Assembly: GCA_030390025.1 (NCBI GenBank)
Contig: CM059426.1
Span: 183,644,001-183,708,000, forward strand
Origin: Squalus acanthias
Taxonomy: Eukaryota
Direction of reading: 5' to 3'
Length of the DNA stretch: 64,000 nucleotides
Made by a program: the position numbers and the translations under genes. Within the stretch, counting starts at the first letter, position 1; every line of letters begins with the position of its first letter. Positions 1 to 64,000 of this stretch are shown here, piece by piece. The notes under the pieces were generated by a model, which worked only from the letters and a program-made list of their open reading frames with translations, was not told the origin of the DNA and made no database searches.

Positions 1-25
1 TCCCCCTAGTATCAGCTTACCTCAG

Positions 26-427
26 TTGGCACCACTCTCACCTCAGTAAGACAGTCCTGGGTTCAAACCCCACTGCAGGGCTTGAGGACATAAAGTAGAC
101 TCACACTTCCGTGCAGTACTGAGGAAATTCTGCATTGTCAGATGGGACGTTAAACAAAAGGTGGATGTAAAAGATCCCACTGCACTAATCGAAGAGGAGC
201 AGGGAGTTCTCCCGGTGTCCTGGCCAATACTACTTCCTCAACCAACACCACCAAAACAGATCAACTGGTCATTTATCTCATTGCGGTTTGTGGGACTTTG
301 CAGTATGAAGCTTGGCCATTGTGTTTGCCTACATTACAACACGACTACTCTTCAGAAGTAATTCATTGGCTGCAAAGTGCTTTGAGATGTCCAGAGGACG
401 TGAAAAGGCACTATATAAATACAAGTT
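26..427 (+). mobile_element. tRNA-headed SINE, DeuSINE/SacSINE1-like
   Basis: B-box-like GGGTTCAAACCCC, central core GGATGTAAAAGATCCCA...GAAGAGGAGCAGGGAGTTCTCCCGGTGTCCTGGCCAATA and tail AAGGCACTATATAAATACAAGTT. At least 6 more copies occur in the window. Confidence 0.75.
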
Positions 428-695
428 GATTCATTCGGATCTGTATGGCTTAGTACCATATACATTTACACACATAAATATAAATATATATATATATGTA
501 TAAAAAACATATACATGTATGCCCATGGTTCCTGACACGGACCCCAGTGGATTTTTCAGAATCAGCTCTATTTGCATATTTTTGACAGCCTTCCAGCCAG
601 ATTTCTGACAGTGCCTGTAAATGAGCGGAGGGGGATGGCAAGCGATTTAAAATGTAACACTCTCTACCCCCTATTCCTTTTTTAAAAAATTCATT

Positions 696-1045
696 CTCAT
701 GATGTTGCCATTCGTGGCAAGGCCGGCATTTATTGCCCATCCCTAGTTGCCAAGGTGGTGGTGGGCCTTTTTCGCGAAGTGCTGCAGTTCGTGTGGTGAA
801 GATGTTCCTACAATGCGGTTAGGTAGGGAGTTTCAGGATTTTGACCCAGCGATGAAGAAGGAACGGCGATGTGTGTCAGGATGATGTGTGACTTGGAGAG
901 GAATTTGAAGATGATGGCGCTCCCATGCATCATCCGCCCTTGTCCTTCTAGGTGGTGAAGGTCACAGGTTTGAGAGGTGCTGCTGGAAAAGCCTTAGCAA
1001 GTTGTATCCTTAGATAGATAATACACACTGCAGCCATGGTATGCC
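696..1045 (-). mobile_element. 3' fragment of a CR1/L2-group LINE
   Basis: Reverse-complement similarity to 25490-25850 (shared GGGATGGGCAATAAATGC..GCCTTGCCA tail). Confidence 0.7.
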
Positions 1046-1620
1046 CTGAATGTTTAGGCTGTATTTTTATTATGCCATACTTAGGGTCTCAACTTTTCTT
1101 TGGCAAGTTAATTTGCAACACTGAATTAATGACAGGAGTATTGGGACACAGGCACCACAAGCATTTGAGATTGTATCTTAAAAAAAAGGTATCACACTGA
1201 TCTACTGTAGAAATATAACAAACTTAGGCCTACTATAAAAGAATTTAACAGTCAACCACTATTTGAGTTATAATGAGTATGAGGAAATAATCTAGAAAGC
1301 AATTTAAAAAATAAATTCTAGATATAATTTCTCCTAGAATTACTCAATGAACATCTCTTCTATAAATACAGCATTTGGTAATAGCTACTCCAGCACACTG
1401 CTTTACAAAAACTTATGATTTTGGGTGTCACAATTCAGATTATGTGAACTGCTTTACTTGGTGGTTATTTTAACACTACTCCATTGTGCCTTACAATATA
1501 CATTGGAGAAAAAAAAAGTAAATTTTTATGCTTGTGAAGACAAAACGGTTTATGAACAGAATACAAGAAATAAGCACAGCTTTGTGATTACTTATATAAA
1601 AATAAATAAAATATACTTAC

Positions 1621-1703
1621 TAGGTAGCTACTAAACCCTTCCCCAAGATCTACTGAATTTGAAAACGTTCGTGGAATATCATAGCTATCTTGAGGACCAC
1701 AGT
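1621..1703 (-). CDS. GAB1: GAB1 coding exon 5
   Basis: Acceptor ccttcctttacag| and donor |gtaagt; 83 nt, phase 1 to 0. Encodes DCGPQDSYDIPRTFSNSVDLGEGFSSYL (GAB1 QDxYDIPR motif). Confidence 0.93.
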
Positions 1704-4361
1704 CTGTAAAGGAAGGGGTTTCAAGAGTGAGATCACAAAAAACTAAAGTGCTCTCCCAAAGAAGAAAGCAGAACACAAACAACAGAACGTGTTAAATTCA
1801 ATGTTAGAAAATACCTGATACACTGAAAATTAAGACAAAACCAACGGTTTGAAGTACAAGAATTGTAGTGCATCTTCCCTATAAAAATGGCAATCAAGAC
1901 CACTTTCAAGTATCATAACATTTGTTGTGTCCATCACAACTTTGCATAGGTTTTTAAGACTTGCAAGGTCTGAGTGTACTGCATGTTTAAAAGTTTGGCT
2001 GTTGGTCTATAACTGGTAGATGTCGAAGGTGGATCTTTTATACAGATACAAGTTAATGTGCTGGAATTGTACAGTAACTGAAAATAACAGCTTTAAAGCT
2101 ACAAAGAAATGGATTTATTACAAATATGAACTAAAATGATTAATGGCACAAAAAGTTACTTAATGTCAGGAATTTACTTCAGCCTGCACCTCCTTTTATT
2201 TTCAGTCTGTACTACACCCTGCCAATACAGGCCTTTTAAAACAGAAAAAAGCAATCCCAGTACTGACCTGACAATTAAAAAAAAATAGAAACCGTAGCAA
2301 TTTTCCATTCATAAAATGAAAACGTTAAAAAGATTTGGGAGCAATGAGTGAGTCAGTGCACGGACACAGTGAGTCACAGCATGGTGCAATTCCAGTTCAT
2401 AGCAGAAAATGGTCGTGTGGCAAGTTGCCCATCTAAGGAGGAGAAACAGAAGAGATGTGCCTCTTCAGAGGGTGAAGTCTACCGGTTCTCTCATGCATGC
2501 TTCCTACTCTCTGGTTACAGCAGCAGCAGGATGCTGCCTACTCTTAGCTGGAGGGGATTACATGCTATTGGATAACTAGAGAAGAACATTACTGACAGTA
2601 AAATTAGCTGATGCCAAATTTCACAAAGGCGGACATCTTAAAAAAAATATTTAAAATATTTTTGCAATATACTTGCATAATATTAAAATAAATATTATAC
2701 CAGCATGCAACTAACCCAAATTGAAAAGCTTACCTAACTTGGGTTGAGTTTGACGATTTCATAAACCATATCAGGAAGGTAAAAAGCTGGTATATATTTT
2801 GACCGTTTCAGGTTTGTAATTAGTTTCAGCCATTTTTACTGCACCGTGGCAGTAACTTGACATCCAGGAATGAAAGGGCTGCCAATCCCTACTGAGTCAA
2901 CACTCACACTCACCAACTAAGCCTCTGGCAGGCAGGTGTCACCCAAGCACAAATCAGAGCCCCTGTCCACCCTGAGAAGCTAAGTTTCCTTTATCGTGCA
3001 ACAAGGTACTAACAGATTTTTGATAAATTACATACAGAAGAGAAGTTTAAAAAAAGGGTGGGAGAGGCTGAAATATTTTGCACTGTAAGTACTTCCTATT
3101 GAGCATCATTCTTCATTAATAGCAATTAATGGTTGTACATGGACACACACCTGGCTGGCTCAGCTCCAGAATATGGGTGGCAGAAGTGCCTTAAACTTTA
3201 ACCAGGTTAGCAGGTAAGTTGATAATAAAGGGAATTAAAAACAAAGCCAAACTGAAGAAAGTGAATGCTCATATATAAGCAGTGCTGCCCGAGGCGCCAT
3301 CCCATGCAATAGAACTCTAGAACTGCACAACAGGAACATTTTAAAATATTAATCACTGAGGCAACTACAACATGGTCCCCTGTTCCACAGAATTGACTTT
3401 TGTGCTTGCTGGGAGCACAATAGGCCCCAGACAATGTGTGCTGGAGTTGCTAATGGACAAGCCCAGACACGCACTCGGCTCAAAGTGGAGATTTGACTTA
3501 CAGATCCCTCGACAGAAATTCCGAAAATACCTGTACGTGTTAAGGTAGTGTCATGATAGTCAGGCAAGTACCTCATTTGGTGCTTTATAGTGGCATATTT
3601 GAACCAGGCTAGGTCAGCAGGTGATCAACTTTGCATTTTATACAGTCGAGTACGCTTTAATGATGAAAGCAAGTTTCTCTTGTTTTTAACCATTATATAA
3701 ATTATACATTTATTATAAAAATAGGTTTATACTGAAAAGGTACCTCCTTCCAACAACTGAATTTTCCCCTTCAAGACTGCTGTTCACCCTATGAACAAGC
3801 CAGTCAGAAGGGTATTTGAGAGTATGGATTTCCAGGCACATCTGAACACGAGAATTCCTCATGCCACTAAATAGTATTCCCAGAGTCATTTTCCTGGACA
3901 TGTACGAACTTGTCAGTGTGCACTAGCTTTTGACTTCTTGGCTTGTCCTTTAGGTCACCACTCCACATTTTCAGAAAACATTTTTCCCTCAATCCCACTT
4001 TTCCCTCCTCCTCAGCTAAATTAAGTAAAATTCCATGGGCTCCAAGTGCCCTCCAGGGCTATTATTGATTCATGAGCCTCAACAGCAAATGTGTTAGATT
4101 ATTCAACCGTGGAATCACGCACACACTTTCCAGGAGGGGGCACTGCAAATCGATCAGGGCAGGAAGCTGCTTTACTTTTCCTCTCGCTAACCCTGGAGCA
4201 GTGAGGCCAATTGTAGCACTCTTATTACAATCCCAGCTGAGACCAGATATCTCAGCACAGCCTGGCAATTGAACCTGGGGCCTTCCTGGTCTTTATAATT
4301 CGGTGGATAAACTGAGGGAAGCAGAGAAAGGACAGTTACTTACACAAGTCACTGAACTGAC

Positions 4362-4966
4362 CTTTTCTTAGCCAATGGCCTTCCACAGTGCCAATGGTAT
4401 TGCTTCGAAGAGTTTTGCCGGACGTAGGAACGCTGTAATTAGTATCGGCCTCTGAGGATGATCGAGGTACACAATAGGTGTCCACCGGGGAACGGTCATG
4501 AGATAAAGAAGGTTTTGGTGGGCGAGGTGGAGGAACATCTGGTATAGGTTCCAACTTTGAGCAACTTTGACTCAGGGTCCCCTCTACAGAAGATCGTGGA
4601 ATCTGATAAGTACCTCCAGGTGTTGGAGGAATGTCATAACAGACAGACATCTGTCTCATTTGATTCTCTATACCAGATATCCGTGAGGGTGTATTAAATA
4701 CGTATAAATCTCCTTCACTATCAGCAGTCGATGGAGAGCAAGTTCCAGCAATTATGTCTTGAGAATAACTCCTTGGCAGGTTGTAAAGATTTGGATCTGT
4801 AAACGTGGAAGTAACTCTGGGTGGGGGAGAATCGTAAAAGCTTTGCTGTGAAAAGAAGCCATTCATAGCCTGTTTAGGTGCAGGAGGTGCTGGGGGTTTG
4901 TGTGAAGGTACATTGTCATTGCAATCAGTTTCTGATGAGGTGGACTTCAAAGAATCTGCATGCAAC
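4362..4966 (-). CDS. GAB1: GAB1 coding exon 4 (YxxP cluster and GRB2-SH3 binding PPPRPPKP)
   Basis: Acceptor ttttcag| at 4967 and donor AAG|gtcagt at 4361; 605 nt, phase 2 to 1. Encodes [58 protein letters not shown] and YSVP. Confidence 0.96.
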
Positions 4967-5497
4967 CTGAAAAACAAATCAGAACACTTCAAAAACTGTT
5001 CCCCACACCAGCGCCATTAGGCATGCAAAAAAGTGATCAGTGCAAATCAACAGTCTGCAGTTAGCTGCCTTGGGTGGAAACTGATTTTACGGAGGTAATT
5101 TAGCAACCCCAACTTTTCTTTTGGGCAGATTCATAATCTATGGATTAGAATACTTAGCTGTACTTTTGTAATTATTTCAAATAATTTCAAGGGAATGACA
5201 TTGAGGGCATGCCTTCAGTGCTGGCCTGCTGATCTCACCTGCTTCTAATTTAACGATTTACAAAAGAAATGATGGGGCTGCTACAAGTACACAAACTAAA
5301 TAATCACTTCAACCAGCAGACAAGAGAAAGTAAATCCATTGGAATGCAAACATGCAGACAAGAAATTTTACATTTAAACTTCAAATAAAATTCCAGTGCT
5401 TCAACATAACGAGAAATTGTCACCCAGAGGTAAACCAGATTGAGATTCTACCTTCCATAAACCTCAGCTCATCCAAAACTCAGCTACCCATATCCTA

Positions 5498-6249
5498 AAT
5501 AACAGAAAACGCTGGAAAAACTCAGCAGGCGAGGCAGCATCCGTGGAGAGAGAAACAGAGTTAACGTTTCAGGTCGAAGACCTTTCATCAGAACTGGAGA
5601 CAGCAGGAAATCAAATAGATTTAAAGCGAGGATGAAGCTGGGAAAAGGGGGAGGGGATAAAAGAACAAAAGGAGACATTAAGAGATATCAAGGCAAGAGG
5701 TGGTATTAATGTGACAGGTTAAGGCTGAAAGAAGTGTGAAATCCACTGGCAGAATGAAGGACAGCTGCCAGCTTCTAGGAGGGAAAAAAAAAGGGGGGAT
5801 GAGAAAATAAAATATAAATGTGATGGGGCTAAGGTTATGATCTAAAATTGTTGAACTCGATATTGAGTCCAGAGGGCTGTAGCGTGCCTAAACGAAAGAT
5901 GAGGTGCTGTTCCTCAAGCTTACGCTGCGCTTCCGTGGAACAGTGTAATAGGCCAAGGACGGTGAGGTCAGAGTGGGAGTAAAGCGGTGAATTAAAGTGA
6001 CAGGCGACCAGGAGCTCGGGGTCCCCCTTACGGACTGAACGGAGGTGTTCCGCAAAGCAGTCACCCAATCTGCGTTTGGTCTCCCCAATGTAGAGGAGAC
6101 CACGTCGTGAGCAGCGAATACAGTATACTAAATTGCAGGAAGTACAAGTAAATCGCTGTTTCACCTGGAATGCTGCCTCGCCTGCTGAGTTTTTCCAGCG
6201 TTTTCTGTTGTTATTTCGGATTTCCAGCATCTGCAGTATTTTGCTATCA
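5498..6249 (-). mobile_element. Penelope-like retroelement fragment with GIY-YIG endonuclease end, inverted tail and 13-bp TSD
   Basis: ORF 5835-6170 encodes FTCTSCNLVYCIRCSRRGLLYIGETKRRLGDCFAEH...LEEQHLIFRLGTLQPSGLNIEF. Segment ~5500-5541 is inverted relative to ~6170-6213. Direct repeat TACCCATATCCTA lies at 5485-5497 and 6250-6262. Confidence 0.92.
5559..5595 (-). ncRNA. Minimal type I hammerhead ribozyme motif (PLE family A)
   Basis: AGUU-CUGAUGA-A-AGGUC(UUC)GACCU-GAAA-CG-UU-AACU: conserved core, stem I AGUU/AACU, stem II, and palindromic stem III AACGUU. Confidence 0.75.
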
Positions 6250-6994
6250 TACCCATATCCTATCCTGCACCAAGTCCCACTCACCCATCACCCCTATCTT
6301 CACCAATTTATTTTGAATCCTGCTCCCCCAATGCCTCAAATTTAAAATTCTCCTCCTGGTGTTTAAATCCCTCTATGGCTTCACTCCCCCATCTCCTTCA
6401 GTGGTACAAACCGCCCCCCCCCCGCCCCCCCGCAGACTCCGGCCTCTTGTGCATTTCCCCCCCCCCCCTTTTGCAGCACTGGCAGATGTGCCCTAAGCCT
6501 TCTAGGTCCTATGCTCTGAAATTCCCTCCCTAAACCACTCCGCCTCTCCACCTCCCTCTCCTCCTTTAATACCCTCCTTAAAACAAACCCCTCTGACCAA
6601 GCTTTTGGTCACCCCTCCTAATATCTCAGTCTTTGGCTTGAAGTCCATTTTTCCTTACACCTCTGTGAAGTGCCTTGGTATGTTTTTCTCTGTTAAAGGC
6701 ACTAAATAAATGTAAGTTGTTAAAAAAACAATCTACTTTAAGTCACTAAACTCGATACACATGCACCACTGATTTCACTTTTTTGTCTCTTATTATTACT
6801 TGGATTTTCACAGGAAATGGATTAGAAAATTCAGTACAATCATTCCATTCTTTCGGATCTGCCTCTCTCTTTAGAACAAAGCTCTGTACTTCTGTGTGTT
6901 TGTATTGTTTGACATGGAGGAGCAATATTCATTGTAAAGGCCAGTTTTGTGTGTTCAATTATAAAAAGGACAAATAAGCCATAAAGACCACACA

Positions 6995-7450
6995 ACAGAT
7001 TCACCAGGATGGTACAGAGGATGAGCAACTAAAATTAGTAGCAGACGAGATACTGCGACTATTTACACTGGAACAAAGAAGTCTAAATGGAGATTTAAGA
7101 GATTTTTAAAAAAATGTCGACGGGTTTTGATTGGGTGAATCTGGTTGGAGGGTGAACCTGGTTGGAGAATCAGTGACAAGTGGTCACCAATTTACAATGC
7201 TCACTAAGAGAGTAAAAAGGGAGGTTAGGCGAAGTTTCTTTATGCAGAGTCGTTGGAACATAGAATTCTTTGCCACAGGCAAGAGTTGAGGCAGAAATTA
7301 TTGCATCTTTTCAGGGAAAAATAGTTTAACATTTGAAGCAGAGTAGGATGCAGGGATATGGGAAGAGAGCAGAACAATGGGATTGGTTTTGGAGCAAAGA
7401 GCAAAGAACTGTCTGATGAAAATAAACTCTGGTTTATCGGATCTTTCATG
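6995..7450 (+). mobile_element. Old CR1 LINE 3' fragment
   Basis: AGATTCACCAGGATGGTAC..CTGGAACAAAGAAGTCTAAATGGAGATTTAA corresponds to degenerate RFTRM../LEQRRLRGDL motifs. Confidence 0.6.
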
Positions 7451-7695
7451 ATGTAGAGCACTACTGCTCCTCCCTCCCCAAGGTTTCAAATTTGCACAAT
7501 TCTGTGCGTAATTCCACCACACTTCATATTTTCCTTTAAAAGCAAAGATCTTACTCATAAAAATTAAACCAATCTTTCATATGCCTTAGGGGAGGAAAAC
7601 ACATTACCTACCTGTACAGATTACATGTTTCTCAGTAAGTGTGAATAGTACTTTAAACAATGCCAATTTTGAACACACATAATAAAAAGTTACAG

Positions 7696-7925
7696 AAACA
7701 GAAAATGCTGGAAATACTCAGCAGGTCAGGCAGCATCTGTGGAGAGAGAAAAACAGAGTTAACGTTTCAGGCCGATGACCTTTCATCAGAACTCACGACG
7801 AAAGGTCATCGACCTGAAACGTTAACTCTGTTTCTCTCTCCACAGATGCTGCCTGACCTGCTGAGTACTTCCAGCATTTCTGTTTTTATTTCAAATTTCC
7901 TGCATCCGCAGTATTTTGCTTTTGT
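7696..7925. mobile_element. Palindromic PLE tail remnant (family A)
   Basis: Arms ~7696-7787 and ~7797-7885 are near-perfect inverted repeats of the tail seen at 5500-5595 and 6170-6249. Confidence 0.88.
7756..7794 (-). ncRNA. Minimal hammerhead ribozyme motif (PLE family A)
   Basis: GAGUU-CUGAUGA-A-AGGUC(AUC)GGCCU-GAAA-CG-UU-AACUC; 5-bp stem I and a G-U pair in stem II. Confidence 0.75.
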
Positions 7926-8874
7926 AATAAAGAGAGTTGCTGGGCAGAACACGAAGGTTTTTTTTTAAAAAACGACACCGTTGGAAACTGACTGCAATAC
8001 AAAGAATAAAGTGAACACCAATACTGGAAAATGTTACAAGTCAGTCTGCTGCTGCAATCAACTGCACTTCCAACATTTTCAGATTCCACAGATCTTTCCA
8101 CACCATCTGAAAATGTACATCAATTTTGCTTTAATCGATACAGGAGCCACACTTGAAAATATGCAAACTATTTGAAGCATATACAATGGCACTGGAAACA
8201 AGAGTCCAGCTCCATTTTAACAATGGAAAATGTGCAATTGCGACAGGGTAATCACAATACTAGGAGTAATACAGCAGTTATAGTTTAAAAAAAAGTCTAA
8301 CAAGGTTTTTGAACAATAAATCTGACTGAACTTGGTTTTACAGCTAGTGTTACAGACAGAAGCACCATTGCTAATGATGTCTTAGGCTTTGACACTTTGA
8401 CCTTCAAGCAATATTGCAGAACAACAGAATCTGAATCCCACCTGGGTGATAATTAAAAAAACAAATCATAGGCCAGGTAACTCTCATTAATTTTCATGCC
8501 TTTGCCTTTGCTAAAAGTAGCTCTTGAAAATAATTTAATGAATCTTGTTCCACAATGAAAATGCATCTCTTTATTATTCATGTAGAATTAAAAGAAGAAA
8601 AAGGTAATCTTGCATCATGTGAGTGTAAACAAGATTTGTCTGGCCCTTCAGTGTTCTATATTAGACACATTCTGGCCCAAGGTCCATGATATTGCATATC
8701 AGTGATTTGAGGACAGTGAATTGAAGTTATTTGCTTGACTGAAGTTTCTGACATGGAGAGTGAGAAGAAGAAAGGGTTTTAAAAAAAAAAGTTTACTTCT
8801 ATAATTCACTACTACTTTATGCAAGAACATCTGTACACCTGTCAGACTGCACAGCAGCATTTTCATAGAAAAAC

Positions 8875-9052
8875 AAAGTTGGAAACTCACAGCAGGACAG
8901 TGCAGAGAACAGACAAGTTCATGTTTTGGGCGTGGACCCTTCTTCACCTGAAACACTAATTTTTAACCTGTTCTCTCCACAGATGCTGACCGACTTCTGA
9001 GTCTTTCCAGCATTTTCTGTTTTTGTTTCAGTTATCTGTAGTATTTTCTTTT
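8875..9052. mobile_element. Older degenerate palindromic PLE tail remnant
   Basis: ..CCTGAAACA..TCTCTCCACAGATGCTGACCGACTTCTGAGTCTTTCCAGCATTTTCTGTTTTTG, preceded by a decayed inverted arm. Confidence 0.6.
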
Positions 9053-10000
9053 TACTCACATTTTTGAAGAGTTTGATCCAAACAAACAAACAGAAATTTG
9101 TTCTGAAGATAGAGAAAATTGATTCGTCTCACTTTTAGTAAACATATGTTTAAATCCAGTAACAACTGCCAGAATGGTTAATAAATTCCAGTGTCAAAAG
9201 CCTAACTGTCTGGATCCTGCAGCGAATATACTACTGTAAATCTCAACTTCTGGTAACTGCAATAGCAACCTTTAATAGTACAATATTGTAGATGACCCTT
9301 TATAAGCCATGCAGAAATACTTTTAACAGGAATTTGGGGCTAATAATTGTCAATTTTTGAAAAGATCAGGTTCTCACGAATAATCTATACCATAATCGAT
9401 CCACACGCACATCTTACTCATTCATCGTTTTTACATGCAGAATGATTCAGTAGTCACCTTGCATTGAAGCAAAACAACTTGCATCACTAGATTTATGCAT
9501 ATTTCTGTAGTTCAAATAAATAGTTATGTGATCTAAAAAAAGGGCCAAAAATAAAAGTAACCTATGCATCTATGAAAACTTTATAAAAGCATCCTCATGA
9601 ACCTCACCTTCATGCAGGTTTTTAGTTACCTGAAAATTTTGAGTTACAACTTCTGCAATGGTGTACAAGGTCTTTTGCTGCTCAGCATAAAGCTTATTGC
9701 TGCAACGTTAATCAGTATGGCATACACCTTACTACCGCCAAGTTCAAAAGCTGGTATATGGATCCACAAACATTGGCAATCTTCACCATTCTTCACATCC
9801 CAGCCTAGACAGTGACCGTCGGCAGCCTATGTGACCCTGTCCTCACACCAAGTCCACAATTACATATACTCTCCAGTAGGGGTCACTGGGTAGTAATCAG
9901 TAGCAGATCACTGGCTGATTTTTACCGTCCCTAACAAAGGGTTGCTGAGGTCAATTGAAAAGCTTCAACTGTTCCTGCTGTTTACATCAGTTATTTTGCA

Positions 10001-10154
10001 ATATACATATACACACACACACATATATATACATACACATATACACAAACATATATATACACAAATATACACGGTACAGCATATACGTACACATATGCAT
10101 ATAGACACATATATACATACATACACAGCATGTATACACACACCTGGTATATAT
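10001..10154. repeat. (TA)/(CA) low-complexity microsatellite, continuing at 13048-13108
   Basis: atatacatatacacacacacacatatat... on both sides of the LTR element. Confidence 0.9.
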
Positions 10155-13047
10155 TGTTATGGGTCCTACCATCTCAGAGTCTCCTTTTCCGTACAAACAG
10201 CAGTCCTTGAACAATCCAAGTTCCAAACACCTTTTAATGCACATAACACAAAGCAAGACCACACAGTACATCTTTCACCTCTTCCAACTCCCTGCCTCTT
10301 TCAGGGACTATTTCTCTTGAAGCTTCCCTATAATGCTTAGCTGGCTGGGGAAAGCCTCCACCCACTCCAGGTGCTCCCACTCCCAGTGTAATTATCTTTA
10401 AAGGGAACGTTCTTAAAGGGGCCATACCCATCTTCTAGGATCATGGCCCTCATCCGTCTGTGGCTGACATACCGACCCTCAATCACCCCCTGCTACACAC
10501 TAACCCCACCCCAGCATAGAGCCATCTGGTCTAGCGGCCTGCACCGCGAGGCAGTATGCTCGGGAGAGGGTATTGGCGTTCCCATGAGCCACTCCCGCCC
10601 GGTGCTCCACCTCAAAACAATAGGGCTGGAGGAACAAAAAAACACTGGGTAAAACAGGTGTATTTTGCTTTGTTGGACCGCAACCATTTGAGGGGCGCAT
10701 GATCGGTTATTAGGAGAAACTACCACCCGAGTAGGTAGTACCTTTAAGATTTCTACGGCTCATTTAATTGATAGGCACTCCTTCTCTACCGTAGTGCACT
10801 ATTGTTCCCGAAGCAACAGGTTCCTGCTCAGGCTGTTCCTCTCCCTCAACTAGTTGAGAGTACAGCAGAGGCATTGGTTTGCAACACAAATCTTTTGCTA
10901 AAGTCTGGGATCCTGAGCACAGGATTAATACACAGCACTTTGCTCAGGTCCCTGAAAGCAGCCTCTGCCTCAGGGTTCCACCGGACCCGTTTTGGTGCCT
11001 TAGCTTTAGTCAGGTTGGTAAGAGGGGCGGTTTGGGTAGCAAATTCCTGAATAAATTGTCAGTACAACACCCAAAAGTCCTGACTTGCTTCTTACTCCCA
11101 GTCAGGCCAGGCTTTTAAAGCTTCTACTTTGTTAACCTGACGCATCACCACCCCGCCCCCCTACAGTGTATTCTACGTATTTGGTCTTGGACAACCCAAT
11201 GTGGCACTTTTCTGCATTTGCCGTGAACCCAAATATCCTTAGGCTGTCAAATACAGCGTCCATCGTGCGTATTTGTGAACCCCAGTCTGTACTATAGATG
11301 ATGACATCATCCAAGTGTGCTGCTGCATACTGGGTATGAGGCCTCAATACTTGGTCCATGAGTCTTTGGAAGGTGGCTGGGGCCCCACACAATCTAAATG
11401 ACATGACGGTGTACTGGTAGAGCCCCTCAGGAGCTGCAAAAGCAGTTTTCTCTTTCACAGACTCCCTTTGGTCATTTCTAAGGGGGTGAGATAATTGGCT
11501 TTCCCCAATCTCTCAAACAACTCATCCCCCCAGGGCATCGAGTAAACATTGAATTTGGATACCTCATTCAGTTTCCGAAAGTCATTACAGAACCGCCAGT
11601 TCCCGTCATGTTTCGGAACTAAAACAATGGGGCTACTCCATTCACTATGTGATTCTTCATTCACTCTTAGTCTCAACATCCTTTTAATCTCCTGGCTTAC
11701 CTCCTTCCGTTTGGCTTCTGGGATTCTGTAAGGTCTTACTTTTATGGTCACCTCGGGTGGCGTCACCAGGTCATGGCAGATCGCCTTCTTGGGTCGCGTT
11801 GTAAATACATCGTGGTTCTGGTGTACCACGTCCTGAGCCTGCCGATACTGATCCTCAGTCAGTTCACTAGAGACGTGAACTGATCTTTGTACCTTGAGGT
11901 CAGGGCTCCCTATTGGTTCCTCCATCACTGGAAGGGCCTCTCTCTCTCTCCATGGCTTTAGGAAGTTCATGTGGTAGATCTGCTCAGGCTTCCTTCTGTG
12001 AGGTTGCCTGATCTTATAGTTCACCGGGCCCACCGTCTCTATAACTACATAAGGTCCCTGTCACTGCACAAAGAGCTTGCTTTCAGGTGTAGAGACAATG
12101 ACCATAACGCGGTCGCCTGGTCGTAACCTCCTGACCGCAGCCTCATTATACTGGGCGCTCTGATTTTCCTGTGCCTTCTCTAAATGAGCTCTCACTATGG
12201 GTGTAACTGCTTCGATCGGCTCCCTCATCTTCACTATGTGTTCAACAATATTTTTGGAGGGACTATTTTGTACCCTCCCATTTCTCTTTAGCAATGTCAA
12301 GGATTCCACGAGGCTGTTGCCCATACAGCAGATCAAACGGAGAAAACTCTGTAGAGGACTGGGCCACCTCCCTAACTGCGAACATGAGATACGGCAGTAG
12401 GGTAAACCAGTTTTTCCATCCTTATCCCCAACTTTTTTTTTTAAGCATACTCTTGAGGGTTCCATTGAGGAATCTCTCCACAAGACCATCGGTTTGAGAA
12501 TGGTGCACTGAGATCCTTAGACTCTTGATGTGGAGCAGGTCTTTCAGCAGTTTGGACACAAAGGGAGTACCCTGGTCCGTTAAGATCTCCTTTGGGATCC
12601 CCAGCTTGGAGAACATCTTCACTAATTCACCCGCTAAGGTTTTAGACATTGTGTTCCTTAGTGGAATTGCCTCGGGATATCTCGTGGTATAGTCAACAAC
12701 TACTAAAATATACTGGTGTCCTTGTGCTGACCTCTCTAGCGGTCCCACTAGGTCCATAGCGATCCTTTCGAAGACCACCTCAATTACTGGGACAGGGACT
12801 AATAGAGTGCAATAGTGAGGCCTGGGTCCACACAGTATGTATTTCAGCTCTTTAACTCCTAACCTCTTTCAGGGACTACTTCTCTTGAGCCTCCCCTTTT
12901 ATGCTTAGCTGGCTGGTGAAAGTCTCCTCCCACTCCAGGTGCAATTATCTTTAAAAGGGAGGTTCTTAAAGGGGCCATACCCTTCCTCTGGGTTCAGGGC
13001 CCTCATCAGCCTGCAGCTGACATACCTCCCTCAATCACCCTGCTACA
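10155..13047 (-). mobile_element. Gmr1-like Gypsy LTR retrotransposon, decayed, gag/protease deleted
   Basis: LTR 10155-10497 (TG..CA) and partial second LTR ~12828-13047; ATAT on both flanks; purine-rich PPT-like GGGGTGGGGTTAGTG next to the 3' LTR. Integrase FERIAMDLVGPL..YILVVVDYTTRYPEAIPL..EILTDQGT (12422-12778) lies upstream of RT WSSPIVLVPK..RFCNDFRKLN..APATFQRLMD..HLDDVII (11132-11760). Confidence 0.92.
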
Positions 13048-13686
13048 ATATATAATTACACAATATATATGATATATAGATACATACATAATATATATAC
13101 ACACACAAATGCCAACTCTGATTAAGTCAACCATTTAAAAAAAAGATATAGGAGGCATTTTTCCACATAACATTCAAAGATAACTCACTGTAATGCCTTA
13201 TCCTGGAACACTCTCTCAAGTGTACTACAGTGTTTAGGCATGCCTTACAAATCATTGGATTTTACAGTGTTTAATATACTTACCTACCTACGTATGAAAG
13301 GTAGTCAGAGTCAATTCACACAGCAGTCCATTTCAATAAATGAGATTAGAAGGAGCATATGAAAAATGTTCCAAAGGGTTTACATTGGCTAACATATGAT
13401 TACAAAATAAGTACCATGCAACCTCTACCCAGGATTCAGAATTCACCAAGCATGAGTCCCACACCATGCCATCGCCCACTCCTTTGTCAAAGTTTCACAA
13501 AATCCACTGTAGCGAGTTAGTAGGAAGCAGATATATTGAGGTTAGAATTTCAAGCAGTGGCAATAGTGCAATTTGCAGAGTGGAGAGCCAAACCATTTCT
13601 GCCACACAGATCAATCCTGAAATGCTGAGAACTGCAAACGAGCCTACGTTTTCACTATAGACCCATTTACAGTTTGTTAAACTCAC

Positions 13687-13773
13687 TGGTTGTGAAACGG
13701 ATGCTTTCTGCTTTCAAAATCTTCCAGCAGAAGATACTCGTCCCCCTCTTCTGTGGCAAATGATGATGCTCGG
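13687..13773 (-). CDS. GAB1: GAB1 in-frame cassette exon (29 codons), probable homologue of the striated-muscle-specific insertion
   Basis: Acceptor cttccatttcccctgtttgtgaaatag| and donor |gtgagt; 87 nt, phase 2 to 2, no stop codon. Encodes SRASSFATEEGDEYLLLEDFESRKHPFHN(Q). Confidence 0.8.
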
Positions 13774-16649
13774 CTATTTCACAAACAGGGGAAATGGAAG
13801 ATGACAACATAACAAAGGCTTGGCGAGATCTAATTACAGAGCTGAGTGTAATAAAGAGCTCAATTAAACAAAAGGAAACATTTGCTTGCATGAAAGTGCC
13901 ATCTTCCACTGACATGCAGCTGACTATAAAGCAGTGTATTACAAAATATAATCAATTTGCAACCTTTTAATTCTGTGTATATCCTGTCAAATTATAATTG
14001 GCACTAAACAAACTGAACTGTGTATATAAAAATCAACTGACGCACAGGCAAATAATTGAATAGCTGCTGCATTGTTAATGTTTCAAATTTAATATCCAAC
14101 ATACACTATTAACTTTGTTAAATATTGGCATTGTATCAGTAGCTTACCTTATTACTGTTTCCCTTCAAGGGCGAGTGCCTAAAATTCACAAGTGCCATAG
14201 ATACAAGCAAGCTATAAAAGTCTTTCTCAAGAGTAAAATAATAAATACAAACTTACTGGAAGTCAATTTATTTTGTACATAGTTTCATTCGACATTGAAG
14301 TCTACAGGGTGCAACAGATTTGGAGCTTGTGTGTGTAATTAATTGCAACAATTTACAAAAGTTTCAGGCATCAAAATGCCTTTAACAGCCTTGAAATCTC
14401 TCGCTCTAGGTTTGAGATGTCATCATCTCTGATTCAGAGATGGTCAAGAAGAGCAAGTGGAAAGAAATGGCAAGCAAATAGATTGAAGCCATGTCAAGAG
14501 ACCATTGAGTAGCTTCTGCAATGATTTAATACCCTTTCCTTTCACCTTGAACCTTGTCTGAATCCTGCCCAGTCTAATAGGATGAAATGATCCAACACAG
14601 ACATGATGGGCTGAATATGGTGTAAAAGAGGCCTATCTTCTATGATTTTATGGCAAGCCCTTTGCGCATCACCCACAAGGATCTTATATTAACTGAGTGT
14701 GGGATCGGCCTCAACTCAGGTCCAAGCAGGTGCGGGGGCCATAGGACAAAACTCCTTGATCTTAGCAATCTTAAACCAGTGGTTACAGGAGAGCTGAAAG
14801 TAGAAAAGTTCCCACTGGTACAAGTTAGGGGGAATGCTCTTCTGAGAGTGGAGCTAAGACACATAAGAGAAAAATCTCCTTTGTGTGCCAAGTGCAGAAT
14901 GGTAAACCTGTTCTTTATAAGTGGGTTTATGATTTTGCTGCATCTAAGGCACAGAGAAAATCTTCCCTATTGTTGAATAGAGCAGAGGGGGTTTATTCTT
15001 GATCTGGCAGTGCTATACAATTTGGGAATACATAACACAGACAGTGGATGCAAAACATGAGACCATATTCCATTGATCAGTCTAAACATCCCATTGAAGA
15101 GAGATAAAAGTACATTACACTAAATAAGTTGAAAAGGTCTGTGTAGATAAAGTCCAAAATAGGTAGTTTGTACAAATGGTTTTTCTAATGTTGTTGATTA
15201 TGAGGGATGAATATATAATGGGTGTTTGTAATCACATACATTTAGTTCACATGATCATTCGTAGCAAAGTTTGACATTTAACAATTAAAAATTCCACAGA
15301 TCATAAACCACAAGTATTGATAAGGAAGGCGACCTGACACATCTTAGCTCAAAGAAACATGTACAGTTTCCCATCACAGCATCCAACTGCCGGTTATATG
15401 ACAACGACTTTGGCTTGTATGGAATTACATGAGATGCTTCTGGAACATTTGGAAAATTATGATGAGCTTTTTTTAAAAAAAAAAGAAAATTGCATATATG
15501 CAACAACTAGACCAAATCATATGCGTTCACCATTTAATAGTGACTCTTTTTAGACTTAAATGTTAGCGGGGTGATTACTGGCAAAAGTTTAAGACACTAA
15601 TGGGCCTTCTGTGGTACTGCTCATGGGTAGTCAAGGGTTTGCTGACCGGTTTTAATGGTTAGCTACTAATCTGACCTTGACCTTCAAGGCCAATGATCCA
15701 ATTCAAGGAATGGTAACTACTAGGAAACTGTTGAGGTCAGAAAGTAGTTGAAATTTTTAGATTCCACATCAGTGTTCTCTTTTCTTTGTAACACTATTGT
15801 TTTGCACCTTCTTGCATCTGTAACAGATGCACGCTAGATGTAAGACTTTATACTAGCCGCTGCTCATAGTAGGCCAGAGGATGCAATGTTTTATAAAGAC
15901 AAGAACATTGTACCATGCAAAAAACAGGTATCATTCTTCTGCTAAAGTGGAAGTATGTGCTCTTTTGAAGTTACAAAGTCTCTAAGTGCTGTTAGGCAAA
16001 CACTGGGATGATACAGATGTCAATTAAGAGACTCCAGACATCCTGACTCAGTTATTCTGTGTCCCTGGAGGGATCCTTCGTATTTCACTTTGAAGAGTGG
16101 CAGAGTTGAGTGTGAAAGAGAAGTGAGGCAAACAGGAAGGTTTATTAAATTATGTTAAATATATGATAACTTACTAGCATATTTCTATTTATTTTAAGAG
16201 AAAAATCCAGAAATAACCCATTTCCAGGTTATGTTCTGATACTATACTTTTCAGTTGATAGTTTTAAACTAAATTGATCTTTAACTCCCAGTAACACGAT
16301 GAGTGAATTTAATACAGATGGATTTCTAAAATATCTTTTGAAACATTAGTTCTAAGCATTAAACAATGAAAGCTGCAAAATCATACAGAATATAATTGTT
16401 ATTACAGCTTTGCATTCTGAGGAATCGAATGTAAGTGCAATTCGGAAGTTTTAATTACCAAGGGTTCATCAGAAAATTTTAAACCTACAAAATTGGTGAT
16501 GTAATTGAAGAATGCAACAGAGTCTCAGAGGATGACAAAATGTGTCAGAAGACAATTCCAATATAAAAACTTCTCAAAACATTTCTGAAGGCACAATTAA
16601 ACTTAAACTATGTTATGTAATTTCTGTGTAATGGTATAGATAAATGCAC

Positions 16650-17500
16650 TGAAGCTGAAACCCTAATCCATATCTTCTTCACCTTGATGATTAATTTCCT
16701 CAATGCTCTCCTTGAGGACCTCCAACCTTGCAAACTTCACCTGATCCCTGGACCCACATCTCCTGCACTTCCATCATCTCTGCCCTTGCCAAGATCCACT
16801 GGCCCAGTGTCCTCATGACAAACCAACTTCAAGATCCTTGTCCTTGTATTCAAATCCCTCCATCATATCAAAATGATATGTCTATACATGCACCATCCAT
16901 TCTTCTGTGCAGATTATTGCTTGTACCCCACTCTTTCTGCTACTCCACTAAAGGCCAATCTTTCAATCACATGGCCCCTGGCAGCTTTGCTTAGTGATTG
17001 CACACTTGCCTCTGAATCAGGTCATGATTTCAAGCCCTGCTCCAGAATTTGAGTACATAATCTAGGCCGACACTTCAGTGCACTAACGAGGGAGTGCTGC
17101 ATTGTTGGAAGCGTTGGCATTTCATGAGATGATTACCTGCCTGTTCAAGTGTACATAAAAGATGCCAGGCACTATCTGAAGAGGAGCAGGAGTATTGTCT
17201 TGGTGTCCTGGTCAATAATTATCCTTCAAGCAAAACCACCAAAAACAGATTAACTGATTATTTATCTCACTGCTGTTAGTGTGCATAAATTGGCTGCTGC
17301 ATTTGCCTGCATTACATCAATGACTTCAAAAAGTAATTTATTGCCTGTGAAATGCTTTGGGACATTGAAAATGTGAAAGGAGCAATATAAATGCAAGTTC
17401 TTTCTTTGCCCTGTATAATTCTCTCCTAAAACAACTTTGTCTTGCTACTTCTCTCCCTACTTTCAAAAGCTTGCAGGATACCCTTCACTTGACTAAGCCT
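16650..17500 (+). mobile_element. Decayed L2-like LINE fragment interrupted by a SINE
   Basis: GCTGAAACCCTAATCCAT..CTCAATGCTCTCC (AETLIH...NALL-like) and ATCCACTGGC..CTTCAAGATCCTTGTCCTTGTATTCAAATCCCTCCAT (LHW..FKILVLVFKSLH). Confidence 0.6.
16990..17407 (+). mobile_element. DeuSINE/SacSINE1-like SINE
   Basis: Same head, core and tail as 26-427. Confidence 0.75.
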
Positions 17501-19353
17501 TGTAACGATTTCATATTTACCCTCCTGTTATTAATTGGGTCCGGCTACCATTTGGAGGTCTCCTCTCGTATAATAATTTTACTAATTAACTGGGTGGTCT
17601 TGTATTTTTTTAGTCAGCTGGTAAGAATCTCTCTCCCTTAAAGGAAGCGGGTACTTTCCGCTGCCACCACCACCCCCCCTCCCAGTAATCCCAGTTAGTT
17701 AATTTATTCTTCATTGATTCTCAAATCCTTTTTATTTATCTCATACTTCAAAAATTGTCCTCTATTTTATACACACTTTTAGATAGCCAATCACACATGG
17801 CAACTTGGTTATTACAATACACAGAATTACAGACAATGTAATGGCACTCACAAGTGCATGACAATGAGTAGGTTTTCAGTTGTTGCTCTGCTCGCTCTCT
17901 CTATTACACTGGAGACTCTGACTTTGACCGAGGACCTGTGCTTCTTCCCTGGTTCCCTGTCTTTCAGTCTCCCTGTCTCTCGAGTCTCCTTCTCTGTCCC
18001 TGCTCCCTTTTATGCCTTGCTCTTCTAGCCAAATGTGACCTATGCTGCTCGCTGATTCACCCCACGCAACCTCTGCTGGCTTCTTCCGGATTCATTTTAA
18101 GTGGCTGCCGCACTTGACTGCGGAACTGCACCCACTACTTGACCCTGCCTTTTTGACAAATGATGGAGCGTTTCGCTACAGCCTTCTGTGTTCTCCCTCG
18201 CTCCTTCCCTAAATTTGCCTCCTCCCACCTCAGTTCCCACTTTTTCTTTATGAAGTGCTCCAAGGGGTTTCCTTTTATATAAGTACTAGTAGCAGTTATG
18301 GTAGTTTTGAAAGGGAGCTGTGTAACTGGTTGCATATGTCCTACTTCTAAGCGGTTACGTTTCTTGAAATTTGCAAATCTGGCTGGGATAAATCTGTTCA
18401 TTCCTGCATAGATATGGATTGCGATGAAAAACAGGATAGTACTGTTGTGAGCAAGTTTTCATCTGGAGAACATTTCCACTGATAAGTTTGTGCAATTCAG
18501 ATGAAAGAATTGCTGTTTTTTTGCATTGCCAGACAGACAGAAGTAGACCAAAACACTTTTAAAAGCTTTAGTTTCCATGATAATGTGATTCAAATAAATA
18601 GTCCAATAGTGGCCTTTTCATTTTAAAAAAGTATATAGGTTTAAAGTTTAATGAGGAATAGAGGGTTAAAGACTGAGCAAAGGAAGACAGGTAACCAACA
18701 CAGAGGAATAGATTTTGGGAAAGAGACAGAGCTTGGGAGTAATAGCGTGAAAGATTCAAAAACCGAACAGAGGCAGAGTGAGGATAGTTTCACTTCCTAG
18801 TTTCCTAATCCATTGACCAAGAAAACACCATCCTCATACTTTCAACTTTGTCACATTGGATACTTTGCCACATTTTAAGTAAGTTAACTTGGCAACAAAT
18901 TAAGTTCATTAATGCGACAGGGCACAAGTAAAAAAAGTCAACTATCTGCCCATCTTTTTTTCAGCATCTCTATAATATTAAATATTTCCTAAAAAATTAA
19001 GAATGATGCAAGTGATAAGCATCAAAGAAACAGTCATGATATCATTGTTCAAAATTTAATTCAGGAACTTCCCCAGCTCATATGCCTACGTAAACACTGA
19101 AAATTCAATAGCCAACCTCAAAATATGAGGCGCTTTTTATAAAAATATATATATATTTTTTAAATCACTACAAATCAAGACAGTCTATAACCATTTACAG
19201 AGAGTAAAATTTACATTCCTATTTAGAATAATACTCCAAATTATACAAATGGTTACGTCACGTCCCGATTTTAACAAACTCTTCAGATTAAGCACTGTAG
19301 CACTAATGCACTTTATAAACAGTACTGTAACACTTTCCAAACACTCATCTTAC

Positions 19354-19576
19354 CTGGCAGGCTCAGGCTTTTTGCTTTCACAGTTGGCTAACCACAGATA
19401 ATCCTGTGGATCTTCCTGGCTGGATAACGACTCCGGATGTCGCACACTGATCGGCTGATAGGGGGGAGGTAGCGAACCCATGGAAATTGTTGGCCGTACA
19501 GAAGGCTGTGTAGTACTGACAGAAAGAGGTACCTCAGTAACGGCATGGCCAGAGGGATTGGATGGCTTAACAGCAT
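19354..19576 (-). CDS. GAB1: GAB1 coding exon 3
   Basis: Acceptor ttgtag| and donor |gtaag; 223 nt, phase 1 to 2. Reads DAVKPSNPSGHAVTEVPLSVSTTQPSVRPTISMGSLPPPYQPISVRHPESLSSQEDPQDYLWLANCESKKPEPA(R), matching the GAB1 LPPPYQ...QEDPQDYL...KKPEP motifs. The ORF track shows it only in the wrong frame. Confidence 0.95.
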
Positions 19577-21728
19577 CTACAATGGGACAAAAAGAGCCAG
19601 TGATCAGCAGCTAGATCAATAAAAGTATTTAGGAAAAAATGGACACTTAACAACGATGTTCAACTTTTAACGGCACAAACTGGGAACAGGGCAGGTGTCA
19701 GGTCAATATTTGTAAATTAACAGAATTAGTCATTCTACATTTTATTTGAAAGTTAAATTCTAATTGTGCCAGTGCGTTCAGCAAACGTTCCAATCTTCTG
19801 AAAACTTCAAAATGCATCCTGAGAGAATAATTAAACCAGATGCATTGGGCAGACTGCAGAACAATCTTGCCGTATTTCACAAACTTTCATAGACTTTTCT
19901 CTGGAGCTCATAATGGGTTAAAGACTCCAGAAATTTTTTTGTTCCAACTGTAAACTACTTCCCCGTGTGCTTTGACAAACAGATTTTGTGGCTGGAGAAA
20001 CGTAGGCATTGTAGTAGTTCTGAGACTTTTTTATCCTCTTTCTCTGATGTGTCTTAATTAGGAACCCAGCAACACCTCTGAACTGTACTCTCTCAAACTG
20101 GAATGAGATACTGGACTAAATCATTTGGGGGAGGTCCTCTTGGAAGACAAGATAATATTCTGAACATTAACAAAGCTGATTCAGCACTGAAACATTTCAG
20201 GCTCTCAAAGTCCTTCCCCCCGACCCCCACCAGAAAACACCTTTTTTGTTAAACAGCTTGTCAACAAATTTCCATATCAAACCAAACCTTTTATGAACCA
20301 AAACATGTGTCTTTATTCTCAGGCAGATATGAGTTAGTGTAGCCAGAGTCTAATAATTAACCTGGCAAATGGCTTAATGGTGAACAAATCAGATGCTCAT
20401 GACATTCTTCAATCACTTTAGATGAGGAAAATGCCATATCACAAGACTACCTCAAATAGACAAAAGCTACTGCCCGGTGGTATTTATAGATAAAATACAC
20501 AGAGGCAGAAAGATACAAGCACAATTTACACTCCCAAATTCTTAAAACTTCTCTCAATGAACTCTTAGAGAGACAGTCTCTGGTGGTACACATGCAAAAT
20601 TCTTGCTTATGGAATTCGCTCACCCTCGTCACATGAGGAAACAAACAGAAGAATGACGACAATGCCTGACATCCCTACATTGATGAATGAAATAGCTTCT
20701 TTGTAGATTGTCTTGAATAAACAGAAAATGAATAAGCTAAAAGCCCAGTAAACAGGCTAATGGCTTAGGAATTGGGTCGCTTCTCAAGCCGTGTATACTT
20801 TTAAATTAGACGGTTTTTAACACCAGATAACAATTGGAAATTGTATTTTTAGATGTCACCAAGATGAATGTTCATTCTGCAATGAAATAGCCCCGTGAAG
20901 GATTCAGAAGATACACATGGATCAGGAAAGTTATTCATTTCATATTATTTCATGCATCCAGAATGACCTGACACATCTCAGCTCCCCACCATCACCACCC
21001 CCACTATTGTAGCACTAATTGTTTCTTAAATGATACTAGGGTTTTTGCCTCCTCAGTTTGCCATTCCAAGTGTTGAGCACTCTAAGGACAAAATTTGTGT
21101 CATCAATCCTAAAATTACCTTCTGCTAGTTTGAACCTGTGTCCCCTTGTCCTACTCGCAGTTTGATTTAATGTGGTATTCTTGATTAATGTTTCTGTACT
21201 GTTAACTTATTTACTTCTGTAGGAGTACCTCTTAGACACCCCTTTTCAAGGCTGAAAAGCCCAAGTCACTCAAGTCTTTCCTCACAACTCAGACCTTTGA
21301 CACTAGGGATTAGCCCCATAGCTCTTTTCCGCACTGCCTCCAGCGCTTGAAAGTCGCCCTTTTTCCTTCGTGACTAGAACCTGACAGTACTCAAGGTGTG
21401 GTCTGACCAGAGCTTCCGCTGACTTGTATTCTACTGTTTTGGCTATGTAGTTAACATTCTTCTGGCTTTGTTGATTGTTTCTCTGCATTGACTGGACATG
21501 TTGAGCATTGAGTCTACCAAGAGTCCTAGGTCCCTTTTAGTTTCATCCTTAGCTATTTTAATACGATTCATGGAGTATTTCGGCCATTTTGCCTTCCTAT
21601 GTGCAAAAGTTTACATTTGTCTGCACTAAATTTCATCTGACATAGTCTGGCCTACTCACAAATTTTTGTTTAACTCATTCTGTAATTTCTGGGCTTTCTC
21701 CTTTGATTCCACTGCTTCCTCCTAGTTT

Positions 21729-21942
21729 CCATGTTGCGGAGGTGCCGGTGTTGGACTGGGGTGGACAAAAGTGAGAAGTCGCACAACACCAGGTTATAGT
21801 CCAACAGCTTTATTTGAAATCACAAGCTTTCGGAGCGCTGCTCCTTCGTCAGGTGACGAAGGAGCAGCGCTCCGAAAGCTTGTGATTTCAAATAAAGCTG
21901 TTGGACTATAACCTGGTGTTGTGCGACTTCTCACTTTTGTCC
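21729..21942. mobile_element. Perfect palindromic PLE-tail insertion (family B) with 12-bp TSD
   Basis: 21763-21851 and 21854-21942 are exact reverse complements (89-bp arms, 2-nt spacer). TCCTCCTAGTTT is duplicated at 21717-21728 and 21940-21951. PLE origin is inferred from the architecture and the hammerhead motif. Confidence 0.88.
21819..21857 (-). ncRNA. Minimal type I hammerhead ribozyme motif (PLE family B)
   Basis: GUCAC-CUGACGA-A-GGAGC(AGC)GCUCC-GAAA-GC-UU-GUGAU: stem I GUCAC/GUGAU, stem II GGAGC/GCUCC and palindromic AAGCUU stem III. Confidence 0.78.
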
Positions 21943-22623
21943 TCCTAGTTTGGCATCATCTGCAAATTTACAATTAATTGAGTTTCTAAATCCAAAGATA
22001 TCGATGTAACTTAGAAATAGTAGTCGTCCCAACACTGAGCCCGAGGCACCCACTCAGGCCGTCCTCCCACTCCGACATTACCACCCTTCAGTGAGCGGTT
22101 TACCTATTCCCAATTTTAATCCTTAACCCCCCTCCCCGCTTTGAGCTTAGCTAGCCACTCATGTGGAACTATCAAATGCCTTTTGGAAGTCGAAGTACAT
22201 AACTTTGTAGGATTAACCACAGTTCACTTGGGTATCACTTCCTCAACAGAATTCAAGGAAGTTGGTTGGGCAGGTTCTTCCTCATCTAAAGCCATGTTGA
22301 CTGCTGTTTACTAATGTTTTATCACCTTTTTTTGAATATGGACACCATGTTAGCCTGTTTCCAATCTAGTGCTACCGTCTCGGTGTCCACTGACTCCATC
22401 ATAATGATTGGCAGTGTCTCACAGATCTCACTAGTCTCAATCAATACACTGGGACCATCTAATCCTGGGGTTTCAGCTTGCCTAGGACTTCAACCTGATT
22501 TATATCCAAGTCCTGAATTATGCCTTTGCACAGGTAACTATACCTTTATTTCACTTTTAATTTGTTAATCTATTTAGGATCATGCTGGTTTAGTCTGAGC
22601 TTGCTGATCCTGTGGGGGGGGGG

Positions 22624-24025
22624 GGGGGGAATTTTAACGTGGCGAGTACGTTGGGTGTGAGGCGGGTAAAGTCAGGGAAAAATGCAAGGTTGATAGGAAG
22701 CCGACTCCAACCCACTGACTTTCGTATTTAACTCCAGTGCATTCGGCTGCATGCGCGCAACCCCCTCGGGAGAGGCGGGTTGTCAATTTCAATATGTTAA
22801 TCGCCCAATTACAGCAATATTAACATGGCTTTTGCAATTTAACTGCGGGTCCACGGGTTTTCCGGGCTTCCTGGAACTCGCTAGTGAAAGCAAGGTGAGA
22901 ACACAGCGGCAATTGAGGGCGCTGAAGACATGATAGGGAAATATGCCAATAAGTACCGACACCCCTCAGCTGCTTTCTTGCCTGCTTGTGTGAAAGGCTT
23001 TGTGCACGGTACTTGTGCTGTGAAGTTACTTTTACAACTTTGGAGGTTTGTACGTCTGATCTGCACTTTGGAGCTCTGATCTACCAGATCAGCATGGGTG
23101 CTGCTTAGGTTGTTACTTTGGAGCTCAGATGAGGACCCAGATGACCAGTACCAGGAGCAGCAGCCTGCTGCTCAGAGACGAGAGGTGCAGCTCACAGGAG
23201 GCCATACCCAGCACACACTGTCTACAGGCAGAGGATAAGCTTCCTCGACATGTCGGAACACCAGCGTCTCAGGGTGTTGCGTCAGGTGGTCGCTGACATT
23301 TGCAGCCTGCTGGAACAAGACCTGCTGCCAACTGGACCTGGTGGCCACGCTTTACGAGGGGGCTGTCAAAGTCACCAGCGTCCTCAACATTTTTGCCTTT
23401 GGAACCTTCCAGGGCACTGCCAGAGACATTTGCAGGATCTTGCAGTCGGCGGCCCACAAATACATAAGACAGGTGACTGATGGCTTCTTTGTCAGGGCTG
23501 GCAATTATGTACACTTTTTCTGCAATAACGCCAGTCAGAATGAGCAGGCGTTCGGGTTTGCGGCTCTGGCTGGCTTCCCAAAGGTACAGGGCGTCATCGA
23601 CTGCACGCATGTGGCATTTAAGGCACTTCCAGATGACCCAGGAGGATTCATCAACCACAAGGGCTTCCACTCCATCAATGTGCAGCTGATGTCCAACCAC
23701 AAAGATGTTTTTGCAGGTGTGCGCAAGATTCCCGGGCAGCTGCCATGATGCTTTCGTCCTGCGGCAGTCCACCCTCCCTGATCTTTTCACACCTCGAAGC
23801 AGACTTACCGGATGGCTGCTCAGAGACAAGGGATACTCACTTAAAACATGGCTGATGACACCCATGAGGAACCTAACCAATGAGGCCCAGGAGCGATACA
23901 ATGAAAGCCAAATGACAACCAGATGTGTCATTGAGCAAGCCACTGGCATGCTGAAGATGCATTTCACACACCAACCACCCCCCCCTCCCCGCTCCATAGC
24001 ATATTGCAATGTTAAAATCAGTCCC
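22624..24025 (+). mobile_element. PIF/Harbinger DNA transposon with frameshifted HARBI1-like transposase
   Basis: AGFPKVQGVIDCTHVA..FINHKGFHSINVQL (23341-23748) and [50 protein letters not shown] (23705-23970). Imperfect TIRs GGGGGGAATTTTAAC (22624-22638) and GTTAAAATCAGTCCC (24011-24025). Confidence 0.88.
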
Positions 24026-24075
24026 ATGTATGTATTTGTCCTGCATGCCCAGCATGATTATTTAATAAGTGTCCC

Positions 24076-24390
24076 ATTTGTCTTTTCTTCTTAGGCAGTC
24101 CCTCGGAACCGAGGATGACTTGCTTCCACATTAAAAATGAGTTCTCAGGTGACTGATGAGTCCAATGCGGGACCTACAGTCTCTGTCACAGGTGGGGCAG
24201 ACGGTGGTTGAAGGGGCAGGTGAGTGGGGTGCTTGGGTTGACGTGCGCTCCTTGCGCTGCCTGCGCTTGCTCCCGGCGAAGAGACTCGAGGTGTTCGGCA
24301 CCTTCCCTGATGCTGCTCCTCCACTTTGTGCGGTCTTGGGCCAGGGATTCCCAGGTGTCGGTGGGGATGTTGCACTTTTTCAAGGAGGCA
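24076..24390 (-). mobile_element. RTE-clade LINE 3' end
   Basis: LKKCNIPTDTWESLAQDRTKWRSSIREG followed by CPTCDRDCRSRIGLISHLRTH (C2H2 finger); tail GGGACTGCCTAAGAAGAA. Confidence 0.85.
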
Positions 24391-25304
24391 TTTCTACTGA
24401 AATGTTAACAAACATCCTAATCTAATCCATTTGTTTTCATTCTTCTTTAATTTCTTTGGATTTAGCTCTTTCAAAGTTGGAAACCTAGCTCCTGGTCTTT
24501 GGTATAACTGAATCCCAGATTGTGTTAAACTTGCGGTCACTTTACCCCAGGGGTGCTCCGACTTAAATTTCCCGGATGTTGTCTGGGCCATTTATGTAAA
24601 CCAGATCAAGATGAGCACCGGCTCTCATGGCTTCCCTTGCACACTTGAGTCACGAAACAGTCATGCATTACATTTACCAACTCTCACTCCAAACCTCTTG
24701 GGAACTCAATTTATATTTGGCTGGTTGAAGTCTCCGATTAAAATAACTTTCCAGTTTCTCAAAAACTCTTTTTTATCTCTTTATAGAGCAAACTGTCCTC
24801 CTCGTATTGACCTGGTGCTCTTCAGCAAATCCCTTGTGTTAGCTTGGATTTCTTTCACATTGGAGATTTCTATCCAGAGTACTTCTTTATATACCTTACT
24901 TCCTCCCACAGGATCAACTTATTTTATGTTCTAGTTGTCCCTGACATATATGACTACATTACCTCCTTTTCTGTCCCTTCTGCACACATTATACCCCTGA
25001 ATGTTAAATTCATTTTCTGATATTCCCACCATATTGTTGTTCCTGACTGCCACAAATAGTTCAGACATCTTATTTCTAATGCTTCCTGCATTCAAGTATA
25101 ATCATCTCGAGTAGATTTGCCTCCTTTCACGTATGCTAGTGTCTGTTTTTTCCTAGGCTAAAGTACATTCATGTATCTCTGGGTTACTATATTCATATTC
25201 ACCTGTTGACTACCTTCTACCCTACTAGCTTTCCCATCTGGGATCTGGTTACATATTTCTCTCTACCTCCCCCCAACCATCTACTTCTAATGAAACACAT
25301 CAAA

Positions 25305-25855
25305 AGACTTTCTGGGACACCATCTACAAGGCACAAGTAAGGAGTGTGATGGAATACTATCCACTTGCCTGGATGAGTGCAGCTCCAACAACACTCAAGA
25401 AGCTCGACACCATCCAAGTCAAAGCAGCCTGCTTGATTGGCAACCCATCCACCACCTTAAACATTCACTCCCTCCACCATCGGCGTACCGTGGCTGCAGT
25501 GTGTACCATCTACAAGATGCACTGCAGCAACTCGCCAAGGCTTCTTCGGCAGCATCTCCCAAACCCACGACCTCTTCCATCTAGAAGGACAAGGGCAGCA
25601 GGCGCATGGGAACACCACCACCTCCAAGTTCCCCTCCAAGTCACACACCATCCTGACTTAGAAGTATATCGCTGATCCTTCATCGTCACTGGGTCAAAAT
25701 CCTGGAACTCCCTACCGAACAGCACTGTGGGAGTACCTTCATCACACAGACTGCAGCGGTTCAAGGCGGCGGCTCACCACCGCCTTCTTAAGGGCAATTA
25801 GGGATGGGCAATAAATGCTGGCCTTGCCAGCGACGCCCACATCCCATAAAAAACG
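25305..25855 (+). mobile_element. CR1/L2-group LINE 3' end
   Basis: MEYYPLAWMSAAPTTLKKLDTIQVKAACLIG..IHSLHHRRTVAAVCTIYKMH, followed by the 3' UTR shared with 696-1045 and 60755-60903. Confidence 0.8.
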
Positions 25856-26229
25856 AATTTAAAAAATCCACTTTGTCAAGACTGCACAAACACGATCAAC
25901 ATTTATTCCAGAAATTCTCTGATGACTCCACCTAAAAAGAATAAGTGCTGTGCTATTCTACCTTATAGGAGCTACCAGGAGAAAAGGAGTGCTTGGTCAT
26001 GGGCATCTTGCTAGAGATCCCCATTGGTCTGTAGGAGGAATCGGAGGAGGAGATGAGGCCAGGCAGAGCAGCACCAGCTGCAGCAGGAGAGGGGGACAGG
26101 AGGGCAAGGCGGACTCATTCCCCCCCTGCAGATACAGGGCATCCCTCCTCCTCTGGACCTCCTCCACCAGGACCTCCAGTGCCTATCCAGATGAGGGTTT
26201 GGAAGCAGATGTACAGAGATGGGTAATTA

Positions 26230-26540
26230 CATAGAATTACATGGATTATATAGCACAGAAACAGGTAATTCGGCCCAACCAGTCCACACTGGCATTTATG
26301 CTCCACTCGCGCCTCCTTCCATCCTTCCTAATCTAACTATCAGCATAACCCTCTACTTCCTTCTCCCTCATGTGCTTATATAGCTTATCCTTAAATGCAT
26401 CTATACTATTTGCCTCAACTACTCCCTGTGGTAGCGAGTTCCACATTCTCACCACCCTCTGGGTGAAAAAGTTTCTTCTGAATTCCCTATTTGATTTCTT
26501 GGTCACTCTCTTATATTGATGGCCTCGAGTTTTGCTCTTT
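26230..26540 (-). mobile_element. CR1 LINE 3' tail
   Basis: Minus strand AGAAACTTTTTCACCCAGAGGGTGGTGAGAATGTGGAACTCGCTACC (RNFFTQRVVRMWNSLP). Confidence 0.8.
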
Positions 26541-27759
26541 TATTATTACGGAGATACAAGTAGGCGGTCTTTATGATGGGGATAATATGGGGGAGAATAT
26601 GGGGTCTGACGCTTGTCTAGAGGTCAAATAGAAGACTGAGGTAACAAGTGTTTCCACAGGTTTCCCTCCACCCACTTTCTGTCATTTAGATCTGCCACAA
26701 CAACTTTGCTGTTTAGCTATCGGCTCAGTTTGTTCACTTTCAGCTGGATGTTCTGAGCCATGCCCTTCTGCACTGCTGCTGTCTTTGTTGCACTATACTG
26801 CCTGCTTACTGGTAAGGGATAATCTCTTTCTTGGGTGCTGTCTAATCACAAGATATTCTAACCAGTGGCCCAGTCAAGAAGAAAGAATTTGCTAGAGGAC
26901 AAAACGGCTTGAAATTGGGATTTGAACTTTGATCCTCTAAAGAGACGTCCAATTCTCCACCACTGACCATGATAAATGTACAAATACATCCATAACATTT
27001 TAGTGATAATGTAGCAGAATACAGACCCCGCCCCCACCCAACCCCCCCAACCCCCTGAACAAAATAGCCTGAACTCTGCCACAATGGCAAGCCTCAAGGT
27101 AGGATTCCTTCCCCAGCACCAAATAAATAAATCCTAGATTAGATGCAACAAAGAGAAACTGAAAATACATGAGGTTGGCATTTCAATCCCTCAGTCATTT
27201 TAAAGCCAGACTACCATTTTCTGCTGCATAGTTTTCATGAATATTGAAATATCATAGATTGATGTCATGAATGTTAAAATATTTAATGTGATTTTTACAA
27301 TCTCAAAAATCCATGCCTGCTGACCGACAACCAGAAGATCCACTTTTGCTCTCCGAGTAGGTGAGGCTTTCACAGGTACCGTCTGTGCAACTGCTCTTCC
27401 AATGAGAATACTGGGAGTGCTATAAACTGAATGGCTTCCTTTGCCTTGCAAGACTTGCTTGAAGTGCACAACTACCAATGAAATGCTCGGTTTCCATTTC
27501 CAATTTTTTATACAACGCTGGGATTGCCTGTTTAAATTTGGCAGGACTTGAAAAGAACTAAACTCACAGTGTCACTCCCTCATTGGCGGATTTAGGGTTT
27601 ATCCACCATGAGGGAGTTCTGCTGAGAAAATGGTCTGTTGTGCCAAGTTCAAACAGACAAACCCAGCAGCAGAAACAAATCCGTAGTGGGTTATCCTTTA
27701 TCCTGACCTATTGTTTCCTCTGCTTCTCCCTGCTTGCTTAAGGCCTGATGTGCTCTATC

Positions 27760-28520
27760 TTCCTGTTCACTTGTAGAGGGTCAAGATCAGATCTACTGGT
27801 CCATTCAGCCTGCCCCATCCACAAATGGTGCAGTCCATGTGCCTCATCAATCTACTCCCTGTCACGGAATCCCCTGGGGCAGGCAAAAATAAAAATCAGA
27901 GGGAAAACAATCAGGCCACTTTAGGGAAAAAAAAACTCTGGGAAATTCTTCTCTGATCCCCAAAGGCAATCAAGCAAGCTGCAGGAGACTGCCAAAAGTG
28001 CCAACACCCTGCTAGCCCCACCTACCTTTTGTAACTCAAGATATATTCTACCCACAGGAACTCATCCAGCTCCCTTTTGAAGGCCTGTAGCAAATTCAGG
28101 CTCACCACACATTCTTTACACATTATTTACAGTCATCAACCTCTGGAACAAAAGAAATATTTCCTGGCATCTAACCTAACACTATGATTTCTTAGTTGGT
28201 TCTCATGCCCCCAGTCCTCTTAACTCTGTTCAGCTCAACTATTCAGTCAAACAGAATTCACTCCCTTCAACAGTTTCAAGACTTCAGTCATATCACCTCC
28301 CCTCCACCCGCTGAAGTCTCCATTTCTCCAGTGAAAAAAATCCCATTGCCCTAGGTCTGTACTGATAACTAAGTACCCCACGACTTGGTATTAATCTGGT
28401 GGTCCTCCTCTGGATCTTCTGCAGGGCTTTGATATTCCGACAGGTGAGGGGACCAAAACTAAGCATAGTACTCAAGATGGGGCTGCACTCATGTCTTGTA
28501 AAGAGTAAGCATATTTAAAT
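27760..28520 (-). mobile_element. Old CR1 LINE 3' part; its RT portion continues at ~31540-31950 and ~32370-32800
   Basis: ALQKIQRRTTRLIP..LSYQYR..FFSLEKWRL here; GVLQGSVFRPLL..FADATK at ~31830-31945 and CLANLTEFFEEVTK at ~32385-32425. Confidence 0.7.
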
Positions 28521-28523
28521 GGC

Positions 28524-28550
28524 TGGGGGGGGGGGGGGGGGGGGGGGGGG
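28524..28550. repeat. Poly-G tract
   Basis: Run of about 26 G at the 5' edge of the CR1 element. Confidence 0.9.
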
Positions 28551-31535
28551 CGAGAAACTCAGGGGGAAATTGCAGTACAAATAGTAGTTCAAAAACAAAT
28601 GAAAGGGAAGAGAGTAGAGTAGCAGTCAGAAATTGTGCTTCAGGCACTACAGGTAAAGAGAAAACTAAATGATGTAAAGCGATTAAACCAGGAGAGAGAA
28701 ATAAGAAACATGTGAATAAAGCATCAGAGCTGAAGGACAGGCTCGGTTGTGTGGCCCAAATAAGCGTTCTTTATACAAATGCACGGAGTATAAGGAATAA
28801 ACCGAATGAACTGCAGGGATGAATTCAAATTGGAGGGTATGACATGGCAGCCATTACTGAGACATGGCTGCAAGACAGTCAGGACTGGGAACTAAATATA
28901 CCAGGTTATAAGGTTTACAGGACAGATAGGGAGAATGGCAGAGGGGGAGGAGTGATTAGGAATGAAATCTGTTCAATGATGAGAGGATTTAAAGAGAGGT
29001 AAACAGCCAGTGGAGACCTTATGGGTTGAATTAAGAAATAGGAAAGGATCCAAGACTGCAGTGGGAGTTGTGTATAGGCCCCTTGGTAGCAGCTCAGAAG
29101 TGCTAGATTGTATAAATGCAGAGATTAGACAAGCATGTAGTAAAGGCAGAGTGGTTTTAATGGGGGATTTTAACTTTCATAGAGATTGGGAAAAGCAGAC
29201 TAGCACCTGTCAGAAAGGTAGTGAATTTCTTGAGTGTGTCCGGGATAGTTTCTACAACAATTTGTCCTAGAGGCAACAAGGGGGCAAACCATATTAGATT
29301 TAGTAATGAGTCAGATTTAGTTAACAGCCTAGCTGTGCGTGAACATTTATCCAATAGCGATCACAACATGATCGAGTTCAACATAATGTTTGAAAGGGAG
29401 AAACACAAAAAAGCTACTAAGATTCTAGATTTAGGTAATGCCAACTTTAACGGGATGAGGTAGAGACTGTCCAAAGTAAACTGGGCAAATCTGTTAATGG
29501 GTAAAGCGACAGAAGATCAGTGGGAGATGTTTAAAAAACAATTTAACGCGATACAGAACCAGTTTATACCCCTGAGGGGCAAGAGCTCTACTTGCCAAAA
29601 AAAAAGCCATGGACAACTAAAGAGGTAAGGAACAGCATAAAACTAAAGGAAAGGGCATACAAAAATGCAAAAAAATAGCACAGATCCTGGCAAATAGGAA
29701 AGATACAAAGAACAGCAAAGGGTCACAAGACAGATAGTAAGAGCTACAAAAAGGAGTATGAAAAGAAACTTGCAACGGATATCAAAATCAGTAAGAAAAA
29801 GAGTGTAGTCAGGAGCAATGTTGGCCCCTTAAAAACTGAAATTGGTGACATTGTCAATGACAATGGGAAAATGTCGGACATGTTGAATAAATACTGTGTG
29901 TCAGTATTTATAGTAGAAGAAGAGGATAGCCTGCCGGAAATCTCAAAGAAACTAATATTGAATCGGGGACAGGGACTCAATAAAATTAACGTAGGTAAAA
30001 TAACAGTAAGAAGAAAATAATGGCACTAGAGAGTGACAAATCCCCAGGGCCAGATGGTTTCCATCCCAGGGTTTTAAAGGAAGTAGGTGAGCACATTGCA
30101 GATGCCCGAACCATAATCTTCCAAAGTTCTCTAGATTCAGGAACCGTCCCTTTAGATTGGAAAATTGCACATGTCACTCTGCTTTTTAAGAATGGCGAGA
30201 GGGGGAAACCAGGGAATTATAGACCAGTTAGCCTAACATCTATTGTGGGGAAATTGCTGGAGTCTATAATTAAGGATAGGGTGACTGAACACCTCAAAAA
30301 TTTTCAGTTGATCAGAGAGAGCCAGCATGATTTGTGAAAGGTAGGTCATGCCTGACGAACCTGATTGAATTTTTTGAAGAGGTGACTAAAAGTAATGGAC
30401 AGAGGAATGTCTATGGATGTTATTTATATGGACTTCCAGAAGGCATTTGATAAAGTCCCACATAAGAGACCGTTATCTAAGGAAGAGGCCCACGGAATTG
30501 AGGGCAAATTATTGATCTGGTTAGGAAATTGGCTGAGTGGCAGGGGACAGAGTGTAGGGATAATGGGTAGGTACTCAAATTGGCAGGATGTGACTAGTGG
30601 TGTCACGCAGGGATCTGTGTTGGGGCCTCAACTATTCACAGTATTTATTAACGATTTATACGATGGCATACAAAGTCACATATCCAAATTTGCCGATGAC
30701 ACAAAGATAGATGGCACTGTAGGCAGTGTAGATGAAAGCATAAAATTACAAAGGGATATTGATAGATTAAGTGAATGGGCAAAACTGCAGCAAATGGATT
30801 TCAATGCAAGAAAATGTAAGGTCATCCACTTTGGACCAAAAAAGGGTAGAACAGGGTACTTTCTAAGTGATAAAAAGCTAAAAACAGTGGATGTCCAAAG
30901 AGACTTGGGGGTTCAGGTACATAGATCATTAAAATGTCATGAACAGGTGCAGAAAATAATCAAAATGGCTAATGGAATGCTGGCCTTTATATCTAGAGGA
31001 CTATCTAGGGGGCAGAAATTATGCTGCAGCTGTACAAAACCCTAGTTAGACCACACTTGGAGTACTGTGAGCAGTTCTGGGCACCACACTTTAGGAAGGA
31101 TATTGGCCTTGGAGGGTGTGCAGCATAGGTTTACCAGAATGATACCTGAACTTCGAGAGTTAAGTTACGAGGAGAGATTACACAAATTAGGGTTGCAGTC
31201 CTTAGAATTTAGAAGGTTAAGGGGTGATCTGATCAAAGTTTTCAGGATATTAAGGGGAACAGATAGGGTGGATAGAGAGAAACTATTTCCGCTGGTTGGG
31301 GATTCTAGGACTAGGGGGCATAGTCTAAAAATTAGAGCCAGACCGTTCAGGAGTGAAATTAGGGAACATGTCTACACACAACGGGTGGTAGAAGTTTGGA
31401 ATTCTTTGTTAACCAAAGGTATTAAGGGATATGGGCCAAAGGCAGGTATATGGAGTTTGAGCACAGATCAGTCATGATCTCATCGAATGGCGGAACAGGC
31501 TCGAGGGGCTGAATGGCCTAGTCTTGCTGCTATTC
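28551..31535 (+). mobile_element. CR1 LINE with near-complete but disrupted ORF2 (APE endonuclease and RT)
   Basis: LYTNARSIRNK, AITETWL, VLMGDFNF, SDHNMIEF, KSPGPDGFHPRVLKE, NYRPVSLTS, YMDFQKAFDKVPH, QGSVLGPQLF, FADDTK, LEFRRLRGDLI; several stops and frameshifts; CR1 3' UTR GGGGCTGAATGGCCTA. Confidence 0.95.
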
Positions 31536-32018
31536 TGGCTTTGAATTTCACTGTCCTAGCTATACTATCCTAACAACAGCCTGTTCGCCTTCTCTACAGC
31601 CCCGTAACACTGGCCCCGAATTTGAAGCATTTCTCGAATGACCCGCCAGGTCTCTTGCCTGTTCTGCAGCCTGGTACGATACACACGTCTAGAATTACCA
31701 TGATGCAAATGCATTATTACGCTGAAATTATCGACATGGAAGGACTTCTGCCACACCCGAGTCCATCTGCCAACATATCTAAATCAGCCTTCAAACTATT
31801 TTGCCCAAACCCCTAATTCCCACACATACCTTTGGTGGCATCAGCAAACTTAAGGATTGTACTAATGATGCCTTCATCCAAATCATTGTTAAAGATGGTT
31901 ACGAGCAAAGGTCTGAACACAGATCCCTGCAGGACTCCACTAACGTGGGTAATTGTGTCAATGCGATTTGCCTGCTATAGGTTGTGGACGCTGTAACCAA
32001 AGCCTGTGCAAAAACGTC

Positions 32019-32118
32019 AGGGCCAGGGTCTGGAGCAAAGACCAAAGGAGCTCGACAAGGGTCGGGGTCTGGAGCAAAGACCAGAGGAGCTCAACAAGGG
32101 TCAGGGTCTGGAGCAAAG
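32019..32118. repeat. 39-bp tandem repeat, ~2.6 copies
   Basis: Units AGGGYCRGGGTCTGGAGCAAAGACCARAGGAGCTCRACA start at 32019, 32058 and 32097. Confidence 0.92.
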
Positions 32119-35100
32119 CTGTTCCGATCACAGTCAGAGGGTGAGTTGAACGGGATGAATCTGATCTCGTCTTTTCACTGAAAAGTTTGTAATGTGTTAA
32201 TTTAAATTTTGTGACGAGAAAGTGACTAACCGGGATGGTAAAGAAAGAGATTGTGGAAGAGCTGCTCAAAATAGCCAGCGCGCTTAATAAGTGCCGTTTG
32301 CCCGATATAGGCAGCTGTTTAGGATAAGCAGGGATGGTGTAATTGGTGGGGACTGTCTCGAATATCTACCATCATCAAACAACTTTGTCACCTCTTCAAA
32401 AAATTCAGTCAAGTTGGCGAGACAGGGTTTACATTTCAGAAGCAGTGTTGAGAATCCCGAATAACCAGCACTCTTTCAAAATAATTGCGCAATGCATCTC
32501 TAATAATTCCTTCAAGTAACAAATGTCAAACTGGCATATAATTGCTAGATTCTGGCTTGCTCCCTTTTTGAAATATAGGCACAAAGGCCTCCCTCCAGTC
32601 ATTGGGAACATTCCCAGACCACAATTCACTGATAAATATGTGAACCAAGTGGCTGGCGTTTCCTAAGGCGAATACCATCAGGGCCATCAAATTTTTCATC
32701 AAATGCAACGGATTATATATTGACATCATCTTCATCTACCAGCTGTGGCGTCTCAGCAACATCCTTAATAGTGAAAACAGATATAAAGTAACCTCGGTTA
32801 TATCTTGCTCTGCTTCTATTTGGTTGCCTCACCATCGAGGACGTTACGAGCTAGTACAGTAACCAGTTGATGTTACAGTCAAAGAGCTCCACTCAGCAGC
32901 ACTTCAAACATCTAAAATTCTCATTTTAAACAGAAGCGCTGTTACAGTGCCAGTGATCAGTGTACGTGTTGATTAACGGCTGGTGATTTCCTCTGTAGTC
33001 AGAGCAGTGGACAGGCAGAAACACTAGTAATGGCATTTACCTTGCAACCCCAATGCATTGCATAAATCAGCACCTATGACGACTTTGAATTGCTACAAGC
33101 CACATAGGTATAAACAATCATCCTGAACATGCCAGGGGCTTATCTATTATGAAATATGCCAAGAGACACGCAAGAGCTTCTCAGGCATAAATATGCATCT
33201 GGCTGACTGGATCCCATCAAAGTCTGTCAAGTTATCAACTGTAGTTGCATATTTGAAAATTGTGAAATGGTTTTCTTTGTATTGCTGAATTATCTCATTA
33301 TGTAGTGTCTCTTTCAGAATCCATCAACCAGCCTCACTTAGGCCATCAAATGACACAAATCATTATTTTTGTCTTGGAATTTTCAGGAAAAATGTCACCG
33401 ACACCTCAACAGGTTTAAAAACTGGAATTCTGAGATAGTATCAGATGGAGGAGACTCAATACATGGCTGGCATTGTATTCATTTTCCATTCAACACCAAT
33501 ACAAGAAGTAGACTAGATGCCAGGAATGCTTTCAGGACATATTTTCAAAGCACTCTTGGAAAAGGGCAATTAACCAACCACAAATCTCTTTGCTTGGATG
33601 GTTACATATTGTACTGTTATAATATTTGCCTAATTCTTTCTTGCTTCAATTCTGTTTTAATTGTAAATCAATGTAGTAAATTTTTTTTAAGCCTGGAAAC
33701 TTAGTCATGCCAATGATACCCAAACTCCACAGTCTAGCCTGATATTAATTTCCCCTTCCTGTATGCCAACTTAAGATCAATCTGACAAGTGCATAACCTT
33801 GTTGTCCCGCTCAACCCGAACCATAGCTTCATACCCCACACCCACTCCCTCATGAAGACTGTCCACATTCATCTAGAAAATAATGTCCTTCTGTCTCTGC
33901 GTCATCTCCACTGCCATTGAAACCCCCGTTCCTGTTCGTCACCTCCAGACTCAATTTCTCAAATACCCTGAGCTCCACCCTACATAAACTGCTTCATCCA
34001 AAACTCGTGTCACCTGCACCCTGTGCTGGTCAGGTCCTGCGCATCCCTATCCATGCCAACCTCCACTAATAGGTAGGTATATATTTAAAACAACACAGAA
34101 CTCCGAGTCACTGCTGGCAAAACCCCTCCCCTTTGGTGCTGCCATCCCTACCGACAGTAACTGAACCACCACTCTCCCCCTACCTTTGAGGCCAGCTCAG
34201 GGTCTGGTCACAGCAGTGTGAAGGGCTGATTGTGGAGGTGCTGCGTGGATTTCTTGAAAAGGGATTCCTGAGCAGCGATCTGGAGAAATCTGTATTATTT
34301 AAAATAAATATTTAGCTGTATTTTACTTGCTGCTCAGGAAACCATTCAAGAAATCAACCTTCCAGGCCAAGCAGCCATGCCTTCTCCATGACACACACTG
34401 AACAAACATAATAGCTCCATGCATCATGGCCTTATAGGGTCTGGTGTAGTTCTGAACATCAAGGCAATGTAGCATTGGGCAGGCTCCAAACAAGGAGGCT
34501 CGATAACATCCTCAAGACTTTCTTGTGAGAGGCACCATCAGCACCTACTAGTAAATTGGGAACTTGCTAAAGATGGCCCAGAGATTATTACCCTTTTCAC
34601 ATTGGGTGTGCTGGAGCTTGCAATAGTCAATTCTGCCCAGTGGACTGATTTCATAGGTCACTCAGTTGGCCCCTGGGCCATAATCCTCTCTGTAATTGAA
34701 TGCTGCTAAAATCTGCCAGCTACTGTAGGCCCACAGAGAGTGCAGTGTTGCGAACATAGTGGGATGGGTTCTGTCCTTCTTCCTCCATCACTGGTGACAA
34801 TGACAGGTTAGCCCTTGCCTTGTGTAGACACCATCAGAATATAAGTTGGCAGTAAAACCTACATGACAGAATTTTTTTCATGGGCCACAATGATAGCTTA
34901 CTGAACATGAAGCAACGTGGCTTCTGGATCTATTCCGAAGGTTCCAGGTGGATAAGAGTTCGACCCATATGCTGGCACAAAAGCAAATACGCTTTTCTCA
35001 GAATCAGATTTTGTGTCTAACAATAAATGAATCTGCTCAGGGTCACTTTTATACCATTACTACTTTGTCTGCAGCTCTTTTGTGCATTTGAAATACCATA

Positions 35101-36149
35101 AGCCTGACTAATTGGTTGTGTCTGAATTATATACCAATAGAGGAATCATAATGCCAAACAATATTATGAATTCCAAACAGTCATTGTGTCTGCTGATTCA
35201 TGCCTGGTGTGGGAAAATCCCCTGCTTTTTAAACTCCACCTACACAAACTACGCATCACTCGTTCTCAGAAGAAAAAAATGATTTCTTCCTTCAGCTGCA
35301 CTGGCAAACCTGTTGAGGACAAATTCAATTAGACACTGCTAAAGATGATTCACTTTACATTGAAATACATCATACAAATAATACCTTGTATGATGTAGTC
35401 ATTCCCAGTTACAATACCATTTTAACCTAATTTCATGCACATATCTAACGGGACACATGACTACAGCTAGAGCTTCTCCAAACATTCATGCACTGTCGGT
35501 TAAGCTCTCTCTTCTGTTTTCTAATCCTTCACTACCCTTGTACACTATAATTAAGAATTTCATGTAGTGTGGGTAAATTTGCTACTCCAAATCTTCTTTA
35601 TTATGCATGAAGGTAAAACAGCAAGTGCAATTAATGCTTCGTAACCAAGGTATTAGAAATTCCTTTTCCAAATGGGGAACACAGGTTCTGGTTGTTTTGA
35701 TTTGTAAAGGGTTTATGTAAATGCCAAATAGAGAGGTTAACCTTCAATCTTCATTTTTGTTTTGTATACAGAGTAATCTAGCAGAGTACAGTTTGATGAA
35801 ATACATAACTATAAATTGTTACTATTTGCATCCAATTAGTGCATGCTGTGCATTAAACTAAAACCTCTTTTGCACTGGAGAAATGGTTAAGGACATATTC
35901 GACAACATGCCCACTCTCAATATTTAGTGCTGCATGCGTTTATAACTGCTCATTCAACCCAGATGTCACATTTGACAGATCTCTGGCCTGTAGTACAGCA
36001 CTTTCGGAAACCAGTGGAATTACAACGCTCTTTATTAGGAAAGTGCAACAGCTGGGCCAACTCTACCCCTGCGGTACAGCAAATAAATCTCTGGTAGCAA
36101 AGTTGAACTGGAGAGAGCAAAGTTATTAGAGTTGTCAGCAATATGTTAT

Positions 36150-37017
36150 GGGGAAAAATTCGGTTGGTTTGCGCCTCCCGTTAGCGCCTTAAGAGGGCGC
36201 TAATGGGGCACAAAGCAACTAGCGCCCGGGTGCGGCGATGTTTGCGCCGCTCGCGAAATTGACCAGACATTTTGCGGCGGTGTTAAACACTACCGCCACG
36301 ATCTCCTGCGCCCGCAGATCGTGACGTCAGTCGAGCATGCAACGCCCCGGACCAGATATTGAGTGGCGCCCCATGCCTTTCCACCTGCCGCGAGCAACGA
36401 CAGGTTGAGGGGAGCATTTTGCAGTCGGGAAGGGACTGGGGGAGCGTTATTTAAAGGCGACCAGTTCCTGCCTTTTTTTCCGTTGACATTTTTGCACCAC
36501 GCATTCTGAGTGAGACTTCTGGAGATATTCAACGCTGTGTTGAGGAGTTTTGGGTACTGAGCAGCACTTCGCAGGTTCATTTTGATTTGATCTTCCTTGC
36601 ATCAATTTAGAAGAGACTATGGGGGCTGCACTCTGACATCTTTCCCTGGGCCTCTCCATTGTTCTTTCCAGCAGATTTGATGTACAGGTCTCTCCAGGCT
36701 GAGATTCAAGGCTGCAATGAGCAAGGTGTGGATGGAGAGCAAGATTGACCCTCCCCTTTAAGAACTGGCCAGCGCCAGTGTGTGTGTGTTCCATTGCTGA
36801 CTGGCATCACATGAGCTTCGCCAGCGCTCTGAGGTAGCGCCTCGCTCCTCGGCGTTAGCGCCAAGAGAGGTGCGTAGCGCCTGATTTCGCGCTCCAATCA
36901 CCTCCAGGGGCGATAGAAGCCAAGTTTGCAGTCGGAGGCGATAATTAGCGCCAGGCGCTAAACTTTGCGCCCGGCCGATAATTGCGCCCCAAATGGGGTG
37001 ATACCGAATTTCTCCCC
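36150..37017. mobile_element. CpG-rich non-autonomous DNA transposon (probably Harbinger type) with 15-bp TIRs
   Basis: GGGGAAAAATTCGGT (36150-36164) versus ACCGAATTTCTCCCC (37003-37017), 14/15 match; many (T)AGCGCC subterminal motifs. Confidence 0.75.
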
Positions 37018-37422
37018 CTGTATGTCATACTACGCAAAACTCTGGCTCCAAGTGATTCAACCACGTCTAATGCGTCATGCTTTAGTTTACTTTTGATTTT
37101 CTCCCTGCTATTTCCCTCGTTCCAATCAATTGCAAAAGTGTGTCCCTTTCTTCCTAGCTGTTGTGCACTCAACAGTAAGACGGGTGGCCGATAACAATTC
37201 TAAAGCATTCGCCTTAAAACTATAAATTACTTTCTACAGACTTATTCAGAGCATAAATTTATAGGTCTGCACCATACTAACATCCGTGAAGCAAGTTCAT
37301 TTATTCAATTAAAATCAGCAAACTTTTTAAAACATAAATATTGCATGGAATTTTCTCTAATTCTTCACAAAGTTGTTGACTCATACTAAGATGCAGTTCA
37401 TGGGCAATGGCATCTCTCCATT

Positions 37423-37655
37423 AGAACATAAGAAATAGGAGCAGGAGTAGGCCATTCGGCCCCTCGAGCCAGCTCCGCCATTCAATAAGATCATGGCCGA
37501 TCTGATCTTGGCCTCATCTCCGCTTTCCCGCCTGCTCCCCATAACCCTCGACTCTCCTGTAGCTCAAATATCTGTCTATCTCCGCCTTGAATATATTCAA
37601 TGGCTCTGCCTCCACAGCTGTCTGGGGTAGAGAATTCCAAAGATTCACGACCCTC
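37423..37655 (-). mobile_element. CR1 LINE 3' tail
   Basis: AGAACATAAGAAATAGGAGCAGGAGTAGGCCATTCGGCCCCTCGAG, the reverse complement of the CR1 terminus. Confidence 0.85.
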
Positions 37656-38469
37656 GTTTAGTTAGCCCAAGTTGTCAGTTGCCATGTTGGAGCCCAGAAT
37701 GAGGAACATCAGCAGGTTTTTTGCCTGTGGTGGGCATCACAGCCAAGCCCAATATTGTTCTACAATGAAAAAAACCTTGTCATTCTAAATAGGCAAGTGG
37801 GTAAAGAGAAGGTGTAAAGTTATTAAAGCTGTTGTGACTATTTTGTTTTCCTTAACAATGCATTTAAATTAACAACGCATTCATAAGAGGGAGGTAAATG
37901 AGTAAATAAACCTGGTAAATGGAACAGTATTGTTGAGTTGAGACAATATACAAAGCCTACTTTTTGCTTTGAAGTTACACCTGAACCATATTTCTGCTGC
38001 ATTTCTTGCCATTAGCAAGATTGCAAAATCCCTGAAAGTATGGCCTTAATACCTGTGGACTTGTAGGATAGACAGTCTTCATGAATTTTCTGTGTTTTCT
38101 TACAGTCCAATGGCTGGGAATATCCATACAAGCCAACAAATAGAAAACCTCAACCTGCCTGTGGCCAGAAAAAAAAATTGCAAGCCACACCTCTAGCAAG
38201 ATGAAAAACACAGGTTACAGAGGCATATCGGAAAAAACACTCCTCTACAGACAGTAGTGCCATCTGACTCACATTTCAGACATTACGCCAAAGGTAACAT
38301 TATATTGTAAACATAACATTATTGACACAAGTCAACAGAAACCGAAAGGGGGATCTGGGGCTGCAGTTAAACGAGGTCTTTCAATAGCAGGTGAAAAAAA
38401 ACTACCAATGGGGCACGTGGAATTCAGGGTATTATATGGATAGGTCACTGAATATAAAAGCAAGGAAAA

Positions 38470-38900
38470 GAAAGAGTTGCGTTTATATAGCACCTTTCAT
38501 GACCTCAGGTTGACCCAAAGTGCTTTACAGCCAATGAAGTACTTTGTGAAGTGTAATCACAGTTGCAGTGTAGAAAAGGTAACAGCTCACTGCAAAGTCC
38601 TGCAAACAGCAACAGATAATCTGTTTTAGGTGTTAGTTGAGGGATAAATATTGGCCAGGACACGGAGATGAACTCCCCTGCTCTTCTTCGGATTGTGCTG
38701 TGGGATCTTTTACGTCCACCCAAGAGGGCACACGGGGCCTCGGTTAAACATCTCATATGAAAGACAGCAGCTCCGACAGTGCTGTGCTCCCTCAGTACTG
38801 CACTCGAGTGTCATCCTAGAGTTGACGCTCGTGTCTCTGGAGTGGGTCTTGACACTACAACCTTCTGATTCAGAGGAGAGATGCTACCTCTGAGCCACAG
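38470..38900 (-). mobile_element. DeuSINE/SacSINE1-like SINE
   Basis: Reverse complement of the 26-427 family. Confidence 0.78.
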
Positions 38901-39433
38901 CCACCACTATTAATATGACAGCAATTAATATGCACAAGACATTGATCAGGTTGCAGTTAGAGTATAGTGTGCAGTTTTAGATAGCTGATGGAAACGGAGC
39001 TGCATAGTATCCTAGAATACCAAGGATGAGAGAAACCAGTTATGAGACTTTGAAAAACTTGGCTGTATTCACTGCAGCAGAGAAGGTTAAGGGGGATCTA
39101 AAAGACATATTTAAAATTATGAGGGGGTAAAAAGTGGAAGATTATTTTTACAGGTCAGTGAATTAATAACAGTGACAAACTTGGTTGGTATGATTATTAG
39201 AAGCATAAAGGGGGAAGAAAATCACACAAAGGGTTTTTAAAAAATGAAATACACTACAAGTACATATTCAAGCAGTCAATCTCAATGTTTCAAGAAGGAA
39301 TTAGATAAACATAGAAAATTATTGAAGGATAAGGGAAAATGACAGCAGGTAAACAGGTTTAGAGCAGATTGCTCCAATTGCAGAACTATTACCCCTAAAA
39401 GCATGATGGGCCAAATGGTCAACTTCTGTGATA

Positions 39434-40012
39434 AGAACATAAGAAATAGGAGCAGGAATAGGCCACTTGGCCCCTCGAGCCTGCTCCGCCATTCAATGAG
39501 ATCATGACTGATCTTGGGCTCAAAGCCACTTCCCGGCCTGCTCCCAATAACCCTTCACTCCCTTATCTTGCAAAAATCTGTCTATCTCCACCTTAAATGT
39601 ATTTAATGACCCAGCCTCCACGGCTCTCTGGGGCAGAGAATTCCACAGATTTACAACCCTCAGAGAAGAAATTCCTCCTCATCTCAGTTCTAAAAGGGCG
39701 ACCCTTTATTCTGAAACTGTGCCCCCGAGTTCTAGATTTTCCCACGAGGGGAAACATCCTCTCTGCATCTACCTTGTCGAGCCCCCTCAGTATCTTATAT
39801 GTTTCAATAAGATCACCTCTCATTCTTCTAAATTCCAATGAGTATAGGCCCAAACTGCTCAACCTTTCTTCATAAGTCAACCCCCTCATCTCTGGAATTA
39901 ACCTAGTGAATCGTCTCTGAACTGCCTCCAATGCAAGTATATCCCTCCTTAAATAAGGAGACTAAAACTGTATGCAGTACTCAAGGTGTGGTGTCACAAA
40001 TACCCTGTACAG
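39434..40012 (-). mobile_element. CR1 LINE 3' fragment
   Basis: EAVQRRFTRLIPEMRGLTYEERLSSLGLYSLEFRRMRGDLIETYKIL..SRTRGHS plus the 3' UTR. Confidence 0.92.
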
Positions 40013-40172
40013 TGATGAAATGTCTATGATTAAGAGGCCAATACCTTTCCTCAATACATATAAACACAGGTAGAATGGTACGGAGTGCTATACAAATGAG
40101 GAAAGTTTCAAATTCAATCCTTGGTCTGTGCCGAGTTGGCTAATCTCAGCTGTGGCTCTAGAGGGAACAGGG

Positions 40173-40175
<3 letters not shown>

Positions 40176-40231
<56 letters not shown>
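40176..40231. repeat. (GA)n microsatellite
   Basis: Pure AG dinucleotide run of ~55 nt. Confidence 0.95.
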
Positions 40232-40232
<1 letters not shown>

Positions 40233-40289
40233 CCTGAGCATCCGAGAAAAATTCACTCGGGTTCCAATTATTTGCTATCTGCATTTGGC

Positions 40290-40404
40290 ATCAAGGGGAG
40301 TGGGAATATGGTAGAGATCGAGGATCAGCCATGATCATATTGAATGGCGGAGCAGTCTCGAAGGGCCGAATGGCCTACTCCTGCTCCTATTTTTCTATGT
40401 TTCT
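40290..40404 (+). mobile_element. Short CR1 3' tail
   Basis: GATCAGCCATGATCATATTGAATGGCGGAGCAG..GAATGGCCTACTCCTGCTCCTATTTTTCTATGTTTCTA. Confidence 0.85.
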
Positions 40405-41732
40405 AGTGAGGCCTACTATAAGGATACGATTACGATGATCTCTAATGCTGTGTGGCTCAAACACTGAGCAGTTCGAGTCATGTGTGAAAAATGGCCACTT
40501 GGACACTACACAGCCCAGCAAAAGTTAAAAAAATAATTACTAAGTTAAGAGTGAGGTGGAGAGGCAAGAGAAAGTGAGCGAGCGAGAGAGTTTAAGTGAA
40601 AAGTGTAACGGTGATGTCAGGCGAGGACAGATTTAGACTCACCCTGCTGTGTGAAATAGCTCGCCACCATTCACTGTGGAGGGAGTACCTGGGGGCTGCA
40701 GGCATTTGCGGAAACATATCCCAGCAAGAGTATAAACCTCTGGCAGAGGAGGAGAAAATAATAAAGTTGCATATTTATTTATTTATTTATTTTAAAAGGG
40801 ATAGATAAACCTAGCTGGGCTGAATTGGAAAAAAAAACATAGCTTAGGAAGAAACAAGATTGCCAGCAACAACCACACCCATTGCAGTTCACAAACTCGG
40901 CAATGCTTTTGAGATAGCACAGAAGGCAGGCACTTCCCCATGTGGAAGGGTGGAAAATCACCCAGGTTACGCTTGCACAACTCGTCATGGCTAGTTTTGG
41001 AGCAGTTCATTGGAGGAATGGGAGCAGGTTGCTCATCAGCCTACCCTCTTCACATGGGTATGGTCTGTGGCTCACGGTGTCTTAAAAAAATGGAGGGGAT
41101 AAAATATTAAGACAGACCCTGAATTGACTCTCTTTCTCTCTCCACGGATGCTGCCTGGCCTGCTGAGTTTTTCCAGCGTTTTCTGTTGTTATTCCTGAAT
41201 TGATTATTTTCATTTCCTTAACATTAATTTAAAGAATTTTCATTATTGCCCAAGCAATGATTGGCTATTTGTCAATCTTTGATCAGCGACAGTACATACT
41301 AGGTATAGCCTGAGCACAGTAATAAGTTTGCCAGAATTGTGTATACTGTGATCACTGATTACTTTGGAGAAGTAGGGGAAGTTTGCTTATTTATAACTTG
41401 CTCTGCAACCGATTCGAAATGTGACATTACCTTTTATAAGTAGTTGCTAATGTTAAAAAGATGACTGATGTTCTCGATTAGTCAGTAAGCTGAGCAGTGA
41501 AATAGGAGTTTGGGAATAGATAATACTAGGACCAGGAATTCTGAACAATGAGACAATATGGAGAACAGAGTGAAAGATGATTCTAATCTAACCAATGTAT
41601 CCAATCAAGTAGCTGTTAGCCCGGAGTCAGTTGTAAATTTTCAGTCCATAATTACTTTTCTTCAATCACTATACTACATCTTTTTGATCTGTGAAAACAC
41701 TTATCAATTAGCTAAACATTTATCAATCTCAG

Positions 41733-42150
41733 TGGCACCTGGCTTACTTGGTAGCACTTTCAGAAGACTGAGAGTAAAGCCCCACTCCATGACTTGAGCA
41801 CGTAATCCATGCTGACACTTAAATGCAGTACTCAGGAGCACTGTACTGTTGGAGATGCCAACCGTTGGAAACGGTGTTAAACCGAGGCCTCTGCTGCTTG
41901 CTCAGGAGGCATAAAGATCCCTGGGCACTATTTGAAGAGGAGAAGGCAGTTCTGCCGGTGTCCTCAATCGGCATCACTAAAAACGGATCAACTGGTCAGT
42001 TATCTTATTTAATGTTTGTGGGGCCCTGCTGTACACAAATTGGCTTCCATGTTGCCTACATAATGACAGCAAGTACACTTACTTTAAAAGTAATCAATTG
42101 GTTGTGCAGCACTTTGGGACACCCTGAGGGCCTGAAAAATGTATAAATGC
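41733..42150 (+). mobile_element. DeuSINE/SacSINE1-like SINE
   Basis: Same family core (TAAAGATCCCTGGGCACTATTTGAAGAGGAG). Confidence 0.72.
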
Positions 42151-44899
42151 CTGGTAAACAAGTAGCTTACTCAAACTCATGGATAGCACACTTGATAATC
42201 AAAGGGTTAATGTTAACTTCTAATGCTGTCACCATTCTTTTGGCTGTATAGTCATACAATGTTTGCAATGACCTCATTGCAAAGACTAATTGTAGTAGTG
42301 TGTCCTGACCCATATCAGATCAAGCACTATTTTCTTGTTCTTCCTACACAAATGTTCTCACCACATGACTACTGTTGAAATTATTTTCAGTTACTCTGGG
42401 CTGCTACTATAGCCGTGGGCCCACGTAACCCAGCTGTCAGACTCTAAGACAAAGGCATGGTAATAAAGTGGTAGTATGTGGCTTCAACTGCAGTCTATAT
42501 TCTGAGCACTGAGTATTGAGTCAAAAATTCACCCTTAAGGAATGGCTGGAAGCATGTTAATCAAGTGTACTAATTGCATGTTATGCTCATTTCAGCAAAA
42601 TGTTAAAATTGGAGACAGAATGCAAATGAAAATATACTGGTGACCTAATTTGTTTCTGTGTGCCAGAACAAAGAAACCGGAAGAAAAGGACACCCTGCCC
42701 ATCTGGGCACCCATTTAACCTGCTTCTACTCTCTGCTAAATCAGGAATCTGGTGTTTAAGGCACAAGATCATTTTTTGCTTTGCAGAAAAGATAACAAAC
42801 TTTGATATCTGACAATAGCTTGATTTCAACAACAAAGTTCAGCAGAGAGAATAAAAGCCCAATTTTGTAGCTTATAGAAGCTCTGCCAAAATGTATCATT
42901 TCAGCATGATTCATTACTTCAGCTCACTCTGCAGATAACAATAAACCTCATCAGAAGGCAGCAGCAGCAAGAATAATGGGAGGTATTGGCCCCCTTTCTT
43001 TCTGAAATACTAAAGACACAAAAAGTACAAACATGACCTTGTTTGTCAGTGTCACCCACTGCAAGGAGTGATTAGTGCCATTCACACAAGCACAACTACA
43101 CTTTGTGATAGACAGATATTCAGATTATGTAGAATGGATTCAAAAATGGTTAGCCAAAACCTGCTCGTCTCAGGGTAACTTTTGAACATTTTGACAAACC
43201 AATGCATGTGTGCAAGCAAGAGGTGGGAGAGCAGGTACAAACATACAGGAAACTAGTGAGTACAGTAATTTGGTGCATATCTTTAAAATGGAAATATTTT
43301 CAGAAGCTTTTAGCCAATTTCAGAATTTATTAAACATTACATGTAATTCTTGAGCAACAACGTAACCAGACTAACTGTATGGTTCTCTAGGTCTTAGTAT
43401 ATTTGTATATCTTTATTTTAAAGTTAATAATCACCATCTAAGGTCACAGAACAAAGTTGGCCATTTGAGCGAGGTGCTGAAAGGTCAACACTATTTTGTG
43501 GAACCGTACCACAGGACAAGGTGTCATCTTCAACAGAAGGGAAATAAGGATAGAAAATTGGAAAGGGTAGATAGAGTGAGTGCTTTTAAGCATCTGTGTT
43601 TCAATCATTTCTCAACATGTTTTCAATATATACGCTACTTATTAATGGACACAAAATGATCACAATCTAGAGATAAATGTACTCTAATGTAGTTTACCCA
43701 TCAAACAGAAAGGATCACCTTGGTCTGCACAAAATGAAGCGGCTTTTACACAAGAGTGCAGCTAACGGCAGACAGGCAGCTCCCCCTCCGTTGGCTACAC
43801 TCTATACTGTAAACAACCCTATGCACAGGGAACTAACTGCGTGAAATGAGTGTTTATGACAGCTGCCAGTATCAGTAAAGTAAATGTGAGGAACCAGACC
43901 AGTGCTTTTACTTTCTAGGACCAAAAATTGTAGAGAGTTGGCACAGGAGACGTGGGCATGCAGGAGTCAGCCAGGATACCAGTGACTTCTGCTGCAATAA
44001 TGCTTGTGGTGGGTGAAAACAAGATAAGCCTCGGGTGTGATGCTCTTTCATAGCTGAATAGTCTGTCACCACTCGTATCTCGGCTCATACAGGCATTCAC
44101 ACTGGTCTGTCAGCATAATAATTATAATATACCTTATTCACAGATATTTGCTGGATGAATCTGTGAAAAGGCCTCACAAGAAGCGCCTGTGTTACATTCA
44201 GTGGTCTATTGCTAAACATACCGGTTTGGGCGCAACAGGCTGAGGGAGTCTCACTATGCCATATATTGTTGCAGACTGGAGTCTATAACTAGCAGGAAAA
44301 CAGTGAGTGAGCGCTACAGCCAGCTACACACATTTCACACTGCTGGAACTTACAATATGCTACAGCAAATAGCCTGTCTCCACAAGTGCTAATAATTTCC
44401 TAGGAAATCAACATAAAATGCAGATTTCATAGACTTCATAATAACACAGACACTTGAATACAATTCTAATCAATTAATTTGGTATTTTATTCAGCTGTTT
44501 AAGAAAATTCAAAGCTGTTAATGAGACTACAACACACAATTGGATGCTGGTTGGGAGAATTAATATACCAAGACAGATGATTGTTGGTAAGCCAATGGCT
44601 TTTCTCATCCTGGACGTCTCTATACCAAGTGCAAAGGAGGAGCATTTACAGTCAACAAACTCCTTTCCACCCATTAGACATTACACAAAGTTTCACAAAA
44701 GCAATATTAGCTGGAAGGAATACTGAAATTGATTATTGTTAAAACATGGAGCGGTCTCCTCCTGATAATTCATAAAACAGAATCACTGTCAAGAGTTACT
44801 CTTCCTCCCAAGCAACCTCAGGACACATAACCGGTCATGCATGCTTTGCTTATATAACTATTTATCCTTTTTTCCATCCCCTTCACTCTGTTGAAGGAA

Positions 44900-45340
44900 G
44901 GAACTTGGATGTCACATCCTCAGAATGCCCCAAAGCCCTTCATAGCCAATTAAGTACTTTTGAAATGTAGTCACAGTTTAAATGTAGGGACCACAGCAGT
45001 CAATTTTCTCACAGCACGTTCCCACAAACAGCAATGAGATAAACGACCAGATAATCTGTTGTTCTTGGTGGTGGTGGTGAAGGGATAAATTCTGGCCAGG
45101 ACACTGGGAGAATTCCCCAGCTCCTCTTCTTTAACACAAGAGTGCAGCTAACTGTACACATTAAGGATTTTTACATCCAACTGGTTTAACGTCTCATCTG
45201 ACAGATGGCACCTCCGACAGTGGTGCACCTCCTCAGTATTGCAATGACGTTTCAGCCTAGATTACGTGCTCAAATCTTTTGAATGGCTTGAACCCATGAG
45301 CTTCTGACTAAAGAGGCAAGCGTGCAATGACTGAGCTAAG
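44900..45340 (-). mobile_element. DeuSINE/SacSINE1-like SINE
   Basis: Reverse complement of the family head and core. Confidence 0.72.
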
Positions 45341-47836
45341 GCTAGGCAGGATATATGGGCTGGTTGCTGGCAGGTGCACTGAAGTGTTACAGGATAAGTC
45401 ACCCATGCATCACAATTAAGTCTTCATTGCAAGATGGCACTCCAAGATTGGACATGTGTACAATGTCACAAGCCTCAACCTGAATGCTACCACTAGAGTT
45501 AGCAGCTGTAATTAGACTAGGAAGCATAAAGTTTTCAAATTCAAATTGAATCCTTTTGATTTATTGCAATCTGGGAAAGAAAGTTATTAACTACTCTATA
45601 TTAGCAGAAATTAATGATTCTACACAAATCCACACAGGCAACATTCTCAAATATAGACACATCGGCAGCACTTGTGATACTCCAAATATAACAAGACTGC
45701 ATCAGAAAGTCAAATCATTAGCGAGTGCCTGCCACTGGAAAACTTTGGCTAACTGTGCACGTATGGTACAGTAGAATTTTGTTCTGTGTGCAACAGGGTG
45801 ACCAATCCCAGACAGACCTTCACACTGATGCACCTCCGCACGTTCCTGTATAACAATCGGGAGCAATCTCCATAGACAAATTTCCCCTCCCTAACCCATC
45901 TACTGAGCAAGTGCAGGTTGGGTCAATGCTCAATTAACAGTACAGAAATACAGGTAGCACACTAAAATGAATCCATTTTCCCCCATCTATACACGACAAT
46001 CTCCAAGTCCCACACAGCTACACTTATATTGAACACTAACCCTCACTGGACTAGATTTGCTGCCAATGGAGAATGAACAGGCATAATTCTAGCTCATTGT
46101 GCACCTGCCTCCAGACTCCAGCTTTGATGCCTTGCTGCTAGAGATTACTTAAAGAGCCAGGAGTAAACATGATATAATGCAAGCAGTTCTACATGACTTT
46201 TCTGATCCATGGAAGTCATGCGTTTCCACTGCCCTCGCCAACCGCTTCCCCCCCCCCCACCCTTACATCTGAAATTCACCCAATATAATCATTTGGCCTA
46301 CGTTCTTGCTGAGTCTTTCAGTGCCCTTCCTACTTCATTGCACTACTCGTGGGTATTTTATGAGTGTACTAAATGAGAATCTGGTCACTGCTTGTTTTAG
46401 ACAGAGCCGAGGCTGTAGGGGGAAAGAGAAGTACAACCTTTTGCTATGATATTCAAGGGGGTCCAAAGGCACTCAACAATTCTAGCTTCAAAGAGAGTTA
46501 ACACTTTTTACTCCTCTTCATTGATGTCTCGTCTTCTGAAATATGTCCACCATGCTGTGGTACAGCCAAAGATGGGTCTCAAGTGCCTCATCCTTTTTCG
46601 TGGGCCTGGACAGTGAATATCAGTAGGGTATTCAACTGTAGGAGGCATTGCAGATGAGCCCAAACCTGCCCTTAACAGACATCCACACAAGTGTATCTGT
46701 TACAGGGGTCCAAGGATAGCAATTAAGAGCTATCTCCTTGGACAAATTATTTTCTTCCTAGAGAGACGCAAGGCCAAATTCAGCACCCCAACTGAGATTA
46801 ACACAGTCCAAGGATTGAATTTTGGGCCTTCCCGGTCTGTCTGTATCAATACCAGCCCACACACTATTTATCCCACTAAAGATACTGCACAGAAACAGGA
46901 AATTCCCTCTTGGGGCCAAATGATTTCTTCTTGGTTTCTCGCAAGATGCTTTGAGTCAGTTTACTTGATTGATTTTCAGGAGGAGATGTTTTTGATTTGT
47001 GAAAGTATAGGAATGCACCTGTGATGAGCAAATAATCTCTTTAGTACTTGTCCTATCTTGGCTGAGCTGTAACAAAGCACCTTCACTTAGAGAACCATCA
47101 CTGAGAAAATTTGACATTTTCCATGTCCCACAACAGATATCCTTACAACTTCCCTAAACTGTGAGCAGCTTTCTGGTGTGGACTCGCACCCATTAGAGTG
47201 GGTTCAGACTGTTCATACTCACTTCAATTAAGACCCTTAGTGCTAGAGAGCCAAGACTTTAATCTCAACAGTCGAGCTGGATCAAAAACCCAGGTCTCAA
47301 ATGAAAAAGACAGCTTGCTCACCCCATCGTTCCTGTAGACAACCCAGTTGTAAGAAGAGATTTCAATGTACGACCACGTCACAGAATAAGTGGGCCCAGT
47401 GGACTCGGAGCGAGAGCTTAAAATGCTAAATTTGACATTTTCTAATCCCTTTACTGACATTTTCTATAATGCAATCGATAGCTCATCAAGTCACCTTCAA
47501 AACTTTAAAAGCCCAGAAGCCACGGGTGCCCGGCTTACCACACCACTAATGATGGGAAATGCATTGTATGGTGTATTTCGTCATTTGCATGGTGCTCCAA
47601 TACACCCACCCATTTATGTGCTGGCTGATGTGCCTTCCACCCCACTTAAGCCACAACTTCCTCAGCTTAATTAGATCCCACCCCTGCCTGTCCAGATACT
47701 GCTTCTTTTATAGCCACAAGGTTATGGAATTTTCAAGATGAGCTCTCTTCATTCTAATTATGGACCAAACTGCATAAACATAACACCAATTTCATGCTAT
47801 CAAAAGCAACACTTACTGGAAATAGGAAACACTTAC

Positions 47837-48131
47837 CTTCATCAGTAGGATTGAACCCACAGATATCACAGATGCATCGAACCCACTTATTCATTTCTTC
47901 TTCAGTGTCTGCTACCAGGTAGAAGATACGGTCAATTGTTTTGATATCAAAAATGTAACTGTTCTCAAGATCCTTCTTATTAAAGGTTAGCCCAGCATCC
48001 ACTTGCGCACAAAGATTCAAGTCAATGACACGGATCGGTTTCTTTGCATGATCATTTTTGTAGTATTCCAACACATCCGGATCTCCTGTCAGACGGCCAC
48101 TTCGAAGTACAAACCAGCGCTTCTTCCATGC
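47837..48131 (-). CDS. GAB1: GAB1 coding exon (equivalent to human exon 2), PH domain
   Basis: Encodes [98 protein letters not shown], the GAB1 PH domain. Acceptor ttttcag| at 48132 and donor |gtaagt at 47836; 295 nt, ends in phase 1. Confidence 0.97.
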
Positions 48132-48897
48132 CTGAAAATAAACCAAGAAGAAAATTTCTTTAAAGTGTCATACAATTTTCTAAAGTGGAACTAATGTGTT
48201 TAATACTGTATAGTGCTTTAATAAAACCCACAGTATTTAGACATAAAAGGGGAGAGTGGAAGAGGAGACAAGGTCACTTATACAGCATCAGTAAATTTAC
48301 TTTGGTCACTTATCTCCTACATGTAGGAATATTTACAACTGCTTTGTGGTTTTTGCAGCTGCAGTGAAAGTATAATTGGTCCCCCCCTGAATGAAGGGTC
48401 GCAGGGGATATCATTTTGCTTGGGATGCACCTCAAGCTCCAAGCTGTCCACCTTCTACTTGATTCACCGTTCCTGAAACACATACAACAAAGAACGTGCT
48501 GAAAGAGTAAAGGGAGACAAACAGTTGGAGTAAGGGTGACATTAAATTTTCCCCCTCCAATCTTCTTCCCTTTACTCCCTCTCCCCTGAAGAATGCGCAC
48601 TTGGGCAATATAGGGACGGTCACTACTGCACGTCGAACCATATTCTACCACGCTGCAAGATGCAAATGTGGAAAGTGAGCTTCAGAGAGCTATTTAATTG
48701 TGGATACCATCACGGTGATGCCCAACCATAGCTTCACTCAGCATGCACATGTAGATTTCCAGCAGGAGATGTTGGTTAGTAATCAGGAGTAGGAATCATG
48801 GACAATTTTCCTCTCCCTAACCAACGACACTGATGTATATTGTTCCAACCTCTTCTTGCATCGAGGGTACAGAGAGATGGAGAGAGAGAAAAAGGTA

Positions 48898-49305
48898 AAA
48901 CTTCCATTTAAATAGCACCTCTCAATCTTAGACGACACTGCAAGTGCTTCACAGCCAATGAATTACTTTTTCAGGTGTTGTCACTGCTGTTTTGTAAAAC
49001 ATGGCAGCCAATTTGTGCACAGCAAGGTCCCACGAACACTAAATGAGATTAAAAAAACTAGTTCATCTGTTTTGGTGATGAGGGATAAATGTTGGCCAAG
49101 ACACTGGGCGAATTCCCCTGCACTGAATAATGCCATGGGATCTATTACATTCCCTGAGCAGGTAGATAGGTCCAGAGTATAATGTCCCATTTGAAAGACA
49201 ATACCTCCAACAGTACAGCACTTCCCTAGTACTGCACTGAAGTGTCAGCCAAGATTTTGCATTCAAGTCGCGAAGTGGGCCTTGAATCCAAAACCTTCTG
49301 ACGCG
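48898..49305 (-). mobile_element. DeuSINE/SacSINE1-like SINE
   Basis: Reverse complement of the family head, core and tail. Confidence 0.72.
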
Positions 49306-49789
49306 GAGGAATCAAGCCTGGGGCCTCCCTGGTCTATATAGCCGTGCAACATACCCACTGAGTGGTCACAAAAAGCGATTTGTTCTATGGAGGTAGGACA
49401 GCCAATAGTTTCCATTTAAAAAAAAAGACGTAATACTGCATTCCTTGAAAAGATATCATTTATAAGTAACAGTATGGTTTATTATAGTGTGACCTTGGCC
49501 CATTTTGTTTGATGAGCCGCAGCAAACACTGTTACAACACCAACAAGCTGTAAAGTTAGTTATTAAGAGCAGAGTTCTCACATCAACACTTTGAACTCTA
49601 AATGTCTTCTCTTTCTTGCAATCATTCCATTTAGTTTCAGTGCCACAAACATGGTACTTGATCATTTGTAAATTTTAGTCATCAAGAAGAATTAAAAATG
49701 ACAGATCTAGGGAATAGTTTGATCTCTCACAATTTGCTGAACATGATTATTTTCACCCCTTATTAACAACATCAAGATGGCCAAGTGTA

Positions 49790-50160
49790 TTATTAAGCCA
49801 CACGGACCAGGAGATCCCAGGTTCAACTTCTCAAGGCAGCAACTGGGTGCCAAATGTTGGCTGCAGCAACCTTCAGTTTTTTTTGGCGGGGAGGTGGGGG
49901 CAGGAAAGAGAGCCAGAGGAAAATTCAGCCTGTATTCCTGCTTGTGATTGCGATCCAGGAATTATTGCTAGACGACATTGATTGTGGGCATCAAGTGAGA
50001 TCAGGATCGGACTCGGCTGCGATGCCCTCTGCAGTTAAACAGGCTGTGAACACTCACCAGCTGGGTTTTACATGTGAAGAGTGACCACTTGGGCAAAGTT
50101 TCAGGGCACTGCCTAAGTATCCTACTCCAGCAAGAATCAGTGCCTTCAGAAGTGGTGGAA
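49790..50160 (+). mobile_element. Second ancient SINE-like family (unassigned)
   Basis: GACCAGGAGATCCCAGGTTCAA head and GATGCCCTCTGCAGTTAAACAGGCTGTGAACACTCAC..CCAGCAAGAATCAG body. Related copies lie at ~51180-51540(+), 40080-40520(+), 46540-46880(-), 9770-9960(-), 4010-4310(-) and 48690-48850(-). Confidence 0.6.
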
Positions 50161-50701
50161 ATTTTGGCTAAACCCCCCGCCCCCCCAAGAAATACTATGA
50201 CAGTCCTTACAGAACTGTTCAACATGGGGCATGATTACATGTTGCAACAGGTGCCAGATGCTGCTACAGAATTAGTTTTACAAAAAAAAGTGAAACAAAA
50301 ATGCTTATAAAATAAACTTCTGAATATAGTATTGGGTTGAAAACAAAGTTTTTTTGTACTGACAGGTTAAAAGTGAATTCCAGCTCAAAAGTCCACAATT
50401 TATACACCATGGGCATCCATTTCTGAGTGCCTAGGTTGAGTGAAATTGCAGATTATTTTCTCCTGTTTGATTCTTGTAGGGGATGGTATGTAGCACCATT
50501 GAATCCTGCAGCCTTGAATGCACAATGCTGTAACAGTGAGCAGAGAACAAATACAGAGTTTTAGTTACTAGAGGCCAAGGCTGCTGTAAATTCAAGACAC
50601 TGGGCTATTCAGTATTAGCCATTCCGCTTTGTACTCAGTTTGCTACTATACACCAAAGGTCTTCCCATAATTAAAGTAGCTACATTTCAGAATGATCGTC
50701 A

Positions 50702-51100
50702 AACTGTTGTCCAATAGAAATTGCTGACTAGCTACATGTGTGGCTACACTGCTTTAGCCACATGCACTAATTTTAGTAGAAACTGCCTTTGATACGCTCA
50801 AAGATTACAGGTAAATGTACTTTACATGTGTATATTTACTTAACATCTACCACCATTCAGTAACCAAACAAGCAAAGCACTCACAATGATCAAAAAGGAT
50901 TCACACACAGCTTTTCGTTTTACCAACAAATGCACAAAAAAGGTTAAAGTATACATCCATGCACCGTGTGAATATGAATGCTGAGATCATATGCCCAACA
51001 AGTGTTTATTACTCATTTTTTATTTAATCAGAAATGCAATTCGCCACATCTGGATTCCCAATTAGTCACATGTAGATAGTCACTACATTGACCAACACTG
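50702..51100. mobile_element. hAT-Charlie (MER3/MER33-like) non-autonomous element, copy 1
   Basis: Ends CTGTTGTCCAATAG and CATTGACCAACACTG; internal TAGCTACATGTGTGGCTA; homologous to 53609-54303. Confidence 0.6.
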
Positions 51101-51709
51101 CCATAAACCAAGATATATACTCACAACAGACATTCCAGAATCCAAGGAAACTCCATTGTATAAGTTAACAATTGCAGTTCAGCGAGGTTCCAAGTTTGAT
51201 TCCCGAGTTATCCAACTAGCATCCCTACTGCTGTCCTTAGTTGGAACAGTGGTAGGGTGCTACAGTTTGTCTCAGCACTCCCGAGTTAGGGAGGGTTAAA
51301 AATTAGTCAAGATTCCCACTCCCGATTGCAAGGGGTGAAACCCTTACTGAAAGCGCACGTGTGTGGACACCAGATAAAGACAGAATCAGGTTGAGCTGTG
51401 ATGGGCTCTGCAGTCAAACAGCTTGCTGACGCTCACTGTCTAGGCTCACACAGAAAACAGTTACTTAAACAAGATAGTAGGACTGCCAGTGCCTATGGAG
51501 CCATACCCCAGCAAGAATCAGCGTCTTCAATGGAGGAAAGAAAAAGGGAGAAAACAGGAAAAATGGGGCCGAGGCAGGTGGAGGCATCAACTTTGCAATT
51601 AAAAGACAAATTTTAACAGGTATTCCAAGTGACATTAGATTTGAACAAGTACCTTTTGTGGAACATAATGTCAGTACTAGAATTTATTAATCATAACTTT
51701 GTCCTGGAC

Positions 51710-52179
51710 TAGTGGTTCTCAAACTGGTCGTCCGTAGAGACTTTCCAGGGGGTCCACAAAATAATGAGAATGCCGAGCAGGGCGTCGTGGTCAAGAGTAA
51801 GCGAATGAGCGGCGGCCGGAGGTGGGCTTGCTCAGAGTCGGGAGCGGAGTGTGGCCACCCCATGTGCTGGCTAACTCACCTTGGGGGTGGGGGGGCGCAT
51901 GGAGGAGCACAGAGCGGCACGAAGATCGCCAGGTTGACCCACAGTTACCAAGGCTGGTGGTGGGCGTCTAAAAGTTGCTCGATGATAGTGTGGCACACCA
52001 ATCTCACTGTAATCTGTAAGTAAATACCTGTTTTCTTACAAGCATTATTAAAACACTCTTTATATGCCGCACTTTCATTTTATGAGTATTATATAGTATG
52101 ATAATTTAGATGGGGGGTCTCGTGATTACTAATCCATTTGAAAAGAGGTCCTTCAAACAAAAAAGTTTAAGAACCACTG
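51710..52179. mobile_element. hAT-Charlie-type MITE
   Basis: TIRs TAGTGGTTCTCAAACT (51710-51725) and AGTTTAAGAACCACTG (52164-52179). The 8-bp flanks TCCTGGAC and TTCTAGAC match at 6/8 and fit the NTCTAGAN target consensus. Confidence 0.82.
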
Positions 52180-53608
52180 TTCTAGACTGACAGTTGCCAG
52201 AGTGAAAAGCAGGTCTACAAATCAGAAACCAGACATATGCATGAACTAACTGACAAAAAGCAAACCCATGGACTCTGTTCACCACCATTCAGTTAATTGA
52301 GGGGGAAGGGGAGGAAGGGGAGGAGAAGGATGAAGAGGAATTTCGTTCTGACTGGCTGCTCTTCTATCTGCCCTGATGTGAAAGTGCTATCTCTGCAGTT
52401 TTACATATGCACATATAAACTGGTGCACTTCACGTGTATCTTACTCTGTGACAATGAGTTGGAGCAGCTGCCAATCCTGCAGTTACACTGGGCCCCATTT
52501 CGTCAGTCATCCCGTTGTAGGCTCCGCAACACGGCAATTTCAAACATGTACGTGTGCACGAGTAGCCAAGCTTCCCTCCAAAGTCCACAGTGGGACATTT
52601 AAAATAATGCGCAAGAATGAAACTGCTAAAAGTGGAAAGTAGAAAGTTCAGAAACATAAGTCTTGTGTCGCACTTACACTGGACCCTAAGAATAGCTCTG
52701 AATCCGGTCTTAGATCTGCATTATGGCCATCCCAAAATGGTCAAGAACATTCTAATTCTGCAGGCATTTAGCTGCAGTATAAGTCATAACTAAATCTAGG
52801 TTCCAGATTGTATATCCCATAATGCGTCTCAATAACACGTCACACTATTGGGTTGATGCACAACCCTAAGTACAGTATTTAATACAGTGAATACTTGCAC
52901 TGTTCTCGTTGTCCTTTAGCAATTGTGTTGTATTCTAATACTGTACATATGGTAATTCCTTTCTATAGCACCAGTCAAAGTTCCTTCCCACACAGCAGAC
53001 CTTCGCTCTAAAAACATTCAGTGCTATTCCAAATTACAGCCTGCAGAACTTAAGAGCACAGTCCTACAGAGACAACACAATGTGTGGCATACGTGACTAT
53101 GAAACACATCAACTATAAAGAGGCTTTTTGATTTTGTTTGTTCTGCTAGAAAATTGTAACATCTGACTTAAAAAACTTAGGTAAACTGTACATTTAGCCC
53201 AAGACAAGTCATTTGGTAAGTCGATGCTCAGGTCAATTGATATCGGAACACTTTTTCAGATGCAGGTACTGAATTATTGCACACAATGCTAAAATGAGTA
53301 CACAAGTTATTGGTGTTGTACCTGATGAATACTTTCTGGTAGAATGGAGACTAGCCAATTTGACATTAAACATTTCATGTGTGTGTGTGAATTTGGCACT
53401 AGATTTTATCTATATAGAAAGAATGTACTAAATTGATTGAAAGCTATTCAAGATACACACTCAATTTCACTACCCTAAACAAAACTTCCAATATTAATCT
53501 CAGAAATTAAGACGGACCTGAGCCAAGAGCTGTAAAACGTTAGGTTGTAGCATACAACGACACTTGGCTGCATTCTTACATGGATAGTAAACACTACATT
53601 TACTGCAA

Positions 53609-54303
53609 CAGTGTTGTTCAACAGAAATTGCTGACTAGCCACAGATATGGCAACACCATTTCAGCCACAGGCACGAATTTTAGTAGAAAGCATCTTGCAC
53701 ACAATACAAGTAAATGTGCTGCACATTTATTTCCTTTACATCTACCACCATTTCGTAATAAGCTTTTCAGTCTTTATCTTTCACCAAAGTTTCTAATTCT
53801 GACAAATTTATCAGACACAGCGTAGAATCTTCTACGTTTTTGTCTAGTGCTTGGATGCTGTTGCCCTTTGCCATGACGTGTACTGTTGGAGCTGCTAGTC
53901 ATAGGTTGGGCTTGCTTTCCTCTGCTGGCCTGAAGCGGTTATCTAATTGGTCAAGCTGACCACAATGACAGTTTCCCTTTCCATACAATGTTGCTGGTGT
54001 TTCCATGGTGCTGAAATCCAGCATTTTTCACAAACCATTTTAGCATATAACCAATAAGAGTAACTAAGGAAGTAAAAGCACAACAATCAGAAACCACTGC
54101 GTTTCGTTGTACCATTTCAGCAATAAAAGTAAAAAAAGGTTAAAGTACATATGCATACGCCGTGTAAATGAGTACTGAGATAACATGCCCAATGACTGTG
54201 TCTATTATTCATTTTTTTAGTTACTGATCAAAGCTGCAATTAGTCACATCTGGATTCCCAATTAGCCATATTACACTAGTAGCTAACATATTGGACAACA
54301 CTA
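53609..54303. mobile_element. hAT-Charlie (MER3/MER33-like) non-autonomous element, longer copy 2
   Basis: TIRs CAGTGTTGTTCAAC and TATTGGACAACACTA; shares AGAAATTGCTGACTAGC, AAAAAAGGTTAAAGTA and CACATCTGGATTCCCAATTAG with copy 1. Confidence 0.62.
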
Positions 54304-57300
54304 CTAACAAATGTAACTCACCAATACATGTCAGAGCTTTATAGCATCTTTCACTGGATCTTCAAAACCCATTTCAAACTAGCAGATCCTGAATGTAACA
54401 CTTGTGGTTCTCAAATAAAGATATCACACACACACACAAATACACAATCTACAATGAATAATGGTCCAATGACTTAAGGGAAGCAGCTGGGTTATTCCTA
54501 GTGGAGACTAAAGTTAAAATGAACAGTAAACAGGAAATGCTTCTCTTGCCTTCCTAGCACGGCACTTCCATAGTCTGTCATGACCCAATCCGTTATCCAA
54601 TCAACCCCTGCAACTACTGAATGACCAATCCACACTTCTTCCTGTCAGGCAAACAACTGCAGGAGGACAAAATGTCCTTAATATCACAAGCCCCGTCACA
54701 GGAAGTTCCACATGCTGGAGAAATACCCGTGCACCATATTTTCCCCTCATCCTCTGCAGCTCATTAACTGTCATGGCTTCAGCTCTTTAAATATGCTTGT
54801 TACAATGCTCCAGCAGTACAGCTGTACTTTGCACAAGACAAGAAAAATTTCAAGAGTCCCTGCAAAACTGTGGCAGGGCCGACAGTGAATGCTGAAAATG
54901 CTGTCTCAACTGTATTACATTTGCATCCCTCCTGAAACCCAAAATCAAGCGGTCACTGTGCATCCCAAACAGGCTACATTATTTTTAAAAAATACCTTTT
55001 GGTGCTAAATGCAACAGAAACATCTACCACACGAACAGTAGTTCAGACAGTTCATCTGCTCTATGGTACTCAACTCTAAATGCACAGGTTAGAAAAATCA
55101 CCTTTTGGTTTCTGTGAGCACCATTAATACCCACTTCAACGCAATTTACAAAGTAAATACAGATACCATGATTAAACTACCTTTTAGATCTCCTTTTTGG
55201 GAAGGATTTCAGAAACTAATGTAGATAAGTACTGAATTGTGATATTGGCACAGCCAATCAAATCTTCCTATCTCCAGGATAAATCAAATGTATATCAAAC
55301 CAATCTATCAGAACTAGCAAGACAGTCACACATTTGCCAAATTTGAGGGAATAACCAAATTGGACACTATTTTGAGTGTTCAGACACATCCCAAAATTTG
55401 GTTAGGCTGAGCGATTATAGCAACACTAGTTGATTACCCATGGTGTTGCTCACAAGCAAATATAAACATACAATGTCTGCCTCTCTCTTCCTGTAACTAC
55501 CTCTCTACAAGTCTCCAGGCTCTAACTCTGTGTCTTCCAGTCTCTCATTCTGTTTGCATTGCACTCTGCAGCTCTCTGTTTCTCTATGCATGGTGTCCAC
55601 ACACATACATACATACACACACCTTCACTCTTTCTTTCTCTCTCGCTCTCTCTTCCCAAGTCTCTCCTTCCTTCTAAATCTTCTCTTGTGTCTCCCAATA
55701 TTTTAATATGCCTCTCACACTTTTTCTTCTTTTTTGCCTGCACCCATCTCTCTCCAGTATTAATGACCAAAAAGCAGTAGCAAGAATGTTAGAAATATGC
55801 AATGCAGTGAAATCACCGTCAGTAGTGTGAAACATGACCTGAACCAGTTCAAAGTGGTTACATGAGACTTTGAATTTCACGGCACAAGACTTCAAAATCT
55901 CAGTTGCTTTGGTGTCGGACGTTACCCGATTGCATTGCTGGCATATTTTAAAAGGACAGATCAAAAGGACAATTTAGATGATTGACTTTCAGGAATACCA
56001 TTTTGATTTTCCATACAAAAGCATGATAGTGATTAAATGACTTTTCCATTAGTTACAACAGTAATATTAAACAGCCGAGAACCACTGCTAAGAATTTAAA
56101 TCAAGCTCCATTTTCTGTATCACTCTCAGCCACAAGTAAATTGCAGAAACTGTTGCCTTATTTTGATGCGAATACTTCCAATACCGAAAGGTTGGTTTAG
56201 TTTCAGTTGGTGACCAAGCCAATGGCTACCCTATTTGCCTCTCGTGGCATTCTCAGACGGGCCGATTGTGGTACCCATTGCAGCCTCCTCAAGAGCAATA
56301 ACCAAGAGTCTTGTGCATCTCTCCCCCACCCTTCAACCCACCATCGTCATCCATGTCTCTGGAATTACCTCGCTAAACCTCTGCACTTTCTCCTACATAA
56401 AAAAACCATCTCTTTGAATTCTTGGTCACTCCTCTTAACATCTCCTTTGACTGGGTACATGTTGTGCCAAGCCTCTGTGACGTGCCTTGGAATGTTTTTC
56501 TACATTAAAGGGGACTATATAAATACAAGTTGCTGTTGGTATGCTACATGCATCTTATTTTTAGGGGTCGGCAGTGGAGTGGATGAGGAACAGTTATGGC
56601 AGCTCTATGTGACAGAAAATAGAATGTGATTGGTGACCAAACCAATCAAATAATAGTGGATTCTAGTAGCCAAATGGTTATAGCAACAGTGGTCTGTGCT
56701 GTTAGTTAAAAAAGATAAAGGATTTATCCAACATCTTGGAACTGACTGGTTGAAGTTCTAGAATGTGATTGATTAATCTCTGCTCCTGAAACCCGATTGT
56801 TTGATGGGACTCTACATTACTGCATCACACAAACATGCATTCAGTGAAAATTTTGTACGTCCAAGTTCGTAACCAAACAGGAGTCTTGTTTCACAATTAA
56901 TGTTCAACAAATAAGCCCCCGATTTTATATCGGGGATCAAAATATTTTGGTTGCACTGGAGCCCAAGTTGCACTGAACCAAGACTTGCACATAATACAGT
57001 AACAGCTTTCATAAAGTTATGACTTGTGCATCAGATTTATGTTAGCTTCATATTGCATTGCTTGCGCAAATCTCTGACACTATTGGAACCATTAACAGGA
57101 GTCTGGTGAAGGCATCCTCAAAGCAGTTAAGTGCCTCTCTTTCTGGCCATAAAAATTTTGAAGTAGCTTATGCAATTAAGTAACCTCCATTTAAAGGAAT
57201 GGAGAGAACAACGGAAACAAAAAGCAAAAGGAGGTCAGTTCCTCATAACCTTGGAGCATCTGTTATTTCAAAAGAATGTCAAAGAAATAGCACAAAATAT

Positions 57301-57911
57301 TGAAACAACAAAACTAAATGGTGCATTCTGGTATTTTGTCAAATTAGTGGGATTTTAAATGGACTGCCTCCTCGAACTAACAAAAAATAAATGAAAAACT
57401 CAACTAAGCAACATTCACAAACCCTGCATTTTGTACACTTAAGTGGGTGGTGTCCAATTAAGTGGGAGATTCTGAAGAAAAGAAAAGCAACTCTGACTCA
57501 AAAATCATTTCTATTATACATCATAAAGGAATTTTATTGGTTACCAAGGTCATTCTGAATTATCTTTATGAGAGGGCTTAACAATATTGCAGTCTTGCTC
57601 ACCAATATAGCCCACAATGGCCTGAATGAAAGAGCGCAAGTGAATCCCTGTACAACAGGAGGAAAAGCTAAAGGTGATGGTGAAGATAGAGAGGGACTGC
57701 AGCTGCATAATCCAATCTTTCTTTCACTCTCTTTATTTCTCCTTCTATACCTGATTTGGCATTGAATTCACCCACTCTAATTTACACTACCTTCTCCGTC
57801 CTTGCGCTATTAATCCTTCAATCTGATTTATTAAGGAGATACGCATTGCTTGCTCTGTTCACTCAGGTTCCAGATGCCTAGTTTCCCTCGCTGCGATGCT
57901 ATCAGCAACTT

Positions 57912-58425
57912 AGGAACATCGGAATAGGAGTAGGCCATTCAGTCCCTCGAGCCTGTTCCGCCATTCAATGAGATCATGGTTGATCTACGATCTAACTCCA
58001 TATACCCTCCTTTGGCCCATATCCCTTAATACCTTTGGTTAACAAAAAGCTAGCAATCTCCGATTTAAAATTAATTGATCTAGCATCAATTGCCATTTGC
58101 GGAAAAGAGTTCCAAACTTCTACTACCTTGTGTGCAGAAGTATTTCCTAATTTCACTGCTGAAAGGTCTGGCTCTAGTTTTTAGACTATGCCCCCGAGTC
58201 CTAGAATTCCCAACCAGCGGAAATTGTTTCTCTCTATCTGCCCTATCGGTTCCCCATAATATCCTGAAAACTTCAATCCGGTCACCACTCAACCTTCTAA
58301 ATTCTAGGGAATACAACCCTAATTTGTGTAATCTCTCCTCGTAACTTAACCCTTGAAGTCCGGTTATCATTCCGGTAAATCTACGCTGCACTCCCTCCAA
58401 GGCCAATATATCCTTCATAAGGTGA
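57912..58425 (-). mobile_element. CR1 LINE 3' fragment, same subfamily as 28551-31535
   Basis: [60 protein letters not shown]. Confidence 0.92.
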
Positions 58426-60053
58426 CTTGCGGCGCAAAGTATCATTGCGGTGAAACGGGCAAGAACAAGCCTAACTAAAGGCTACCGCAAATTATGGTCC
58501 AATATTACACAATGTGCAAATCCCACCTTAATCCAATACTGAGATTTTCAGTGTTTAAAATGTGCACCTTTACTTCTTACACTAACTATGAAAATTGGCA
58601 CAAAACCTGGAATTCTTTTCATTTCATTTTTTAAATATCTGCAATACCTTGGACAGTTTAAGGGAAGAATTGAATCATTAGATAAAAAGCAAAAGCTGAA
58701 GGACAATGCAGATATTTACTGAAACCTGACTGGATCACGGGACGCCATACTTTAAAAAGGACACAATACGATTGTGCTGATTGATATGGAGTTATGAAGA
58801 ATCCTGGAAACTTGGTGTAAAGTAAGTTTAATTGCAGCTTCAATCCTCAACAAAATGACTAATTTTAAAAAACAGAAATATCTGCTAACCTGACCTTCTG
58901 TTGTTCCATCCTGAGCAAACATCCCTCCCTCAATCACCAGTACAAAAACAGATTGTATAATCATTACTGTTTGTGGGATCTTGTCTGTATAAAATGGCTG
59001 CTGTATTTGCCTACATAACAGACACTGTACTTCAAAGCATGTGAAGTGCTTTGAGGCTGTTCTGAGAATTGTGAATAATTAAAGACCGTGTTTAAAAAAA
59101 AGATCTGTAGCATTTCTTAATCTTTTTTAAAGAGATTCATTTTTATTATAATCCTTAAAAGGACTAACACTGCATTTGAAAGTTTTTAACTATTCTCTTC
59201 TCCATTCCCCACATTTTGCAATTTCTCAAAAGAAAAATCACTATTGAACATTAAAATGCACAGAAGCACAGATCGAAATTGTTAATCATTCTGCCGAGAA
59301 AGGGAAGCTGAAAACAACTAAACATTTAGCAACTGAAAACAAAACTAATTGATGCCTGCAAGATAAAGAGAATGTGTGCAGTCAGGATAAACAGTTAACG
59401 GAACAAAACAAAAAACCCATCCCATTAATTACAAAGTTTTTTAATCTTAAAACAAAATTGAACTAAAAAGTTTCCAACAAAATTGAAATTGTTCTATTTA
59501 ATTAGTGAATGACGATTTCATAATTCTGAACTCCAAAGCCCCACACATGGCCTTTTAGTGCCAAAAATACTGGATCGAAGCTGCAAAAATCACACCTGTG
59601 CAGATCAGGTTGGAGTTATTTGGATTTTCTTTCCAGACGGGGGAAGGGTGGAATTGCATGAACATTTTCATAACAAAACAGCTATAAATAGGTCCCAGTA
59701 CTGCTCAACAAGTAACTCAATTCACCAGGACATCCACAAAATTCTGTAAAGCATACAAAGCCATTACAACGGTTCCAAAAACAACACTTAAAAAATCCAT
59801 GCCTTTAACAACGTAAACAATTTACTAATAGATCAATCTAATCTGTACACAGAGCAAGTTTCTTCTACAGATAAGGAAGCAGATAAAATCTTCACTGCTA
59901 TAACTGCCCAAACCGCTAAAATAATTACAGTTGAATCTTTAATTAGATATTGGTGCTGTAAAGAACCAATTAGAAATCGGTTTCGTTGGGGGGGAAAAAA
60001 CCATACCTATGGTGTTACAACTCCTGTAAAAGCAGGCTGTTGTGTTAGAAAAA

Positions 60054-60467
60054 AACTTGCATTTATTTATATAGCGCCTTTCACGACCACCGGACGTCTC
60101 AAAGTGCTTTACAGCCAATGAATTACTTTTGAAGTGTAGTCACTGTTGTAATGTAGGAAACGTGGTTGCCAATTTGCACACAGCAAGCTCCCACAAACAG
60201 CAATGTGATAATGACCAGATAATCTGTTTGTGATGTTGATTGAGGGATAAATATTGGCCAGGACACTGGGGATAACTCCCCTGCTCTTGTTCGATATAGT
60301 GCCGTGGGATCTTTTACATCCACCTGAGCGAGCAGATGGGGCCTTGGTTTAAAGTCTCATCCGAAAGATGGCACCTCCCTCAGTAGTGCACTGGAGTGTC
60401 AGCCTAGATTTTTGTGCTCAAGTCTCTGGAGTGGGACTTGAACCCACAACTTTCTGACTCAGAGGCT
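60054..60467 (-). mobile_element. DeuSINE/SacSINE1-like SINE (best-preserved copy)
   Basis: Reverse complement of the head (TCTGAGTCAGAAAGTTGTGGGTTCAAGTCCCACTCCAGAGACTTGAGCAC), core and tail. Confidence 0.8.
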
Positions 60468-60754
60468 GCTAGATCACCTCCCAGCTTATAAACCAATTAC
60501 TAAACAGTACCAAGTTAAAAAAACAACAAATGTTGGAAATGTTAAATATTAAATGTTAAATAAAACTCAGCATTTGAAAGACTGATGCTGAATAGGTTAA
60601 TGTTGCAAATGGTACTTTTTCATCAGAACTTAGCACCTGCTGCACAGTACAACCTGGAACACAGCCAGCAAAACAGTGCATCAGTCCTGTATTAAAATCA
60701 TGTAATTTTTTTTTTTACAAAGAAATTACTGGTTCCCTTTAAGGCATTCAAATT

Positions 60755-60903
60755 TCTTTTATTCGTTCCTGGGATGTGGGCATCACTGGCAAGGTCAGCA
60801 TTTATTACCCATCCCTAATTGCCCTCGAGAAGGAGCCGCCTTCTTGAACCGCTGCAGTCCGTGTGGTGAAGGCAATCCCACAGTGCTGTTAGGGAGGGAG
60901 TTC
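60755..60903 (-). mobile_element. CR1/L2-group LINE 3' tail
   Basis: Reverse complement of 25700-25850. Confidence 0.75.
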
Positions 60904-61113
60904 AATTATTTTTATTTATTCATGAATATATATATATTAATTATATAATAATATAATATAATATAAAATATAAAATATATAATATAAATATATATATAAC
61001 AAATAACAAATAAAATAAAATAAAAATAAACAAAAATTAAAAAAATAGAAACAAACATATTTTTTTAAATATATATAAAAATAAATAGAAATGATAAAAA
61101 AATATATATTAAA
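60904..61113. repeat. AT-rich low-complexity tract
   Basis: Almost pure A/T (atataatataaaat...). Confidence 0.9.
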
Positions 61114-62754
61114 TAGACACGCACACAGTCCCCACCACTTACACCGTGCACGCTTAGCCAGCTGCCTATATTGGGCAAATGGTGTTAACAATTTGCCAGT
61201 ACCATAGACGTCAATTACAAATGCGTATTATGCACGCCGACTATTTCGGACACTTCAAGCATCTTCAATCAGCTGTTCGCACCTTGTTAAAGTGCAATTA
61301 CCTTAGTGATGTGTCTGTATGTAAATAGTGACTTTAGTGTTTTTTTGCCCTTTCATGATTTCTGCGACTTGGATCAGGCAGCTCCACCGCCTCCAATCAG
61401 TGTCTGGGCTGGGATCGACAGGGCTTCTTGTTACTTATTGAAGATGCAAATGTGGATGTCAAGTGGGAAGAAAGAAGTTTGTCTCGTTCTCCTTAAAGTC
61501 AAGTGACCTAATGGCACTTTCCATCTAGGTTCAAACATGCGCTACCACTTGGTTGGACACTCATCAATGCCATGTCCTAGCAATAATTGCTGCCTTCAGG
61601 GGGCAGTGGTCAGGATAGAAAGAAGTTCTATTTTAGACATTCAAATCCAGAGCATTCTAGCTTTCAAACTCACATTAGCCCATATGCAAATGAGGAAGAG
61701 GGCATGATGAAAGAGTGATCATTTTCTTTATTTTCTAAGATAAGGTGGCATGAAGACAAAATGTACTCCTTTAAGTAGTTATTAGGGCTCTCATGTTCCT
61801 TACACTTAGCAGAAACTGAGTAACAGTTGCCAATAACCGTAGAGGTTTGAGATAGTAGTTCACTGTTCCAACTAAACATCATCACCTCAACTAAAACATG
61901 GCTGGATAGTTACAACCTAGTGTTGCCATGAATCTATACATAATTTGGTGGCACAAATGTGGATAACATGCGAAGATGAGTCTCGTCCAATTGGGATCAG
62001 CTGTAGCTTTCGGATTGAAAGAATCACAAGCAACAAAAATGCATATCTACCGTACCATAGCAAACGCCAAGCAGAAATCAACTTTGGAAGGTTTCTTAGA
62101 CTACTACAGCACTCGGTATATATTTTAGAACGTTAAAATGCTGACATTTATTTTTCCAATGCATTTCAGTTTAAGGGCACTGTGGGAATGCAATTCCAAC
62201 ACTCATAGGTTAAGAAAGATCACTTTCCTATTCTAGCACAATAGTCAGCAGAACATTATCTGCAACCGTTCTTCAGTTCTCAGAAAAACACATCTCCCAC
62301 CACCCCCAACCCCCAGAATATCATTTAATACATTACAACTAAGTGTTCAGATTCTATATGCGGAAGTTAAAAAAAATCCAGTTCTATTCTTGGTTTTTTT
62401 ATCCAGAAATTCTGTATTCCTCAGAGGGAAAACCAGAAATTTCACAATAATTGAGTTTAAGGTCATGTTCAGATGGTGATTAGTCACAAAGTGGCATTTA
62501 AAAGCTGTACAAGGGTATATCTCATTGAGACTAACTCCTTTAAGCACAAGCTGCACATCAATTAAGAGCAAGATCACACCTTTTGATTCAAAGAGGGTAT
62601 GGTTTCAGAAACTATGGTCCAGTATACTCTCATTCTACTGCTAGTCAATTAAGGGCAAAGGTTTGCAACCCCTGAATGTGCTATAAACATATTTTGCAGA
62701 CATTACATTAGAGGGTAGAATCCAGTTAAACTGAAAATTATGATGTGTAATTCA

Positions 62755-63430
62755 TACAGCATCTTTAATGTACAAAGACATCTCAAGTGCTTCACAAATA
62801 GGCATAACAAAACCAGATATCTAGCCAGGAACATAGAGATTTGGAGGGGTAACTGAAGACTAGGTCAAAGAAATGGGCTTTGAGGGTGGAGAGAGATGCA
62901 GAGACAGAGAGATTTAGGGAGGAAGTTCCAAAGACTAGAACCAAGGTGGCTGAAGGATCTGTCACTAAAGGTAGGTTGAAGGGAAAAGGCCAAAGTCAGA
63001 TGTACAGAATGTTCAAGAGGGGATACAGACCTGAACAAGATTGCAGAGAAAGAGTGAAGAAAGGCCATGGAGAGATTTATAGACAAGGACAATGATCTTG
63101 AATTCAATGTGTTAGGGGGCAGGAAGCCAGTGTAGGTCAGCGAGAATGGGAGCAATGGGCAATTGCGACTTAGTGTGAGACAGGATATGTGTGGCTAAGT
63201 GCTCTGGACAAGTTGGAGTTTTGGAGGGTGGAGAATGAAAGGATAGCAAGGATAGCATTGAAGTCACTGAGTTTGGAGGTGACAAGACATAGATAAGTGT
63301 TTCAGCAGTAGGGGTAAGCAGACAAGGTTGCAGAGATGTAATTAAATGTCTTGGCAGTGGATGGCATCTGGAGTTGTACTTGACAATTCAAGGTGCTGAT
63401 GTTTTGAGAAGTGTGGCAGTCCAATGAACA
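62755..63430 (-). mobile_element. Decayed L2-like LINE 3' part
   Basis: Minus strand reads ..DRSFSHLGSSLWNFLPKSL..; similar to the L2-like fragment at 6260-6720. Confidence 0.6.
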
Positions 63431-64000
63431 GGAAATCGAGAGGAAAAAAAGCTGGAAACCGAATGTGCCTAAAAAAGACAGCAGGTCCACCAGCATCTGA
63501 ACAGAGAAAAATAAAGAAGAGGTTAATGTGTCAGGTATAGACCCTCAGTCAGAACTTGTGGATGTTTTAACTGGGGTTAGCACATACTCAAATGCATGAG
63601 GATTAAGTTGGCCCCAAGTAGTGAGAGAGCATTTTAACTACAAAAATAAAGTTAACAACCTTATTTGCGGAAAGGAGCCACACGCAAATGCCAGAAAATC
63701 ATTAGGGACTTGCTTTCAATTCTAATCAAATACATTTAAATTGCTCACGTCATGCATAACTACCCGCAAATTAATGTGCTGCATCATACCACAGTAAATC
63801 CACTGGTGCATACAAGGGAAGGAAGATTCAAATTCCAATTCGCTGCTTAAAGATGCAATTATTTTGCTAGAAATATGTAGCAGCAAAAGTTGACCATATT
63901 CTTCTCAGCAGTAAATGGCTCCTCTGATTTGAACAGGAATCTTTTATTGTTTTGTGCAGTCCTGACAGATGGAAAAGTCATTGCTTAAAGTGACTCTGGA

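Follow-up and report, generated by a model that had tools for sequence, protein, structure and literature searches.

A GAB1 cassette exon of Squalus acanthias, the orthologue of the mammalian striated-muscle exon, is a probable duplicate of the Tyr183 motif of exon 3

The window, a stretch of 64,000 nucleotides of Squalus acanthias DNA, carries exons of GAB1 on the minus strand. Exon 2 (47838..48131, ends approximate from tblastn) encodes most of the PH domain, exon 3 occupies 19354..19576 (223 nt), and exon 4 occupies 4362..4966 (605 nt). A cassette exon of 87 nt lies in frame between exons 3 and 4 on the same strand, at 13687..13773; it has phase 2-2 and adds 29 residues, its peptide being EEGDEYLLLEDFESRK. 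Rereading the sequence showed that the coordinates, length, phase, open frame and peptide proposed in the initial annotation were all correct. Exon 3 stops after two bases of a codon and exon 4 supplies the third, so the skip and inclusion forms are both open. The acceptor is TAG/CCG at 13773 and the donor is CCA/GTGAGT at 13687. Calling these splice sites strong, as had been done, was somewhat generous: the donor has the full GTGAGT, but the exonic CCA is non-consensus and pyrimidines fill 13 of the 20 positions before the acceptor.

The best match of exon 4 is cartilaginous-fish GAB1, with 95% to the sawshark Pristiophorus japonicus. When the S. acanthias genome was searched in six frames with the cassette peptide, this locus alone was returned. 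Three Gab PH exons were found in the same genome, one of which is the present locus; the other two are read, from their sequence, as GAB2 and GAB3.

Of nine sequencing runs guessed to be RNA, eight (X1–X4 and X6–X9) were examined for splicing; none is recorded as RNA, and tissue labels are absent from their records. The cassette is alternatively spliced, being both included and skipped. Inclusion was seen in one of the eight runs (X9 only, one of four among X6–X9) as a single contig of 147 nt and depth 10.1, which spans the cassette with no differences. The loose ends of this contig, 28 letters each, match exon 3 at 27 of 28 positions and exon 4 at 27 of 28 when aligned by eye, and it reaches 30 letters past each true junction, the bridge threshold being 31 letters. 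The junctions 19354>13773 and 13687>4966, which had been proposed as a check of the exon, are thus both represented in one contig from presumed RNA, joining the cassette to its two neighbors. The skip junction from exon 3 to exon 4 was present in all four of the runs X1–X4. An arm of an assembly bubble would have the length of the X9 contig, 87 + 2 × 30, so the skip form is likely to be present in X9 as well. No inclusion joint was among the joints listed for X1–X4, and the cassette had no coverage in X6–X8; neither result is proof of absence. An unspliced contig runs across the cassette in X3.

Several other features of the runs and of intron 3 were observed. At 13704-13706 the window and X9 both encode Arg (ESRK), in contrast to the Lys (ESKK) of every other listed insert from sharks and rays. 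A mostly single-copy intronic stretch upstream of the cassette, at 13905-16100, lies under long contigs in six of the eight runs (X1–X4, X6 and X7), with depth up to 20–30 in X1 and X2 compared with mostly 1–6 nearby; neither a joint to exon 3 nor a frame longer than 116 codons was seen. The contigs may reflect transcription within the intron, retention of a piece of it, or a priming artefact. The exon-4 contig of X2 begins at 4968, suggesting that exon 4 has another upstream partner, one whose last letters are a non-C base and AG and which is neither the cassette nor retained intron. High-copy repeats of intron 3 at 5328-8411, 8926-9439 and 16636-17663 drew thousands of contigs.

The mammalian high-molecular-weight Gab1 contains an 81-nt striated-muscle exon between exons 3 and 4 (Yasui et al. 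2016, PMC5115770). The window peptide is identical to the human isoform P0118 at 18 of 28 positions. Between sawshark and human, the cassette core is identical at 14 of 17 positions, the same conservation as that of the exon-3 motif (14/17), compared with 23 of 53 for the exon-3 linker. Among the 120 GAB1 proteins listed among 1142 matches, the insert is present in 49, skipped in 69, and two have no exon-3 anchor; the carriers are database gene models, not tissue data. The tyrosine is kept in 49/49 of these inserts. Carriers include 16 of the 22 cartilaginous fish species listed, chimaera among these, together with the coelacanth, birds, a marsupial, and primates including human; cyprinid and sturgeon GAB1 proteins also contain the cassette. 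The initial annotation had described the exon as hidden, which does not hold, as the public gene models of those 16 species already include it. Its proposal of a homologue of the striated-muscle Gab1 exon is well founded: the intron is the same, the frame is kept, the peptide matches P0118, and intermediates occur in the coelacanth, birds and the marsupial. Judged by sequence, the cassette is the orthologue of the mammalian striated-muscle exon. The suggested origin in the jawed-vertebrate ancestor also agrees with the distribution; because the exon is present in chimaera, sharks, rays, sturgeon, cyprinids, coelacanth, birds and mammals, it should be at least as old as that ancestor. An exon known in mammals and present in shark gene models is not new in either group. 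That the cassette is a chance open frame or pseudo-exon has as its only point the rarity of inclusion among the runs examined, and this reading, of negligible probability, is already refuted by what was found, namely the spliced X9 contig and orthologous exons conserved from chimaera to human.

As a separate observation, the representatives of a teleost gab1-like paralogue (P0125, P0134 and P0139) have a single copy of the tyrosine motif described below; the exon may have been lost there or merely lie outside these isoforms.

The peptide of the cassette resembles the end of the preceding exon. Exon 3 ends in EDPQDYLWLANCESKK, which includes YLWLANCES (19374..19400, minus strand), the equivalent of human Tyr183 (PMC13435814). 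The cassette contains YLLLEDFES (13710..13736, minus strand) and so repeats the exon-3 Tyr183 motif, whose pattern is Y-hydrophobic-x-hydrophobic-x-x-C-x-S/T. The initial annotation had noted the tyrosine in the open frame, which stands, but missed this repeat. In six of six species, the top ungapped match of the cassette in the rest of GAB1 was the exon-3 motif, a match reached by 25, 0, 15, 28, 4 and 14 of 2000 shuffles; these six tests share ancestry and are not independent, and the statistics are modest. The two copies in the window are identical at 32 of 51 nt. From the start of the tyrosine codon to the donor, exon 3 measures 47 nt and the cassette 50 nt, both in phase 2, and in GAB2 and GAB3 the donor (inferred from consensus) likewise lies 47 nt past the start of the tyrosine codon in phase 2.

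We compared the motif across the Gab/Dos family. Of 97 family representatives with at least 190 residues, 68 contain it C-terminal to the PH domain, with the form YIPISEC-x-S/T-G in many distant members, which are taken for invertebrate Dos. The motif is single in most Gab/Dos proteins and occurs once in amphioxus and tunicates, and only four of the 97 representatives have two copies at most 45 residues apart. A motif profile was built from 56 first copies outside the GAB1 lineage, a training set chosen by a pattern that presumes the motif. By this profile, the cassette ranked second after exon 3 in nine of nine jawed-vertebrate isoforms, and eight of the nine cassettes outscored 55 of 56 background maxima; the exception, the sawshark cassette, scored −2.1, below at least 6 of the 56. 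The cyprinid cassette retains the Cys of the motif and scored 12.4, compared with 12.7 for its first copy. A pattern scan detected no second copy in GAB2 intron 3 or in the GAB3 stretch scanned, although a diverged copy would escape such a scan. For the motif region, nothing was returned from Pfam or PDB sequences, and there was no usable ESM Atlas match.

These comparisons make it highly likely that the cassette originated when the end of exon 3 was duplicated in tandem. In the simplest reading, the 3' part of exon 3 would have been duplicated in tandem together with its donor, and a new acceptor would have been gained. We are similarly, if slightly less, confident that the cassette is a real, orthologous duplicate of the Tyr183 motif, binding aside. 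Alternatively, the resemblance could be convergent, an acidic kinase-substrate tyrosine with leucines having arisen independently and the cyclostome inserts described below being unrelated. The motifs are short, the statistics modest and the cyclostome scores weak, which would suit convergence; however, the shared donor phase, the near-identical donor offset, the 32/51 nt identity, the first-copy-like score of the cyprinid copy and a tyrosine register that lamprey shares all argue against it, and we consider it improbable. A mutually exclusive exon pair was also considered and rejected: both copies occur in one protein, and exon 3 joins the cassette in X9.

Copies in jawless vertebrates bear on the age of the duplication. 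Of the Petromyzon marinus proteins P0133 and P0312, one carries at the place of the cassette a 28-residue insert that the other does not have; the insert holds EYFLLGDC, and its tyrosine is residue 14, which is also the register in shark and human. In the hagfish orthologue, EYYMLEDW lies 28–31 residues past the first copy. In a second hagfish gene a looser copy lies 39 residues on, and the lamprey partner of that gene shows one copy. A profile of jawed-vertebrate cassettes gave 33 for hagfish, where the 95th percentile of shuffled sequences was near 20, and 27.7 for Lethenteron; the Petromyzon copy was marginal, at 20.7 against a shuffled 95th percentile of 19.0. With the first-copy profile, the lamprey copies scored −12.9 and −4.7, and the copy of hagfish A fell outside the top three. 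A quick tree of 34 rows under a mixture model joined the lamprey and hagfish genes at 100, with their placement unresolved. An LG tree of 19 rows placed the cyclostome genes beside GAB1 at 83/89 (support unstarred), apart from GAB2 and GAB3; this tree dropped the long-branch rows hagfish C, lamprey D and inv_P0226 and a sifaka GAB2-like row, the others being thinned to 19, and used skip isoforms where possible, while hagfish A and B retain the second copy. Because lamprey has an optional 28-residue insert with the same motif at the same place, the exon probably predates the jawed vertebrates, and an origin before the split of lampreys from jawed vertebrates is the reading that we prefer from these sequences.

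Apart from the cassette, a second alternative segment was observed near the GAB1 C-terminus, of either an SFYCTVP type or an SVHSTASS type (proteins P0005, P0122, P0313 and P0291). This swap is seen in shark, teleost, coelacanth, lamprey and hagfish models, and none of the 16 proteins with the SFYCTVP type also holds the SVHSTASS type. By sequence, the segments look like an old mutually exclusive pair, and like a further character joining cyclostome clade A to GAB1.

Candidate splicing elements flank the cassette. TGCATG is the RBFOX consensus, and ACTAAC with a TAAC half-site is the QKI consensus; RBFOX and QKI sites downstream of an exon promote its inclusion in muscle. All elements described here are on the minus strand. 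A bipartite QKI-type element lies at 13516..13544, 143–171 nt downstream of the cassette, and consists of a TAAC half-site followed 18 nt later by TACTAAC. RBFOX-type TGCATG sites lie 267 nt downstream (13415..13420) and 140 nt upstream (13913..13918); the bipartite element and the downstream site have putative roles. The positions of these motifs had been given correctly, with ACTAAC at 13516-13521 now recognized as part of the bipartite site. TGCATG occurs in 10 copies in the 14.4-kb intron, and 17% of 300-nt windows of the intron hold one. Windows of this size hold TGCATG with ACTAAY in 1.6% of cases and TGCATG with a bipartite site in 1.2%, by criteria set after the sites had been seen. 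The motifs alone are therefore modest, suggestive evidence, and we lean toward the view that the downstream QKI and RBFOX sites would promote inclusion of the cassette in muscle. GAB1 was not found in four supplement files of PMC7782589, and other QKI supplements may list the exon; it was also not found in the supplement of a heart-failure splicing paper.

What the cassette may do is suggested by the properties of the first copy. Tyr183 of GAB1 is conserved and reported to be phosphorylated in cells, with no partner named; residues 180-187 form a helix in about 40% of molecules, and the tyrosines of GAB1 come in pairs (Dietrich et al. 2026, PMC13435814). The high-molecular-weight isoform of mouse is tyrosine-phosphorylated after neuregulin-1 (PMC5115770). 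As the exon appears to be a copy of the Tyr183 motif, the protein would gain a second docking site. Inclusion would place a second Tyr183-type motif 28 residues past the first, so that an orphan phosphotyrosine site would become a pair, and once receptor kinases are activated in muscle, this pair would bind its Tyr183 partner with greater strength or for longer. The spacing between the two tyrosines is 28–31 residues in 11 of 12 proteins, lamprey to human, and 39 in hagfish B. We favor a paired docking site because the second tyrosine lies 28 residues on and this spacing is kept from lamprey to human. Counting against any large effect of the insert, AKT activation in cardiomyocytes rose nearly as far with the short isoform as with the long (PMC5115770). 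An AlphaFold2 model, in which only the PH domain is folded, gave a mean pLDDT of 69 for the first-copy block and values below 50 for the second copy; the prediction agrees with local order at the first copy and with none at the second. A paired phosphotyrosine site with stronger or longer partner binding after receptor activation is a tentative proposal, to which we give somewhat less than an even chance.

The main rivals to the paired site are a change of specificity and autoinhibition through the PH domain. In the former, which is possible but less probable than the paired site, the Cys-to-Phe copy would recruit a different partner or compete with the first copy, adding no avidity. The motif Cys is replaced by Phe in most jawed vertebrates, so the second copy may bind something else: Phe is fixed in 49/49 listed inserts, whereas the first copy conserves Cys at 90% or more. 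PAK4, a binder of GAB1 residues 116-234, could be one candidate for altered binding, as the insert falls within the PAK4-binding region given in a review (PMC2747914); however, the same review calls PAK4 binding GAB1-specific, whereas the motif is found in all Gab paralogues. Furthermore, the second copies of cyprinids and lamprey keep Cys, and Phe is found in the first copy of cyclostome clade B, which makes the two residues look interchangeable.

In a less likely alternative to the paired site, the motif would fold back onto the PH domain, and a second copy would alter GAB1 autoinhibition and membrane recruitment in muscle. The position of the motif after the PH domain in most of the family (68/97, as above) fits this, as do peptide arrays in which several tail regions bind the GAB1 PH domain (PMC3039663), but an intrinsic helix, formed in the absence of the PH domain (PMC13435814), accounts for the local order in the AlphaFold2 model. 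It is very doubtful that the exon matters for its first residues, R-A-S-S-F, as a 14-3-3 or AKT-type serine site like GAB2 Ser210. R-A-S-S-F presumably resembles the GAB2 Ser210 sequence. The window does have R-x-x-S, and GAB2 Ser210 is a 14-3-3 site (PMC2747914), but the Arg at −3 of the serine is Q, H or L in whale shark, rays, coelacanth, birds and mammals and P in cyprinids, and the 14-3-3 motif was rejected because this Arg is not conserved.

The new element of this analysis is a testable reading of the origin and purpose of the exon, the kind of exon itself being known. In a search whose coverage leaves out most subscription journals, we found no literature in which the exon is tied to Tyr183, exon duplication or jawless fishes, and the main text of PMC13435814 has zero occurrences of "isoform," "exon," "splic-" or "duplicat-". 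The full proposal is that, before the lamprey split, GAB1 duplicated an orphan Tyr183 motif as old as Dos into a switchable exon, that muscle splicing turns it into a bivalent docking module, and that this is the purpose of the mammalian heart isoform; taken as a whole it is speculative and would more easily prove wrong in some part than right in all. The 2016 paper left a heart insert with no homology or mechanism, and the 2026 paper left a conserved, helical and partnerless Tyr183; the two questions merge into one test. If the insert is a second Tyr183 motif, phosphopeptides with one motif versus two should reveal the partner and explain the isoform. If true, this would show clearly that an alternative exon of vertebrates can alter the copy number of a signaling motif.

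Four known systems can be compared with the cassette. Like the mammalian high-molecular-weight Gab1 exon, it lies between exons 3 and 4, preserves the frame and is optional, but it is 87 nt long here rather than 81 nt; that study (PMC5115770) compares mammals only and calls the peptide one without homology to known functional domains, whereas here the adjoining motif matches. Like the exons formed by tandem duplication (PMC8373072), the cassette is homologous to its neighbor, old and alternatively spliced, and unlike the substitutions described there, it repeats only the 3' part of an exon and is added rather than swapped; GAB1 was not in one supplement of that study, nor in its main text by search listing. 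The proposed pair resembles Tyr627 and Tyr659 of GAB1, which engage the tandem SH2 domains of SHP2, in having two Y-hydrophobic-x-hydrophobic sites about 30 residues apart (28–31 compared with 32). It differs in that the first site here is helical, whereas most SH2 ligands are extended (PMC13435814). Finally, the second copy shares with the helical Tyr183 motif (PMC13435814) the pattern Y-L-x-L-x-x-C/F-x-S-K/R and the acidic residues before the tyrosine, but most jawed vertebrates replace its Cys with Phe, and it has no Pro before the helix.

Follow-up and report, generated by a model that had tools for sequence, protein, structure and literature searches.

The window analyzed here is a stretch of 64,000 nucleotides from the Squalus acanthias genome that contains part of GAB1 on the minus strand. 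The gene was recognized from its best protein matches, which reach 95% to shark GAB1; searches of the PDB did not identify it. The PH-domain exon (residues 25-122 of P0001) lies upstream of the insert described below, at approximately 47838..48131 (-), and an exon encoding residues 123-197 lies downstream of it, at approximately 19353..19577 (-), with 2.1 kb separating the insert from the downstream acceptor. An earlier sequence-only reading had placed the insert in GAB1 intron 2. The gene, the strand, and the intronic position stand, while the number 2 depends on the assumption that residues 1-24, which were not found in the window, form a single exon.

The insert is built around an exact inverted repeat with 89-nt arms (21763-21851 and 21854-21942) and a GG loop (21852..21853), just as first reported. 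At 99% identity the arms reach 92 nt, and the runner-up exact inverted repeat in the 64-kb window has arms of only 12 nt (loops of up to 20 nt considered). The 12-bp direct repeat TCCTCCTAGTTT flanks the insert at 21717..21728 and 21940..21951, and because the terminal 3 nt of the right arm (21940-21942) double as the first 3 nt of this repeat, 86 nt per arm are element-only. The left arm (-) is the longer one, a pseudo-LTR or leader copy continuous with a one-sided tail of 34 nt (21729..21762, -), and the right arm (+) is an inverted leader copy that ends at a short site. The target was an old LINE reverse transcriptase fragment (approximately 21480..22050, -), which we take to be CR1-like, that reads FADDAKLGG across the empty site and has paralogues 75-80% identical to it. 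In two of seven such paralogues the flanks are contiguous around a single 12-mer; the others have projected gaps of 3 and -7 (two copies), an interruption (one), or no match to the right flank (two). Because the flanks are joined through one 12-mer in paralogous copies, the 12-bp repeat is a true target-site duplication (TSD), in agreement with the earlier claim.

On the GAB1 sense strand, the palindrome carries a minimal type I hammerhead motif (21820..21856, -) that matches the features listed in PMC4209133. Stem I has 4 bp (21856-21853 with 21823-21820) and is followed by the core CUGACGA (21852-21846), a bulged A at 21845, a 5-bp stem II with an AGC loop (21844-21832), and GAA, a palindromic AGCU (21828-21825), and U; the predicted cut falls between 21824 and 21823 (-), at an NUH site. 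The stems, the CUGACGA core (CUGANGA in its general form), and the GAAA box that had been claimed were all found. The palindrome AAGCUU that had been called stem III is present as well, but stem III proper is AGCU (A15.1-U16.1), and the longer string takes in A14 and U17 of the core. In common with metazoan minimal hammerheads of Penelope-like elements (PLEs), as described in PMC4209133, the motif has a stem I of 4-5 bp, an unpaired base between positions 9 and 10.1, a G10.1-C11.1 pair, palindromic positions 15.2-16.2, and no stem III as a monomer, whereas its stem II of 5 bp is shorter than the 7-8 bp of Schistosoma. Pairs of such motifs on opposite strands, 100-700 bp apart, were already described in the same source. 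The mirror copy of the motif in the GAB1 insert (21849..21885, +) is predicted to be inactive, because C3 is replaced by G (21853) and stem I has lost a pair. In the anole PLE hammerhead, the change C3G abolishes cleavage (PMC11167929).

A covariance scan of 21400-22300 with Rfam returned no hammerhead family at E<=1; its 11 matches were all miRNA hairpins or an lncRNA and fell below the gathering score. Folding prediction for a hammerhead dimer gave a minimum free energy structure other than the active fold. A second PLE family in the genome has an identical layout with a different stem I (AGTT/AACT), stem II (AGGTC/GACCT), and palindrome (ACGT), and loop II varies within the family of the GAB1 insert. 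In this comparison of two families, the hammerhead stems are kept despite sequence change.

The long arm with its 34-nt extension has at least 40 genomic copies, the best 40 of which are 96-100% identical to it. Exact matches to the intact 35-nt hammerhead number 14,797; 594 loci have the same centre as the GAB1 insert, and 463 have a second fixed centre (reversed-pattern controls gave 0 in each case). Two copies continue upstream into reverse transcriptase (RT) and GIY-YIG coding sequence. The fullest account of the parent comes from locus L031, a tandem pLTR-ORF-pLTR element with a 3116-bp unit, a direct repeat of 1039 bp at 98%, and pseudo-LTRs that bear the hammerhead. Its ORF, which carries one stop and one frameshift, matches RVT_1 (E=7e-9) and, weakly and below the Pfam cut-off, GIY-YIG (E=0.0013). 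An RT with a C-terminal GIY-YIG domain (motif VYLIRC...WYIG) is continuous with the repeat in L031, L005, and L027. The linker before GIY-YIG in L031 reads CHGNLCKTC (CX4CX2C), and since a zinc-finger-like CX2-5CxxC linker marks Neptune and Nematis PLEs (PMC8557442), the parent appears, from this linker, to be Neptune-like.

The ATG of the L031 ORF (2649) corresponds to the ATG at the tail end of the GAB1 insert (21732-21730). Family match, full element, and ORF start at the tail end together identify the insert, at the level of sequence, as the PLE leader (pLTR) twice, head to head, plus a tail. Both the PLE origin with its RT/GIY-YIG link and the inverted-tail layout that had been proposed are thus borne out: the genome search with the arm led to L031, and the insert and its siblings have an inverted 5'-truncated copy, a one-sided tail of 30-40 bp, and a TSD. 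Such a layout of inverted pLTR and tail is already described for PLEs (PMC3846280, PMC8557442), and the GAB1 locus is an ordinary footprint of a known class, at most a new shark member of it. None of the papers listed in a literature search concerned shark PLE palindromes or PLE twin priming; the family may already be catalogued. At L031:1-5774, an inverted 1.6-kb piece of the element's own ORF precedes the tandem element at 97.8%, a head-to-head layout at the kilobase scale. At L014:727-1206 (oriented, -), a PLE copy adjoins an ORF piece that we presume, from its motif, to resemble an exon of a proteasome beta-type subunit.

Sibling loci follow strict pairing rules. Samples were the first 30-40 loci on one contig, with an intact motif required, and the three pairing sets (30 same-centre loci, 30 second-centre loci, and 40 hammerhead copies in order along contig C1) have five loci in common. 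An inverted partner was found in the 1.5 kb upstream of 29 of the best 40 copies, although in one case it is no more than a 26-nt piece. In the GAB1-centre class, 28 of 30 loci pair one arm that reaches element position 122-129 with a shorter one, which ends at 86-95 in 26 loci and at 44 and 50 in two; partial tails occur at two of the 30 loci and two tails at none. The second centre class likewise has a long and a short arm in 28/30, and along C1 a partner lies within 500 nt in 28 of 40 copies, with long and short arms in 27 of these 28. Pairs with two long arms were never seen in the three sets. The TSD measures 11-15 bp in 25/30 loci, with a mode of 12 and 70% AT. At the other end of the arms, the start of 24 of the 40 C1 copies falls 4-10 nt before C3, immediately 5' to stem I, at a TCACTTCAC motif, and full copies have TATATAT upstream of it.

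The two arms of a locus also tend to share a subfamily marker. At position 50, a non-CpG subfamily site that serves as a 50:50 marker, arms agree in 57/59 pairs where 28 would be expected (p=5e-16). Agreement at CpG sites is that of independent decay (45 vs 45.4 and 49 vs 49.3), so gene conversion between arms is ruled out as the source of the agreement at position 50. A few centres depart from the common forms. Three separate loci (L120, L122, and L123) have an identical non-standard junction, with the short arm extending 14 nt and the long arm 80 nt upstream of C3, and these may be a case in which an existing palindrome was itself copied or duplicated whole. The centres of L018, L117, and L128 hold duplicated or rearranged hammerhead pieces, which suggests repeated template switching at the join.

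The 211-bp insert consists of two head-to-head leader copies, and we consider it likely that their reverse transcription was primed from both ends of one staggered cut. The components observed are the family identity, a full parent with RT and GIY-YIG, the TSD, a long and a short arm, and 5' ends clustered before stem I. In this scheme, the RNA would start at the Inr-like TCACTTCAC, downstream of the TATATAT box and just 5' of stem I; we take these two to be promoter motifs of the Inr and TATA types. The endonuclease would cut with a stagger of about 12 nt. One target end would prime at a far internal site (element position about 122-135, beside the ORF ATG) and the other at a near site (about 86-95), and the 34 nt between the sites would become the tail. 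Both cDNAs would run to the 5' end of the RNA through an uncut hammerhead and be joined by microhomology at the TCA/TGA micro-palindrome of stem I and core, leaving one intact and one C3-less hammerhead. Which arm retains the intact hammerhead would, on two-sided priming, be an accident, as the 9 vs 19 split among siblings suggests. In the shark family, 109-116 nt separate the far site from the beginning of stem II. For the anole PLE the corresponding distance is 111-118 nt, and that element was shown to cut both strands, to extend both, and to work from uncut RNA (Frangieh et al., PMC11167929). The anole element also has two internal start sites that bracket the tail (PMC11167929), and PLE tails of 30-40 bp are described in PMC8557442, PMC3846280, and PMC11167929.

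Several observations weigh against two-sided priming. The transcription start is placed solely by copy ends and promoter-like motifs. The anole start sites are alike on both strands in vitro, so strict long/short pairing is not a given (PMC11167929). Fold-back would predict the 24-to-4 skew of the second centre class, later deletions could strip 5' sequence from the long arm and mimic independent priming, and agreement at position 50 could also arise from two RNAs of one master copy.

As a template, RNA cleaved by the hammerhead was considered and rejected, since stops at the cut site are no more frequent than stem I microhomology accounts for. Counted by eye among the first 100 of 343 matches, 34 stops fall at the cut site, 32 of them via the 4-nt TCAC microhomology from stem I and two without it; microhomology-free stops 3 nt upstream number 11, against these two. 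Nearby 3-nt microhomologies give 15 and eight stops, and a control window gave 145 matches.

A stronger version of two-sided priming, which we put forward tentatively and with some reservation, is a concerted asymmetric insertion, of which the thousands of shark stumps would be an in vivo record and in which one PLE complex would cut both strands, allot the far start to one end of the target and the near start to its opposite end, copy the uncut leader of the same source twice, and join the copies head to head. If this were true, one mechanism would account for tail, inverted pLTR, and junction palindrome, and the hammerhead would not be the processing step that defines inserted copies.

The rival that survives best, although we regard it as unlikely, is fold-back: a single tail-primed cDNA would snap back at TCA-GG-TGA and copy itself, much like the self-priming proposed in PMC3846280. 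Centres in both classes are palindromes with 2-nt loops, the arms share their subfamily marker in 57/59 pairs, and the tail sits on the predicted arm, the one keeping more 5' sequence, at the GAB1 locus and in 24/28 loci of the second class. In the GAB1-centre class, however, just 9/28 loci carry the tail on the arm so predicted, and 19/28 carry it on the opposite arm. Moreover, 10 nt or more of 5' sequence in the short arm is missing from the long arm in 8/28 pairs, so the short arm there is not a fold-back copy of the long one, and arms ending at the short site can extend 168-450 nt upstream of C3. Fold-back also leaves the fixed short end at 86-95 unaccounted for.

We regard it as very improbable that transcription and re-insertion moved the palindrome as a unit, in the manner of a non-autonomous mini-PLE or retrozyme. 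The 594 loci with the same centre would fit such an element, and animal retrozymes are non-autonomous PLE derivatives according to 10.64898/2026.07.22.740005; the same source defines them as tandem repeats, not palindromes. Yet among the 30 same-centre loci the tail occurs on either arm (9 vs 19), the ends vary, and both position-50 subfamilies are represented; many other centres exist in the genome, and the join falls where the Inr-like motif is cut off. Tail side, ends, and centre types all vary, unlike those of a unit copied in fixed form. With centres that differ among siblings and arms that begin in the leader of the element itself, the palindromes seem to be made anew at every insertion, and the ORF-less mini-PLE first proposed is not upheld.

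In GAB1 pre-mRNA, the predicted fold of the insert is an 88-bp hairpin (-185.6 kcal/mol for the whole insert), and the predicted probability of a stem II pair is 4e-19 in the whole insert vs 0.58 in one arm. Since transcription reaches the antisense arm first, hairpin nucleation is predicted to precede completion of the hammerhead; the transcription-order argument made earlier agrees with this fold prediction. The hairpin is therefore predicted to hide the ribozyme, and it would plausibly be an ADAR/Dicer substrate. It would also enclose an AATAAA followed by GT-rich sequence (21809..21814, -, GAB1 sense), which may be a concealed cryptic poly(A) signal.

Selection could in principle keep the inverted arm because it silences the ribozyme and the cryptic poly(A) signal, a view that draws on the intact motif on the sense strand and on the antisense arm being made first, with a predicted hairpin that precedes the complete motif. 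We find this still harder to credit than a mini-element. Cleavage was absent from a single minimal hammerhead in PMC4209133, and the anole hammerhead depends on the element's protein (PMC11167929). An inverted partner lies within 500 nt of 28/40 hammerhead copies irrespective of genes, and a second-family hammerhead in the next GAB1 intron (5548-5600, sense strand) persists although its own inverted arm does not cover it (n=1). Because lone minimal hammerheads are reported to be inactive or protein-dependent and this uncovered copy persists, neutralization is likely a side effect of insert geometry, not a selected safety catch, and the claim that self-neutralization is a meaningful property of the insertion is not supported.

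That second-family insertion spans window positions 5485-6262, with a 13-bp TSD (5485-5497 / 6250-6262), a GIY-YIG fragment (5835-6287, -) 36% identical to the L031 endonuclease region, an intact-looking hammerhead, and an inverted arm at ~6170-6245 that excludes the hammerhead. A third PLE stump in GAB1, also of the second family (7697-7920), contains a palindrome (7696-7885, 90%) and a hammerhead motif (7746-7798, -), with an extension on one side only; the copy at a distance of 2.2 kb would be a possible pairing partner for it.

Long-read sequencing is known to produce spurious perfect palindromes, and the contigs examined do not span the whole GAB1 locus, but a fold-back chimeric read is scarcely conceivable here given that the one-sided tail and 12-bp TSD conform to the family rule, that arms of sibling loci decay independently, and that the same form of centre, with its joint from 21853 to 21824, is crossed by a contig of run X1 (possibly at another locus). 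When presence or absence of the insert was looked up, contigs of runs X1, X5, X6, X7, and X9 broke in repeats on either side of it, and loose contig ends in X7 and X9 resembled paralogous LINE copies.

The insertion had been called very recent, a claim that comparison with siblings does not support. Sibling arms differ at 105/4504 sites, and 10/60 pairs have no differences, as expected from a Poisson distribution (P0=0.17); perfect arms therefore do not show youth. The 0/86 differences at the GAB1 insert bound arm divergence only below 3.5%, or about 2.5e7 generations if the epaulette-shark mutation rate of 7e-10 (PMC10587355) applies. The insert is thus at most modestly young. By summed depth, which does not measure copy number, contigs of organism A mostly have A at 21770, whereas in organism C this letter accounts for under 1%; the difference suggests that the subfamily is lineage-specific. 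Among genomic copies there was no A-to-G excess of the kind left by editing: 56 of 60 A>G changes are at the position-50 subfamily site.

LINE-1 twin priming, in which cDNA synthesis starts from each end of the target cut to give an inversion joined by microhomology, copies non-overlapping parts of one RNA. The shark insert would resemble it in two-end priming and differ in that a single stretch of 86 nt is represented in each arm, with fixed internal sites as the starting points. A close structural counterpart is Pen2a_Av of Adineta vaga (PMC3846280; scheme in PMC8557442), which has the same head-to-head inverted pLTR, junction palindrome, one-sided 30-40-bp tail, and TSD, as well as TATA-like and Inr-like (TCACT) motifs in its pLTR (PMC3846280). 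Unlike Pen2a_Av as described there, the shark insert comprises the leader alone (211 bp) and has hundreds of loci per centre type, and where PMC3846280 proposes self-priming, the shark data favour two primed cDNAs. PAc, the Poseidon-type PLE of Anolis carolinensis (PMC11167929), resembles the shark family in several respects: its hammerhead lies where pLTR and ORF meet, the tail is flanked by two internal RT start sites, the far one is at a distance of about 110-118 nt from stem II, and cleavage is not needed. In contrast to PAc, the shark family has a CX2-5CxxC linker of the Neptune/Nematis type, an ORF that starts at the tail end and not at stem II, and genomic pairs that are strictly long plus short, whereas PAc is described as showing no strand difference in vitro.

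The GAB1 locus itself is ordinary: one among 594 same-centred stumps, intronic, with no exon closer than 2 kb. Its family, by contrast, documents PLE insertion in nature on a large scale, and the literature has called the mechanism of that insertion unresolved. The strict long/short pairing, common subfamily markers, and sharp 5'-end clusters of the family supply predictions that could be tested in the in vitro system of PMC11167929. Near-perfect hairpins of ~85 bp, in their thousands, would also, if transcribed, be a sizeable source of intronic double-stranded RNA.

Other repeats share the window with the insert. Broken pol pieces at 11132-12868 (-), RT and integrase-like, presumably derive from an LTR-retrotransposon-like element, judging by their motifs. 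Transposase fragments at 23239-24094 (+), 1.3 kb from the palindrome, carry motifs that we take to be Harbinger/HARBI1-like.
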